Assembly (NCBI GenBank): GCA_019828565.1
Contig: JAHDYR010000012.1
Coordinates: forward strand, 186,001 to 250,000
Direction of reading: 5' to 3'
Length of the DNA stretch: 64,000 bases
Origin: Carpediemonas membranifera BICM
Lineage: Eukaryota > Protista > Fornicata
Part shown: positions 1 through 64,000 of the stretch, one piece after another
How the letters are laid out: each line of letters starts with the position of its first letter
Position numbering within the stretch: the first letter of the stretch is position 1
Made by a program: the position numbers and the translations under genes
Notes under the pieces: generated by a model
Database searches by the model: none
What the model was told of the DNA's origin: nothing
The model's input: only the letters and a program-made list of their open reading frames with translations

Positions 1-235
1 ATCTGATGTCCGCGCGGCAGTATCACACCGCCCGCGCGCTCCTAGCTAGAAGCCGGGTTCCGCGCCATGCAAGGTGGCGCGGATCTCCCGGTGTGCTGCA
101 AGGGCCAGAGGCCAATGCAATACCACGGGTCCGAAGACGCCGTGGCGCACAGCTAGGATTTTGACATCATATGATGGTGGCGGACTTACCTAGTTGCCGC
201 TCCAGGGTCCCGTCGGCTCACCTGATTGATGTTGT
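1..235 (-). ncRNA. Candidate structured non-coding RNA of unknown class, probably running off the window edge
   Basis: Nested complementary stems: 4-10/163-169, 11-17/32-38, 40-47/151-158, 53-57/87-91 with 59-67/75-83, 93-96/147-150, 123-128/140-145. On the minus strand the last stem is capped by a cUUCGg tetraloop (132-135). No convincing ORF. Confidence 0.5.
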
Positions 236-563
236 TTAGTTCGGCACGAGAAGTGACCGAAACTGAGAGAAATCGGAGAGAGAAAGCGAAAAACGTGATC
301 TATACATGTCAAATGAGCATTGTACACAAAGTAAGTAACTGAGGTGCTTGGAAAGCCATTCTTCAAGGCTCGAAGCGTTGAATGAAAAAAAGACGAGTTC
401 ATGGTGATCGATTCAATATCTAATTTGGACGCCTTCTCATGTATTGCACAATCTCGTTGACTCAAGTATTGTAACTAGATTAAATACATAACATAGCCAG
501 TGTGGTTATGCCGGAAGTGGGAGCGGGCCGAGAGTTGAATGAGTCAAAGTGACAGTCGCAGCG

Positions 564-734
564 CAAAACACTCAAGGCTGCTTCTGGTCCCCGCCCGCCC
601 AAGAAGGCGTACAACCACACCGCCCAACAGGACATCTCGTTCTGCCTGAGGCAGGGCTACTCGGCCGTTGACTACTAAGCACCCCACGCAACCCCCTCCT
701 TACCCTTTGCGTGAGTTGGCTCATAAATGGAACA
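564..734. repeat. Dispersed 171-bp repeat, copy 1 (copy 2 at 44402-44572)
   Basis: Near-identical sequence CAAAACACTCAAGGCTG...TCATAAATGGAACA at both loci in the same orientation, with only a few differences. Confidence 0.95.
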
Positions 735-1365
735 GTCAAACTGAGTGGTCATTCGACGACTCCAGAAATTAAGGTTGGGTGTTTAAAAAATAAAGATGGG
801 TCAGCCATCCTGTATGAGCTTCTATTCTGATGCAATGGTGTGAGTTTCATCCCTCTCTGACCTCTACTCGTCATGTTCGATGTCGGTCGAAATCGAAGAT
901 CGGTCGACTCCAAACGCATACTTCCAGTGTGCGCCCGCTGGTAATGGCCCGGATCTAGATGTTAGAGGGCTATACAAGCTTTATGGCAGAGTGACAGCGA
1001 TTCGATGGTAGTAGTCGAGGTGACGGCATCGCTCAGCTTCAGACCGGGACGATTTTGAAAGTCAGGTGAACATGTCGCCAACCAAATTGATGGCCGATAC
1101 TGCTTCATAATGAGCTCTGAAGCACGCATGCATACTCTAGGGGGGGTGATGGCAGCCGCGGTGGGTTGGAACCAGGTCGACCCAGACCGGTTTGAGCTGC
1201 TTGTTGGTTGCTTGATACGAGCCACCGCAAACCACACCATCAAGCAAAATGAGCTGTACCGAGCTTATCCAACTGCACACCAAGAGTTTGTCAGTCGCGC
1301 TTTACCGTTCAGTGCGACATGACCAAGCACTTCAGTCGGTGATGTCATTTATGTCTATCGGGCAA

Positions 1366-2404
1366 TCAGGGGTCATCCACTCTCTTCACCCGACCCCTGC
1401 CACGGTGGCCATCCCCACGTCCTCTCCCACGTCCTCTCTCGAACCCCCCTCTACCTCTGCCCCTGTGCGACCCGCCTCGGCCGCGGCCTCTATACCCGCC
1501 GCGACCCCTGAATCCATGGGCCCCATTCGCCCCGCCAGACGGGGTGATGGAGACTGGACGCCATGAGGGGATCGCGGGGAAGGCGGAGCAGTCGGCGCTC
1601 AGCAGCATGGGTGGGTCCTGGCTCAGTGCGTTGGCCAGGCGGTGGATGTTGGTGGCGTTGTTCTTGGCTATGTTTGTGGCCTTGATCTGTGCCTCGTCGC
1701 CCGCCTCGACCTTCTCCTCATGAAGGAGCTCGAGTGAAGTCATCCGCGTGAAGCAGACGTCACAGAGCTTCTCATAGACCTTAATAAACTCAGTCTGCCG
1801 CTCTATCGCGCTGTAGTCCACCGGTTGGCCCGTGGAGGCGAGCAGAGGGCTGGGGAGATGGGCCAGCTCGTGGAATAGCTCGGGGCAGGCTGACCCGAGG
1901 ATGTGGAGGATGTAGAGGACCGGTTCAAGCTCGATGAAGGAATACTGCGTCTGTTCGACGACTACATACGTCTCTACGAAGGGATAGAAGAGACGGAGCA
2001 GCGTCTCGGCGGCCTTGGCACTGGCATTGCGGCCGGGAATGACTAGCGCGCGAAGTAGCGCGACTCGTGCTGCTGTGTAACGGCGCTTTGGTGTGTATGG
2101 ACGCACGGAGGGAGGTGTCGAGCGCCTCCTGGTTGATTGCGGCGAGGGCTCGGCGATAAAGCTCAATGATTGCGTCGTCGGTACAGAAATGCTCTGTATC
2201 GCCGACTTCTGTCCTGAACTCATTGATTGTCTCATGGATCGGAGCTGGTTCACTGTCCTCGTCAATCTTGTCGGCATCGAGGGTGGAAATCCAGTTGTCA
2301 ATGAGCGAAAAGAGCTGCCTCACGTTGGACATGGAATCCTCAAGCATCGCATCTGAATCGATAGTTGAAACATCGTTTTGCGTTGTTTTGTCTGTTTCGC
2401 TCAT
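1366..2404 (-). CDS. Hypothetical protein with a C-terminal RGG/GAR-rich tail; two exons (34-nt intron 2073-2106)
   Basis: ORFs 1925..2470 and 1366..2301 join in frame when GTGCGT...TTACACAG (2106-2073) is removed. C-terminus reads GFRGRGGYRGRGRGGSHRGRGRGGFERGRGRG. Confidence 0.65.
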
Positions 2405-2567
2405 TCTTCTCTCGCTGTGGGCTTGGGCAAAACTGCGTGCCAGCATTAGCACTCGTGAGACCCTCTCCACGCCTCCATCTGTCTGCTATGTTGTCATAAA
2501 GTCACTTGCCCGACGCGGAAATATCGCTATTGCCTTCCCGCCTCATCGCCTCGCATCCGAGTGAAAT

Positions 2568-3317
2568 TTATGAGCGAGCCAACTGTGCCGTCGACTCTGT
2601 GATCCCCATGCCGGGGTCCCTCTCACTATGTGCCACCCTGGGCGTGACCTCAGGCCCGTCTTCAGACTGTGTCTGCCCCGGCTCGTGCATGTTGAACTCG
2701 ACAAAGGCCCCCTGTCTCGGCGTCTCCCTCCGGCCCCCTTTCTTCTTCTGGGGCTTTGGCAGCTGCCGCACAGCAGTCGCTACCTCGAGCAGCAGGCCCT
2801 CGTGCTCGCCGTCGAGCTGCCCCCGCTTGGTCATCGCGGCCAGGAGGAGCGTGTTGTGTTGAATCATGTCCCAGAAGGAGTATGAGAGGACATGCGCCAG
2901 ATCCTCGTCGGTCATGTTCTTCAGGTGGGCCCGTGGCGCTTCTTGTGGGCCAACCTCGCCGTTTCTATACTGCTGGAGTACCATTCGGAACATGGTGTGA
3001 TTAAAAAGCTCGGTGAGAAGGCTGCTGACGTCCTCGACTTCGTCCTGCATCTCCATTGGCGGTGTCGCTGTCGCTTGGTACGAGACCACTGATACTGAGC
3101 GAGTGCGGACCCGTTTCTTCCGCCACAGCCGCTGGATCGTTTTTGCCGCCCTAATCTCCGCTACTGTGTATTGGCGTGTGCTATATCTATTCATGTATGT
3201 TATTTTGTGCCCTTTCCCGTTCATCTTTTCGTTCATATCGTCATGCAAGACAGCTCCGCAGGTTTCCCCACAAGCCACTGCCGGGACTACTGCGGGACAC
3301 ACACCCATGTCCCGCAT
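2568..3317 (-). CDS. Hypothetical protein with one IQ-like calmodulin-binding motif
   Basis: 249-aa ATG-initiated ORF; AAKTIQRLWRKKRVR fits the IQxxxR pattern. Confidence 0.55.
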   Translation of the reverse strand: MRDMGVCPAVVPAVACGETCGAVLHDDMNEKMNGKGHKITYMNRYSTRQYTVAEIRAAKTIQRLWRKKRVRTRSVSVVSYQATATPPMEMQDEVEDVSSLLTELFNHTMFRMVLQQYRNGEVGPQEAPRAHLKNMTDEDLAHVLSYSFWDMIQHNTLLLAAMTKRGQLDGEHEGLLLEVATAVRQLPKPQKKKGGRRETPRQGAFVEFNMHEPGQTQSEDGPEVTPRVAHSERDPGMGITESTAQLARS

Positions 3318-3537
3318 AGAACACGCTGCCCCCGTCTATCTGGAGCACGTGTCGCACGCCTCTACAGTCCCGGCACTGCTAACCTGGAACAGAGCGACGG
3401 CACCGCCACATGGGCCCAAGGGTGGGCAATGCACGAATGCACCGATCACACGGTAACCTATAAACGCCCTGCCATTGCCCTATGTGTTAGTTTACACTAC
3501 TGGGCGGCCACCCCCACGACAATGGGGCCCGCGCGGT

Positions 3538-3894
3538 TCACCATGGGAATAAGAGCTTCTTAAGGCCCCCTGCCCTGGAGTGATGGGCGGCCTGCTCAGC
3601 CTTCTCCTCGTCCGACAGGCTCAAGCAGATGGCGAGCTGCTCTTTCTCGAAGCCAAACAGTCTACAAAGCTCGCGGCGATTGTATCCAGCGCGAGAAAGG
3701 CGTCTGACGGTTCTCTTGACCTTTGGATCTGTTGGGAGTAGAAGTTTTGCACCTGGCTCTTCGATAACGCTCTGGCTTCGTCTTCGAAGCGACTGATTCT
3801 CCGAAGAACCAGCAGCTTTTTCTGGCGATGCAGCGATGTGTGTTTGTTGGTTCTGTTGTGCCTTGTTCTTTAAAATACCCTTTGAGTTTGCCAT
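3538..3894 (-). CDS. Small hypothetical protein
   Basis: ORF from ATG 3894 (MANSKGILK...); possible short HTH-like segment VRRLSRAGYNRRELCRLFG; no family recognised. Confidence 0.4.
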   Translation of the reverse strand: MANSKGILKNKAQQNQQTHIAASPEKAAGSSENQSLRRRSQSVIEEPGAKLLLPTDPKVKRTVRRLSRAGYNRRELCRLFGFEKEQLAICLSLSDEEKAEQAAHHSRAGGLKKLLFPW

Positions 3895-4501
3895 CTTCGT
3901 TCGTTGATTATCTGGAAGGGATACGATCCTCTCCTGAATCTGCGGGCTCCACGAGATCCACTGGGATCGTCCATGTCGGCTACAGGGCACTGATACAGCC
4001 AAGCAGGGTACCTCAATACCCAACCGAGCAGTCTTCAAGTTTCTCGTTGGTTTTGAAATATTTTGGGTTTAAGGAAATCTACCGTGCCCAGGCCGACGTC
4101 GTCCATGGCCAGGCTAGCCAATGTCCACGATCCAGTTCTCTCGATCGGCATGGCGCAGACCGTGTGCGCTCGGGCGGTGCTGAGAGAAAACAAGAATGTG
4201 GCTATCAACGGACACATCGCAGCGTCCACATTATTGCTGCAAAGCTACATCAGCCGGCCATTCTACTGATATGATTTTGCGCGCAATAGATTAAATTCGT
4301 CCATTTATGAACATGACGCCTAGTCCCGCTTTGTCTTCGCGACAGTCCAGAGGGGTTCCCACTGGCAGCAGAGATGTCCGAGGCGACCATGACGTTGGCC
4401 CTCGCCATGCAGGCTCATCCAGGCGTGTGACACATGGACCCTGACGGCGGGGTCGAGCTGGGCCGTGGCGAAGCAGAGGCCGTTGAGGACGAGATAGGGC
4501 T

Positions 4502-4975
4502 CTATTGTCTGTCGCGCTCCGACAGCATGCGCCCGAAGATCTCAATATCGTCGGAAATTGCGGTCTTGAGCTCGTCAAAACTTGCGAACCGTCTGTCCAC
4601 CCTGACGAGCCAACGCAGGGCTACTCGCAGCTCAGCACCGTAGAAGTCCTTGGTGAAGTGGTGCATGAGGTGCGCCTCGATCGAGGGGCGGTCGTTCGCA
4701 AACGTCGGGTTAGTTCCTATCGACAGGACAGCCGGATGCGTCTCCCCCTTGTGGACGCCAGACAGGAACGTTGCAAAGCCTGCATATACACCCATTCGAG
4801 TGCCAATCGTTGCTTTCAGCGCCTCGTCGATGTGCTCCAGGTCCAAGTTTGCCGTGGGACAGCCAAGCTGCCTCTTTCCACGCCCAAAGCCGTGGATCAC
4901 ATGTCCAGATACTACTAAGTCAATTGGTTCCCAGACGCGAACAGCTTCTGAAGCAAGAATGCCTCCATCAGTCAT
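4502..4975 (-). CDS. RFK: Riboflavin kinase
   Basis: Motifs GFGRG..LGCPTAN, GVYAG, SIGTNPTF, EAHLMH and DFYG; likely ATG at 4975. Confidence 0.93.
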   Translation of the reverse strand: MTDGGILASEAVRVWEPIDLVVSGHVIHGFGRGKRQLGCPTANLDLEHIDEALKATIGTRMGVYAGFATFLSGVHKGETHPAVLSIGTNPTFANDRPSIEAHLMHHFTKDFYGAELRVALRWLVRVDRRFASFDELKTAISDDIEIFGRMLSERDRQ

Positions 4976-5352
4976 TTGGTTCGTATCAGGCAAAGTCACA
5001 AACTGACTGTAAGTCGAGTCGCGATTCCGCGTTGACCAGCTTGCGGAGTCGTGTATAGTCGCCCGCACAAGCAGGACACCGGGATAGGCTGGCCGTACCT
5101 GAGGCGCTCGTCGAATGCCGGCAACTCGATTGGATGACTGGTTGTGGCCACCAGTGGAGCGAGTGCCACTACCTTCTTATAGTATCAGCAGGATCGAGGA
5201 GCATATGGGACTTTGGTTCATCGGCCCGCCCGTAAGTGTTGATCTATAATGCCTTCGGACAGTGAGACACGGCCCGACGGGCCAGGCCGTGTTTCAAGCA
5301 TCGCCCAAGTCATAACTCGTTTACATATCAGTGATAAATGCCTAAGTCGACC

Positions 5353-8300
5353 CTACTTCGGGTCGTAGAAGCTGACACACCGCCCCCTGGTCTCGAAGCA
5401 AAGACCTGCGTTGATGGGGTGCCACTTCATTCGGCCAACCGGACTCGCCACGTTCTCCTCGATGAATGTAGTCACCGCCAGCGGCTTGATGGTGTCCAGA
5501 TGGTTGCCGGAGAAGTCATAAATCTTCACCAGCTGGTTCTTGTTGCCCGTGGCAATCAGACCCAAGCCCCGATGGACCGCCAGGGCCGTCATGCCGGGGC
5601 TGTCCTTGATAGTGACAGGGCACACGGTCGACGGTCGTGTCCCGCGTGTGTAGTCAGGGCTGGGGCCGGAGCCGAGCTTGCGGATGTCGGTGAACTCGAT
5701 CGTGCCGTCGCTGATGCCGTTGATGAGGGTATAATCATCCTGCCCACTCAGCTGCGTAACCACGGGAGTGATCGGGTTGTTAGTCATCAAATGATTATGG
5801 ATCGAGAAGACGGCCGACGCCTTAGGGTCCGAGTACGGCACCGGGGCGGCCCTCTCGTCGAAGAAGAGCGTCTGCCCGCCGGCGTCCGTCACGCCGACCA
5901 TATGATTGAAGACGGTGATGTTCGTGATGATGCGGACAGTGACATCCTGCCACAGAGTCGCCCGCTCGGCCGAAAGGTCGTAAATGGTGACGTCGCGGCC
6001 CCTCGAGACGTACAGCTTGCCCCCGTGGTAGCAGGAGCAGAGGTTGTAGGGGGAGATCGCCGGCCGGGCCGAGGGCGAGCGGGGCATCACGGTGTCCTCG
6101 AACGAGCTCACCTCGTCCAGATCGACTAGGTCAGACGCCGTCGACCCGAACATGGTGCTCTGCATGCGAGGCGGGGGCGAGGCGTTCGGGCCGGCGTTCC
6201 TAGCGCGAGTGAGTGCCCCGACGCCGAGGAAGGACTTGAACCGGGTCGCGACGCCCTGGATGGTGTGGAATGACGGGCGGTTGGCCAATGTCGCGTGTTC
6301 AGAGGCCTGGAGAGTCGACGTGACGCTCTTGAGCCAGCCCGATTGGGGGAACGGCTGCTCGCGCTCTTTGGGGGCGACCCTGAACGATGTGACGACTGCC
6401 TGGGCCCCTTTCCTGTCGTACTCGGAGAAGACGCGGATGTTATCGTCCGTGGAGAGGGTCAGTAGCATTGAGTGGGTGCAGTTTGTGTTAAGGATGTGGG
6501 TGCCGACGATCGAGTGTCGCTTCGATCGGCAGACCGTGAACGAGTTGAGCATCGTGTTACTGACGGAGTCCCACGCGTAGACGGTGCCGCGGGTCGCAAC
6601 GACGGCCTCGGGCAGCATGCTGTGAAGGTCGATTGCCTTGGCCGGACACTGGGCGAGCTCGGGGATGCCCAGACTCACGCTGGCCTCCGTGGGCCATGTG
6701 ATCTTGGGGGCGGGCGGCATGGGTCGACCTGGACCAAGCCGGGTCACCGAGCTGGCGAGGGAGGGGCCCTGCGAGGGTCTCAAGGCGGTGGGGCTCGGCG
6801 CCCGGCTCTGAACAACGCTGGGGGCGAGGCTGCGGGCGGCGTTGTGCGCGTGCATCGCCCTGACGTAGGCCCGGGTGAACTCGCTTTGCTCGGGCAGATT
6901 GGCCATCACGTCCGCGTCAGGGCCCGAACAGAGCTGCACGCCGGTGTCGATGTCGCCGGGTCTGCTGGTCCCATCGAGATACGCGTTCTCCCGGTCGATC
7001 TCGTCGTGGTAGATCGCCCAGTTCTCATCCCCAGGCAGGGAATACGGCATCGAGCTCGAGTCGTTCAGCTGGTAGCAGAAGTGATACAGCGCTCGGGCCT
7101 GCACCTCCTCGCTGAACGGCCGCATCGTCTTCACGGGCCGGGACAGGCTCTCCTTGTCGCGCGTCCAGTACTCCGTCGCCCGCAGGTCCCTGGTCAGGGG
7201 CTTGGGGCCCGCGGTAACGGGGTCCGTGCCCCTGGGCGCCATGGCGGCCATGTGGGGCATCATCGCCGGGAACTGGCTCTTGGCGCTGGTGTGGATCTGC
7301 TGGTCCTTGAGGGTGTTCGACATCACCCAGTTCCTCTCCAGCGTTCGCGAGAAGTGGTGCGTGCGTGCCTTGAGCTGCTTCTCAATGCGCCGGGCATCCT
7401 TGGGCCGGTCCTCGTCGTGGGCGTCGTGCAGCTGCTTGCTGAGGGACACCACAGTGTCCTCGGTCCGAGACTGCGGCTGGTCCGGGTCGTCCAGGACGTA
7501 CGGCTTCGTAGAGGACGTGCCAAAGGCAAAGCCTGAGGCGCAGTTCGCCGACCGGGACAGCAGCGTGGCAGAAGCCCCGCCGAACCGACACGCGGGACAC
7601 TGCTCGGCGTGGACGGACTTGAACAGTCTCAGGGTGGAGGGGGTCGCCCCAGACCCGTGGACGGGGCACTCCCGGACCTCGCTGTGGGCGTTGAACGCTG
7701 CGATCGAGGCCGCGTGCAGGTTAGTCGTGAGGAGCAGGGGCGTGCTGATGGGGGAGGAGACCAGCTCGACGATCACGGACGGGGCGTCGTCCACGGCCTT
7801 CTTGAGGGCAGCGAGGTGTGCAGCCCGGCCCTCCTTGAGGAAACCCTCCAGCTCTTTCTCCGACAGCTCCCCCAGTAGTCTGTGCCGCCGTCGGCCGGCC
7901 TCGTGGTCGGGCACGTGCGTGCGTTGGAACTGGGCGGGGGAGGCGGCGATGATGTCCGTCAGTGCCACAGCCTCGAGGGGCTGGGTGATGGCACGGCCGA
8001 CGGTGGCGATGGCGTCGACCCCGTCGTGCGCGAGGTGGTACAAGGCCGAGTGGACTTGGGCGAAGGCCGCGTCGACGTCGCCCTCGGTGGTGAGGTCCTC
8101 GCTCACGCAGCTGGGGGTGGCTGGTACGTCGATCCAGGAGCGCCCGTCGACGCTGGGGGTTGCGGTCCCGGGGCTGGCCATGCCCGAGAGATGGGTGAGT
8201 CCTGAGTGGGTTACGGAGAGATGCAGCGTGCTGGCCAGGTCAACCTCGGCCCCATTGACCGCGTTCTCCGTCTTCTTGCTGATGAGTACGGCGAGCGCCC

Positions 8301-10566
8301 TCATCGCCTCTGTCCGCACGATGGGGGCCGGGTCGTTCGTCGCCCCCTGCACAACGGTGACGTATTCAAACAGACTGACGTGGGCCCGGGCAGTGTTCAC
8401 AGGCTCGGGCGTCCAGACACGTCGGCCGGCCAGCGGGATGGTGTTCGCCTCCTCCTGCACGGGCTTGGCATCGCCAAGGGCCACGGTGGGGGCCAGGACG
8501 GCGAGCATGTACATGGCGGCAGCACGGACCTCGGGCGTCTTGTCTGTTGCCAGCACTGCGGTCGTCTCGAATATGTTGTGACGTGCGGTCTCGGTAAGCC
8601 CGCTGTTGCTGTTGCAGAGTGTGGCGGCGCAGATGACGGCCATCGTTCGGACGGCGGGATACCCGCTCCGGAACAGCGGTACGAGGGTGCCTAGTAAATT
8701 CTGGTGGAGGAGGGTGTCCTGCGTCGCCGAGGATCGCCGCATTATCGTCGTGAATATGAATAGGATCAGATAGCGGCGGTCTGCTGGGATACGGGGCTGT
8801 CTGAGCGTGTCGATGAAGAACTGGTACTTCCTGTCGGCCACGAGGCGGTGGTGGGCCGTCGAGTCGCCCTGGAGCAACTTGGCCCATATGAACGAGAGCA
8901 GGTGTCTGTTCTCGACCTCAGCGTCGACGAACAGCAGGGCGAGCATGAAGGACACAGTGTCGGCGTTCACTGCGACCTGGATGGCCCAGGGGCCCAGGTC
9001 GAGGAAGCGGCAGAAGAGCTCGAGCGTCTTGATTCTGTGCACCTGGGAGAGGATCGACTGCAGCAGCACCGGCAGCTGGATCGGGGGCGTCCGGCCACTG
9101 TGGGCATGGTCGAGGTAGACCTCGAAGGCCGTCAGCTGGTCCGTGAAGAAGGAGAAGAACAGCTTGGGCTTGGCCTGGACGAGCTGGCCGACCGCCCGTG
9201 TCACGCCGCTGTCCAGGGTCACCGCGGAGAGCACGCCGGGGGGTCTGAGGGCCCGTCCGGGGTGGTTCCCGGGGATGCAGGAGGGCAGGAGTGAGACGGC
9301 CGCGTTGGGGTCTCGGCCGGCCTTCTGGAGGCGTCTCGTCTCGGCCTGAAGCGCGGGGATCATGGAGAGGGCATGGTCGAGAGTATCTAGCCAGGTGCCC
9401 CACAGGGGGTGGGCGAAGGAATCGGGCAGGACGGGCAAGGAGATGGGGTTGGCCCTGAAGCGGCGCATGATGAAGCGAGCGAGCTGGAAATTCCTGGTGA
9501 GCGTGGCGATCATCGTATCCGTGCGACAGAGCAGTCTGAACAGCGGGGCGCCGAACGTGTCGGAGCAGATGGCGTCCAGGATGGCGATGAGGATCCAGTG
9601 GAGCTCCCCCAGCGGCGTCTTGCGGTCCCTTGTGTTCCCAGGGAAGGCGTCGATGTCCGCGTTGGTCACTACATCCCTGGTGTCACCTGTGAGTGGGTTC
9701 GTACGATTCTCCAGGTGTCGCATCCGCATCGCAGTCCTGATCGGAGCCGTGAGGCACGACGTAAAGAGGTCGGCCGGCACCCCGCTGGTGACGGGCAGCC
9801 GCTCGTCAGGGCCGCATGCGAAGTATGCGATGGGGTAAAGCACGGGAGACTTGTCGCCAGGAGACCGGTCCTGGGAGACCGTGAGCCTGGTGACGATAGA
9901 GTCGAGCGCGGGTTTGAGTCGACCCGCGTTGTTGCAGTCGAACAGGAACGCTGTGGGGCCACCCTCCATGCATGTGTAGATGTCGCTGACGTGGCAGGGG
10001 AGGTACCGCTTTCCGCTGCCGTCGAGGAGCCACAGTTCGCCGTTGACGTTCGGGGAGGGCATACCGTGGCCGATGTAGTGGAAGAGGATGCGGCTCTGCT
10101 CTGACCTCGACGACTTCTGCTTGGGCAGGGCCTGGATGAACGTTTTGGATCTGTGTGTTGCAGCCTTGAGCCTGGTCGACGTGCTCGTGCGACATGAGGA
10201 AAGGACGCTCTTCAGCTTGTCGGGGCTGGTGTCGGTGAGGATCTGCGGCTTCGTGACCGTGTTGGACTGCGCCGTGGCGACTGCGGCGTACTGCCTCTGC
10301 AGCGTCTTGCTGATCAGGTCCACCGTCTCCTTTCGCCCAGCCTCTGCGCCGATCGTTTCCTGGAAGCACTCTTCGTGCGCATGGTTGCTATCACGGCATA
10401 TTCCTGGCGGGTCTGTACCGAGGTTGATGTTCATGGCAACAATCGTGCTTTTGGTTCGAACAGAGTACTTCTCATGCTTTTCTACTTCTTGTTGCTTTTG
10501 AGGCGCTGTGAAGCCGAAGTTTTCGTGCCTATGGCAGCTAAAGAACAATCGACTATCGTCTAGCAT
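5353..10566 (-). CDS. RPTOR: Raptor/KOG1, TORC1 regulatory subunit
   Basis: RNC domain (RILFHYIGHGMP, FDCNNAG, PADLFTSCLTAP, PLGELHWIL), FFTDQLTAFEVYL, RFLDLGPWA, HEAT repeats and C-terminal WD40 repeats. Confidence 0.95.
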   Translation of the reverse strand: MLDDSRLFFSCHRHENFGFTAPQKQQEVEKHEKYSVRTKSTIVAMNINLGTDPPGICRDSNHAHEECFQETIGAEAGRKETVDLISKTLQRQYAAVATAQSNTVTKPQILTDTSPDKLKSVLSSCRTSTSTRLKAATHRSKTFIQALPKQKSSRSEQSRILFHYIGHGMPSPNVNGELWLLDGSGKRYLPCHVSDIYTCMEGGPTAFLFDCNNAGRLKPALDSIVTRLTVSQDRSPGDKSPVLYPIAYFACGPDERLPVTSGVPADLFTSCLTAPIRTAMRMRHLENRTNPLTGDTRDVVTNADIDAFPGNTRDRKTPLGELHWILIAILDAICSDTFGAPLFRLLCRTDTMIATLTRNFQLARFIMRRFRANPISLPVLPDSFAHPLWGTWLDTLDHALSMIPALQAETRRLQKAGRDPNAAVSLLPSCIPGNHPGRALRPPGVLSAVTLDSGVTRAVGQLVQAKPKLFFSFFTDQLTAFEVYLDHAHSGRTPPIQLPVLLQSILSQVHRIKTLELFCRFLDLGPWAIQVAVNADTVSFMLALLFVDAEVENRHLLSFIWAKLLQGDSTAHHRLVADRKYQFFIDTLRQPRIPADRRYLILFIFTTIMRRSSATQDTLLHQNLLGTLVPLFRSGYPAVRTMAVICAATLCNSNSGLTETARHNIFETTAVLATDKTPEVRAAAMYMLAVLAPTVALGDAKPVQEEANTIPLAGRRVWTPEPVNTARAHVSLFEYVTVVQGATNDPAPIVRTEAMRALAVLISKKTENAVNGAEVDLASTLHLSVTHSGLTHLSGMASPGTATPSVDGRSWIDVPATPSCVSEDLTTEGDVDAAFAQVHSALYHLAHDGVDAIATVGRAITQPLEAVALTDIIAASPAQFQRTHVPDHEAGRRRHRLLGELSEKELEGFLKEGRAAHLAALKKAVDDAPSVIVELVSSPISTPLLLTTNLHAASIAAFNAHSEVRECPVHGSGATPSTLRLFKSVHAEQCPACRFGGASATLLSRSANCASGFAFGTSSTKPYVLDDPDQPQSRTEDTVVSLSKQLHDAHDEDRPKDARRIEKQLKARTHHFSRTLERNWVMSNTLKDQQIHTSAKSQFPAMMPHMAAMAPRGTDPVTAGPKPLTRDLRATEYWTRDKESLSRPVKTMRPFSEEVQARALYHFCYQLNDSSSMPYSLPGDENWAIYHDEIDRENAYLDGTSRPGDIDTGVQLCSGPDADVMANLPEQSEFTRAYVRAMHAHNAARSLAPSVVQSRAPSPTALRPSQGPSLASSVTRLGPGRPMPPAPKITWPTEASVSLGIPELAQCPAKAIDLHSMLPEAVVATRGTVYAWDSVSNTMLNSFTVCRSKRHSIVGTHILNTNCTHSMLLTLSTDDNIRVFSEYDRKGAQAVVTSFRVAPKEREQPFPQSGWLKSVTSTLQASEHATLANRPSFHTIQGVATRFKSFLGVGALTRARNAGPNASPPPRMQSTMFGSTASDLVDLDEVSSFEDTVMPRSPSARPAISPYNLCSCYHGGKLYVSRGRDVTIYDLSAERATLWQDVTVRIITNITVFNHMVGVTDAGGQTLFFDERAAPVPYSDPKASAVFSIHNHLMTNNPITPVVTQLSGQDDYTLINGISDGTIEFTDIRKLGSGPSPDYTRGTRPSTVCPVTIKDSPGMTALAVHRGLGLIATGNKNQLVKIYDFSGNHLDTIKPLAVTTFIEENVASPVGRMKWHPINAGLCFETRGRCVSFYDPK

Positions 10567-10772
10567 TCCTCGTGGTGGTGAGACGGAAGGTAATTATGGT
10601 TTACGATCGTCTATGTAACACTCTTTACGCCCTAACAAGTCACGCCTAGCAACAATCATGTCCTGGTGCCGCCCAACATCACCCAATACACCAGCCTGGC
10701 GCCCGATTGGCCAACGTCACAATGACCTCTCCGGAGTTACATAACCTGGGATTTACATCACTAAACCGCGCG

Positions 10773-11738
10773 CTAGTTGATCGGCATATACGGCACCGAC
10801 GACTTACGCTTACGTCTCCGCAGCCGGAGCTTCCTGGAGCCCTCATCTCGGTGCCCATCGGTGTCACCAAGGATGCCGTCGCCCTCGATGACGACCTTCT
10901 TTCCCTTGATGATACGAATGAGAAGCTTCTTGAGATAGTCATAATAGAGGATCTCGAGGACGATGATGGTCATCTGAATGGCGCCAAAGAGGTAGGACAG
11001 ATACGACGTCCAGTTCTCCCGGGAGATGACGGCGTAGAAGAACGTGATGACATAGGACCCGGGGGCCGACATCAGCAGCATCGCCAGGGACAGCGACCCG
11101 CTCTGCTTGGCTCTGAATGTCCTCCAGATCTGGGGCGCCCATTGGATGACGCCGCTGATGGCGGATAGAATACCCGAGGCCTTGGCGATGAAGCCGAGCA
11201 CCGAGTCGCATGGGCCCAGCTCGTAGTCAAACACGGATCCTGTGACGACGATAAAGACGCAGGCCAGGATGACAGTGCCGAACAGAGCCAGCTCGCCAAA
11301 GTATGATACTAGGTAGAGTCTGGTGGAGTCTCTTGTGGGGCGTGGGCGGAATACGAAGTACTCTATGAGGATGATGAAGTAAATCATGTAAAGCGACCCC
11401 AGGGAGAATATTGGGATCAGCGAGGACAGACATGCTGGGCCGACCTGGAAGCAGGCGAGGACGCGGGGAAAACCGAGGAGGTAGACGTTGACGAAGCCGC
11501 TGAATTGGTTGAACAGAGCAAACCACAGATGAAGGCTGGAAATGCCAAGCGTCGAACGTTTCATTAGAATCTTGAATACCTGAGGTAGAGCCGTGATGAT
11601 AGTTCCTAGGAACACTACAATCCCCAGCGTTGTGTCGAACCCAGTCATTTTGCGGAGATAGTGCGAATAATCCTCGCCAGAGCCGCATGGGTCTTTGATT
11701 AGTGGAATGTCAAGCGTAAAACCAAACACTTCAACCAT
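10773..11738 (-). CDS. PQ-loop repeat membrane protein
   Basis: Two PQ motifs (ALPQVFKI...STLGIS and WAPQIWRT...SGSLS) and about 7 hydrophobic helices. Confidence 0.85.
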   Translation of the reverse strand: MVEVFGFTLDIPLIKDPCGSGEDYSHYLRKMTGFDTTLGIVVFLGTIITALPQVFKILMKRSTLGISSLHLWFALFNQFSGFVNVYLLGFPRVLACFQVGPACLSSLIPIFSLGSLYMIYFIILIEYFVFRPRPTRDSTRLYLVSYFGELALFGTVILACVFIVVTGSVFDYELGPCDSVLGFIAKASGILSAISGVIQWAPQIWRTFRAKQSGSLSLAMLLMSAPGSYVITFFYAVISRENWTSYLSYLFGAIQMTIIVLEILYYDYLKKLLIRIIKGKKVVIEGDGILGDTDGHRDEGSRKLRLRRRKRKSSVPYMPIN

Positions 11739-11939
11739 ATTAATTCTACTAGTAGTGTGGAAGCCGCTGCTGGCAAGGTGACGGTGGCGCCGCGCGATGC
11801 TTAACCTTAAAATGCCGATACGATATCGGGTGCCAGAACCCTTAATCTCGCCCTCCACCCGCCTCTGGAGCCTCCCCGTCCACAACCGCGCTCCCTACCT
11901 CTTTATATCACAGGCACTCAAACCCACCCCAGTCACCAC

Positions 11940-12866
11940 CTAGGCCTTCTTCTTGGGCTTCTCGGGTTCAAACCCGGGCAGGCCCTCTATAAACGCCGCG
12001 TGCTCCTCCCACGGCATGCCGTCGATGCTCTCCACCGCCTCACCCGTGACACCGTCGACGGCCCCGGCCCCGAGCATGGCCGCGAGAACGGCGACCTGGC
12101 CCTTCACCGCCAGCGACGCGGGCACATCGGGGCCCTTCTTAGCGTTGAGTCGGCGGGTGTGGATGGCGTGGAGGCCCATGGCAATAGCGTAGCAGGCCCA
12201 GTTCGACACCGCGCCCAGGATCAGCGTGTCAGAGGGGGTTGCGCAGGCGATGGTCGCCCCGTTCTCGATGTAGCTCGTCGCCATCCCGAGGAGCTGCCCA
12301 AACCCGAGCTCGTTGCCGCCGTCGCCGACAGAGACAGTCGTCACGCCCTTAGCCCTGAAGATCGGGTCGGGCGGGGGCGTGTGCCACTCTGTGATGTCCT
12401 GGCCCCGCATGGACCGCGCCGTGCCGTCGTTGGCCTGACCCGGCGTCTCGACGGAGAGGACGGCGTCGAACTTTCCTCTGCATGCTGTGTCGATGAGGCT
12501 GTCAGTGATCTCGACTGTCTCCACGGCTGCCCCGGGACATAATGCAAGCATAGCCTTGATGGCGGCGTCGACGACGGGGAAATTGTGGCTCGAGGCCGCG
12601 ACGGTGACCTCGGCGCCAAGAGCATGAAGTGCCTCGGCCACAGGCGCAACGCCAAGGGGCCCATCGGTCTCACATGCACCTGCTTTGGACACGTAGAAGC
12701 CAGTAAGGATCAGGACGCGCTTGGCCTGCGAGAGGACGCCGACACCAGCGGAGAGCTCTCCACGGACGGCGGGGAAGAGCGAATCCATACCCCGGGTGCC
12801 CGGTTTGGACATAAGATATGTTTCAATCGCCTGTATCTGCTCGTGAACGGTGGTCGCTGAGCTCAT
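11940..12866 (-). CDS. DUF4392 / D-glutamate cyclase-like protein
   Basis: Motifs ILTGF..ETDGPLG, VGDGGNELGFG, GAVSNW and GAVDGVTG..IDG. Confidence 0.8.
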   Translation of the reverse strand: MSSATTVHEQIQAIETYLMSKPGTRGMDSLFPAVRGELSAGVGVLSQAKRVLILTGFYVSKAGACETDGPLGVAPVAEALHALGAEVTVAASSHNFPVVDAAIKAMLALCPGAAVETVEITDSLIDTACRGKFDAVLSVETPGQANDGTARSMRGQDITEWHTPPPDPIFRAKGVTTVSVGDGGNELGFGQLLGMATSYIENGATIACATPSDTLILGAVSNWACYAIAMGLHAIHTRRLNAKKGPDVPASLAVKGQVAVLAAMLGAGAVDGVTGEAVESIDGMPWEEHAAFIEGLPGFEPEKPKKKA

Positions 12867-12923
12867 ATGTTCTTGTCCTGTGCCCGACAATTGTTGACCG
12901 AGCCTCGGTCCATGTGCTGCTAT

Positions 12924-13513
12924 TTAGTACTGTGCATCGACACCGCCCATGCCTACCCACTGGCCGTTAGCCTCATCAAAGCGAACGCCTTCGAACGACT
13001 GCTGGCTCGACTGACCCTGAGACCCGCCGGCCCCGAACTCCACAGAGGATTCATCCATTGGCAGCATGGGGCCCATGTACTCGTCCTCGTAGTCCTGTGA
13101 CTGGCTGTTGGAGAACTTCGTGTTGATGACGTTGAAAGGGGCGTCAAAGTGGTTGGCCCGCCGCTTCACGGGGCCAGTGCCGTAACTGGCGCCCTGCTCG
13201 GAGAGGGGGATGGTTCTGGTCTGTGTCGTGGGTCGAAACATCATAGATGTGGACAGATCGGTGCAAGACACACGGGTGCAGGAAGCAACTTGCTTGCGCT
13301 CCGAGACGTAGTCTTGGAATGTCCGGTATCCGTTGGAATGATATGACTCATCGAATCCGACGATTGATGAGCCGCAGGCGAATGACCGGTTGTTCCCGCT
13401 CTGTATTAGGGGCATGAGGTGCAGATGAAACAAACCGCAATCCTACGCGACGAATCAGTGTGCCATGGTACTTGCGCATCGTGATAATGTCTCTGTGCAC
13501 TGAAACCGAACAT
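12924..13513 (-). CDS. Hypothetical protein; two exons (35-nt intron 13401-13435)
   Basis: The exon from ATG 13513 joins ORF 12924..13433 in frame after removing GTTTGT...CTAATACAG. Confidence 0.5.
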
Positions 13514-13684
13514 TATGGATGGCCCGTAGTCGTGTTCGTACGAGTCCGCCGATTGAAAAACTGCCGCCAAAGTCGATACAGTCTATACATGTTATCTCGC
13601 TGATACTATCGACACACAAACGTCCCAAACGCATCTAATAGCCCCCGCGTTCATACTTTGTTATTTATGACAGCTTCCGCCCAC

Positions 13685-15339
13685 TCAAGGGACCCAGCCC
13701 GCCGGCACGCTAGAGTCCAGCGGATTGAAACCCCACACCAGGGGTACCAGCGTGAAAGTCACGAGCAATGTCACCACAAGCCCGAGTATGTTCATCACAA
13801 ACCCGGCGACCATCATGTCGACCATCCGGAGTCGGCCCGACCCGAAAACGATGACGTTGGGCGGAGTTGAGTAGGGGAACATAAATGCGAACGAGCAGGA
13901 TAAGGCACATGGGATCATGACGATGAGGGGGTGGACGTTGATGCCCTGGGCCAGGGAAGCCGTGGCGGGGAGCAGCATGTTGGCCGTGGCGGTGTTGGAC
14001 GAGAACGACGTGATGGTGGCGGAGACAACGGCGATGATGGCGACGAAAACGAAGATCGGCCAGTCCTCGAAGGACTTGAGCCCGTCAGCCATGTACGAGT
14101 CGAGTCCGGAGGCAGTGAAGCCCGCAGCGAGGGCGAACCCGCCACCGAAGAGCAGGACGAGGTCCCAGGGCATGCCGCGCATGGTCTCCCAGTCCATCAG
14201 CATGTCCCGGACCTCCGTCTCGACGCCGTTCTCCCTGCGGGTGACCTTGCGGGTCGACGGGATGCAGAACATGAGACCGCGGCAATGAGGGCGACGGTGC
14301 CGTCCTTGATCTGGTCGCTCTTGTCGCCGCCGGGGAAGATCTCCTTCCAGCCGGGGATCTCGAAGAGGAAGAGGTTGAGCCCGCCGAGCGTCATCCAGCA
14401 AATGGCGAGGACGACGAAAGCGATAGCGACGAGCTTCTCTTCGAGCTTCATATCGCCGAGGGCGCGGTACTGCTGGCGGATGACGGACTTCTCGATGTTG
14501 ATGCTGTTCCTCCATGGGCAGTAGAAAATGGCAAAGAAGGCGTAGCAGATGAAGAAGAAGATCAGCGCCGTGGGCAGGCCGAACACGAACCATTTGGAGA
14601 AGGTCATGACGTTTTCGGCCTGGGGGAACTGCTCGTCGAAGACCTTGAGGAGCACGAGGTTCGGGGGTGTGCCGATGGTCGTGGCGATGCCGCCGATACC
14701 CGCGGCAAATGCAATGCTGAGGAAGAGGCCGACAGAGAACTTCTTGATGCGGGCGGGCTCGACGTCCTCCTCGAGGTTCTCGATGATGGCGAGGGCCGAG
14801 GGCAGCATGGCCATGGCAGTGGCGGTGTTGCTCATCCACATCGAGAGGAACCAGACAGCGAACATCACGCCGAACAGGAGCATGCGGGGCTTGACGCCGA
14901 TGATGCGGACGATGGCGAGTGCGATGCGCTTGTGGAGGCCCCACTTCTGCATGGCGAGCGCCATGACGAAGCCACCGATGAAGACGAAGATCGTGTCCGA
15001 GAAGTACTTGGTGGCGATGGTCTTGGCGCTGACGACGTCCAGGATCGGCAGGAGGATGGCGGGGAGCAGCGCGGTGATTGGGAGGGGCAGGACCTCGAAA
15101 ACCCAGCAGCAGGCACAGACACCGGCAACAGCGGCACAATGGAACTCCGCACGACGACCTTCGACCTGCCAGGCTAGGACGAGGCCGAGAATTAGGGCTG
15201 AAACGGCTGTGTAGAGGCCGATTGCCCGCTTTTGGAGGGCAAACCGGAGGTAAGGGCGCGAGCCCCGAGAAACTGCCCATATAACACGAAGAGATGCTCT
15301 AATTGACCTTGCTACCTCATCTTGGGATGGAATTCTCAT
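13685..15339 (-). CDS. SLC13/DASS-family Na+/dicarboxylate-sulfate symporter with one frameshift near 14276 (sequencing error or pseudogene)
   Basis: The N-half (LSMWMSNTAT, IGTPPN) and C-half (PWDLVLLFGGGFALA, SNTATAN, STPPNVIV) are in different frames. One base appears to be missing at GCG GT^CTC ATG, and there is no intron signal. Confidence 0.85.
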
Positions 15340-16443
15340 TGTGTCGACAGATGCCACTCCGATTGTGAAAATCCTTCAGATCCCGAATGGTCCCCGTGAA
15401 TCTCGTTGACGGAGTCAGTGAGGCGAAATTGAAGGGTGGTCAGGGGCGATGTGGTGGCTGTGGCGGATTATTAGCCGGTGATGTTGAATAGTTGGTTTGG
15501 ACTCAATACAGGGGGGAATCACGGCGCGATGAGATGTTGATCACACAGTAGGGGGAAGAAAAGAAAACTACTGCATATAAATGTATCAATGACGAAATTC
15601 GGGCGTTCCAGATGGAGAAAAACTCGAGAAACAAACTGGACAGGCATATGAGTGCAACAGCTGCGGATATGGTAATATGGAAGGAACATAATGCATGCTT
15701 ATAGTATGCACGCTCAATTTCACTGTAAGGCAACCAAAAGCTGCAGTATCAACGTTACTGGCTTCGTGTGCATTTCTGCGCAGTTTAAGATTTCGCAGTT
15801 TAACCAAAAACCGGTTATCTCAACGTATGAAGCATGTACAACACAAAAACTATGACGAAGGCCGCTGTTTGGCTGCCCCTATGGAGATCCAACCTTCTGA
15901 GCTCACGTGCAATGGAGCTCATTTCTGTGAAACAGAACTGCAACACCGTCCACAGTGAGCTCCAGAGGTGAATCGGTGCGAAGAATGAGGTCCGGGGACT
16001 TGCACTCCAATTGCAACACTGCAATGTTCGAACTATTAGGACACTGGTGAATGTGTAAACCCAACCCTTGTGCGAAGGCCAACGACCCTGATTAACAGAG
16101 ACCCAACTCGCCTGTCACACAGTCATCACCAGTTTTGCAGATGAGGATATCAGCAAGTTCAGTTCGATCAGGCAGTCTCTGGCTGCGATTGGACACTACA
16201 TAGTTCCCGGCCGATGTGGTGATGCAGCACGAAGAATTTACGATCGACCTGACAGTTATCGGATCAGGCCTTCTTCTTCTCACCCGACACAGCCAGTCGC
16301 CCCCAATCTCGCCAAGCGCTAGTCCGTCACACGCACGGGACTAGGCCAAGCTGTTCTTGCCTCTTGTTCACCGTGCTGGCTTTCCGATTTCTCTCTTGTT
16401 CAGCATCTGAAGAACTATCAGTTGATACCGCGATTTACTTTGC

Positions 16444-19400
16444 TCATGTATAATGGCTGGGGGCCGTAAACACTGTCTCGATAGCGTCCAGCTCCCGCCG
16501 TGTGAAGCACTGCCGCTCCTCCTGCCAGTGTTCAGCGTGCGACCGCTTGTATGCAGACAGCGCGTTCTCGGCAAGCTTGCCCGCCTCCTCGCTGCCCCGG
16601 CCCGCGTCACACAGAAGCATGACAGTCGCTGGGAGCCACGTAGCCGCGTGATACGGACAGCAGCGGATGATGGCGTCGAGCCCCTTGACACGGGCGGTCG
16701 GTTCCTCGATCTTGGCGATCGTATCTCTGACGGCGAGGATCTCGGCGGCGGTCATGTCGAAGACGAGCATCTCGAGGACGATAGCCGCGTGCGTGCTGAC
16801 CTCTGGCTGGCGGTCGGTGAGGCACGAGAGCGTCATGTCGAGCAGCATGCGGCCGATTTCGTCGCCCAGCTCGAACTTGATGCTGGCCCGCTTGATGTTC
16901 ATGATGGCCGTGAGCACCGCAACCCGGGACCTCCAGTGGCGGGCGGTCTGGGCGATCGCAGCGAGGGCTCTGATCACAGCGGGCTTGTCCTCGGACAGGG
17001 TGATGAACTTGGACACGATGATCGTGGCGATCGAGTCAACCGTCGTCGCCACGATTGCCACGGCACAGAGATCGACCGCGTGGGCGGCAGCTGCAGGGCC
17101 CGCAGCGTACATGGCGACCCTGAGGAGGGACTGGATGCGGCCCTGGAGGGCGAGGCCCTCGGGGGACGTCACGGCGTAGTCGTCGCGGGTCTGGTCCCAC
17201 TCCTGGAACGCGGCGATGACCTCGGCCATGACCTCGCCCGCTGTGCCGCTGAGGGGCACGTCGCGGCGAATGGCACCGTCTTCGCCCTCCACGCCCATCT
17301 GGAGCAGGAGGGTGCCCAGCATGGCGGCCCTTGTCTCTCTCAGACTCTTGCCCGCGGTGTTGCAGAGCACGGTGTCGGCTGCAGGACGCAGCAGGTGATG
17401 GATCCAGGGCCTGGCGCGGGTCTCAAGAGCGATGAGCATTGAGCGGGCGACGGCATGGCGGGCGGCCTCGTCCACCTCCCTGAGGTTCCCCGGGTAGAGC
17501 CAGGCAGGGTCAAGGAAGTGGTCGACGACTCCCTTGACGCGGCGGGGGTCGGAGTTTCCAATGTACGGCCACAGGTGGTTGGCCCAGACGTCGGCCACAC
17601 TGGGGCAGGCGGCGAGGGAGCTGTCGATGAGCGAGCAGACGTGGGCGTTGACTGCGAACGAGTCGGGCGAGTGCTTCATGCCGAGCAGCGTGGCCATGAC
17701 CACCTCCATACCGACAAACTGGCAGTGCTGCTTCTCACTGAGGAGACACGGCTTGGCGGCCTCAAGGAATGCCATGGCCGCAGTAGCCCCGCCGACCTGG
17801 GTCAGCATGTGCAGCACCTTAACCCGCACGGCGCTAGGCCCGCCCTCGGTCGAGTCGGGGGCGATGTCCTTGTCGAGAGCACGCTTCACGATGACAGGGA
17901 GGACCTTGGTGGCGACGGCGGTGATGACCTCGGCGAACGAGTCCGCGGTCATGACGGGGCCGTGGATGTCGGTGCAGTCGGCAGTCACCCCGAGGGGCAT
18001 GGGTGCGGCGGGGCGGGTGTAGTCGTGGACGGCATCCCAGGGCGATGGGCCCTTGGCGGAGACGCCGTCGATGAACGCCGTCTGCCGCCACGTCTCCTCG
18101 TCCTCCTTAAACTGCTCGATGAGCACTGTCCATTGGTCCGCGGAGATGCGGCGGCCGTACGACTCGGGCCAGACGCCGCCGACGCCGAGGGGCAGTCCGA
18201 AGCCGTGGATTCCGGTCGCACGGCGGCTGGAGTCCTGGCCGAGGCGGGGGTAGACTGGCCTGAGCGCTTGGGCGATCACAGACAGCCGGGCGAAGGTGAC
18301 CTGCTCGGTGAGGGGGTCCTCGTCCGTCATGCGGGCAATCATGGCCACCGCCAGCCCCACGGGGATCGGGCGGCCATCGCCGGGTAGGCTGTAGGTGAAC
18401 GCACCGTCGAGGTTGACCGCCTGCCTGCTGGTGTCTGGGCCCATCTTCTCGATCGACTGGCAGAGCAGGTCGAACACGGCCTGCGACCTCGCCCTGTTCC
18501 TCTCAGTGATGAAGGCCTGGGCGATCTCGATGTCCGCGGCCGGAACTGCCAGGATGCCGCGGATCAGCGCACCGTCCTGGTACACGGTTGAATTCCGCAT
18601 TTTAAGGCTAGGGTCCGGGAGTTTGAGCATCTGACCTGTCGTCGTCGTCGCCTGGAGCACGGAGTCCGCCATGTTGCCGCACTGCTGGACCTTGTCGTTG
18701 TCCTCGAACACCGCCTTCGCCTTCATGTACCTCATCATGAGGGGCCCGACGTGATCGATCGTCTCCCGCATCGTGTCAGCCCCGCAGAGCAGATACAGTG
18801 CCCCCACGGTCCTGCCGGCCTCGGCATTGTGGTCCAGCACCGTTCCGCTCTCGAGGAACGGCTTGGCGTCCTCCTCCAGCAGCTCTACGGCCCGGCGCCG
18901 CATAAACCTCGAGAGATGGGGGTCTGCCTGCGTCATATTGTCGAAGACGGTCGCTGCGACCGCATGGACGTCTGAGTAGCGCGACCTCTGGCTCTGGACG
19001 ATCGCCTCGAGGGCCCGGAGCGTTGTCGAGCCGTCACCGAGGTCCAGGGCGACATGAGTACCGCGGACAGTATGCCTTGCCGCAGCCCTGAGACAGGCTG
19101 TGTACCTGCTGACGACTGCCTCGTTCCTGGTGGCGTCGGACTTCATCATGGCGCGGGACTTGACTGTGTTGACATCGCCAGAGACCTTGTCGAAATCCAC
19201 ACGGCCAGCAAGGATGGTAGCGGCGAGGAGCTTGATGCTCCGCTTCAGCTGCTTCGTGTCGTCAGGCCGGGTCGCCCTGATGTGCTCGTTGGCCTTGATC
19301 AGCTCGTCCAGCAGCCGATCGGTGTCCCACTCGTCGTCAGCATGCTCCCGCTCCCGTTTGGTCTCGTCGTCGGCCTTCAGCTCGCCTCGACGGCCACACA

Positions 19401-21981
19401 GCACAGTAGTGCGGCAGAAGGGCGCGTGGGCGATCGTGGGCCTCGGGAATCCAGCGTGGCGGGCCCCAGGGGGCGAAGGCCACACCAGCCGGGCCATCTT
19501 GGCCATGATCCGGAGGGCGTACAGCGCCTTGTTGGCCCCCTCGACGTCTGTCTGGGCAGTGAATTGGGTGCCGATGGCCGCAAGTGCGACGAACACGCGA
19601 CTGCTGGAGTCGAAGTCGGAGTCAGTGGGGCAGCGCCACGCGATATTGACCTGCTTGGTGGCCGGCGGGGCGTCGGGGGTGATCTTAGAGCAGGATACGC
19701 CCCATGCGAGGGGATGATCGGGCCTGGCGGCGAAGGCTGGGTCGATTGAGAGCCAGTTCGTGACGACGAGGGCGCACTGGCCAGACATGAACGCCCGAGC
19801 CGTCTTGGCCAAGGACCGCAGCGTCTTAGTCGGCATCTCTTCCCACTTGGCGAGCAGGCTGATGAGCCCGGCCTCGAGCTTATCGGCGAACCCGCCCTCC
19901 GTTACGGTGACGCATGCAGCGGACAGCATGCCGAGGTACCAGGTGGTCTTGCCGTTGAACTTGTGGGGGGTCGTGCAGGCATCGTCCTTCCACAACTTGG
20001 GCTGGCATATCGCCCAGACGCGAGTCCACAGGGTACCGGGGTCGACCCGGGCGCATGAGACGATTGAGTTGAGCATGCCTGCGAAAGACCTTGAGTCGGG
20101 GGTCCTGAACCGCGCGATCGTGGCAGAGATGAACTCCTGCTGCAGCTCTGGGCCGCAGCTGTGGAGCAAGGCCTGCAGCGTGGCCCGGTGGAAGTGGACG
20201 AGCCCGGCCTCCTTCGTCAGGCTCTCCGTCTTGTCGAGCAGCGTGTGGAACAGCGCCCTGCCCCAGTCCGTGAGGTAGTCGCACAGCATGCTGACGGCCT
20301 CGGGGTCCTGGGTCAGCCCCGCCGTCCAGGCCCGCTCCCATGTCGTCTGGGGGGAGGCGGGCAGGGTGCAGTGGCCGATGGTGATCGTGAACAGCACCTC
20401 CCGGAGCGCGTTGAGTGCCGTACCCGTCTTCTCAGGGTCGTTCGGGTCAATGGCGAGCAGCAGCTGGTCGAGGACCGGCGGGAGCAGCGCGGGCAGCATC
20501 GGGACGCGGCGGAGGTCGACTACGACGTCGATGAGGTCAGTGAGCATGACCAGGGCTGCGTTGCACATGGCAGAGTCCTCCTGGTTGGCGAGGTCGTCGC
20601 TGATCGTCACCAGGGCGAGGGGGATCACCTCAAGCGGCCTCAGCTGGCACAGGTCGCGGAGGGCGAGACGGCAGGAGGCGGCGATGTCCTCGTCGTCGAA
20701 ATGGGCCCCGCGGATGACGATGGGCGCCATTGCTGCGACGACCTTACCGACCACGCCGGGGCCCATGGGGGCGACGGCCGGCCGGTACTTCGGTCTCTGG
20801 GACGCGCGGCAGTAGCGGAGACACAGGGCGCGGGCGATGCCCGTGAGGAGGGTGGCTGCGTTGGAAATGCCGCGATCGGGGCGCTGCCTCGGGAAAAACA
20901 CCGGTGCGAACCCCCGCAGGAGCCGAAGTACCGTATCCACGCCGCCCGGGGTGTCGAGCACGCCGTACACGATGAACCGGGACAGGCTCTCGAGCTGGTG
21001 GATGTACCCACCCATCACGGCGCAAAGGATGCGGCTCACGGCGAATGGGGCGGGGGCCCGGGGCGTCTTGAGGTCGGAGCCGCGGTCCTGGACGACTGGG
21101 GCGAACCTGGCCATGACCTTGGGCACGGCGTCGGTCCAGTCCATGCCGGGGACGTTGGCGGCGATGTCTGCGATGAGTCGGATTGCTGGGAGGCCCAGTC
21201 GACGGACGTACGGCAGGGCGACGAGGGTCTCGACGATCTCCGTGTACACAGGCAGCAGGGTTGGGTGCACCAGGGCATGCAGCTCGCGGGAGGTCATGCG
21301 GTCGACGTCCTGGGCGACGGTCTTGTCGAGACCTTGCTCCTTGCAGTAACGGGCCAGGTTGGTCCTAGTAAACTTCACCGGGGCGAACATGGCGAGGAGT
21401 ACGGCGCCCAGGGCGGAGTCCGGGTGTCCAGGGACGAGGAGGGGCCGGCAGTAGTCCAGGATCTCCCCTAGCGCTCTCGGGGAAAAGAACTTGCGGGCCT
21501 TGGGAATAAAGGCCTGGTGGGCGAGCGAGAAGCCGACCATGGCGGCGTCCGACACCGTGTGGTAGCTCGAGTGGTACACGGAGTGACTGTACTCCAACAG
21601 TGGCCGCCAGTCCAGCTGGATCGGGAGCGGGGGGCGGCGGGTCATGATGTGGGCCGTGTTGTGCCACAGTTCGCCGGCTGTCTCGGGAGGGAGAAAGCCG
21701 TCGCCCGCGGCCTGGATGGCAAGCGTGACGAAGCGCACTGCTTGCGCCTCAGTCATGTTCTGCCGGATGTTGCACACAGCGGGTAGGCGGTTGCACCAGT
21801 CCTCTATACAATCCCAATCGCGGGTTGCAAGCGCAGTTTCGAGCGTGTTGAGGTGCTGCGTCGCCAGGCGCTGCTTTTCTTCCTTCAGGCGGTCTTTGTA
21901 GGCCGGAGGAGCGAGATCATTCCAATTTAGCTTTGTAAACGATGATTGGGCATATCAACAAACCTTGTCGCGAATTGGCAT
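16444..21981 (-). CDS. PSME4: Proteasome activator PA200/Blm10; short first exon (33-nt intron 21931-21963)
   Basis: About 1830-aa HEAT-rich protein with LDWRPL near the N-terminus. The C-terminus PY..ATWLP...YKRSH..HW...FT..EL ends in an HbYX-like HYT. The frame stays open upstream to the intron GTTTGT...TTTACAAAG and ATG 21981. Confidence 0.85.
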
Positions 21982-22437
21982 CGGAGATCTGGCTCGTGAA
22001 AGGAAAGTGCAGAATAAGGTCACACCCACTGATGCATTCAAATCGACTGGGTGAGGTTCCGCACGAGTTACGCACTCTATGCTGAAGATGAGGTCAAGCC
22101 GAAGACCCTCTTCAAGTGCATCGACGCGAAAGTGAGAACAAGTATCAAGGACGCATACCAGGGCTCTGGAGGACGACGAAAGATTTATACTGCGCAACAC
22201 TGCCCTGTCTCCCTCCTACTCACGTCTTAAGTCGGTAGGGAGATCGTCTAACGTCGATGCGAGCATGCCTGTTCGAAAGCGAGCTAAAGCAACAACGCCA
22301 TCAGTGTTCAGAATCACCAACACAAGGTTCATTCCGGTTGAAAACCCGCCTGTTACGCAGAACTCCCATGCCTCTTCGTCCGACCCTTTGCCGACCAGCA
22401 TCACCAATCAACCACGCCAGGAACTTTACAACCCCCC

Positions 22438-23436
22438 TCATTCCCTGATGGCGTCAAACAAGGCAGGCGTCACCCGCCTCCGCTCCGGCGCGGCCTTCTC
22501 CGGCACGAGCCACTCCCCCTCGAGTAGTCCGTGGATGGCGGCGCTGTCCCCCTCAGCGTCCACCCCGGAGAGAGTGATACAGTAGTGGCCCAGCAGCAGG
22601 TTCCACTCCTCGTACTCGTCCAGAAACTCGAGGTGGGCCAGCCGACGCCGCTCGGCCTCGGGGATGACCTCGTCGTACACGTTCAGCATCGTGCGGCCGA
22701 CGGAGGGGAAGCCCAGGCGGGTGTAGCGGGCGGTAAGGGCCTCAATCGTCGGGGCACCGACAACACCGGGCATGTGAATGTTCTTGAACCGACGCAGGTT
22801 GGCCAGCATAGCCTCGCCATACCGGTCGAGCGGGTTGACCGGGTCATACGTCATCAGGGCCCGAGTCCCGGTGAATCGCTCGGCAAGACCACTGAGGAGA
22901 GCATCTGTCGCATCAATGGGGAGGTAGGCGAAGAGGCACTCGGCGATGAAGAGGGTGGGAAGGGCCGGGTCGACGGTGGCGGCTAGGAGGGCTGGGGCGT
23001 CGGGGTCAAGTAGGTCGACGCTGACTATTTCGTAGACGCTGGGGTCAACCACGCCGACGAATTGACGGCGGCGGGCCATCAAAGCAGTCTTGGTGTTCAC
23101 TGTGGAAGGAAGGTCGACCTCTACGTAGCGGCGCATCGGGGCATTGGCCTCTGCAAGACGGAATGCGAGCGTGTCGAAGCCTGCGCCGAGAGAAATGATC
23201 TGGCTGTCTGGGAACGTTGCAATAAATCGCCGCACGGCCTGCTCAAAGGCGTATACACGTGCAGTGTATCCTCTTTTCATGAGAATGGAGTGCTGTGGGA
23301 CCATACTGGACGAAAAGGCCTGAATGAAGCGATCGTCGTAGTATCCGGCCTGTACACAAGCGATCTTGCCGTTAAGTGCATCCATGGCTGTGCTCTGGAT
23401 CACGGATTGGGCGCTGCACTCCATGTCCTGGGTCAT
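22438..23436 (-). CDS. LCMT1: Leucine carboxyl methyltransferase (PP2A methyltransferase, PPM1)
   Basis: Motifs IQSTAMDA..K, GYYDD, RGYTARV, QIISLGAGFDT, IAECLFAYL and LEFLDEYEEW.LLLGHYC. Confidence 0.92.
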   Translation of the reverse strand: MTQDMECSAQSVIQSTAMDALNGKIACVQAGYYDDRFIQAFSSSMVPQHSILMKRGYTARVYAFEQAVRRFIATFPDSQIISLGAGFDTLAFRLAEANAPMRRYVEVDLPSTVNTKTALMARRRQFVGVVDPSVYEIVSVDLLDPDAPALLAATVDPALPTLFIAECLFAYLPIDATDALLSGLAERFTGTRALMTYDPVNPLDRYGEAMLANLRRFKNIHMPGVVGAPTIEALTARYTRLGFPSVGRTMLNVYDEVIPEAERRRLAHLEFLDEYEEWNLLLGHYCITLSGVDAEGDSAAIHGLLEGEWLVPEKAAPERRRVTPALFDAIRE

Positions 23437-23607
23437 TGATCAATTGAACTGGTGAACTCGGCAAGACTGCACGACGATCAGCACACCTTGAGAATGCATG
23501 GCTATTGTAGCTTGTTCTCTACATCATATCCCAGTCGCGCCGACCCCGCTGCCCGCCTCAAGCCTCTCCCGATCAACCCGGAAAGCATATCCGCATTTTA
23601 TTACCAC

Positions 23608-25419
23608 TTAACGCCAGTCGCGAGTCCCTAGGCTCGTCTTGCCGCTGAAGAGATGTTTCGGTTTGAAGTCGAACACATGCCGATCCGACTCGCCCTTCCT
23701 CGCTTCCCGGGCAATCTCACGACGGTAGTGCTTCTTCATGCGGTCCTTGGACTTTTCAAGCTCAGCATTGTCCTTGACACCGAGCTTCTGGGCCTCCTCG
23801 TCGGGGTCAACCTCCTCTTGCGGCCGCTTAAAGTGCTCCATGTCTCTGGGCGGCAGCAGCGCCCGCTTCCGCTTGATGGCCGCGACCGCCCTGGTCGGGA
23901 TGGTGTTGTCGGGCATCTCCTCGGGCTCCTTGCCCTCCTGGTACTCCGCACTATACGCCCGGGCCTTGGCGACGGGGTCTTCCTCATCCAAGGCCGCGGC
24001 GGCGGTGGCCTCCTCGATCATGCGGTCCTCCTCCTCTTCGAGAGCCGCCAGCTTCTCGGCAATGTCGGGGTCGATGAAATCAGCGACGTTCTTCCCGTCG
24101 AGGAACTCGGGGATGATGTCGTCCCGCCACTCGGCCGGCAGCAGCTTGTGCTCGTTGGTGTTGGGCTTATACACGCCCGCGCCACCGTTGGCGTTCATCT
24201 TCTCAACCGAGAGGACCCGCTCAGGGTTGGTGACGCCCTGCATAACTGTCTCCGGGATGTACCGCGGCCGCTCAGCGTCGTCCCGGCGGACAGGCTGGGA
24301 GACGTGCATGCGGGAGGCCAGCGTCTCCTGGGTGCGGCGACCAGCGAGCTTTGCCTCGACACGGGAGGCGAGGATGCGCTCGCACGCGGTCTTCTTGACC
24401 TCGTCGACGCCCTCCTTGGTCATGGTGGACGCCATGAGTACGGTGATGTTCTCGTCCGTCTGGTTGAGCATGTTTCGGACGATGTCGGCCCGGGAGTGCT
24501 CCCTCTCGCTGTCCTCCTCCTCCAGAGACTCGAGCGTCCAGCAGTCGGTCTTGTTGAGGACGATGACGAGGGGCTTGTTGGCGAAGAGCGGCTTGATGTC
24601 CTCAAAGAGGGAGATCTGCTCCTCGAGTGTATACGAGCACTGTTCAGAGGGGTCCATCACGAAGACGATGGCCGCCTGGAGATGTGCGAGGGCCGTGACA
24701 GACTGCATCTCGATGGTGTTGCGTTCTTCGAGGGGATGGTCGAGGATGCCGGGCGTGTCGATGACCTGGAAGTCGAGCAGCTTGTAGTTCGTGTGACCGA
24801 CGAAGAGGGTCTTCGTGGTGAAGGCGTAGCTCTCAACCTCGACGTTGGCGCGGGTCACGGAGTTCATGAAGGAAGACTTGCCGACGTTGGGGAAGCCGCA
24901 GAGAACAAGCGAGCGGGCAGAGGGATCGATGGAGGGCAGACGCATCAGGTACTGGCGGACCTGCTCGAGGTAGGCAAGGGCGTAGGCCTGCTTACGCATG
25001 ACAGTGCACATACGGCCGAGGGCGGCACGCTTGAGGGACTTAGTCTGCATGAGCGAGTCGGCGTGCTTCAGGAGGCGAATATGATCAGTGCTGATGTTGT
25101 CGATCAGCGACATGGCCATGCGTATCTGACCGAGGGCAAGCTTGTAGTGGTCACGGTCGAAAAGAACGTTCATGAGATCGCTATAGAAAGGGTGGATCGT
25201 GTCGAGCTTGGGGAACTCAGTGAGGATAGCGTTCAGCTTCTCGTGGTAAACCTCGGATGTGTAGCGCACCTTGCGCATGTAGAAGGACCGGATACGGGAG
25301 ATATGCATACCCTTGTGGATCTGCGTGGGAGTCTTCCGCTGTGTCCTCGTAAGCACGATATCTATGAAGTCCTTGGCCGTAGGAACGGGGAGGATCTTTT
25401 TGAAACCATAAACCACCAT
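23608..25419 (-). CDS. NOG1: Nucleolar GTP-binding protein 1
   Basis: Motifs FKKI.PVP.AKDFIDIVL, GFPNVGKSS, DTPGILD, NKTD and C-terminal KPKHLFSGK...DWR. Confidence 0.97.
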   Translation of the reverse strand: MVVYGFKKILPVPTAKDFIDIVLTRTQRKTPTQIHKGMHISRIRSFYMRKVRYTSEVYHEKLNAILTEFPKLDTIHPFYSDLMNVLFDRDHYKLALGQIRMAMSLIDNISTDHIRLLKHADSLMQTKSLKRAALGRMCTVMRKQAYALAYLEQVRQYLMRLPSIDPSARSLVLCGFPNVGKSSFMNSVTRANVEVESYAFTTKTLFVGHTNYKLLDFQVIDTPGILDHPLEERNTIEMQSVTALAHLQAAIVFVMDPSEQCSYTLEEQISLFEDIKPLFANKPLVIVLNKTDCWTLESLEEEDSEREHSRADIVRNMLNQTDENITVLMASTMTKEGVDEVKKTACERILASRVEAKLAGRRTQETLASRMHVSQPVRRDDAERPRYIPETVMQGVTNPERVLSVEKMNANGGAGVYKPNTNEHKLLPAEWRDDIIPEFLDGKNVADFIDPDIAEKLAALEEEEDRMIEEATAAAALDEEDPVAKARAYSAEYQEGKEPEEMPDNTIPTRAVAAIKRKRALLPPRDMEHFKRPQEEVDPDEEAQKLGVKDNAELEKSKDRMKKHYRREIAREARKGESDRHVFDFKPKHLFSGKTSLGTRDWR

Positions 25420-25660
25420 AGCTGCGCTGTTCGGCTCGAAGATGCTTCCGCTCGCCGCTTTTTTTCTCACAAAACGGAAATGGCCCTGAAACATTCTGCG
25501 GGGTGAATATATTGCACTGGAAGACACTGTCACCCGTAACTGGGACTGCTTGCTATGTAGGGCAGACTTTTGGATTGTTCAAAAATGACACAGTCATGAA
25601 CGAGGAGATGGGGGTAGAAATTGCTGTAAAAGTGGAGACTGCATGAATAACGGCACATAG

Positions 25661-28210
25661 ATGGTGCATAACGGCTCCAATATGATCCAGTCATCTCCAC
25701 CGCATGAGATCGCATTTTATGTCAACGATCTGTGGCCAACGATGAGCCACGAGAGCCATCCCCACCTGGAGAAGACACAGGCTGAGCTTAAGCTTCAGTG
25801 CAAACAGTTGAATGATACCATCGGAACCCTCGCCGATCTCCACTACAAGTCTTTTAACGATTCCTTGCAAGAGTTCAACGCGATCTCGCTACTCATTGGC
25901 AAAGTAGACGGTTACATCACAAAGATCAAGTCCAATCTGACTGAGGCCGGCACGCTATGCTCCTCCCGCGCGGACTACATCCACCAGCTCTCTGTCCAGC
26001 GGGACCAGTTTGCCCACCACGGGGAAATCGTCCGGCAGGTCCGGGACCTCATGGCCCAACCGGACAAGATCAAGGAGCTACTCGTCGCCAAGGATTATTA
26101 CGGCGGAGCCCTCCAACTGCAAAAGACCCAGAAGGCGCTGCAGGAGCCCGACCTGGTCACCTTAGAGCCGGTGGTCAGAGTCGCCGCGAAGAGTGAGAAG
26201 CTGATGAAACACCTGCACTCATGTCTGGTGACCGAGCTCCGCGCGGTGCTCTTCTCTGTCACAGACCACTTCCCCCCCGTCCCAGACCCCACCAGCGTCG
26301 TACACACGCCCCACGCCCATAAGAGGTCCGCCTCGTCCGGGTCTCTGCTCACTCAGATGATCCCCACCGTCAAGGAGGAGGGGGCAATGGCTGAGGTCCG
26401 GGCAAGGGAGATCCAGGCCCGGGTCAGGGCCGGGGCGCCTGTCGACACGGTTGACTGCGTCGCACTCATCGGGTATTCCGCCCGGATGGTCGATCCGACG
26501 CTGCCGGAGAAGATCGCGAAGGAGGCGCTCGAGGGCGTGCTCAACGAGGTGCGTGCCTCGCTGTTTTCGCACGTTAAGCGGCTCCCGTCGTCTGCCACCG
26601 TCATTGACCTCATCAACGCCGTCCTTGGGGCCTGCCGGGCCATTGCAAAGCACGTCGCGGCCATGGATTCTTTCCAGGGCAAGCGGGCGGCCTCCTCATC
26701 CACTTCATTCGCACTTACCGTCGGCACAGCTCTCTCCATGTGCCTCGCCCCGTGGGTAGAGGCCCTGCTCGGCGTCACCGGTCAGCGGGCAACCACGGAG
26801 GACATGACCGCACCCTTCCGGTTCGTTGGGGCCCTCGGTGCGGACGGCATGAGCGGGTCGACCGGGTCGGTGGGCGACGCCCTCGAGGGCTTCCCTGGTA
26901 TCCACCCTGGGGCGGACAACATCCTGCCGATCAACGAGCAGGTGAACAAGTTCATCAAGAACCACGCCTCCCAGCTGCCCGACCAGCTGCAGGCCCCGTT
27001 CACCAAGATCCGCGAGTACATCGACGACTTCGGGACCGACACCTACATCCCGATCGTGTCAGAGAGAGTGAGCACTACGATCTTCAAACTGCTGTCCGTC
27101 CCCGATGCTTTCGACCCCAGCGACGTCGTCACGATCAAATCCCGTCGCCGCAAGCCCCAGAACATCCCCCGGGTAGCCCATATGGTCGGCGAGCAGCTCG
27201 GCATCCTCATCGACACCCACCGCCAGCTCACGTCATGCCGGCCCGCCGTCATTGGCGTCATCCAGCAGACCGTCGCGACCTTTGCTAAAACTGCGCAGGC
27301 CCGCCTCGACTCCGTCATCGCAGACACTGCAGCGGCGGCGATGATGGCGAACACCGGCTACAGGGAGGCGATCACGGCCAACCCGTGGATCCCGTGGCTG
27401 TGGGGCGACACCCTGCCCGAGACGGGCGATGACCACGTGTTCCTGACTCGACTCAAGTCAGTCGAGTCACCGGTCATGCAGATGGCCGTGAACCGGCCGG
27501 CCATCAGACCAGAGGCGCTCAAGGTGATTTGGGCGATCTTCCAGGCGTCGGTACACGTCATGGAGCGACTGGGGGGCAAGGAGGCCCGCCACAAGGGATC
27601 ATCCACCTCAACACACACCGCGTCCGGGCTCTCCGGCCGTAACTCCAGGCTGAGTCAGGAGGTGCCGCAGCAGATCGAGCGGCTCCGTCTTCTGCAAGCT
27701 AACTGCGCCGCCACGCTCATGGCGGACGTACGTGCGGTGGTGAGTCGGCCCTACGTCCGCAAGGTCGGCCAGCCCACGGTCTCGGTCGTCCAGGACATCC
27801 AGGAAGTGTGCGATGCTCTCAAGTCCTCCGGCCCCGTGCTCACGGTGCTCTTCCAGGACGTGCCCGAGCTCGTGTGCACTTCGCTCTTCGACTCCATGGA
27901 CTTTGTCACAGCTGACACGATCGTGCAGGCTAAACAGGCCGTGATCCTCGTGGAGAACGCCCTCGCCTTTCTCGGACCCGGCGGCAAGTACCACCACGTG
28001 TCGCCGTCGTATTACTTCGATGGGATGAAGTCGTATCTCGATCTCTTCACTCTGGCAGACGACCTGGTCCTCCAGCGCGTGACTGAGCTCGCCAGAGTCA
28101 CTGGGGAGTTCGTGCTGACTGCTCCAAGGTTGAGGACGCTGTTGAAGTTCAGGAGGTCGTTGCCGCCAGCGTGTGCGGATGAGATCAGGAAGATCATATC
28201 GAATCTTTAG
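25661..28210 (+). CDS. SEC8: Exocyst component Sec8/EXOC4-like (start may be 25682 or 25742)
   Basis: The N-terminal coiled coil HYKSFNDSL.EF...IKSNL...P.KIKELL.AKDY resembles the Sec8 exocyst domain; helical-rod body. Confidence 0.7.
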   Translation: MVHNGSNMIQSSPPHEIAFYVNDLWPTMSHESHPHLEKTQAELKLQCKQLNDTIGTLADLHYKSFNDSLQEFNAISLLIGKVDGYITKIKSNLTEAGTLCSSRADYIHQLSVQRDQFAHHGEIVRQVRDLMAQPDKIKELLVAKDYYGGALQLQKTQKALQEPDLVTLEPVVRVAAKSEKLMKHLHSCLVTELRAVLFSVTDHFPPVPDPTSVVHTPHAHKRSASSGSLLTQMIPTVKEEGAMAEVRAREIQARVRAGAPVDTVDCVALIGYSARMVDPTLPEKIAKEALEGVLNEVRASLFSHVKRLPSSATVIDLINAVLGACRAIAKHVAAMDSFQGKRAASSSTSFALTVGTALSMCLAPWVEALLGVTGQRATTEDMTAPFRFVGALGADGMSGSTGSVGDALEGFPGIHPGADNILPINEQVNKFIKNHASQLPDQLQAPFTKIREYIDDFGTDTYIPIVSERVSTTIFKLLSVPDAFDPSDVVTIKSRRRKPQNIPRVAHMVGEQLGILIDTHRQLTSCRPAVIGVIQQTVATFAKTAQARLDSVIADTAAAAMMANTGYREAITANPWIPWLWGDTLPETGDDHVFLTRLKSVESPVMQMAVNRPAIRPEALKVIWAIFQASVHVMERLGGKEARHKGSSTSTHTASGLSGRNSRLSQEVPQQIERLRLLQANCAATLMADVRAVVSRPYVRKVGQPTVSVVQDIQEVCDALKSSGPVLTVLFQDVPELVCTSLFDSMDFVTADTIVQAKQAVILVENALAFLGPGGKYHHVSPSYYFDGMKSYLDLFTLADDLVLQRVTELARVTGEFVLTAPRLRTLLKFRRSLPPACADEIRKIISNL

Positions 28211-28320
28211 AGGACGGTGATAAATCTCGCTTAGCACTGCTGGCTGTGGCTGTGATTGTGACTCCGTCGTTGCCCGAGTTCATGACTTGGTGACGAGTCG
28301 ACACAGCACCGCAATCACCA

Positions 28321-28677
28321 ATGGCACCCGCCGTTTCAGTAGAGGCAGATGTGCAGACCCGTATGCGCAGAGGAACGCGTGCTATTGGACAAGGCGTCCA
28401 GGAAGCTCTCGGACAGGCGTCTGATGGCCAGGTTTTCGCGAATGTGACGAAGGACTTTGCTGCGAAGGAACACCGCATCAGAAACACCGATGCACACATC
28501 ATTGAGCTTGATAACAACACGCAGAAGATCAATCGTCTCTTGCGAGATCTTGCTAGTGCTGCCCATCACATCGATGATGCTGCCAACTCTGCCAGTACGG
28601 CTCTGAACGACACACTGGGCATGGTTTTCGAACAGGAGCGTGAAGAGGCACCCGCCTCCTCATGGGCCTCCAAGTGA
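28321..28677 (+). CDS. Small coiled-coil protein, possibly BORCS7-like
   Basis: 118 aa; FANVTKDFAAKEHRIRNTD resembles the BORCS7 core by eye only. Confidence 0.4.
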   Translation: MAPAVSVEADVQTRMRRGTRAIGQGVQEALGQASDGQVFANVTKDFAAKEHRIRNTDAHIIELDNNTQKINRLLRDLASAAHHIDDAANSASTALNDTLGMVFEQEREEAPASSWASK

Positions 28678-29746
28678 ACAAGCGCATGCGTGGCATGAAG
28701 TGCCACGAGTTCTCCGGCGGTTGTCGCATGAGAGTCGCACTGGCCAAGGCGCTCATGTTCCAGCCGGTCCTCCTGCTCGATGATCCCACCGCTCACCTCG
28801 ACCTCGAGGCCGTCATCTGGCTCGAGCAGGAGCTGTTACAGTTCCCCAACTGTATGGTGCTCGTATCCCACTCGGCCGATTTCTTGGACGCTGTCTGCAA
28901 CAAGATCTGCGTGCTGGAGAACAAGAAGCTGTCCTACTACAACGGCAACTACACCACCTTCCTCAGGGCCAAGAAGGACCGCGTCACCGTCGCCAAGACC
29001 GTGGCATTCCAGTTCCCGCTGTGCACCCCCCTCCGCCCGTGCTGCAGATCAACAACGTCAGGTTCGGCTACCCGAACTCCGCCGTGCTTTATGAGAACCT
29101 GTGGTCCTCCCTGGACTCGAGTATGCCTGGTCGGGCCCAACGGAAGCGGTATGTATCTCCCACACAAGGTAACACAGGAAAGTCGACGCTGATGAAGCTC
29201 TTTGCCCGCGAGCTGCACCCCCTGGATGGTCAGGTCGTCGCCCACACCCACTGTAGGGTGGGCCACTAACACCAGCACCTACGCATGACCCCCCTTGAGT
29301 TCATCAAGGACACAACCCAGCCCGCGGATCCAGACCGTGTACGGAGCCTGCTCGGGCAGTTTGATATCAGCGGGACCGCCCAGACGATGTTGATGGCCAG
29401 ACTAAGCGGCGGTCAGCTCGTGAGGGTGTGCTTCGCCTGGCTGGCCGTGCAGCAGCCTAACATCCTGCTCCTCGACGAGCCCAGTAACGGCCTCGATCTT
29501 GACACGATCGACGCGCTCGCCTCTGCAATCAACGCGTTCGAGGGCGGCGTCCTCGTCATCTCTCACGACTTCAGACTCGTCAACCAGATTGCCAAGGAGA
29601 TCTGGATCTGCGACAACGGACAGATCGTGAAGTTCCCGTCATCCAAGACCATCATGGACAATAAGGAGGACATGAGAAAGGGGCTCGAGGTCAAGCTCGA
29701 AAGGAGGAAACGTGTTATGAACTCGCTCGGCGCGGGTCGGAAGTAA
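28647..29746 (+). pseudogene. 5'-truncated ABC-F (ARB1/ABCF2-like) ATPase pseudogene retaining a 29-nt intron (29149-29177)
   Basis: FSGGCRMRVALA, LLLDDPT, GPNGS^GKSTL, LSGGQ and LLLDEPSN are present. The first Walker A is missing, the linker is deleted, there are several frameshifts, and an in-frame TAA lies near 29267. Confidence 0.85.
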
Positions 29747-30266
29747 ACGGATTCATTATGAGCGGTGAGGGCAAAATTGCGAATCTGAAGACAATTTGTG
29801 GCTTGGTGATTTGCTCTCAACCAGTGACAGAATCTGATCGAAATGCACCCCTAACAACTTCGGAACATGACATGAGCTTGTGATATCGGCCCGTATCAAA
29901 GATACGGAAATCACAAGATTCGACATATATGCCTGTCATACTCCAAAGTCGAGCAGGATGACGCCAAAGGTAAAAAGTAAGGTAAACTCTACGAGCACCA
30001 GTGGGTCAGTGTGAATGATTCCCCGCGTGCGGGCGGGACGTTGCCTTCCGTCCGACGAGGTCATCCATTGACGAGGCCAGCGCGCCCTCGTTCTTGTTCT
30101 GGACCTGACGTAGTCCCTCATCCAGACCCAGTCCGGTGAGTAAATCATCCAACAATGAGCCCAACATGCAGATATTTCTTAAATCCTTAAATCTAGTGTT
30201 GAAGAAGCTTGCTTGAAGAAGGCCAGCGGAAGGATTTTGCCGCTGCTATCAGCACAAATAGGAACT

Positions 30267-30923
30267 ATGAAGATCAATGATGAACTGGAAAGCTATTACC
30301 GTTTCATGAGCGAAACCAGCAAGGGAGATCAACGCTCCAGCTGCAATCTTGGCCTTATGGAACGAAATTCACAGGAGATCCCTGACGAAGGCGATCTCGA
30401 TTGCGTAGACTTCTATCCTCCAGCAAACCTGATCACTTCTAGTGATCTTGAACCATGTCCATGTCGGTCGGGTTGCATCCCTGTCACCCCACGTGCATGT
30501 CTCGCCCCGGCCCCGGGAGACGACGAGGTGCACGCCATCTTCACCAGCTCATCTCCAGACATGTCCTCGCTGACAGCTGAGGCACAGGAGATGGGTCCCC
30601 TGACACAAGGCCAGAGCAGACGGTGCTCGGCCTTCTCGTTCACTGGCCGATCTCTCAGCAGGTCTGCCACGTCGCCCCTGTGCATACACTCTCCGCAGTC
30701 GGCCAAGGCCAAGCGGCTATCAGTGTCGCACGTGGGCGCGCTGTCGACTACTGCTACTCGTAGTAGCACGCCGATCATGTTCTCTGTACATCAAAAGATG
30801 AGTGTGCTTGGCATAGACGCGACGATCGAGGACGCCCGGGCTGACGCTGAGCGGGGGTGCATGGACGAGAACGTTGAGAGGAATGAGACTGGCGACATCG
30901 ACAGCGATGGGAGCCAGCAGTAG
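30267..30923 (+). CDS. Hypothetical Ser-rich protein
   Basis: ATG-initiated ORF of about 218 aa filling the gap between genes; no family recognised. Confidence 0.5.
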   Translation: MKINDELESYYRFMSETSKGDQRSSCNLGLMERNSQEIPDEGDLDCVDFYPPANLITSSDLEPCPCRSGCIPVTPRACLAPAPGDDEVHAIFTSSSPDMSSLTAEAQEMGPLTQGQSRRCSAFSFTGRSLSRSATSPLCIHSPQSAKAKRLSVSHVGALSTTATRSSTPIMFSVHQKMSVLGIDATIEDARADAERGCMDENVERNETGDIDSDGSQQ

Positions 30924-31090
30924 CTAACCTGTATGATAGATGGGGGCTCTCATCTTAGACGTCGCTGGGTGTAAAACAATGGAGCGGGTGATCTGTGCTG
31001 GGTTGAGTCGACTGACTGAGATTGTGACACGGTAAGGACGGCCGACAGGACCTACAGGCGGCCTTGCAATAGTCGACTTGGTGGTTTCTG

Positions 31091-32365
31091 ATGACATTGC
31101 AGCACTTGACGGACCATAAAGGGGCACACACGGCCCTGTCCTTAAACTGCACCGGCATCTCAGGCGACACCGCTCGTTCACGGAAGATGTCGCAGAACTT
31201 CGGCCTCACAGAGAACTACCAGTGCGATGATCCTGAACTAGCGTGCTTGACTGATCCAAAGAGGGCGAAAAGGCCTTATTGCATCCTCAAGCTCCTTGGT
31301 CATGGTGCGTTTGGCGATGTGTACCTTGCTATGACCTCAATACCGATTTATAACCTAGACTACTATCCCAATAAGCCCGAGACGCCAGTACTGACATCCC
31401 CTGTGCAGCTCGTGGCCATCAAACACTTCAAGGAGACGTGCAACCTCCAGAACGTCCAGAACGAGATCAAAACACTCAATCACGTCCGCCGCTGCAAGGG
31501 TGTTGCCCGAGCCATCGACCTTGTGATCGGTGACCGCTCGGTGATGCTTGTCATGCAGTACCACCCCTCTGTCGACTTCAGGGCAGTCTGCTCCAACCAT
31601 GCGTGGACCCCAGCCATGGCCATCAAGTACGTCAGGTCTATACTCACCGCAGTGAACGAGATCCACGCCGCGGGAGTCATCCACCGCGACATCAAGCCCG
31701 ACAACTTCCTCTTTGACCCTGAAACTGGGTCGGGAGTCCTTATCGACTTCGGTCTGGCAGTCACCAGACCCACGCCGTACACGTTCACACCCGGGACAGA
31801 CCTGCAGGGGGTCGACCTTGCCCCGTCGGATCGTGGCACGGCCCACGGCGAGAAGTTCAGAACAGCGCCCGGGACGGCCGGGTTCAGGGCCCCAGAGGCG
31901 CTGCTCGGGCAGATGCGGCAGACTTCGTGGGCTGGGCTTGATGTGTGGTCGGTAGGGGTCATGCTGCTGATGATGCTGACCAACCGCACGTCCATCATGC
32001 GGACCAGGGCCAGCATGCCCATCCCAGTTGACGAGTCCAATCTCATTGCGGGCGAGCACGCGATAGAGCTATTTATGGTCCGGGCGTTGGTTGGCGATGC
32101 TGCTTTCCGGAGTGGGCTTTCCTCCATGGGGTGTGCGATCGCGCTCCCCGTCAAATGCGACGAGCTGCCAATCACCACAACCATCAGAGACGTACTGCGG
32201 GCCTACTCCGCCAGCAGCGAGGCCATTCCTGGCCTGTGGGACCTGTGCGAGGGCCTGCTCACCGTCGACCCGTTCGAGCGGTGGTCGGCCGTCAAGGCGC
32301 TTGACAGCAGCGTATTCCAACTTAGTGACGAGGAGCTGGCCAAGTTCAGTTCTTCCCGGCATTGA
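31091..32365 (+). CDS. CDC7: Ser/Thr kinase, Cdc7-like
   Basis: GHGAFG, VAIK, HRDIKPDNFLF, LIDFGLA plus an insert, GTAGFRAPE and DVWSVGV. The GT.GFRAPE motif and NFL pattern are Cdc7-type. Confidence 0.75.
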   Translation: MTLQHLTDHKGAHTALSLNCTGISGDTARSRKMSQNFGLTENYQCDDPELACLTDPKRAKRPYCILKLLGHGAFGDVYLAMTSIPIYNLDYYPNKPETPVLTSPVQLVAIKHFKETCNLQNVQNEIKTLNHVRRCKGVARAIDLVIGDRSVMLVMQYHPSVDFRAVCSNHAWTPAMAIKYVRSILTAVNEIHAAGVIHRDIKPDNFLFDPETGSGVLIDFGLAVTRPTPYTFTPGTDLQGVDLAPSDRGTAHGEKFRTAPGTAGFRAPEALLGQMRQTSWAGLDVWSVGVMLLMMLTNRTSIMRTRASMPIPVDESNLIAGEHAIELFMVRALVGDAAFRSGLSSMGCAIALPVKCDELPITTTIRDVLRAYSASSEAIPGLWDLCEGLLTVDPFERWSAVKALDSSVFQLSDEELAKFSSSRH

Positions 32366-32434
32366 GACCGTGACCTGCATCGCCCAGAGCGGTGCAGTTT
32401 ATGCATATAATTTCCATCGTCCTCCCCTGAAAGC

Positions 32435-32767
32435 ATGTCGGCGACATTCTTGGGCCTTGGTATTGGACTTTGGATCATTGCTGCGCTGACTGTGATCTTT
32501 CTAGTTCCAGCGATCGTTGCATTCTTCACACCATGGCGCAAGCGCCTGATTTCTTCCCTCATCGGGCTATACGCCGTTATAGTTGGCATTTTGATCTTCT
32601 GTCCCCGAGACAACGTTACATACCCGACATATGACGTCAGTCTCAGCTCCGCTGTGGACACTCTCCGCTACATCTGCTTTGCCACCGCCGTCATCGGCCT
32701 CCTGGTCAGTATAACCCTATTCATGCGGCGGATCGTCATGTTCAAGCAAATTGTAACCCCAGCGTGA
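32435..32767 (+). CDS. Small 3-TM protein, TMEM218-like (ciliary transition zone)
   Basis: LGLGIGLWII start, a PR motif after TM2, an RY motif before TM3; 110 aa. Confidence 0.55.
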   Translation: MSATFLGLGIGLWIIAALTVIFLVPAIVAFFTPWRKRLISSLIGLYAVIVGILIFCPRDNVTYPTYDVSLSSAVDTLRYICFATAVIGLLVSITLFMRRIVMFKQIVTPA

Positions 32768-32771
32768 CCAT

Positions 32772-33644
32772 TTACATCTTCCTTGCAAAGTTTGCCGCCA
32801 CGTAACTGACGGACGCCCCATGTCTTGACGTCAGCCTCTCCGACTGGTCATAGTGCAGTAAAGACATGTTGTACTCGATCCCTGCCTTCTTCAGCACTCT
32901 CATAAGCGTCGCGATGGGGTACCGTCCGCATATGGTGTTGCCAGTGCGGTGGAGATATGCTTCGAATTCAGCGACGTCCCCAGTGGCGATGAGGTCCACA
33001 GCCTCGCGATCCATGCTCTCTATGGCCTCGTGGATGGGTACCGTGTGGTCGGGCAGGTAGTTGTAGCCAAACCTGTCGCCCCAATGGCAGAAGTCGGACG
33101 AGATCACGAAGAAGGTCTTGCCGTCAGCAGCCAGGTCGGCCAGAAGGTCGATTGCTGCGCTGGGTAGACCTCCACCGACAACTATGGGCACCAGCTTGAT
33201 GTCCTTCGCTCCGAAGATCGTTCTGATGAAAGGCATCTGCATCTCCAGGGAGTGTTCGGCGACAAAGGCGCGGGGCGACAGCTTCTCGATGCCTCTGACC
33301 TCCTTGAGCTTGTTATACACCTCCGTGTCGAAGGGGATGGGGCCGAAAAGGGTTTCCCAGCCGTCGAACGAATCGTCGGCGACACCGGCCATTTGGATGT
33401 GTGCGACATGACTGGGGCCGAGGACGACGACACGCTCGATGCCATCAGTGGGAATGGAAGCGAAGGAGTATGCTGCCGTTGGAGCGGAGTACGTGTAGCC
33501 GGCGTGCGGGACGATCACGGCGATGCTGTTTTCAATGGGCTTCACGCCGCACTCAGAGAAGTACGTATCGATCTCTGTGCGCAAGTGCTGCGGATTACCG
33601 CTGTACCAAGTGCCTGCATGGCTTGCTGGCCTCAGATGGGACAT
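32772..33644 (-). CDS. MEMO1: MEMO1-family protein
   Basis: Motifs RPASHAGTWY, PHAGYTYS, LGPSH, EHSLEMQ.PF, SSDFCHWG.RF, NTICGRYPI and SVSY. Confidence 0.95.
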   Translation of the reverse strand: MSHLRPASHAGTWYSGNPQHLRTEIDTYFSECGVKPIENSIAVIVPHAGYTYSAPTAAYSFASIPTDGIERVVVLGPSHVAHIQMAGVADDSFDGWETLFGPIPFDTEVYNKLKEVRGIEKLSPRAFVAEHSLEMQMPFIRTIFGAKDIKLVPIVVGGGLPSAAIDLLADLAADGKTFFVISSDFCHWGDRFGYNYLPDHTVPIHEAIESMDREAVDLIATGDVAEFEAYLHRTGNTICGRYPIATLMRVLKKAGIEYNMSLLHYDQSERLTSRHGASVSYVAANFARKM

Positions 33645-33776
33645 GGTTGGTTGTTCTGTAGGACCGACTGATGACAACCCGAGTCAACGCAGGTCACACC
33701 CGGCTATCCTCTCGTTGAATCCACAACTGTAACCCCATGACACCATGCTATCGCCTTTACACCTCCTACGACGGGT

Positions 33777-34559
33777 CTACAACTCGTTCAAGTCATACCG
33801 CACCCTGCTCTCGACCATGGGAACCCCGGGGAGCTCCCGCTTGATCATGGCCGGATCGCTATAGTGCATACAGACAAGCTTGGACACGATATCCCTGGGG
33901 TACTGGGCGAGGGTCTTAACGTGCGTGTGGACGACGGAGGGGTGCTCAGACGTCTCGCAGTCGTGATAGATCCTGTCACATTCCCTGAAGTTGTCCATGA
34001 TGCGGTTCTTCTCGTCCTCCGTGCATGCCTCTGCGCAGTAGTCGGTCGTGATGTACACCTTCTTACCACTGGGCGTCGGGAACCGGATGCTGTAGCTCAC
34101 CAGGCTCCTGTTCTTCGGTGTCCGTATGTGTGGTACGATCTCGACGTCAAAGTGGACCCCCATCCAATCAAAACCTGCCTCATCGATCAAAACCACATCA
34201 AAGTAGTCCTCCACGGTGAAGTCGCCCTCGTGGGAGTAGGTCAGGGGCTGGAGCAGGGACTCCACTACAGGCATCAAGGGACGCGGGAGGTAGAGCTTGA
34301 TCTTCTTGCCCGCGCTGCTGAGGCCGGGGAGGTACTTTGAGCAGAGGGCCATGTACTCGAGGCCGTGGATGTGATCGCCGTGCTGGTGGGATATATAGAT
34401 AGCTTCGAAGTCCTCGGGCTTCAGATTGGCGTCTACGAGGGCTTCTTTGATATTGTAGCCGCAATCGATCATCAACTTGTGCCCATCGATTTCGAGCGAC
34501 ATGTTGTTATTCCCAAACGTGCTAAAGTAGCTTCCGCATCCGAGAAAGGTTAAATACAT
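33777..34559 (-). CDS. Metallo-beta-lactamase-fold hydrolase (RNase Z/phosphodiesterase-like)
   Basis: Motifs TFLGCG, LMIDCG, SHQHGDHIHGLE (HxHxDH), HDCE, VHT and MHYSD. Confidence 0.88.
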   Translation of the reverse strand: MYLTFLGCGSYFSTFGNNNMSLEIDGHKLMIDCGYNIKEALVDANLKPEDFEAIYISHQHGDHIHGLEYMALCSKYLPGLSSAGKKIKLYLPRPLMPVVESLLQPLTYSHEGDFTVEDYFDVVLIDEAGFDWMGVHFDVEIVPHIRTPKNRSLVSYSIRFPTPSGKKVYITTDYCAEACTEDEKNRIMDNFRECDRIYHDCETSEHPSVVHTHVKTLAQYPRDIVSKLVCMHYSDPAMIKRELPGVPMVESRVRYDLNEL

Positions 34560-34819
34560 GTGATTGAGAGATAAGAAGGTTTTGCTGTGTTCAAGATTTG
34601 AACCCGTCAATCTCGCCTGGTCCCCGGGCTTGGCCTGACCCTCTCACCCCTAGTTCATGGTCCAGATCAGCCCCGAGAACACATATTTACCCCTACCAAA
34701 CCGTACCGCACGCTAGCCGCGTCTCGACCAACCATTGTTCCAGATCAGCCACCCGCCAGGCGCCCTGGATCATCCGCAATGATACCAACCCATGTCATAC
34801 AAACAAGCACTTTAACGGT

Positions 34820-36230
34820 CTACTGCACATGCTCTCGGATCTCCCGGTACACGTTCATCGTTCTGTCCGGGTCCTCCCCACCCTCTTCATACGGTCCAGT
34901 ACAGATCCACCGGTACGTCCAGTCGTGACCAGGCTTCACCTTGGACTTCCGATCGCCCAGGTCTGGCCATGTGTCGCGTGTGAAGTACCGCGTGCTCACG
35001 TTGGTCCCCGCACGCTTCCTGATCCGCCTCTGTTCCTCCTCCACAGCGATCTTGGCCTCCTGCGCGGCCTCATAGTCGGGCGGCTCCATTTCCAGGGCGT
35101 TAGTGACGTGCGTCCAGATGGCCCTTGACTCGTGGGGTTCCTGGGCGGCGACGGGGGCGACACGCTTATCGATGAGCTGGTCAAGTTCCTTGTCGTAAAC
35201 GCATATCTGCTGGCCGTCCTCGAGGTCCGTGACGACGCTGTGGGTGATGTGGTTGCCGGAGATAGTGTAGACAGGTCGGCCGTCGACCCGCACCTCGCCG
35301 CCAATCATGCCCCGCTCCCCTCCGAACAGGGGCTTCTTCAGGAACTTGATCTTGGCCTCGAGCCCGAGGTCCGGACAGCAGCAACTGGCCTCGCCGCTCA
35401 TCTCCATGGCATACTGGCCGACGAAGATGCCCCTGCCCCAGGCCGACGGCCATGTGCTCTCCCACACCTGGCCACGCACGAGGTCGTAGAGGCGCCCGCG
35501 GCCCTCCATGATCGACCCTGCGCTGTTCCCAGTGAACTTGGAACGCGTGAAAATCCAGCCCGTGGAGGCGAAGCCGGCCTTGCGGTTGGAGAAGTAGAAG
35601 GCGCTGATAGGGGGATGGTGCGAGACCTGCTCAGCGATGTAGACGGTCGGGTGGTGCTCGCCGCTGACTGCGCCAGAGATGTCGAAGCCGAAGCGAGGGT
35701 GGATGGTGGCCTGGAAGGGGTTTCGGTTGTGGTTCTGGTAGCACCTGAAGGTCTCGCCGAGCACGGGGTTGTATGGCTTACGGACGCCGGGTGGCAGCAT
35801 CGAGAAGCCAGAACAGAACCAGGAGAGGAGATGGAGCGTGCGGCGCTTCGTGTCGTCCTCGGCCATGGCGCAGAACAGGTCCATCGGGTAGCAGATCTGC
35901 ATAAGGGGGACGCAGGCTTGTACGAACGAAGTCGGACCACTTTTCGAGGAGGGATCGGGGCTCAAGAATGAAGGTCGGCAGAGTAACGTGGGTCAGGTCG
36001 ACGCCGGGCCGAAGCTGCTTCAATAGCGCGATGACTATGGAAGGAACCTTCTTATCGTTCCATGAATGCAGTTCGTAGGCGTGTTTTTCGGATTCTGGTT
36101 CGGAATCGCTCGCGGAAGAGCAGTCGTCGCAATCATCGCAGTCACGTGGTTGATCTAAAGTACCAGCAGTTCCCTGCAACTCTCTAGTTTCCAGGGCATC
36201 TGGTTGTTCCATTCCGTCAGAGAAGGGCAT
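34820..36230 (-). CDS. Oxysterol-binding protein (ORP/Osh); two exons (31-nt intron 35897-35927)
   Basis: [30 protein letters not shown] and the EQVSHHPP signature; frames joined by GTTCGT...CTTATGCAG. Confidence 0.92.
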
Positions 36231-36439
36231 TGTTGTCCGTTGTCATACTCGTCCCTGCCGCTTTCGGCCATTACAGTGCCGGGCTCAGCGATCGACCAAG
36301 CCGGCGGAGGACTCTGTTGGGCCCGGTACGAGTCTCCAACAGTCCCGGCCTCCTGACCATTTACAGGAGTTGGATGACAACCCGCGGCATCCCAATCATG
36401 GCGGTTGGGTCGTTTGTACATAAAGCGCCAAGACAGACC

Positions 36440-37438
36440 TCACGGCACATCGACCCCGAGGAAGCGGGCCAGACAGGGCACAGTGACGCCGTCGACCCAC
36501 TCGCACACGCGGCTCGCCTCAGCGACCACACGCCAACGACCCACGACGGCAAGGGCACCGGAAGCGTCGCCAGACCAGGCTATTGAGAGCACGTGCTGCG
36601 TCAGACGGCGCTGGAGCGACATGACGTCGACCCCGGTCATTGTCGCCAGTCTGATCCAGGCCGCCTCGTTGGCCGCCGGGTTGTCCAGGTCAAACATAGT
36701 CAAAGTCAAGTCGAGTCGACACTGGACCGCGGCGATGACGTCCGAGCGGCTGTGGCCCGTGAGTCCTGCTCTCACAGGCCCGACCAGGGCGGGCAGGGGG
36801 CTGGAGCTGATCAAGGGGGACAGCTGGTCCCAAGTTGGGATCAGCTGGTCAATGAGGTCGGGCGGGACGACTTCGGCCCACTCAGCGGGGTCGCACTCGC
36901 CGGGTTGGGCCTGCAAGTGAGGGATGATCCACTGCACCGCCTCCCGCCGGAGCAGGGTCGGTATGAGTGGCGCCACTGCCTGATACACCGTGGTGACGTG
37001 GTACAGGGCCATCTTATCCCAGATTTCATGCAGTGCAGGTAGCAGGGCGGCCGAGGTGAGGGCGTCGTAGGCGGGGCTGGCCTCCACGAGGCTGTGGATG
37101 CGAGTGAAGGTCTCGAGGACCTCAGGTGATAGTATGCTATGGGTGCGCACGAAGGAAGGGAGGTGGGGCGCGAGAGAGGCGACAGTGACGCGGCAGAAGG
37201 AGGGATCGTCGAGAAGGCCGATCCTCTTGATGCTCGTGAGAGTATCCAGGAGGGAACCGACGTCTGAGTTCTCTAGTTCAGAGGAAATGTTCTCAAGCAG
37301 GTGGAGATCGGCGTCTGAAAGGGCTGATGAGGCTGATCTGCCGTTGAACGCGGGATTCAGGATGCGATGCTCGATGGCTGCCAGCTCTCGTTCGTAATAT
37401 TCTATCCTTCCCTCAATCATGCCCACAACATCCAGCAT
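36440..37438 (-). CDS. Helical hypothetical protein, possibly TFIP11/Ntr1 GCFC-domain-like
   Basis: 332-aa ORF; AYDAL...LLPAL and IP..L....QWIIPHLQ....CDP weakly resemble the GCFC domain. Confidence 0.4.
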   Translation of the reverse strand: MLDVVGMIEGRIEYYERELAAIEHRILNPAFNGRSASSALSDADLHLLENISSELENSDVGSLLDTLTSIKRIGLLDDPSFCRVTVASLAPHLPSFVRTHSILSPEVLETFTRIHSLVEASPAYDALTSAALLPALHEIWDKMALYHVTTVYQAVAPLIPTLLRREAVQWIIPHLQAQPGECDPAEWAEVVPPDLIDQLIPTWDQLSPLISSSPLPALVGPVRAGLTGHSRSDVIAAVQCRLDLTLTMFDLDNPAANEAAWIRLATMTGVDVMSLQRRLTQHVLSIAWSGDASGALAVVGRWRVVAEASRVCEWVDGVTVPCLARFLGVDVP

Positions 37439-37592
37439 GCTCGAATAATACGGCTACGGACGGGCCCTCAATTTAATGTGTCATAAACTGCGGTATCGAA
37501 ACCTGGGCGATTGGAGGGCAAGCAGCATGGATTACTGCGTCTATGTATCATGAGAAAGCTTTTAAATCAATGCTATATATGCCAAGGGCAGC

Positions 37593-38531
37593 CTACTGGT
37601 CAGCCAGCATCCGGGCCCTCCCCCTCGCGAGCGGGCTGGCCGTGTGGGCTGAACCAACTACACCGAACGGGCCCACTGGAGGCTTGATGTCCAGTCGGGT
37701 CGGCCTCCCGCTGGGCTTGGGTCCGGGAGAGGTCATGATTCGGGGTGGCGGTTGGTTGGGTGTTGGGGTCACAGTCACAGTCCGGGGCGTCTGTGCGGCC
37801 CTCCTCATGGCCTTGAGGGACCTGGCCGGCGACCCAACGATCATGGTCTGCTGCTGTGTGAGGGATGACGATGGCGCCTCGCGGGGGTCCTCAACCCGCA
37901 TGCTCCGGGCGGACGTCAGGGGGCGGCGGGGGGCACCTCGTGTCTGCCTGAGAAACAACTCGTCGAAGGGCAGCGTGTCGATGTGGCAGTCGGCGGGGAT
38001 GTTGTCCTGCACAGTCTGCTCGTACCGATCGCCCAGTGAGGCCTGGATCGGGTTGTTCGCCAGGGCCACGTGCTTTAGGGGCGGCATAGTGAGGAAGGTC
38101 AGGGTCTCTGGGTCGGCGATGCGGTTTGATCGCAAGTCCAGGAGGGTGAGGGAGTTACACATGCAGATCGGCTGCAGGTCCTCGATCTCGTTCTCAGAAG
38201 CGAGCAGGTGGGTCAAGTTGGGCAGGAACTCGACTCCATCGAGGTCCTTCGTGTGGCACCGGTCGATGTACAGGTGCGTGAGGCTGTTGAACGAGCTGCC
38301 GAGGGAGGAGACAGAGTAGATGATCGAACGGGACATGGAGAGCTTCTCTAGGTTGGGGAGCATGTCTCCAACAGCGCTCATCGTCATCATATTCGCGTTC
38401 ATCATCGTAGAGAGCGTGGTCACCGCCGAAAGGTCGGTTTTGCCGGTGATCTGCTGTAGCTTCTCCAAGCTAAGCAAATCGTCCATCATCTGCTCCACGT
38501 TGAGCCCTTCGTTCTCGTCATCGCTAAACAT
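37593..38531 (-). CDS. LRRC56: Leucine-rich repeat protein, LRRC56/ODA8-like
   Basis: LSLEKLQQITG.TDL..V, LPNLEKL and DLDGV..LPNL..L.ASEN.IEDL; low-complexity tail. Confidence 0.7.
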   Translation of the reverse strand: MFSDDENEGLNVEQMMDDLLSLEKLQQITGKTDLSAVTTLSTMMNANMMTMSAVGDMLPNLEKLSMSRSIIYSVSSLGSSFNSLTHLYIDRCHTKDLDGVEFLPNLTHLLASENEIEDLQPICMCNSLTLLDLRSNRIADPETLTFLTMPPLKHVALANNPIQASLGDRYEQTVQDNIPADCHIDTLPFDELFLRQTRGAPRRPLTSARSMRVEDPREAPSSSLTQQQTMIVGSPARSLKAMRRAAQTPRTVTVTPTPNQPPPRIMTSPGPKPSGRPTRLDIKPPVGPFGVVGSAHTASPLARGRARMLADQ

Positions 38532-38714
38532 GGGCGGATCGGCAAGCCAACGATCGCTCAGCTTAGTCTGCGGGATGTCTGGTGGGAGGGGATTTGGCGT
38601 GGCTGAGGGTGCAGCTGGTAACAGCACCACCAAGTACCTCTGGTCTTCTGGGCTGTGAGAACTTTTGCTTCATTGTTCCGATCAACCGCCCCACCGTCAT
38701 CATCTACTTTAACA

Positions 38715-39473
38715 TTACTGACGCATTGCTTCCACGTTACTACACGTGTTCTCCAGCAGCCTGAGCAGCGTCTCCTCCGTGCCCTCCCTGTCTTCCCGCT
38801 CCTGGGCGATGTCTGACTGGATTCGGGTGGCGACATCCTCCAGCATCTTGAACATGGTCTGCTCCGACTCCTCTCTGACCTTCCTCTCTGTGGCAAGGGT
38901 CTCGTTCAGCGCGGCGACCTCGTCCTCGAGCTTCTTCGCCATGCGGGCGTACCGCTCCGTCCGGTCGTGGTGCTCCGTCTCCAGCAGCTCATTCAGCCGC
39001 CCGATCTCCTCGTTCACCTTCTTGGTCTGTGATTCCTCGCTCTCTTCACGGGCCTTCTTGTCCTTGGCGAGTTCAAGACGGAGGGCGAAGCATCTGTCGT
39101 CAATGGCCTTGAGGATCTTGCCCTCGCCATCCTTGCGGGTCGACTTCTCTGTGCTGAGGTCGTAAGTGACCGAGGATTCGACTTGGCGTAGTTCCTTGGT
39201 CTTACGATCGTCGAGAGATTCCCGGACACCCTTCGCTTGTGTAATTTCTTCAAGGAGGCGCGAAATCGCGTCCTTGATGCTGTTCATCTTAGTTTCCTCG
39301 GCAGCAGTGGACTTGGAGAGCTTCTCTTCGAGAACACGGAGCTTCATCTCAATAGCGTCCCTACGCGCCTGTTTCTCGTCCTCAAGACCGGCCTGGAGAG
39401 AACCAAGCTTATCAGCGATCTGTCTCATGCGCATGCGGCTTGGCGCCGGCGATTCAAGCATTCCCAGGTCCAT
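38715..39473 (-). CDS. SF-assemblin/beta-giardin family striated-fibre protein
   Basis: About 250-aa continuous coiled coil with repeated E...R...E units, ending REGTEETLLRLLENTC. Confidence 0.8.
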   Translation of the reverse strand: MDLGMLESPAPSRMRMRQIADKLGSLQAGLEDEKQARRDAIEMKLRVLEEKLSKSTAAEETKMNSIKDAISRLLEEITQAKGVRESLDDRKTKELRQVESSVTYDLSTEKSTRKDGEGKILKAIDDRCFALRLELAKDKKAREESEESQTKKVNEEIGRLNELLETEHHDRTERYARMAKKLEDEVAALNETLATERKVREESEQTMFKMLEDVATRIQSDIAQEREDREGTEETLLRLLENTCSNVEAMRQ

Positions 39474-39822
39474 TTCTTCACGACGCAGATTAAAGCATCG
39501 CATTTTTGGGTCAAAAGCACAGCGATCCTTGCGCGCTCATACAGCCCAGCTACACTAAAGATGCTGCTACTTCCCCAATACGCATCACTGCCCAAGTCCG
39601 CTATCGATCACCCCAAACCCAAGACCTTTTATTCCACCTGGGAAAACTGTGCTGGCAATGATAGGATAAGATGGGAAAACGTGCTAAAGTCAATTAATCG
39701 CCCCATATGTGGCATGAAGCTAGTTTCGTCCACCTCCGCGTCCGGGCGGAGTGGCTGGTGCGTGGGGGACCGACGCGCCTCTGCCTCGTCACCTCGTTGC
39801 AGGTGCGCTGGCGTTGCGTTCG

Positions 39823-40294
39823 CACATCGAGAGGTCGGTTGATCTGGCGATCGGCAGGTCCGAGGGCTTTGTTCCGGGCAGTGGGCCGACGTATGCTGTG
39901 TAAACGGGGTGCGATACATACAAACAGGTGGATACAGTGTCCTTGGTGCCAGTGTAAAAGCCGACGCAACTCGGCGGGTGCGCAAGCGACGATTTGTGCT
40001 GTGGCGCGGCGTGCTTGCCATCATTGACCGTGGTCGGCATGTTTTCGCGCATATTCGCCATACTGGGAATCGACGGGATCGACGGAAGCCCGCGGTTGTT
40101 CAGCATCTCGTGGTTCTAGCTGAAGCGCTGTACTCGGAGTCGAGTCGGCCGCAGTTTAACGCGTTTAGCTCGAAACGGCGCGCGGGGCAACTTCCAGGGC
40201 CCGCCTACCCACGCTTACAGCGCCACTTCCGCCCCAATATTCTCCCGGCCCGCATTCAAATCAGGGCTGCGTGTCCGATCTGGAGATCAGGGTC
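39823..40294. repeat. 472-bp direct repeat, copy 1 (copy 2 at 42932-43403)
   Basis: CACATCGAGAGG...GGAGATCAGGGTC is essentially identical in both copies; the only difference seen is GGCAAC vs GGCGGC. Offset 3109 bp. Confidence 0.97.
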
Positions 40295-40380
40295 GAATCC
40301 TGTGACCGAATGATCCCATGCATCATAATCGCACGACAGATACTTTAGAGCTTACTATTAGTACAATCAATACTACATGG

Positions 40381-42519
40381 TCAGTGGCCCATCCTTGAAA
40401 CGTAGTGGACCCTCAGATGCCGCACAGCACCCGCAGCCATCTCCTGGGCGACCTCGTCGTCGCACGCCATCAGCTTCACCAGCGGGATGTGCGCCCCGAC
40501 GTCCCGCAGCACCATGGCGTTGTCCGCGTTCGACGCGAGGCTGCTGAGGGCGTGGGCGGTTGCCCTGTGAACCGCCTCGTCTGCTGTGTCCGTGAGGAAG
40601 CGGACCAGCGGCTGCAGCACGTCCTGCTGGCCGATGTACTCGCGGTTAGACCCAGAATCAGCCATATAGCCCAGAGCATTCGCCGCATGCTGCCGTATCA
40701 GATCAGATTTTGTGATACGGACCAATCTGCAGAGATCATCAATAACCCCGAGCTCGGTCATGATCTGGCAGTTCTCAGGGTCCTTCACCAGCTGCGACAC
40801 GAGGGCGCAGGCATAGCCCAGCACAGCCTCGTTCGTGCTCTTGAACAACGAAGCCACGATGAAGGCGCCGCCGTGGAAGGTGCGGCCGACCATGGCGCTG
40901 CGGGCGACGGGCTCGAGCAGCGGCACGAGGGCAGAGGCCGCTGCGGCGACGACAGCGGGGTCCTCCATCTTCAGCAGGGACCACAGCAGCCGGATGCCGT
41001 CCGCCTTGACGATCTCGTCGGCAGCCTTTGGGTCGCGTCCCATCGTTGCCAGGGCAGTCGAGACGTCGCTGAGGAGCTTTGGGTTGATCGCCTTGAGGTG
41101 GCCGACGAGCATCGAGAGGCTGCCGGACCGCTTGATGGCGTTCCGGCCCTCCTCGTTCTGGGCGAGCGCGGAGATTAGCAGCGCGGCGTTGCCGACGAGC
41201 ACCTCGTCGTGGTGCTTGAGCAGGGAGGCGAGGGTGGGGGGCAGCTTGTTCTGGATCATGGCCTTCCGGTTGGGCGGGTACTCGGCGAGGTGGGTCAGCG
41301 CCGTCAGCGCCTGGGACGTCAGGGGGCCGGGCCGGTCAACCAGCCTGCACAGCGACGACACGCCCTTGCTGCGGTGTACGATGCCCTGGACCTCGGTGTG
41401 CTTCGAGAGGTCGGCCATGAGGGCCGCAGCGTGCTCGAGGGCCGGGGGGTAGTCGACCTGACTGAGCACGCTGAGCACGGTGTCGCTGACAGCGGTGGAG
41501 GAGAGGGCGTCGGGGTGGGTCACGATGAACTGGCGCAGACACCGCATGCAGTGGGCGACGACCTGCTTCCGCTCGTCTGTGAGGTCATGCATGGCCCCGT
41601 TGGCCAGCCCCGTGATCGTAGCCACCCCGCCCAGCCCGATCACCGCAGACCGGTTGGCCTTGGACTCGAGCAGCGCCGCCATCGCCCGGGACGCCTCGAG
41701 GGGCAGCGTGGCATGGCGCTTCGACTTGGGCTTGAGGAATCCGAGCACGAGGGGCAGGCCATTCTTCTGCCGCACTGAGCGACGCAGACTGTGCTGCACC
41801 GCGGCCTCGGCCGCGACTGTCAGAGCCTTGTCGATGACGGGGATGGGGGTACGCTCGTCGCCGAGGAGATCGACCACCACCGCCATGCCGTCACAGTCAA
41901 CGATGGAAGTCCGCATCTCAGGCGTCTGGGCCAGTGCGGCCATGAGGGTGAGGGCCTCGACCCTTGCCTTGACGTCGTCACTCGACCCGATCATGCGGAC
42001 CAGCCGCTTCAGCCCGTCCGCATGCAGGAACAGTGCTTGGTTGCGGCTCTGGGTGAAGTCTGAGGCCTGCAGGGTGCTGAGGGCCACAAGGGTGCTGGCC
42101 TTCGTGGCCCCGTCGAGGGTCGTGACCAGCTTGGTGAATGGGTTCGCCCGTTTGTCTTTCTCTCGGAGGCCATCGACGGCTGCCTTGACGGCCTCACGCA
42201 TCTTGTTCTCCTCGTTGACATCGTCATTCTCCCCATCCGAGTGCACCTCGACGGCGACGGGGCTCTTGGTGGTAGTATCGCTGGCCACGGTGGGCGTGGA
42301 TGAGCGTGTAGGACTCGAAATCAGCGTGCTGTTACGGCGCAGCTGTTGCAGTAGCATTGCGGTGCTGTCTCGCCGACTGTTCCCAGAATTTGTGAGAGAA
42401 AACTTCATCGCGCCTGGTGCACCCTTTGGGGTCACAGAGCGAAGCGAAAGAGAGGAAGACGGAACATCACTCGTATTAATAGTCATTAAAGTGTGGCTTG
42501 GCGTCGTTTTGGTGCTCAT
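40381..42519 (-). CDS. ARMC4: Armadillo-repeat outer dynein arm docking protein ARMC4/ODAD2-like
   Basis: ARM repeats; DGIRLLWSLLK, RTFHGG, KS.NEAVL..C, KDPEN and VHRATA.AL match ARMC4. Confidence 0.8.
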   Translation of the reverse strand: MSTKTTPSHTLMTINTSDVPSSSLSLRSVTPKGAPGAMKFSLTNSGNSRRDSTAMLLQQLRRNSTLISSPTRSSTPTVASDTTTKSPVAVEVHSDGENDDVNEENKMREAVKAAVDGLREKDKRANPFTKLVTTLDGATKASTLVALSTLQASDFTQSRNQALFLHADGLKRLVRMIGSSDDVKARVEALTLMAALAQTPEMRTSIVDCDGMAVVVDLLGDERTPIPVIDKALTVAAEAAVQHSLRRSVRQKNGLPLVLGFLKPKSKRHATLPLEASRAMAALLESKANRSAVIGLGGVATITGLANGAMHDLTDERKQVVAHCMRCLRQFIVTHPDALSSTAVSDTVLSVLSQVDYPPALEHAAALMADLSKHTEVQGIVHRSKGVSSLCRLVDRPGPLTSQALTALTHLAEYPPNRKAMIQNKLPPTLASLLKHHDEVLVGNAALLISALAQNEEGRNAIKRSGSLSMLVGHLKAINPKLLSDVSTALATMGRDPKAADEIVKADGIRLLWSLLKMEDPAVVAAAASALVPLLEPVARSAMVGRTFHGGAFIVASLFKSTNEAVLGYACALVSQLVKDPENCQIMTELGVIDDLCRLVRITKSDLIRQHAANALGYMADSGSNREYIGQQDVLQPLVRFLTDTADEAVHRATAHALSSLASNADNAMVLRDVGAHIPLVKLMACDDEVAQEMAAGAVRHLRVHYVSRMGH

Positions 42520-42931
42520 TTCGGACAAAGACCGACGCTGAGGTGATGCTAGAAATTGAGAGCGTCAAATTCTTCAGGGCCCGAGCTCCACTCGACCCTG
42601 GAACGGTCACAGCAGGCGTACAGCAGTGCTTACTGCCAGTCTCTCTCGTCGCAAAACTTGACCGCTGCAACTTACACCGACAGTTATCAGGGCCTTTGGA
42701 CCGTGGCCATCAGTCATGCAATACTGCTGATGCCGGGGAGTGATGCTTTATATCGTTGATACCCGGGACGCCACCCACTGCCGCGTCTGCTCGGAGTCCG
42801 CCATAGGGTGCAAGGGATGTTAGCAGGCTGTCAACCCAAGCTCAGCGGAGAAGAAGCAGCCAAGGGAGAGTTTACTGATACGATAGTGTGCCGAATGCCG
42901 TATGGATAATAATCAGCGTGGGTGATGCGTT

Positions 42932-43403
42932 CACATCGAGAGGTCGGTTGATCTGGCGATCGGCAGGTCCGAGGGCTTTGTTCCGGGCAGTGGGCCGACG
43001 TATGCTGTGTAAACGGGGTGCGATACATACAAACAGGTGGATACAGTGTCCTTGGTGCCAGTGTAAAAGCCGACGCAACTCGGCGGGTGCGCAAGCGACG
43101 ATTTGTGCTGTGGCGCGGCGTGCTTGCCATCATTGACCGTGGTCGGCATGTTTTCGCGCATATTCGCCATACTGGGAATCGACGGGATCGACGGAAGCCC
43201 GCGGTTGTTCAGCATCTCGTGGTTCTAGCTGAAGCGCTGTACTCGGAGTCGAGTCGGCCGCAGTTTAACGCGTTTAGCTCGAAACGGCGCGCGGGGCGGC
43301 TTCCAGGGCCCGCCTACCCACGCTTACAGCGCCACTTCCGCCCCAATATTCTCCCGGCCCGCATTCAAATCAGGGCTGCGTGTCCGATCTGGAGATCAGG
43401 GTC
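42932..43403. repeat. 472-bp direct repeat, copy 2
   Basis: Matches 39823-40294. Confidence 0.97.
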
Positions 43404-43454
43404 AAATCTGCAATGCTCACATTTCTGAAAACATAAAATCATGCATTTTACTGC

Positions 43455-44003
43455 TTAGGCAACGTCTGTAGTGATGTCGGGGGTACCAACCTCAGCGTGT
43501 ACCATGGGGGAGCCGGGGATGGCCAGCTTGACCGTGCGGCTCAGGTTGTTCACCCAAGGCTCGAGCTGCTCGAAGGGTGAGCCTTCCTCGTCGTCGGCAA
43601 GACCCGGGGGGACCGTGAACTTGACGCCGCACTGGGTGAGGAGGTTCTCGATGAGGTTACCGGCGGCGTTGAACGAGCCGTTGTAGCTCGAGTCGCCGAG
43701 TGTGAAGAGAGCAATTGGCATGTTCTTAAGGTCGGGGAAGAACTTGAGCCAGTCGACGAACTCGGCGGCGTTGTCGGGAACGTGGTCGTCGTTGTCGTCG
43801 CTGCTGGAGCATACCACTACGAAGAGCGTGAACTGGCGGAGGAACGCTGGATCGCGGCGGACGTTGTTGAGCTCGACGATGTGAGTATGGTAGCCAGCGG
43901 CCGTGAGCGAATCCCCGATGATGTCGGCACAGTCCTCGGCCTGCCCTGTCGCGCTGCCGTACCCGATAAGCACGTTGTGCCGTAGTTTCGATGATGTTTC
44001 CAT
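43455..44003 (-). CDS. Stand-alone flavodoxin (FMN-binding) domain protein; start uncertain
   Basis: YGSATGQAE phosphate loop, VVCSS, VPDNA.EF, LGDSSY..FN and GLADD. Confidence 0.85.
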   Translation of the reverse strand: METSSKLRHNVLIGYGSATGQAEDCADIIGDSLTAAGYHTHIVELNNVRRDPAFLRQFTLFVVVCSSSDDNDDHVPDNAAEFVDWLKFFPDLKNMPIALFTLGDSSYNGSFNAAGNLIENLLTQCGVKFTVPPGLADDEEGSPFEQLEPWVNNLSRTVKLAIPGSPMVHAEVGTPDITTDVA

Positions 44004-44401
44004 GAGAGTGGTCTGTACGCGTAGTTCGCAGGCCGGGTTCGCATGTCTTGTTCGCATGGGGTAAAGTGCGCTTGTGCGGCGTGTCATTGGTGTCGAATGA
44101 CATGGGCGGAAAAAGGATGACGCGGTTTCCCAGAGGAGAAGCAAAGGACAATGGCTGGTACTAGAGAGTTTGTACGATTCATGGATGACTTTGAGGCATC
44201 GTTTAGGCGAGTACGAGAGGACTATGTAACGAAAAGACGCCAACACGTCGTTGAGCAGGTCGTGGAGACGACCGCGAGATAATATGGAATAAAGAGACGA
44301 TAGCGTATCAAATTAGAGCAAAATGGCTGAACACACGTTGATTCAACCGTGATTCTCGGCGACGACGGAGCGAACTTGGACACAGTCGCAGCGACCCTTC
44401 A

Positions 44402-44572
44402 CAAAACACTCAAGGCTGCTTTTGGTCCCCGCCCGCCCAAGAAGGCGTACAACCACACCGCCCAACAGGACATCTCGTTCTGCCTGAGGCAGGGCTACTC
44501 GGCCGTTGACTACTAAGCACCCCACCCAACCCCTTCCTTACCCTTTACGTGAGTTGGCTCATAAATGGAACA
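44402..44572. repeat. Dispersed 171-bp repeat, copy 2
   Basis: Matches 564-734. Confidence 0.95.
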
Positions 44573-44682
44573 TTCAAGGGCATCAAAGTGCTCAGACGAT
44601 GTGAAGTGGACCCCGCAGAATTGCCCCCAGCTACCACTGCCACAGCTCAGCACGGTCAACGTCTATCTATTTACATGGCTAT

Positions 44683-46344
44683 CTATGTTACAATGCACGG
44701 CGTCCAGATCTCGGGCACGATATTCGCGCATCTAAAGTCGCTAGTGACCCACTCCACCGGGGTCGGCACGCTGACCACAGTCGGCCCGTGGACTCCGAGC
44801 TCCTCGTCCCAGTTCATCCCCAGCCCGTGCCAGCCAGCCTCCGTCTTCAGCCAGGCGTTGTCGTAGTTGGTCTTCATGCCGGTGACCTCCGCTCCGAGCT
44901 CCCACTTGACGAGGGTCCCGCCGCTGTGCCACGTGCCGCACGAGGTGCCGTTGTCCGCCCTGATGAACGCCCAGACGAACTCCTCGAGGACTGCGCCCTT
45001 AACGGGCCATGGCAAGTTGAGTGGGACCGCCGCGGGGCACTCGGTCAGGCCGTGGAGGAAGCGGCTGCCGAGCATGCCAACCTTGCCAGCGTACAGTAGC
45101 CGGTCGCCGCTGAGGAAGACGGTGAAGTCGGACATGCACCAGGCCCGGACCGCGGGGAAGGGCGCCTGGGTATAGTTCACGATGTCGTCCGTCGCCTGCC
45201 CGAGTCCCAGCTGGCCGTGGTGGTTGCGGCCGGCCAGCAGCATCTGGTCGCGGCATCGCACGGCCGTGTAGTCGGGGCAGCTCACGAGCTCCTCGGGGGT
45301 GAAGCGGGGCGGTAGTGTGACCTCTGTGAAGAGTCTGATCTGAGTCTTCATGTTGCCGAGGCCGAGACGACCGTGACTATTGTCTCCGGAGACGAGGGTG
45401 CCGACTGGCGTGACGATCATGGTCTCCCGATCGGACAGGAAGACAGATGTGACCAGCCCGTGTCTCTCAAGCCCGCCAAGCCTCTCCTCGAACTGGGCGA
45501 CGCGGGGCACGTCGGGGAAGGTGAGTCGGGTAGGGCATACGCTATCGTTGTGTCCAAGACCAAAGTTGAAGTGGCGGTTACTGCCCCAGCCGTACATGCC
45601 CCGGGGTGTGACGGCGAGTGACTGGGTGCCGACGGTGTGGAGCTCGATGACGGGGGGGACACGGACCCACTGGTACGTTGGGATAGTCGGTCCGCCCAGG
45701 ACTCCGCAGTTGCTGTGCTCGTTGTTGCCGCGAGCGAAGAGGCGGTTGGCGTACCTGCGGAAGAAAACGGGGCTGAACTTGTCGTTGACCTGCTCGGCGT
45801 GGCCGTCCTTCTCACCAATGTTTAGCGCAAAGAAGAACTTCTTGCACAAGAACCAGAGGCACTTGTTCTGGGTGGCAGGGCCCGTCTTACCGCACCTAGC
45901 AGCGTGCTCCCTGCTGGCGAGGTCGGGGTCGGCACCCGCACTCATCAACGTCGCCCAGCATGTGCCCTGGAGCAGCGTGTAGACAGTGTCCGGTAGCTCC
46001 TGTCCCGGTGATATCGGGATGTTCATCGACTGGGGTGCACCGTGGCGGAGGACGGTGATGGCTCGGTCAATGAGGGTCTTGGCGCGTGGATTCGTAAGAC
46101 CGGCCGCGGAGAGGCTGGAAAGATCAGTAACAAGCTGAAGGATACGTTTCTCGCAGCAGTAGGCTTTCGAAGGCAGGATTAGCGTTCGAGGCAAGCTTCT
46201 GCCGCTAGTTTCGTGCCAATACGCGGTTTGCAGGAGCGCGGGGATGTTGCCACTGACGTTCTGAGTACATTCCTGTGAGGATACTGCAAGGCGCCGCAAC
46301 AGTTGTTCGTTTGTGGGTTGTAGCGTTTGTGGAGAAGGCATCAT
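44683..46344 (-). CDS. RCC1-like repeat protein
   Basis: Repeats YGWGSN..FNFGLG, SGDNSHGRLGLG, AGRNHHGQLGLG and GMNWDEELG. Confidence 0.85.
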   Translation of the reverse strand: MMPSPQTLQPTNEQLLRRLAVSSQECTQNVSGNIPALLQTAYWHETSGRSLPRTLILPSKAYCCEKRILQLVTDLSSLSAAGLTNPRAKTLIDRAITVLRHGAPQSMNIPISPGQELPDTVYTLLQGTCWATLMSAGADPDLASREHAARCGKTGPATQNKCLWFLCKKFFFALNIGEKDGHAEQVNDKFSPVFFRRYANRLFARGNNEHSNCGVLGGPTIPTYQWVRVPPVIELHTVGTQSLAVTPRGMYGWGSNRHFNFGLGHNDSVCPTRLTFPDVPRVAQFEERLGGLERHGLVTSVFLSDRETMIVTPVGTLVSGDNSHGRLGLGNMKTQIRLFTEVTLPPRFTPEELVSCPDYTAVRCRDQMLLAGRNHHGQLGLGQATDDIVNYTQAPFPAVRAWCMSDFTVFLSGDRLLYAGKVGMLGSRFLHGLTECPAAVPLNLPWPVKGAVLEEFVWAFIRADNGTSCGTWHSGGTLVKWELGAEVTGMKTNYDNAWLKTEAGWHGLGMNWDEELGVHGPTVVSVPTPVEWVTSDFRCANIVPEIWTPCIVT

Positions 46345-46544
46345 GGGATTCGGATCTGATTTTGGCAAACCGGGTCTGATCCGGTGGATGCGATTTTGAA
46401 AAGGCGATCTTGACGTCCCGGGACGAATCTATTTATCCTCCAGACAGGGGTCCCCCGATCTCTACACAGCCTTAGCAACCATCCGGCATATTCTTCATCA
46501 AGTCGGATATGATGACATCGGCCAAATCCGTCAAATCAAACTCT

Positions 46545-47588
46545 TTACTCTGCGTCATTGATGCCAGCGGCGGTGATACAGTAGGTCGCCTCGGCCTCAG
46601 GTAGGTTGGGCGAGTCGTAGATCTTGCAAATACGGGCCTCGCCGCGACCCTTCCGCAGCGAGAGGCGTGTCGTCGACGCATGCGCCAAGATGTGGCCACC
46701 AATGGGCTTCTTCGGGTCTGCGGTGAACATGGCGGCGGCGCCGGGGTCGGCCACTACCTGGTTAGTGATGTATACGGCGACGTTGAACTCGTCAGACAAC
46801 TTCGTCAGCCGGGACATAAAAAACCCCAGCTTCTGCTGCCGCTCGGCCAGCTCACCCCTGCCGGAGAAATCGACTCTGAACAGGGCGGTCACGGAGTCGA
46901 CAATGATGAGGGCGAAGTGCTCCTCAGACATCTTGGCCGCGATGAGGGTCAGCAGCTCGATCTGCTGCTCGTGGGTGTACGCTCTGGCGTAGATGATGTT
47001 GTCCAGGGTGCTGCCGATGTCTACGTTGAACCGCTCGCATATGGGGCTGAGCCGCTCGGGTCTAAAAGTGCCCTCCGTGTCGAGGAAGATGACCTTGCCA
47101 CCACCCCCGTTCATGGATTTCGGGAGTTGTGCCGTGACAGCAAGGGTGTGGGCGATCTGGGTCTTGCCCGTTCGGAACTCACCGAACGCCTCTGTGATGG
47201 ACATGGACTCGATGCCACCACCGAGAAGGTTGTCCAGGTCGCGGCTGCCAGTCGAAATGCGGAGCACGCGGGTCCTCTTCTCTAGGTACTCGGAGCCGTT
47301 CATGAATGAGCCGCTTTCGCCGATCACCTTGTGGGCGGCTTCGATTGCTTTCTCAATCTTCGCATCGGAAAGGCCCTTGAGGGCTGCAAGGTCCTTTCGA
47401 GTGTTCATGAGCAGTGCTTCGAGTGTATGGATGCCACCTTCGCGTAGTTTCTTCACATCTCCAGCTCCAATGCCCACAGTTGTGAGTGTTTCGATGTGGT
47501 GGAACGAATTCTCAACGGTTTCTTCAAGTTCGTCATCAGTAACGTCTTCTTCATAATCCTCACGAGCCTTGCGCACACTAGAAGACAT
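46545..47588 (-). CDS. DMC1: Meiotic recombinase DMC1
   Basis: [39 protein letters not shown] and [23 protein letters not shown] is DMC1-type, whereas RAD51 has GGNII. Confidence 0.93.
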
Positions 47589-47748
47589 ATTGCTGGTTTA
47601 ACGGCTGGTACCGAGCTTCTCGTCTGTCCGGCATACAAAACCCGCAACAAAACTGCGAACTGACTGTCGCGGCAGCAGGACGCACACACGCCAAATGCCC
47701 CAAACCGCTGCTTTAATAATGCTGCTGAGCCCATTCCCGAGTGCTCCC

Positions 47749-49245
47749 CTACATGGCCGCCATGCTTGACGAATACGGGTCCAGCCACAGGCCAGCGCTC
47801 GTCCGGACAGCGAAGAACGACCTCAGGTCCTTCTTAGTGCTCTTCTTCGTCCGGTCCGTCATGTCGAGGGGAATGCTGTCTGGCGTCCAATGGCGTGGTT
47901 CCTTCTCGGCACCGAAGAGGGTGAAGACGCGAATTGACCCGTCGCTGCTGCCCGAGGCGACCTTGTTGCCCCTAGACCCGAGGAACATGACCCGACCCCC
48001 GTGGGTGGCGACCACCCCCACCTGCTTTATGGCCGAGGGGCCCTGGAACTTGTCGAACTCCCATAGAGTCACGCAGTTCGACGAGTAGCCGTGGCCGACA
48101 CATATGGCATCTGCTGTCTCGGACCAGGCGATGGAGCAGAGCTGGGAGCGGGTGGCGACCTCGGCCAGCATCGCTCCAGTCCGGACGTCCCAGATCCGCA
48201 GCTTGCCGTCAGACGACCCGCCGCCTGTGGCAAGGTAGTGGGGCGACTGACAGGACCAGCCGAACGCCTTCACGGCAGCCTTGTGGCCGACTAGCCTGAC
48301 AGGTTTGGCCATTGGTGTCAGGTGGGGTGTCTTCCAGATAAAAACCCTCGCATCGTTCCCACCAGTGGCAAGATAGGACCCGTCGTGCGACCACTTCACG
48401 CCGCACACCTCGGCGTCGTGCGCCTGGGACTCGTGCATGATGGCACATCCGGCGATGAGGCGGCTGCCGGTGACCATGCGGTGATTCGACCTGGAAGCTA
48501 TTGACAGCAGCCGGGCCATGCTGAACGTGATGGCCGACCCGCGTCGCGTCCCCATCGTGATGTACTCGCCACATGGCCGGAACGAGAGCGCCGCGATCCG
48601 CCCGCAGTTGAGCTGGCATCGAAGCAGGAGTCTCCGGTCGTGCGCATCGAACATGACCAGCATGGACATCGTCGTGCCCGCCGCTACGATCGTCCCATCC
48701 GGGCTGACGGCCACAGAAGTGACAGTGTCCAGCTTGCGGCGGTGGGGCGGCAGCGTCGTCGGCAGGACGCGGACAGCTGCCTTGGTAAGTCCCGTCTCCG
48801 CCATGAGCGTGACCCTCTGGTCGTGTCCCACAGCGAAGTTGCCAGGGCCCCAGGCGACCGCGTTGAGGTAATAGTCGTCGGTGATCTTCAGATTGCGGAA
48901 GACATGGGTCGTGGTGACGTTCTCCAGGTCCCGATCGGCAGTGATGCCCAATGAGCCGGCCGGGCTGAGAGGACGGCGGGGGTTCTGGCCATAAGCTCTG
49001 GGATCACTCGACGGACGAGAAGTGTTGGCGTCCTCGAGGCCAGAAGAGGCGATAGAGCGGATCAATGACGTTGAATAAGCGTGCTCGTCGTTGGTATCGT
49101 CCGTGCATTCGGGCAAAACGATGGGAGTGTATATCTTGGGCTTCAATATTGGCGTGTCAACAGGTGACGCCGCCATCAAAGATCCAGGAGGGCTTCTGTA
49201 TGATAATGGAGGCGAAGATGCGTTTGAATAGCTGGCAAACATCAC
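47749..49245 (-). CDS. Cdc20/Cdh1 (Fizzy-family) WD40 APC/C activator, divergent; start uncertain
   Basis: Motifs DDYYLN..AW, H..EVCGVKW, ATGGND, GHKAAVKA..W, LATGGGS.DG and HGYS.N. Confidence 0.85.
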   Translation of the reverse strand: MMFASYSNASSPPLSYRSPPGSLMAASPVDTPILKPKIYTPIVLPECTDDTNDEHAYSTSLIRSIASSGLEDANTSRPSSDPRAYGQNPRRPLSPAGSLGITADRDLENVTTTHVFRNLKITDDYYLNAVAWGPGNFAVGHDQRVTLMAETGLTKAAVRVLPTTLPPHRRKLDTVTSVAVSPDGTIVAAGTTMSMLVMFDAHDRRLLLRCQLNCGRIAALSFRPCGEYITMGTRRGSAITFSMARLLSIASRSNHRMVTGSRLIAGCAIMHESQAHDAEVCGVKWSHDGSYLATGGNDARVFIWKTPHLTPMAKPVRLVGHKAAVKAFGWSCQSPHYLATGGGSSDGKLRIWDVRTGAMLAEVATRSQLCSIAWSETADAICVGHGYSSNCVTLWEFDKFQGPSAIKQVGVVATHGGRVMFLGSRGNKVASGSSDGSIRVFTLFGAEKEPRHWTPDSIPLDMTDRTKKSTKKDLRSFFAVRTSAGLWLDPYSSSMAAM

Positions 49246-49498
49246 ACTGGCTTATTCAGGATGCACGTCGTAAGGCTGCGCGAGAGATACATCAAATTTC
49301 TTGTTCTTATCTAAGATCTTGTCGATATTCGAAGGTCCAAACTCATGCCAAACGGCGTAGAATCTCCAGTGCCTGCTGCCTCCCTTTGAGCGCTAACCTC
49401 CTAGACATGCTCAGGCTCGACTGACCATGCCCGCGGCATGGCTGCCCCAAGCTCACCCACTCGAGCCGCACCTTTTAAATCATCCTACCGCCACGCCG

Positions 49499-51670
49499 CT
49501 AGTCATCAGACACGGATGACACGGTCTCGAGGCTGGGGTCCGGCCGGGTGCGGTGCCGCGCCCTTCCCGCCAGCACCCCAATGATTGCATCGAATCTCCT
49601 GTCGATATGGCTGAGCAGCTCGTCCTTCATCTCGCCCATGTCCCCCAAGGACGACAGGACGTCGCTGCTGTCCCCAACCACACTCGAACTGAAGCTGTTG
49701 ACCTCCGCCTCACCCCGGGCATGGAGCAGTCTCCTCCAACCCTGCCGCGCACCGAGGGTGAGGTGGTTTGGCTCGACCCCCTCCTCGATGTCTGCCGGCC
49801 TGACGAGGAGTGGCACCTCATCCGTCAGCTGCCCGTCCGGCCTCCTCCTTGGCGCTCTGGGCAATCCAGCAGGCCTGGTCCCGTTGGACGAGGACCGGCT
49901 GGGGTCTCGCCGCAGTTCACGGTAGGAGCCCTCGAAGCTGCGCCGCTCGTTCATCCACTGGAGCGCCTCGTGGGTCGAGTCCGATTCCGAGGAGGAGGAC
50001 GAGGATGTGTCCTTAACGAGGTGCTGCCAGCGCTTCTTGTCATTGCCGACACGGGTGGTGAACCTGTGTTTGCGGTCAAATCTATCGAATTTCTTAAGCA
50101 TCACATTAAAAATCTTATCTTCGAAGAAATCGTCCTGGATATGCTCTGACTGCTTGCCGAAGACAGAATCCCGCGAGTACTCGTAGGACTCCTCAATAAT
50201 GTGCACGAAAACGTTGAGCACACCGCAGATGAAGAGGGTGATGAAGCAGTAGAGGTAGGTGCGGCTGATGACCGGCGAGGCGAGGTAGATGGCGTCGTAC
50301 GTCTCGAGGATGACGTCGCCGTGAAGGACAGCGAAGAGGGTGACACAGGCCTGGCTGAAGTTGGAGAACTTGACGCTGTACTGGCTGAAGAGAGCGACGC
50401 CGCAGAGGGCGAACCCGAAGTAGATGGGCATGATGCTGACGATGAACTGCATCAGGATGGGGGCACCTCGGCGGAGGGTCATGACCAGCATGTAGTAGTT
50501 CTTATCGAACTCAAAGTACCGCAGCACATTGCAGAAGGCGAACAGGGCGCCTAGACCCATCATCAGGCGGACTGCGAGCTCGGGCACGTCGAAGTGCAGG
50601 ATAGAGCAGATGTCGAGCAGACACGCGGCAATGTTTGCGATGTTCCCGGTCATGGACAGGATGAACCAGAGGTTGAAGATGCGCAACTTCTGTCGGAGGG
50701 GCAGGTCCTCCCAGGTCAGGCCCTGCAGCCGTCTCTTCTGCCGCTCGGTCATGTTGGACAGCGATAGTCGCTTGCGGAGCAGATTGAAGAGCTGGATGGA
50801 CGCGATGATCGCACGTACCGCGAGGACTTCGCTGGCTACGGCGAGGATGATGAGCACAGTGTCGAGCAGCACCCGGAGTGGAAAGTGCGTCACCCCGAAC
50901 CACCATGCCCACGTGTTGCCCTTGTCGATCTTGCCCTCTGGCACAATTGTCACGGCAGCCCGACCGCCGTTGTGGTCGAGGTCGATATTGAGTGCAACCG
51001 ACCATGTATAGGGGACCTTCTTGTCACTCATGGGCCACAACATCTCGTGCTTCAGCTTGAACGTCATGGCGATAGAGTCTGCGTTGTCCAGGACCTCTAC
51101 CAGTCTATCATTAGCCAGGCTGAAGGGGTACAGGTCCGTCTCGTCGTGCCAACGCAGGGTAACAGGGACTGTGCTCCATGCCGTCCGGACCCCGAACGGG
51201 AGCCATGTGGAGTTCTGCATGAGTATGGTGACGTCTATGGGGTGGATGACACCGTTGTCCACCCGGTGGTCGAACTGGGTGAGCGACTGGCCCCCGATGC
51301 CGAAGTATGTGTCCTGGAAGGTCGTGGCGATGGAACGGAGGTCATCAGTAGTCACGGCGAACCAGGACTGCTCCTTGTTGGCGTTCTCACCGGCGACAGG
51401 GTCGATGAATCGCTGCTTGATCGTATACTGCACAGATGTGGCGTAATCTGAGAAGTCGTTGAAGGGGATGGTGATTTGGACGAAGCACATGACCAGGATT
51501 AGTACATGTAGAACAAATTTGGTGGGGAACCTGCCGTGGTACTTCCACTTGGCCCAGGGAGACAGGAAGAACTTGTCCTCGGCCGTGAGAGGCCGTCTCT
51601 GAAGAAAGTAGATGCGTGGCCACTTTCTTTTCCTATGTAAAGGCTCGCTTGCGCGTGAAAACCGCAACAT
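49499..51670 (-). CDS. MCOLN: Mucolipin (TRPML) cation channel
   Basis: KFFLSPWAKW...RFPTK, NLWF, VLRY, pore region LFAVLHGD and SRTYLY.FI.LFI..VLN.F..IIEESY. Confidence 0.9.
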   Translation of the reverse strand: MLRFSRASEPLHRKRKWPRIYFLQRRPLTAEDKFFLSPWAKWKYHGRFPTKFVLHVLILVMCFVQITIPFNDFSDYATSVQYTIKQRFIDPVAGENANKEQSWFAVTTDDLRSIATTFQDTYFGIGGQSLTQFDHRVDNGVIHPIDVTILMQNSTWLPFGVRTAWSTVPVTLRWHDETDLYPFSLANDRLVEVLDNADSIAMTFKLKHEMLWPMSDKKVPYTWSVALNIDLDHNGGRAAVTIVPEGKIDKGNTWAWWFGVTHFPLRVLLDTVLIILAVASEVLAVRAIIASIQLFNLLRKRLSLSNMTERQKRRLQGLTWEDLPLRQKLRIFNLWFILSMTGNIANIAACLLDICSILHFDVPELAVRLMMGLGALFAFCNVLRYFEFDKNYYMLVMTLRRGAPILMQFIVSIMPIYFGFALCGVALFSQYSVKFSNFSQACVTLFAVLHGDVILETYDAIYLASPVISRTYLYCFITLFICGVLNVFVHIIEESYEYSRDSVFGKQSEHIQDDFFEDKIFNVMLKKFDRFDRKHRFTTRVGNDKKRWQHLVKDTSSSSSSESDSTHEALQWMNERRSFEGSYRELRRDPSRSSSNGTRPAGLPRAPRRRPDGQLTDEVPLLVRPADIEEGVEPNHLTLGARQGWRRLLHARGEAEVNSFSSSVVGDSSDVLSSLGDMGEMKDELLSHIDRRFDAIIGVLAGRARHRTRPDPSLETVSSVSDD

Positions 51671-51881
51671 CGCTGATTCTCCGCGTTGCAGCGTCAGCAC
51701 AAGCCGTTCCGTTTTGAGTAATTCAACGGCTGACCAACGATTGCCACGAGATCGGCCCAATATTCCGCTCCATATCTCCTGCGCTGGGTCTTGTTTAGTC
51801 TACCTCCGACTCGACCGGTTCATTTCTGAGACTGCGAGTGCCCATGAAGAACTTTAGAAACATCTTTGATCACAGGTCCCT

Positions 51882-53696
51882 TCACTCGTCATCAGTCATA
51901 CCGTCATACTCGAACGCCTGCCCGATCGCCCCCAGGATCCGCATCACACGCTTGTCCTTGGGCGCCGGTCCTGCCATATTCTGCACCTTACCCATCGGTG
52001 AGGGTGACAGAGCAGGATCACCGGCCGGAGCTTGGTTGCTGCTGTTAGCCCTGGGAATGAGCCTGGCACGGGGCATTCTCATGGGCAGCGGCGTCGGGAC
52101 CCGCGGGGGGAGGCCGAGGGACTGCTGTATGGCGGTCACCATGTCTACCTGCTTCTTGTATATCGACATGATCTGGAGATTCAGTAAGGCTGCTGGGTCG
52201 TTATATGAGATCATCTTATGGACCCCGAACACCACCAGGGCGGTGAACCCGACCCACCGGATGGCGTCGGCCGGGTTGACGCCCAGGCCGGTCGACTGTG
52301 CTGGGGGAGTAACGCGTGTCATGGCAAAGCGGTCCACCACCAGCACTGCCAGCAAGCCCATTAGCAGCACAATCCGGCAGTCCTTGAGTCGACGCGTGGC
52401 CGTCACCAGATAGATCGCCGTGGCCGCGATGACGTATGATAACAGCGTCCTCACATGCCCAACCTCCCCTAGTACCCGCCTCGTCAGCAACACGAGGTGC
52501 TCGACCCGTCCCAGGACCGTGTGCTGGAAGTCATCCAGCATCTCCCGCTGACTCTCGAGTCGGGCTTGGGTGTCCTCGGCCAGGCCGTTGAGCTGCGTCA
52601 GGGATATGAAGGCGCGGCTGAACTCCTCGTGCTGCCGCGCAGCGAGGGCTGAGAGGCCGTCTAGCGCCTGTGTCTGGCCGTCGAGCAGGGTCTGCTGAGC
52701 CTCAGTCAGGCCCGCCAACACCGCCTGGGCGTCGGCAATGGCACTTGAAACCGCATGGATGCTGGTTGTTAGCGCCTCTTCGGCCGCCTCGATGCCGTGT
52801 TCCAGGACCTTGTGCTGCTTAGCCTGCTCGGCGTGGTCCTCGGCCGCCTCTGTCGAGAGCTGGGTGAGGACCTTCAGACTGGCCTCCAGTGGGACCAGAG
52901 AGTCCACCAGTGCGGCCTGGGCATTCGCCAGAGCGTCGACTCTGGACGAGGTGAGGTTGACTGACGTCAGGGTCTGGCTGTTGATGGACCGCAGCACGCG
53001 ATGCGACTCGGTCAGGCCCCCCACGAAGTCAGCAATGCGGGCACTCATGTCACTGAGGTCGTTCAGCCTGTCCTGGGACCTGCTGAATGCGTCTGTCTGC
53101 TTGGCATCGAGCTCCTCGATGCTGTCTCCGACCGAGGTGACCGAGGAAGCAAGGGTGGCTACGGACGCCGCCTGGTCTCGAACCGAGATGGACAGCCTGC
53201 TATGGTCGGCATGGAGCTGCGCCAGGGTGAACACAGTGTCGTTCGACGCGTCGTATAGCCTATTGATCGTTTTCTCCGCCTCATCCTGGAAATCCTTCTG
53301 ACTGAGGAAGAAACAGAGGTCGTCCAGGTGGAGGAAGAACGAAGTGTACGTGTCGAAGGCGATGGGAAGCGCGGACATGCGCTGGGTGCACCGGGCGATG
53401 TTCTCGGACCTCTTGCAAGGAAACGTGTCCAGGCCGCTCCGTTCGAGGTGGCAGTTGGCAAGCTCAAAGGCAAGGCGCTGCTGATCATGGTCCTTCATGT
53501 GTTTGCAGCCCTTTCCCTTCGTCAGGGTGCGGAAGACGCGCTTGTAGCATGGGCTCATGACGCTCTGCTCCTCCATCTCCTCAACGAGCGATTCTCCTGA
53601 GGATAGGAGGGTGTTCGCAGCCTCGATGTCCATCTCATAGGCATGGATGGCTTGTGCCAATACCAGTATGGCCAGGAAGGTGAGAAGAGCCTTCAT
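51882..53696 (-). CDS. GEX1: GEX1/KAR5/Brambleberry nuclear-fusion protein
   Basis: Signal peptide, Cys-rich domain (CY...C...RLAFELANCHL..SG...C...C...YTSFF..LCFFL), coiled coil and three C-terminal TM helices. Confidence 0.88.
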   Translation of the reverse strand: MKALLTFLAILVLAQAIHAYEMDIEAANTLLSSGESLVEEMEEQSVMSPCYKRVFRTLTKGKGCKHMKDHDQQRLAFELANCHLERSGLDTFPCKRSENIARCTQRMSALPIAFDTYTSFFLHLDDLCFFLSQKDFQDEAEKTINRLYDASNDTVFTLAQLHADHSRLSISVRDQAASVATLASSVTSVGDSIEELDAKQTDAFSRSQDRLNDLSDMSARIADFVGGLTESHRVLRSINSQTLTSVNLTSSRVDALANAQAALVDSLVPLEASLKVLTQLSTEAAEDHAEQAKQHKVLEHGIEAAEEALTTSIHAVSSAIADAQAVLAGLTEAQQTLLDGQTQALDGLSALAARQHEEFSRAFISLTQLNGLAEDTQARLESQREMLDDFQHTVLGRVEHLVLLTRRVLGEVGHVRTLLSYVIAATAIYLVTATRRLKDCRIVLLMGLLAVLVVDRFAMTRVTPPAQSTGLGVNPADAIRWVGFTALVVFGVHKMISYNDPAALLNLQIMSIYKKQVDMVTAIQQSLGLPPRVPTPLPMRMPRARLIPRANSSNQAPAGDPALSPSPMGKVQNMAGPAPKDKRVMRILGAIGQAFEYDGMTDDE

Positions 53697-53904
53697 GTGT
53701 GTTCAAAACTGACGAAATTCTCGGGGCCAGAAGATGCGCGTTTATGATAGGGTCCAAAGGAACCGACGTAGACCATAACAAAGTGACTTCAGGACGCATG
53801 TTGACTACACAGCGATGACGAGGACCCATAACGGCCTGGGACGAATGCGGGATTGGGATGATGCACTGAGGCATGTCCAGAATACGACGATAGTAGCCAG
53901 CTGC

Positions 53905-54201
53905 TCAGCCTTCATTCGTCGTCGAAAGCGGCAGGTTCAGCAACAGGCTCAGCAACTCCTCGCCCTTGGAGTGCTTTTGGCTACGAATGATCTCAGCGTA
54001 GTACTGGAGGGCGCTGGAATCAGCCATCCTCTCATCATTCATCTTCTTACGCTCAGAAACATCATCCTCTACCTCTTCGCTCACATATTGATGCTTGGAG
54101 ACAAAAATGGCTTCCTTGATGACTCTATCTCGCAATAGAGGGTCAATATTCGGAGAAATAGACTGAGCAAGCTCTCTAAGATGCTCTATATGCGACATCA
54201 C
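53905..54201 (-). CDS. Small hypothetical protein
   Basis: 98-aa protein-like ORF between genes; start uncertain. Confidence 0.35.
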   Translation of the reverse strand: MMSHIEHLRELAQSISPNIDPLLRDRVIKEAIFVSKHQYVSEEVEDDVSERKKMNDERMADSSALQYYAEIIRSQKHSKGEELLSLLLNLPLSTTNEG

Positions 54202-54244
54202 GCTGTGGTCGTCTTGTATAGTCGGACTCCGGTTAAACTGCGAT

Positions 54245-55042
54245 TTACTTTGTCGCCCCGATAAATCCTGCTACGATCAATAAAATCACCGATACGCCCA
54301 TGAGCACCCCTACTACCAGCGTCAACTTCCCCAGCCCGCGTCCCGCGCCGTGTCTGAGCTCCCTCGCCCTCTCGTAGAGGACCCCGATGCTGTCGTCGAT
54401 CTGGGCGAGCTCGTCGTTCCTGGCGTTGATATCGCCCTCCTGTGCATGGAGCTCGTCGCTAATATCATTCGCCACCTCTTTCAGCACGCCGAGGGAGGCT
54501 GCGATGACTCGTATCCTGTCCTCAATGACCTGCTCCTGCATGGGCAGCGGGAGTAGGACCTCGGGCAGCTCGGCCATATCCGCCTTGGGCCTCTTCCTGA
54601 CGCTAGGGATGTTCAGCTTGATCCTGCCCTCGGGGGACTCCGCCTTGGGCACTCGCCGATCGAATGACTTGAGATCCTCTAGTAGGCCCTGGATCGTCTC
54701 ACCAATAGCCGCGCTGTGCATTCCCGCGAGTCTGTCCGCCTTGCTGCTCAGCTCCGCCATCTTCTCCCGGATGGCGTGCGCCTTTTGGACGAGATCATCG
54801 GACATGCCGGCGGCTGCAAGCTCGTTTCGTTCCTTGATTTCCTTGTGGAGCGCTATAGCATCTTTGTGGAACTGAGCTAGCTGCGCATTCTCTCTCGTAA
54901 CGATGTGGTTCAGCGCTGGGGAGAGAACGGCTGATTTTGGGGCCGCACGGTGCGTATGGTCCGGCTCAAGAGCATCCTCTGCAATGGAAATGATCCTTTC
55001 CAGCCTGTGAAGCTGCCTGTCTTTCTCTGAATCGAAGAACAT
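54245..55042 (-). CDS. Qc-SNARE (Syp7/Syntaxin-8-like)
   Basis: N-terminal helical bundle, SNARE motif (I...LGVLKEVANDISDELHAQ) and a C-terminal TM anchor. Confidence 0.75.
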   Translation of the reverse strand: MFFDSEKDRQLHRLERIISIAEDALEPDHTHRAAPKSAVLSPALNHIVTRENAQLAQFHKDAIALHKEIKERNELAAAGMSDDLVQKAHAIREKMAELSSKADRLAGMHSAAIGETIQGLLEDLKSFDRRVPKAESPEGRIKLNIPSVRKRPKADMAELPEVLLPLPMQEQVIEDRIRVIAASLGVLKEVANDISDELHAQEGDINARNDELAQIDDSIGVLYERARELRHGAGRGLGKLTLVVGVLMGVSVILLIVAGFIGATK

Positions 55043-55167
55043 GCCTCAATGTCGTGCCGTGACATCCTTACAGCGACTTGTGGAAGATTGCATGAATTAC
55101 GTGCCATATAAATGCATTCGACCAGCCAAAACCACTCCCTCTGTTGCCACAAATACTCTTTTACACA

Positions 55168-56301
55168 CTACATGGCCATGATGAGCTCGGCAACCTCGCC
55201 CTCGCCCAACTTCCACTGGACAAGGACGCCATCCAGACCCGCCGTCGACACCACGCCGCCGTCGACAAGGCGGATGGAGGGCACCGTGTTGCGGTGTACC
55301 GTCTGCACGCCCTTGCTCTTCATCGCGGACTCGGCCTTGCCGCTCGACGCCGCGGCCGCCTCGAACTTGGCAAAGGCAGCGCTGCGGGGCTTCTTAGGGC
55401 CACCGCCGATCTCTGCGTTGCCCTTCTTGGGGTCGAGGGACTTCCGCATGGCCCAGCCCTCGGCGTCCTTGGTGAAGAGAAGCGGCTCGGCGTTGTAGCC
55501 GGTGGCGATGGCCGCGGTCTCGTTAATATACACGGCTGCGAGCATAGCCTCGCTGGTGAGAGTGACTGTGGCCACGGGGCAGGGCTGGTCGGCCGAGAGG
55601 GTGACGAAGCGGACCTTGGCGTCGCCCGTGACGATCATCAGCTCATCGCCACTGGGGCTGAAGGCGATGTCCTGAATCCAGGCACCGTCCGTGACGTCGA
55701 GCTCGATAAGGGGCTGGGGGAAGCGGATCGGGGGACCGAAGCCGTACACAGCCTCGGTGGGACGCTTGTCGACTCCCTTCATGACCGCGGCGAACAGCAG
55801 GACCTTGCCGTTCATCCCACCGCACGCGCAGACGATGCCGTTAGGGTGCCAGGCGGCCGCGGTGACGGACTCGGCCATTGATGGGTGGTCCGTGCGGCGG
55901 GACACCCACCACTCGGTCGAGCGGGTGTCACGGTGGCAGATGCAGACACAGTGCTGGCCAGAGGTCACAACAAACTTAGTGCCGTTCGGGGACCAGGCTA
56001 CGGAGAGGGCGGCGCGGTTGATGGGCAGGATGACAAGCTCGGGGGACCAGATGCCGTCAGCAAACGTCCAGACGTAGGCACTGCGATCGTGAGAGCATGA
56101 AACAATGTTGTTCGTCTCATGGCACCAGTCAATAGCGCTAACATGCTGGTCGTGCTTCAGAAGCTTGTGCTTTTCGACAGGACCCTTTTCTGTAATCTCG
56201 AAGATCACAATCTCGTTGTTGTTGGGGCAGATGGCAACTTGAGTGTGATCAGCGTTCCAGGCATGCGCTGAAATGTGCTCAGCAAGCTTGTTCGTCTGCA
56301 T
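55168..56301 (-). CDS. ARPC1: Arp2/3 complex subunit 1 (p41)
   Basis: Motifs HAWNAD.TQVAICPNN, HD..V.AIDW, IVSCSHDR.AYVW, P.LVIL.INRAA..V.WSP and WWVS. Confidence 0.93.
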   Translation of the reverse strand: MQTNKLAEHISAHAWNADHTQVAICPNNNEIVIFEITEKGPVEKHKLLKHDQHVSAIDWCHETNNIVSCSHDRSAYVWTFADGIWSPELVILPINRAALSVAWSPNGTKFVVTSGQHCVCICHRDTRSTEWWVSRRTDHPSMAESVTAAAWHPNGIVCACGGMNGKVLLFAAVMKGVDKRPTEAVYGFGPPIRFPQPLIELDVTDGAWIQDIAFSPSGDELMIVTGDAKVRFVTLSADQPCPVATVTLTSEAMLAAVYINETAAIATGYNAEPLLFTKDAEGWAMRKSLDPKKGNAEIGGGPKKPRSAAFAKFEAAAASSGKAESAMKSKGVQTVHRNTVPSIRLVDGGVVSTAGLDGVLVQWKLGEGEVAELIMAM

Positions 56302-56401
56302 AGTGATGATGAAAATGGAGTGAGGAAATTCATTTACGCGTATACATGCCTCGCCATATACCAACGGTCCAGGCTAATACCAGCGCTCAAATGGTCTAGG
56401 G

Positions 56402-57304
56402 CTAGGAGCTGTCAGCGTATTGGTACCCATCATCCACGCCGTTGTGGAGATGCAGGCGTTGTGCTGAGATTCTGCTGAACGCATTCAATGACGCTGGGGC
56501 AGCCTGTGTCTTGAAAGGGGTTACGGCCGAGCATACTGTATAATACTGCTGTCTCTCGACCATTCCGTGGAACTGGATGTGGGACACGAGCATCTGCATG
56601 GCGCTCTTGTTGTCCACACCACGAGGGACACTGACGTCGGCATTACGCATGCTCGGTTGGATGAAATCGTCATGCGCCGGCTTGACTGTCAGTCTGTACT
56701 GCGTCAGCACGCTCAGGATTGTGCGGCCCCTCTCGGTGATGTCCCGCTCAATCCTGCGGGCAAGTCTCTCGTCCGCATCTGTGTCGACAAAGATCTTGAG
56801 GTCAAACAGCTTGCGGAGCTCATCGTGGAGCAGCACGAAGATCCCCTCCACGAGGACGATGTCTACCGGCTGCACGGTAGTGTAGTCGACCCGCGAGGAC
56901 GTCACGTAGTCATAAACAGGAACCTGCACTGCCTCACCGCGGCGGAGGCCCTGGACAACCTCGATGAGCGCGTTGAAGTCGAACATCTCGGGGTGGTCGA
57001 AGTTGCAGGCCTCCGGGTTGTGCCGCTGCTCCTCAGTAAGGTCGTGGTAGAAGCTGTCGAGGGCAATCACGGTGGCCGTGCGGTTTGGCATCATGCCCTC
57101 GATTGCTTTGCAGCATGAGGTCTTTCCAGACGCGCTGCCGCCTGCAACACCGATGATGAGCGGACCAGCATGCCTCGAAATGTGGCCGCCGCGGAATTTT
57201 TGCAGCAGATCGCTGTTCATTGACGGTGGTGATAGTGCTTGCTCCAGGGATTCACATAAGCTGGACATTGGTTGTTTAAAATTTTGCGACGTGTCACCGC
57301 TCAT
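56402..57304 (-). CDS. UCK: Uridine-cytidine kinase
   Basis: Motifs IGVAGGSASGKT, DSFY, NFDHP, VEGI, RRIERDITERGR and VKPA...FI.P. Confidence 0.93.
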   Translation of the reverse strand: MSGDTSQNFKQPMSSLCESLEQALSPPSMNSDLLQKFRGGHISRHAGPLIIGVAGGSASGKTSCCKAIEGMMPNRTATVIALDSFYHDLTEEQRHNPEACNFDHPEMFDFNALIEVVQGLRRGEAVQVPVYDYVTSSRVDYTTVQPVDIVLVEGIFVLLHDELRKLFDLKIFVDTDADERLARRIERDITERGRTILSVLTQYRLTVKPAHDDFIQPSMRNADVSVPRGVDNKSAMQMLVSHIQFHGMVERQQYYTVCSAVTPFKTQAAPASLNAFSRISAQRLHLHNGVDDGYQYADSS

Positions 57305-57493
57305 AATCAAAACGAATCTCAGATCCGTGACAGCCGGTGTTGCTGGACGATGCCGCCCACTACAGCAGTCCCGGTGAGAGTAGCTTGAGTCGAGTCACAG
57401 TTCCCCCCAAAGCTGAAGAAACTGACCAGGGGCAGCACGAACTGCCTTTTTTAAGTGCGAGACGCCAGACACCAGTAAATCGACGAATTTACT

Positions 57494-58756
57494 CTATAAA
57501 AACGTACTCCGTAAATTGCTCGAGTCGAATACCTGCATCCCTAACGCCCCGAGCATGTCGTCGTCTGTCGGGCTGGGGATCGGCGAGTCGAGCTCCGCGG
57601 GCACCTCCGCCGGACCCAGCGAGGGGGAGGCCTCCCACCTCCGCTCGACCTTCTTGTGGGTCTTGGGCAGTGTAAGGTCGAGCTCGTCAGCGAGGGCCTG
57701 GGCTTCCGCCTCGAGCCGGGTGACGGTCTCGACGAGGCGATGGAAGTATCGGATGTACTCGGAGATCTGGAAACTCACGGCCTCCAGGCGGTAGTTGCGG
57801 CCGAGCTTGATCGTCGCCCGCTTGGACTGCTCCGTCGTCTCGGCCAGCAGCCAGGCGCCCTTGAACGGCCCCAGCGCGCTGCTCAGTCGCCGCCTCTCGA
57901 ACTTGGTCTTCTGCACGAGTTCCTCTCGGGTCAGGGGCCCGTTTCTCAGTGCGTGCACGACTCTGCATATGATTGTCTCGACGGACTGGTTGTGTCGGAT
58001 GGACCTGTCCTCCATGGCGGATTCCAGGGGGAAGATGCAATCGCCCAGGTACCCCAGCTGCTCGGAGATCGGCTTGAACATGCCAGTCTGCTCGTGCATC
58101 GCACGGACGGCATCGGCGAAGGCCTTGTCGTCGGCCCGGTACCCCGTCTGGACCATGTTCAGCAGGGTGAAGTCGGGCGGTGTGATGTCGTCCGGGTTGA
58201 CCAATGTGTGGGTCAGCAGATGTTGGTGGAGGAAGCAGAGTGGGTCCGGCCGGACCCGCGGGCCCATAGAGAGGACGAACTCGGCCGCGGGATGGACTAG
58301 GGGAACCACGGGGGCGTCAGTCCGGACTGTGAGCTTGGACGGACCCCTGGGCGTGTGGGCCGGCGGGTCGGGGCTCGGTTCCATGTCTACATCCTCCTCC
58401 TCGGGGATCGGCATGCCGGGGGTCTCGCTGCGGCCGTAGATGGAAGGGGAAGGCACCCATGTCCCTATCTGTGGGTCGAAGCCGAGCGGCTGGTCGTAAT
58501 CGAGGAAACTGAGGTCCGAAAAGGCCGGTGAGGCGGGGAAGACGTCGAGCTCGGCGAAAGCGCGCATCGTCTCGGGGTCAATGTCGCTATGTGCTGAGAG
58601 AACGCCGATTCCTGTTCCAGCGGCGTACTGGACGTCGAGGGGCGGCGGGCGGAAGGGCGAGGACGGATCCTGCTGCGGGGGGAAGCCGAACAGATGGCCT
58701 TCATCGCTTACCGGATTCTTTTGGCGATTATTTGCGCGCTCATGATGCGCATCCAT
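57494..58756 (-). CDS. Hypothetical protein with a divergent E2F/DP-like winged helix plus coiled coil
   Basis: RHNQSV..I...V..L..GPL...L...T.FERRRL...L..F.G..LL parallels the E2F DNA-binding domain and is followed by a heptad repeat. Confidence 0.45.
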   Translation of the reverse strand: MDAHHERANNRQKNPVSDEGHLFGFPPQQDPSSPFRPPPLDVQYAAGTGIGVLSAHSDIDPETMRAFAELDVFPASPAFSDLSFLDYDQPLGFDPQIGTWVPSPSIYGRSETPGMPIPEEEDVDMEPSPDPPAHTPRGPSKLTVRTDAPVVPLVHPAAEFVLSMGPRVRPDPLCFLHQHLLTHTLVNPDDITPPDFTLLNMVQTGYRADDKAFADAVRAMHEQTGMFKPISEQLGYLGDCIFPLESAMEDRSIRHNQSVETIICRVVHALRNGPLTREELVQKTKFERRRLSSALGPFKGAWLLAETTEQSKRATIKLGRNYRLEAVSFQISEYIRYFHRLVETVTRLEAEAQALADELDLTLPKTHKKVERRWEASPSLGPAEVPAELDSPIPSPTDDDMLGALGMQVFDSSNLRSTFL

Positions 58757-58944
58757 TACAGTTTCATTGCTCTGGCTGGGTTCGCAAGCGATGCCTGCGA
58801 ATGAAGTCCGACTGCTGCGAGTCCGGGAGTCGGTGTCAGTGCGTGCCAGCAAGTGAGCAGAGAACACCAGGCTGCATCACCAATGTTGGTCGGACTTCCT
58901 GCTGCATGGACACTCCAACCACGGGCAAACTAAACTCTTTAAAC

Positions 58945-60154
58945 TTAAATGCGGGACTTGGCCACGAGCGCCGCCTCATCATCGAGCTCAGTGTCATCAG
59001 CCATGTCGTCCGCCATCTTCTCCTCCTCGACCACACCCGACCGTTCCAGATTCGCCTCCAAGAACATGGACAACAGTTGGATCGAGATGTTCTTTGGCGG
59101 CCAGCCCGACCAGAAGCCAAGGTGCCCTCCGCTGGGGAACAGGATGGTCTGTACATTCACTGGGAACGACCCGAGCAGCTGGTGGTCGGACTTGCTGAGC
59201 AGCGGGTCGTTGGCGGCCTGCATGATCAGCAGGGGGACGTGCACGAGCTCGTCTTTCCAGTGCCGGGCATTCAGCTCCCGGTAGTACTCGTGCGCGCGGG
59301 ATCTAGGGTATCCAAACGTCGGGGCGATGACCTCCTCGACGAACTCTCGGGCGCCGACGCACTTGCGGATGATGTCTGGGGTCACGCCACACTCCTCGAG
59401 GCCGATGTTCTCGCCGTGTTCGACAGCGTCTAACAGGGGGCCGCGGGCTGCGTCGAGCATGCCGCCCCTGTACATCTTGGACAGGCCGTTGTCAAGGGCG
59501 TCGACCGTTTTCTCGAGCTCAAGGGGGGTGGAGGTAGCTACGCCGACCTTAACCGCGGGGTGTGGGTCCCTGAGGTAGCGGAGGACGATCACACCGCCGA
59601 GGCTCCAGCCGCAGACGGCGATGGGGGCTCCTGGGAACTTCTCGACGACGTGCTCGACCACCTCCTTGAGATCCGCGTCACACATCGCACTGAAGGACTT
59701 CGCCCTCGTCTGCGGAGTCGACACGCCGCGGCCGTCCACGCCAATGGCCCGCCAGCCATGTCGGTGGGCCATGTGCATCGATGCGATCATGTACTGCGAC
59801 GTCGAGTCACCAGAAAGGCCGTGGATCAGCAGCACGACGGGAGCATCTACTGGGAGTGGGTCTGCGTCTGTGAGGGGCGTGCGGAAGTAGCAGAGCTGTG
59901 TGAGCGTGTCTTGGGGGACAAACGGAGTTGTACTCGCCGTCGGAGAGCTGGAACGGGAAGCGGTGGAATCTAGTAAGGTTAGGATTCTTGCCAACGCGTT
60001 TGTTGTGAAAAATCACAGGGACAATCGTCTCCAGGTGGGCGCGGGCCTTCTTAACGGGTAGGAGGCGGAAGGGCGTCTTCATTTCGAGTGGAGACTTGAG
60101 GTGCTTGCCACTAGCAAAGAAATGCTTTGCTCCGTTAGCAATAAGACTTTCCAT
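58945..60154 (-). CDS. Alpha/beta hydrolase (ABHD1-3/YheT-like); 28-nt intron 59896-59923; may have further 5' exon(s) up to about 60400
   Basis: HGLSGDS, GWSLGG nucleophile elbow, AANDPL and GGHLGF; frames joined by GTTTGT...CTCACACAG. Confidence 0.88.
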
Positions 60155-60405
60155 GTCAAAGGATGGAAGTGTTACAGCGAGGGAGCATGCAGGTTAAGCG
60201 AAGATCGATCCGATTTCGAGATATAAAACGGCCCTGATGCTGGCACGAGTGCAGGGCCAGCCTACCAATGCCCGTGACTGTTCAGGTTCATTGGGCGGGT
60301 GGTGCAGGGTCGCCTTATCCTGCCCGACAGTCGACGGACTACTGAAAGCTACTGAAAGCAAAGCTCGATTTACTACCAGCAGCACGATACATACCCCCAC
60401 CGCAC

Positions 60406-61848
60406 TCAGCCCTCTTCGAGCTGGAACACGACCACCTGCTCCAACCGCCCCGCCGCCACGACAAACAGCTGGACCTCGCCGGTCACCTCGTGCTGGGGTC
60501 GGCCCACCTTCCCGAACCGGATCGCGACTGAGTAACTGCGGCGGCCGTCCGCTGAGAGGTCCCCGGGGGCCGCGGCGACGGCCTCCATCACGCGGCAGTT
60601 CGACCGCACGTACCAGATCTTGGCAGGATCAGTCGGCTCAGATTCTTGCCAGGTGAATCTTTTCTTGATCTGGTTGGAGCGTGATAGTTTGACATTGAAT
60701 CGCCGGCATGTGACATTTTCGGGCAGCTCGGCGTGACAGACCAACATGTAAGGGTACAGCAGGCTCCACTCACCGTCAATGTTCAAAGTCACCAGCTCGT
60801 ATGACAACCCGGCCGTGACAGGCGTGTATTTGACAATCACACCGTACATCTCGTCATCCTCGACCGCAAATTCTGAGTCACCCTCGACTTCACAGCAGTG
60901 GGAAGTCGTCTTGATCCAGACGGTCCCAGGGTCGCCCCGATGCCGGTACATCAGCTGGGCACCGACCATGCAGCCGACCGTGGTGTGGAGGTCGACCCGG
61001 CGGGCCGCCCGGAACTCGACGTGAATCAGTTGAAGGGGAAGTAGGCCGCGATACACAATGATCCAGGAGTCGAGGGAGTTTGTAGTCGAGTTGAATCTCT
61101 TGTGAAGAGTCACGTCGAGGTCGACCGTCTTGGCGTCCACGGCTGTCAAAAAGGCGTCAACGTCGCCATATCCCTGGGTCACTGTGACATGGACATCCTC
61201 ATGGGCGTACTGTTCGTTGGGCCCAGCTCTCACCAGGGACTGCCCCGAGTAGGTTGGGGAGATCACGTCGGCCCTGCCCGACTCCAGGTCGAGTCGGACA
61301 GTCATCCTCGGGTAGGGCACTGGGTCCACGGGTGTCGACGTCGGCACCCAGAACACGGGGCTGAACGAGGCGACCGGTGGGGCTGGGGAGACCTCGACGG
61401 GGATGGCGAGGTTGTCCTGGCCCGATTGGACCCGGACGGTGAGGGTGAACGACTCGGCCTTGGAAAAGATGGAGAGCTTCAAACTCTTCACACTGAGGTA
61501 TATGTTGAGCTGAGAGCCGCTGTCAAGGGCGAAGGAGGGAGAGTGGGAGTCGCCCTCAAAGATGGACTCCAGCACGAAGGGGGGCGCCAGGCCTGTATGT
61601 GTCCGATATGTTTCGCTATCGGTGATGAAATCTGCCTCTATCCCCTCGAGGGGATCAATAGTGAGGACAAACTCGCGGTCTTCCCGATAGGGGTTCTGGA
61701 AAGGGATGTACGTCATCGTTGGATAGCCTAAAAGAAGCTGCGCACGTTTCTTATTCGCTTCAAGCTTGTCTGGCCTGTTGAGAAAGTCTATAGAGGCCAT
61801 TGACCTGCGCCACTGTCTTAAAGTGCGGTGGCCATGGTGGAGACACAC
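60406..61848 (-). CDS. Nephrocystin-4 (NPHP4)-like protein, C-terminal Ig-like region; 5' end uncertain
   Basis: FQNPY...F.L.ID...FITDSE.YR and terminal KRFTW...SN...IRF...V.LFV resemble NPHP4 by eye. Confidence 0.55.
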   Translation of the reverse strand: MCLHHGHRTLRQWRRSMASIDFLNRPDKLEANKKRAQLLLGYPTMTYIPFQNPYREDREFVLTIDPLEGIEADFITDSETYRTHTGLAPPFVLESIFEGDSHSPSFALDSGSQLNIYLSVKSLKLSIFSKAESFTLTVRVQSGQDNLAIPVEVSPAPPVASFSPVFWVPTSTPVDPVPYPRMTVRLDLESGRADVISPTYSGQSLVRAGPNEQYAHEDVHVTVTQGYGDVDAFLTAVDAKTVDLDVTLHKRFNSTTNSLDSWIIVYRGLLPLQLIHVEFRAARRVDLHTTVGCMVGAQLMYRHRGDPGTVWIKTTSHCCEVEGDSEFAVEDDEMYGVIVKYTPVTAGLSYELVTLNIDGEWSLLYPYMLVCHAELPENVTCRRFNVKLSRSNQIKKRFTWQESEPTDPAKIWYVRSNCRVMEAVAAAPGDLSADGRRSYSVAIRFGKVGRPQHEVTGEVQLFVVAAGRLEQVVVFQLEEG

Positions 61849-62455
61849 TGCCGTTGGGGTAGAAGTAGTTCTGCCGTTGAGGTACTGCTTGTAAACATCC
61901 GTGTTGCTGGGCTTGGAACATCACCACACGATTTTCAATCAGTTGATTGGCCCAGCGTGGCACGCTCACCCGTGTCGGCAACTGCGAGTGTGTGTTACTG
62001 CGAGCAGACAATGGGCTGAACTAGGAGTGCGCCTGTGTCTCACTCCAGTCTTGATCCGCGGCATTGGTGCTCACCGTCGCGCCTTGCTCGAAAATACCGT
62101 ATTTCGGTTTTCCCGCAACATTCAAGGCATCGCCATCATCAATCGCATCATAGGGTCCGGAGCAGCCGAGCGGCATTCGTGCTGGAAAGATATGCAGTCA
62201 TCACCACACAATCAACCGTGACAAATGATGTCTAAATCTACTTCTTATCTGTATACGCATCCAACAGCGCTATTCCGGGGTTCTCTCCTTTTTATATCAT
62301 TCTAACTGCTTAGAAAGCTCCAATGCTGTTGACAGAGACGTCAACCATCTGAACAGAGGAAGTAGAAGCGACCGCGTCGCAGCTGTAGGTTTCATAGGTG
62401 TCCTTGCACCCGCCATTGTTGTTGCCCATGACTTTTCGGACAGAAATTGCTTTGC

Positions 62456-62485
62456 TGTGCTGCGCAGGATTAGAATTGTTGAGTC
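62456..62485. repeat. 30-bp direct repeat, copy downstream of the Fanzor ORF
   Basis: TGTGCTGCGCAGGATTAGAATTGTTGAGTC matches 63932-63961 at 29/30. Confidence 0.95.
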
Positions 62486-62600
62486 CAAAACACACAGTGA
62501 TCCAAGCAGCATCAGGATCGCAGTGTGGTTCATCATACTCCATCAATCGTGCGCTGCATATCACGCGCGCTGCAGCGCGTGCTTGCTCAACTTAGCAAGT
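62486..62600 (-). ncRNA. Candidate Fanzor omega-RNA scaffold
   Basis: Three consecutive hairpins immediately 3' of the Fanzor stop: 62582-87/62594-99; 62562-68/62575-81; 62491-95/62523-27 with 62499-503/62515-19. This is where omega-RNAs are known to lie. Confidence 0.5.
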
Positions 62601-63478
62601 TAATGATAGCGAGGAAGAGCACCTCTCTGGGAGTCGTAGTGGAAAGGAGATTGCTCTATCTGATCTGAAGTTGCATCGAAGGTGCACCAAAGGATGTTCT
62701 CGCTGGCGCTCTTATCTCGGTGAGAGAGATTGAGAAGTATGTCTCTCTGCTCGGGATGCCGACGTAGCCGTTCAACGCGCCATGGAGCTCCCTCGCACGC
62801 GGGATTCTGGCAGAGCATGGTGCGGTGTGTGTGCACCACACGTCTGAAGTGTGCTTTGCAGTGTGGGCACACGATGGAAGTGCGGAATTCGGAGACCATG
62901 TTGACACTCACGACGACGTTGTGCCGGAGCATTATGCCAGGAAGTGCTCGAGCAAAGTGGCGGTACGGAGCACAGGAGGGAGTGCCGGCGGAACCGAACA
63001 GTGCAGCCCCATACGCGACTTCGAGGTGAATGGGCTCCGGGGGGCGCCCGCCGAGATCATCCAGGAGTTGACGTCCAGCCCGAGCGAAGTGCTTCTGGCG
63101 CAGACGGTGATTGGCAAAAGTCGCACGGCGGAAACACTTTCTCATCCCCTCGTTGATGATCTGAACGATGTTCTTCTTCTCATGGACAAACCTAATCGAC
63201 TGTTTGAGAGCCTCTAGACTTGTCGTTTTGAACGATGCTGCGCTCATATTCACGCGGAAAGAGGGGGTGGCAGTGTAGCCACACTTAGCGAGTACGCCAG
63301 ATACACTCTGCCCGTCTGGGCGGCGGATCGTGTAGCCGCCCAGCGACCGAGCACCAGGGTCGAAGCCCATGAGAGCTTGAATGTCCGGGGCAGGAGTAGC
63401 CTCAGCGTCATCCTGACCGAGCCCGCTTGTTATTGCTACCCTTTTTGTACGTGGGCCGGTCAGCCACCCGACCGCCAC
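62600..63478 (-). CDS. Fanzor (eukaryotic TnpB-family RuvC nuclease), Fanzor1-like, apparently N-terminally truncated
   Basis: RuvC-I GFDPG; SFKT.S...RR.TF...RQK helical region; VAYG with an alternative glutamate in VSEFRTS; Zn finger CPHC...CQNPAC; RuvC-III HRDKSASENI. Confidence 0.9.
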   Translation of the reverse strand: MAVGWLTGPRTKRVAITSGLGQDDAEATPAPDIQALMGFDPGARSLGGYTIRRPDGQSVSGVLAKCGYTATPSFRVNMSAASFKTTSLEALKQSIRFVHEKKNIVQIINEGMRKCFRRATFANHRLRQKHFARAGRQLLDDLGGRPPEPIHLEVAYGAALFGSAGTPSCAPYRHFARALPGIMLRHNVVVSVNMVSEFRTSIVCPHCKAHFRRVVHTHRTMLCQNPACEGAPWRVERLRRHPEQRDILLNLSHRDKSASENILWCTFDATSDQIEQSPFHYDSQRGALPRYH

Positions 63479-63720
63479 GGTATTTCTCGCGACCCACCCA
63501 AACCGTCACGTTACGTTAATCTCGCCAATGGCCTTGTTAACGGAAGCCTTCACCGTGTATATCTTGGAAGGCGGAGTCTATTGAGCTGCCTGCATCGATC
63601 ATTTCTTTTCAGGGTTCATCAGCTAGCAGCATCCCTCAAAACACAAGAAACCAGCATCATACAGCACAAAGCGTCTTTACTACTAGTTACAACCGCTTTC
63701 CACCACTAGTGTCTCTCACA

Positions 63721-63904
63721 ACAGACGAAGATGACGAAGACGACGACGACATGAGCTTCAGACGCCGGCAATGGACGACAGATGAGCGCGTAACAGACGA
63801 GCACAGACGCGAAAGAAGACCGCAGCGTTCGACACAGACGATGGACGACGCATCTTTTCGTGCAGACCGACGACTGAAAGCACGAAAGCCCGATGGTACA
63901 GACG
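63721..63904. repeat. Iterated ACAGACG motif array
   Basis: Perfect ACAGACG at 63721, 63793, 63803, 63834 and 63898; variants at 63759, 63778 and 63863; ATGGACGAC twice (63771, 63841). All in the same orientation. Confidence 0.75.
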
Positions 63905-63931
63905 AGGGCTGAAGTGGGTGAGTGGAGGTAG

Positions 63932-63961
63932 TGTGCCGCGCAGGATTAGAATTGTTGAGTC
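63932..63961. repeat. 30-bp direct repeat, copy upstream of the Fanzor ORF
   Basis: TGTGCCGCGCAGGATTAGAATTGTTGAGTC matches 62456-62485. Confidence 0.95.
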
Positions 63962-64000
63962 TAAATCCTCTGGAGTTCATCCCAGGGGGGTCGACAGCCC

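Follow-up and report, generated by a model that had tools for sequence, protein, structure and literature searches.

The minus-strand open reading frame at 62600–63478 of the window, the whole stretch of 64,000 nucleotides of Carpediemonas membranifera DNA analysed here, belongs to a damaged subfamily-A copy of Fanzor1, a pseudogene that is dead at this locus, although an intact member of the family exists elsewhere in the genome. The reading of the locus as an internally deleted, non-coding subfamily-A copy of a C. membranifera family of Fanzor1 transposons, taken together with the mechanism proposed below, is considered likely. The carrier element, which an earlier note on this DNA had missed, is the more unusual and novel part.

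C. membranifera is a free-living protist, a fornicate belonging to Metamonada, so that the earlier note's guess of a probable metamonad host was correct. That note knew of no characterised metamonad example, and no paper reporting a Fanzor in Carpediemonas or in any metamonad was found, an unremarked database entry being possible. None is mentioned in the text of Saito 2023 or Jiang 2023, nor in the supplements of Saito 2023, and the genome paper of C. membranifera never mentions transposons. The family would extend the range of Fanzor1 to Metamonada by a lineage invisible to standard sequence searches, which implies that eukaryotic RNA-guided nucleases are undercounted in present surveys. An intact, intron-free candidate of 642 aa and dozens of natural guide flanks make direct testing possible, and the role of Fanzors for their transposons becomes testable in a carrier that fits no reported Fanzor host superfamily. 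Moreover, NHEJ, ORC and Cdc6 are missing from the host, which is believed to rely on recombination (10.1101/2021.03.14.435266); the dynamics of its genome may therefore be influenced by some 135 loci derived from a nuclease.

The damaged copy in the window

All the motifs quoted in the earlier note (GFDPG, VAYG, VSEFRTS, CPHC/CQNPAC and HRDKSASENI) are contained in the ORF at 62600–63478, and the shifted glutamate lies exactly 40 residues past the glycine, as had been stated. The C-terminal half of Fanzor1, with RuvC-I, RuvC-II, RuvC-III and the zinc finger, is read in frame over 62600–63421 (minus strand, as are all the coding remnants described below). It holds the RuvC-I Asp of the DPG in GFDPG (63359–63361; D392 in the intact paralog), a Gly in VAYG at the canonical position of the RuvC-II Glu (63008–63010; G507), the shifted RuvC-II Glu of VSEFRTS (62888–62890; E547), placed six residues ahead of the finger, the C4 zinc finger itself (TNB; CPHC/CQNPAC, 62795–62869), and the RuvC-III Asp of the RD in HRDKS (62714–62716; D605). 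The identification of a rearranged RuvC of the Fanzor type was borne out by this motif order, by the Gly at RuvC-II and by the place of the shifted Glu.

The first methionine of the nuclease frame is found only at 63370, three codons ahead of the RuvC-I Asp. The first 19 codons of the listed ORF (63422–63478) are a wrong-frame reading of a remnant of the WED C-terminus and basic linker (63422–63513), put out of frame relative to the intact paralog by a 5-nt deletion at 63424, and the true frame starts at 63421. The GTG start of the listed ORF is an artefact of the bacterial code and is meaningless in a eukaryote. Beyond the linker lies an N-terminal remnant (63514–63595) in which, compared with the intact paralog, the start ATG has been removed by a 3-nt deletion at 63573, and in which a stop follows the upstream Met (63578–63580). 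Between the two remnants, a 931-bp deletion with its junction at 63514 has eliminated codons 29–341 of 642, which hold REC/WED sequence. The window copy is 97.2% identical to the intact paralog (locus L009).

Solved Fanzor1 structures show REC and WED to be the parts by which the TAM is recognised and the guide is held. Having lost its start codon and the whole REC/WED lobe, the window copy cannot be a working RNA-guided nuclease. Two descriptions given in the earlier note were thus upheld in part: the "Fanzor RNA-guided nuclease gene" has its motifs but no usable product, given the loss of the ATG, the 931-bp deletion and the frameshift, and the "OMEGA system" has its three catalytic residues intact but is not a working system at this locus. 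The spliced model deposited for the locus (P0010, J8273_0076) was rejected, as it passes over the zinc finger and runs out of frame. Throughout, the comparison of broken copies was made at the DNA level or in pieces, and some alignment rows are the depositor's own gene models. Internal deletions like that of the window copy are the rule among Fanzor copies, and further internally deleted B, C and A copies were observed at most 10 kb from the sampled loci (L005 16733–17418, L009 16407–17535, L003 4831–5105 and L011 9933–11576).

Contamination, a possibility that the earlier note had raised, is ruled out. Positions 52656–64000 of the window are 100% identical to the 1.87-Mb C. membranifera contig JAHDYR010000012.1, the neighbours of the copy are eukaryotic genes (WD40, uridine kinase and alpha/beta hydrolase), and the element is bounded by a target-site duplication (TSD).

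The 3′ region of the window copy is intact. The 145 nt from the stop to the element end (62456–62600, minus strand) are a candidate omega-RNA scaffold, predicted to fold (z −2.7) into a hairpin (62562–62581) and then a long stem (62458–62558) that closes at the element end. The same layout of hairpin and long stem was obtained from different sequence in subfamily C (z −2.9 and −4.5), and the fold was weaker in subfamily B (z −1.2 and −2.2). No compensatory changes in the fold were found among the copies, which are too alike, and no Rfam match to the candidate was obtained, Rfam and tRNA scans being blank. By analogy with the "ghost" loci of Spizellomyces, the window copy could at most donate omega-RNA in trans.

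Several other repeats were observed in the window. A small remnant of a subfamily-C element, from its left end and body, lies at 22184–22288, and two copies of a 485-bp intergenic repeat, 99% identical, at 39815–40299 and 42926–43408. A dispersed repeat occurs at 552–739 and 44382–44577, and positions 1–1132 are shared with a contig-end locus (L003 1874–2789 and 7318–8404) in a block that may be subtelomeric; one of these dispersed repeats ends in a short ORF tail. A separate ORF at 57494–58867 contains, by eye, an E2F/DP-like winged-helix stretch and has no Pfam match.

Probable Fanzor1 identity of the family

All 40 homologues found are hypothetical proteins of C. membranifera, 48–100% identical over the matched part. 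The genome holds about 135 Fanzor gene models, the searches having listed 138 sequences grouped in 52 clusters, of which at least one is mis-clustered; the models occupy more than 100 genomic places and form three subfamilies (A, B and C) with about 45% identity. Among 114 retrieved proteins, subfamily A accounted for 45, B for 18 and C for 37, and all RuvC and zinc-finger motifs were kept in 28 of the 114. One near full-length subfamily-A Fanzor (P0051, KAG9394045.1) is labelled "cytosine deaminase" in NCBI/UniRef, which is a mis-annotation. The homologue searches were length-limited and cover proteins near the query length. No sequence relative outside C. membranifera came from the collections searched (viral, metagenome, prokaryote, phage and plasmid) or from a search of 1.84 billion representatives with the 292-aa ORF as query, where a profile might reach further.

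The intact family members are elements of about 2.4–2.6 kb with one intron-free ORF of some 640 aa, followed by a structured 145-nt 3′ region at the terminus. Full-length copies, which the earlier note had suggested looking for elsewhere in the genome, do exist: paralog P0067 (J8273_4472) is a single uninterrupted ORF of 642 aa, and, to judge from its sequence, the OMEGA claim would hold for the family. The intact ORFs carry the Fanzor1 motif order and the D-E-D triad, which is D392/E547/D605 in P0067 and D383/E541/D606 in SpuFz1, and the Gly/Glu pair G507/E547, with a spacing of 40, compares with G500/E536 in SPu-1-1p, with a spacing of 36. In P0067, D392-P-G, E547 and C554 combine the DPG with a Glu six residues ahead of the finger; DPG together with a shifted Glu is found in fewer than 1% of TnpBs. 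The Fanzor signature of Bao and Jurka, D-x(125,275)-[TS][TS]-xx-C4 finger-x(5,50)-RD, was matched in members of A, B and C, with 157–169 aa from the D to the TS. Co-linearity with published Fanzor1s, taken from the supplement of the same authors, was followed by eye through an N-terminal YTVK-like segment and the TDG, SxKT, RRxxF, YG-F-G and RD segments; it is a reading rather than a score, clearest for the Fanzor1s of Ectocarpus viruses. A full-length size of about 600 aa or more, with an enlarged REC and WED lobe, is found in P0067 but not in the window copy.

The RuvC and finger motifs are invariant or nearly so across the three subfamilies, whose mutual identity is only about 45–55%, and the motifs are therefore not due to chance. 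Between subfamilies, dN/dS ranged from 0.14 to 0.27, with dS near saturation. Among A copies, it was mostly 0.2–0.7 (1.7 in one pair), as expected for copies decaying after insertion.

The comparison with profiles and structures proposed in the earlier note gave a mixed outcome. Searches of Pfam, NCBIfam, PHROGs, PADLOC and PDB (sequence and profile) reached no significance, the weak matches including the Pfam Cas12f1-like_TNB profile (E 0.05–1.3) and PDB profiles (E 0.12–0.45). P0067 was folded as one uninterrupted natural ORF, and its AlphaFold model was poor (pLDDT 41.5), the helical N-lobe being the best-predicted part; the full-length and domain-only models were both of low confidence (pLDDT 41), with TM-scores of at most 0.2. 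Against 350,542 PDB chains, Foldseek placed GtFz1 and SpuFz1 at ranks 1, 2, 7, 10 and 15, with E values (0.15–0.6) that are not significant. In BFVD, rank 1 was Wsv486 of WSSV (E 4.4e-5, from a low-confidence model), and the domain-only model did no better, giving only weak Cas12f-type matches. Wsv486 is a homologue of a 3.2-kb repeat of C. merolae later named Fanzor1 CMe-1A, and WSSV has one Fanzor1; accordingly, Wsv486 is most likely that protein, SWv-1.

Fanzor2/IS607 was tried and rejected because of the length of about 640 aa, the lack of a TnpB match, and the 5-bp TSD in 12 of 12 insertions, where none would be expected. On these grounds, the Fanzor1-like character seen in the earlier note was confirmed over a Fanzor2 affiliation, and the C. 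membranifera family is, by its full motif order and its weak fold matches, very probably Fanzor1.

The carrier element and its mobility

The carrier was compared over eleven loci of about 20 kb each, within some 290 kb sampled with a bias to copies having gene models. The elements are non-autonomous; they begin with TG, end with CA and encode no transposase, and their insertion is staggered by 5 bp. A 5-bp target duplication of variable sequence was found in all 12 insertions having both ends, one with a mismatch and two with an extra CA ahead of the right copy; in two other elements the left junction is lost. In the window, the right copy of the duplication (GCAAA) lies at 62451–62455 (minus strand), and the left copy falls just outside, at L008 9310–9314. 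In each subfamily, both ends carry a short unit, the two being in direct orientation; 30–41 nt are common to them and the other half is different. The right terminal unit of the window copy, 41 nt bounded by TG...CA, occupies 62456–62496 (minus strand), and its last 34 nt are directly repeated at 63932–63965 (minus strand), the shared part of the left terminal unit. Solo left units with their own duplications were observed in B (67 nt) and C (43 nt). Terminal inversions measure 3–6 bp overall, subfamily B having a perfect one of 6 bp (TGAAGT...ACTTCA). At the inner edge of the left unit there is a purine-rich tract (63911–63931, plus strand), PPT-like when read antisense to Fanzor; it is present in all three subfamilies with 17–19 purines out of 21 (background 0.008–0.0006 each).

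In subfamily A, the left unit is interrupted in seven of seven loci, always at the one site and with a copy of TTTAGA on each side. The inserted fragment, termed X, is the 3′ end of an RLE-like ORF antisense to Fanzor; in the window it occupies 63966–64000 (plus strand) and continues outside to the TG terminus at L008 9315. Its length differs at each locus (408, 137, 129, 205, 68, 111 and 193 nt). Two more gene models show X fused to subfamily A, and they were the only other occurrences in a search within a length window; none was found in viral or metagenome contigs. The TTTAGA site is altered in the right unit, which is never split by X. The longest piece (123 aa) presents, by eye, R-x-x-D, a D 14 residues later and K-x-x-Y-K at the ORF end, which we take to be the pattern of a restriction-like endonuclease; it had no HMM or PDB match, and no RT was found in the 123 aa seen. 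A Tn7-like TnsA was rejected by eye, the motif being D-x-T rather than E-x-K. The X junctions include a microhomology join in L007 and a snap-back-like piece in L011, and the last 16–17 nt of the X side resemble the subfamily-C terminus. X is not significantly younger than the element body (1.1% vs 1.9%, p=0.12).

A host motif, GCAnTTTA, ends 12 nt (11–13) from the left end of the element, forward in A and reversed in B. It is exact in 7 of 13 flanks (background 0.0009), the motif itself having been derived from these flanks. The form YGCA(C/G)TTTA is about 9-fold enriched between genes (e.g., window 61821–61829), often 20–60 nt upstream of start codons and in either orientation, and GCAnTTTA is therefore probably a promoter element of Carpediemonas. 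A 96-bp segment with a promoter-like motif inside is shared, at 94% identity, by window 61815–61910 and L001 512–604, upstream of two unrelated genes. At L004 ~12030–12062, a C-type terminus with different inner sequence (a G-run) has the host motif at the usual offset; no duplication was found for it, and it is possibly a fourth family or a partner element.

In none of the subfamilies are bases in or adjoining the TSD conserved; the one flank motif that is conserved lies 7 nt further out. Thus, no ordinary TAM can be read and simple homing to empty sites is not evident; a TAM matching the sequence adjoining the left end holds only "in some cases" for known Fanzors. Since the TSD varies here and no TAM adjoins the insertion site, the standard model of homing has either to be relaxed or to fail. 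The L002 element is a chimera with a left part from B and a right part from A, although it carries a single TSD and is placed relative to the host motif as B elements are. Recombination is frequent: subfamily-A copies are strongly mosaic, with incompatibility in 639 of 1711 informative site pairs.

The carrier was put in no transposon superfamily, since for every candidate there is a defining test that it fails or is unable to pass. Helitrons and Replitrons were rejected because of the fixed 5-bp TSD and exact ends, and canonical LTR replication because of the unequal repeats and the lack of a primer-binding site. A candidate helper is a Ty3/Gypsy-like retrotransposon at L009 230–5845, rearranged or nested, with gag knuckles, protease, RT (Pfam RVT_1, E 9e-28), RNase H, integrase and a GPY plus chromodomain-like tail. 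Other than its integrase, no DDE transposase was seen in the sampled ~290 kb.

In the proposed mechanism, intact copies would give rise to a complex of Fanzor and omega-RNA, guided by the flank to the right of the element, and the breaks would be repaired by homologous recombination, NHEJ being absent from the host (10.1101/2021.03.14.435266), by which the element would be maintained; this part is considered probable. Guided cutting with recombination repair would account for the solo units and mosaic copies, as well as for selection having been purifying between subfamilies. As for mobility, the preferred route, put forward tentatively and somewhat short of an even chance, is copying through an RNA antisense to Fanzor. 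The purine tract would prime the second strand, the short direct repeat would serve as homology for strand transfer, template switching would produce recombinants, and an LTR-type integrase, borrowed and anchored close to the promoter motif, would integrate the copy. This route was preferred because Gypsy RT and integrase are present in the genome and because it accounts for the purine tract, the chimera and the mosaicism. Against it stand the lack of a tRNA primer-binding site (no TGG site follows the other unit), the terminal units that differ in one half, and copy-specific variants not always common to both units. More doubtful is the wider notion of an OMEGA nuclease that spreads as a retroelement, with antisense RNA reverse transcribed by way of the purine tract and short direct repeats, helper-derived ends, and integration at a constant distance from a promoter factor of the host; there, the missing TAM beside the insertion site would imply a relaxed or host-assisted target rule.

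Ranked nearly as good as the retroelement route, though itself rather doubtful, is a carrier with the same Fanzor1 that moves as DNA only, as a non-autonomous cut-and-paste transposon of two MITE-like units served by a Ginger2/TDD- or IS481-like DDE enzyme, X then representing separate site-specific RLE insertions that saturate the subfamily-A left end. The perfect inversion of subfamily B and the 4–5-bp TSDs of Ginger2 speak for such a transposon, as do, on the side of X, the TTTAGA repeat bounding it in every copy, the altered site in the never-hit right unit, junctions like 5′-truncated TPRT joints, and the failure to find it apart from subfamily A. Yet inversions of 3–6 bp and no DDE transposase beyond the Gypsy integrase are a poor fit, the purine tract of all three subfamilies is left without explanation, and so is the one-TSD chimera unless it was converted in place; nearly 100% occupancy by X would also be needed (7/7 loci and two gene models), and X is not significantly younger than the body. 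An unlikely account, ranked third, modelled by analogy on U6-L1 chimeras, makes the elements passengers of non-LTR RLE retrotransposons, with TPRT starting from the 3′ tail of a partner and switching template to a Fanzor-antisense RNA, B and C having fixed partner tails. The X length peculiar to each A copy would be explained, as would the fact that the position relative to the host motif depends only on the left end (in L002 it is that of B), the likeness of the X side to the C terminus, and a promoter-like host motif placed within the outer end as an internal promoter would be. However, the exact TG...CA at both termini, the exact solo units, a far end without variable truncation among the sampled copies and the failure to find free-standing X copies argue against it.

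Two further alternatives concern the protein. It might be a TnpB/Fanzor derivative that does not cut empty sites, being an RNA-guided binder or nickase, or one whose TAM is very relaxed or host-factor-assisted, a reading fed by the flanks that lack conserved bases beside the TSD; it is held to be improbable, as three diverged subfamilies, under purifying selection, all retain the D-E-D triad and the zinc finger. That the protein is not a Fanzor at all, but prokaryotic contamination, or some unrelated nuclease or transposase in which the DPG/TS-C4/RD pattern arose by chance, would agree with the non-significant profile matches and with the lack of relatives among 1.8 billion representatives. 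It is very hard to reconcile with the complete co-linear motif set, the enrichment of Fanzors among the fold ranks of two libraries, the roughly 135 copies that have TSDs and lie on eukaryotic contigs of megabase size, and the absence of matches in phage, plasmid and prokaryote collections, and is given hardly any credence.

Comparison with known systems

TRIM and solo-LTR derivatives of Ty3-Gypsy elements have TG...CA ends, a short TSD, a purine tract inside one end and solo units, and in Ty3 and Tf1 integration is directed by host factors. The Carpediemonas elements resemble them in the TG...CA termini, 5-bp TSD, purine tract, solo units and fixed offset from a host motif. In contrast to TRIMs, their units are only 41–67 nt long and differ in one half, no tRNA primer-binding site follows, and the cargo is a Fanzor in antisense. 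The element was not classed as a TRIM, since two identical LTRs and a tRNA primer-binding site are absent and only 30–41 nt are common to the units. Site-specific non-LTR retrotransposons of the RLE clades include R2/NeSL/CRE and, in Giardia, Genie/Gil. The motif order of X at its ORF end and its variable 5′ truncation recall these elements; X differs in that the 123 aa seen have no profile match and in its apparent target, which is the end of another transposon.

Ginger2/TDD and IS481EU, the latter a DNA transposon of parabasalid metamonads with TSDs of about 4, 15 or 25 bp (PMC10045372), share the TG...CA termini. The 5-bp TSD of the Carpediemonas element fits Ginger2, with TSDs of 4–5 bp, and not IS481EU; unlike either, its inversion spans only 3–6 bp and no such transposase was seen in the ~290 kb sampled.

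With the known Fanzor1s (SpuFz1, GtFz1 and PpFz1, and the viral SWv-1/Wsv486, ESv-1 and ESvi-1), the family shares a length of about 640 aa, a helical N-terminal lobe, the TDG strand, the DPG, the Gly at the canonical RuvC-II position, the Glu six residues ahead of the C4 finger and the RD, as well as a structured non-coding region from the stop to the element end and many partial copies. It departs from them in having no detectable similarity outside the species, in its new host supergroup, and in a carrier with direct terminal repeats, a variable 5-bp TSD and no adjacent TAM-like motif, the table of Bao and Jurka holding no Fanzor family with a 5-bp TSD. Finally, the Spu-1 ghost loci of Spizellomyces punctatus (PMC10432273) are, like the window copy, non-coding derivatives that keep both ends and the omega-RNA region, a candidate one in the window copy. 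Unlike them, the window copy keeps the whole RuvC half, and the ends of the Carpediemonas elements are direct repeats where those of Spu-1 are inverted repeats of 30 nt.
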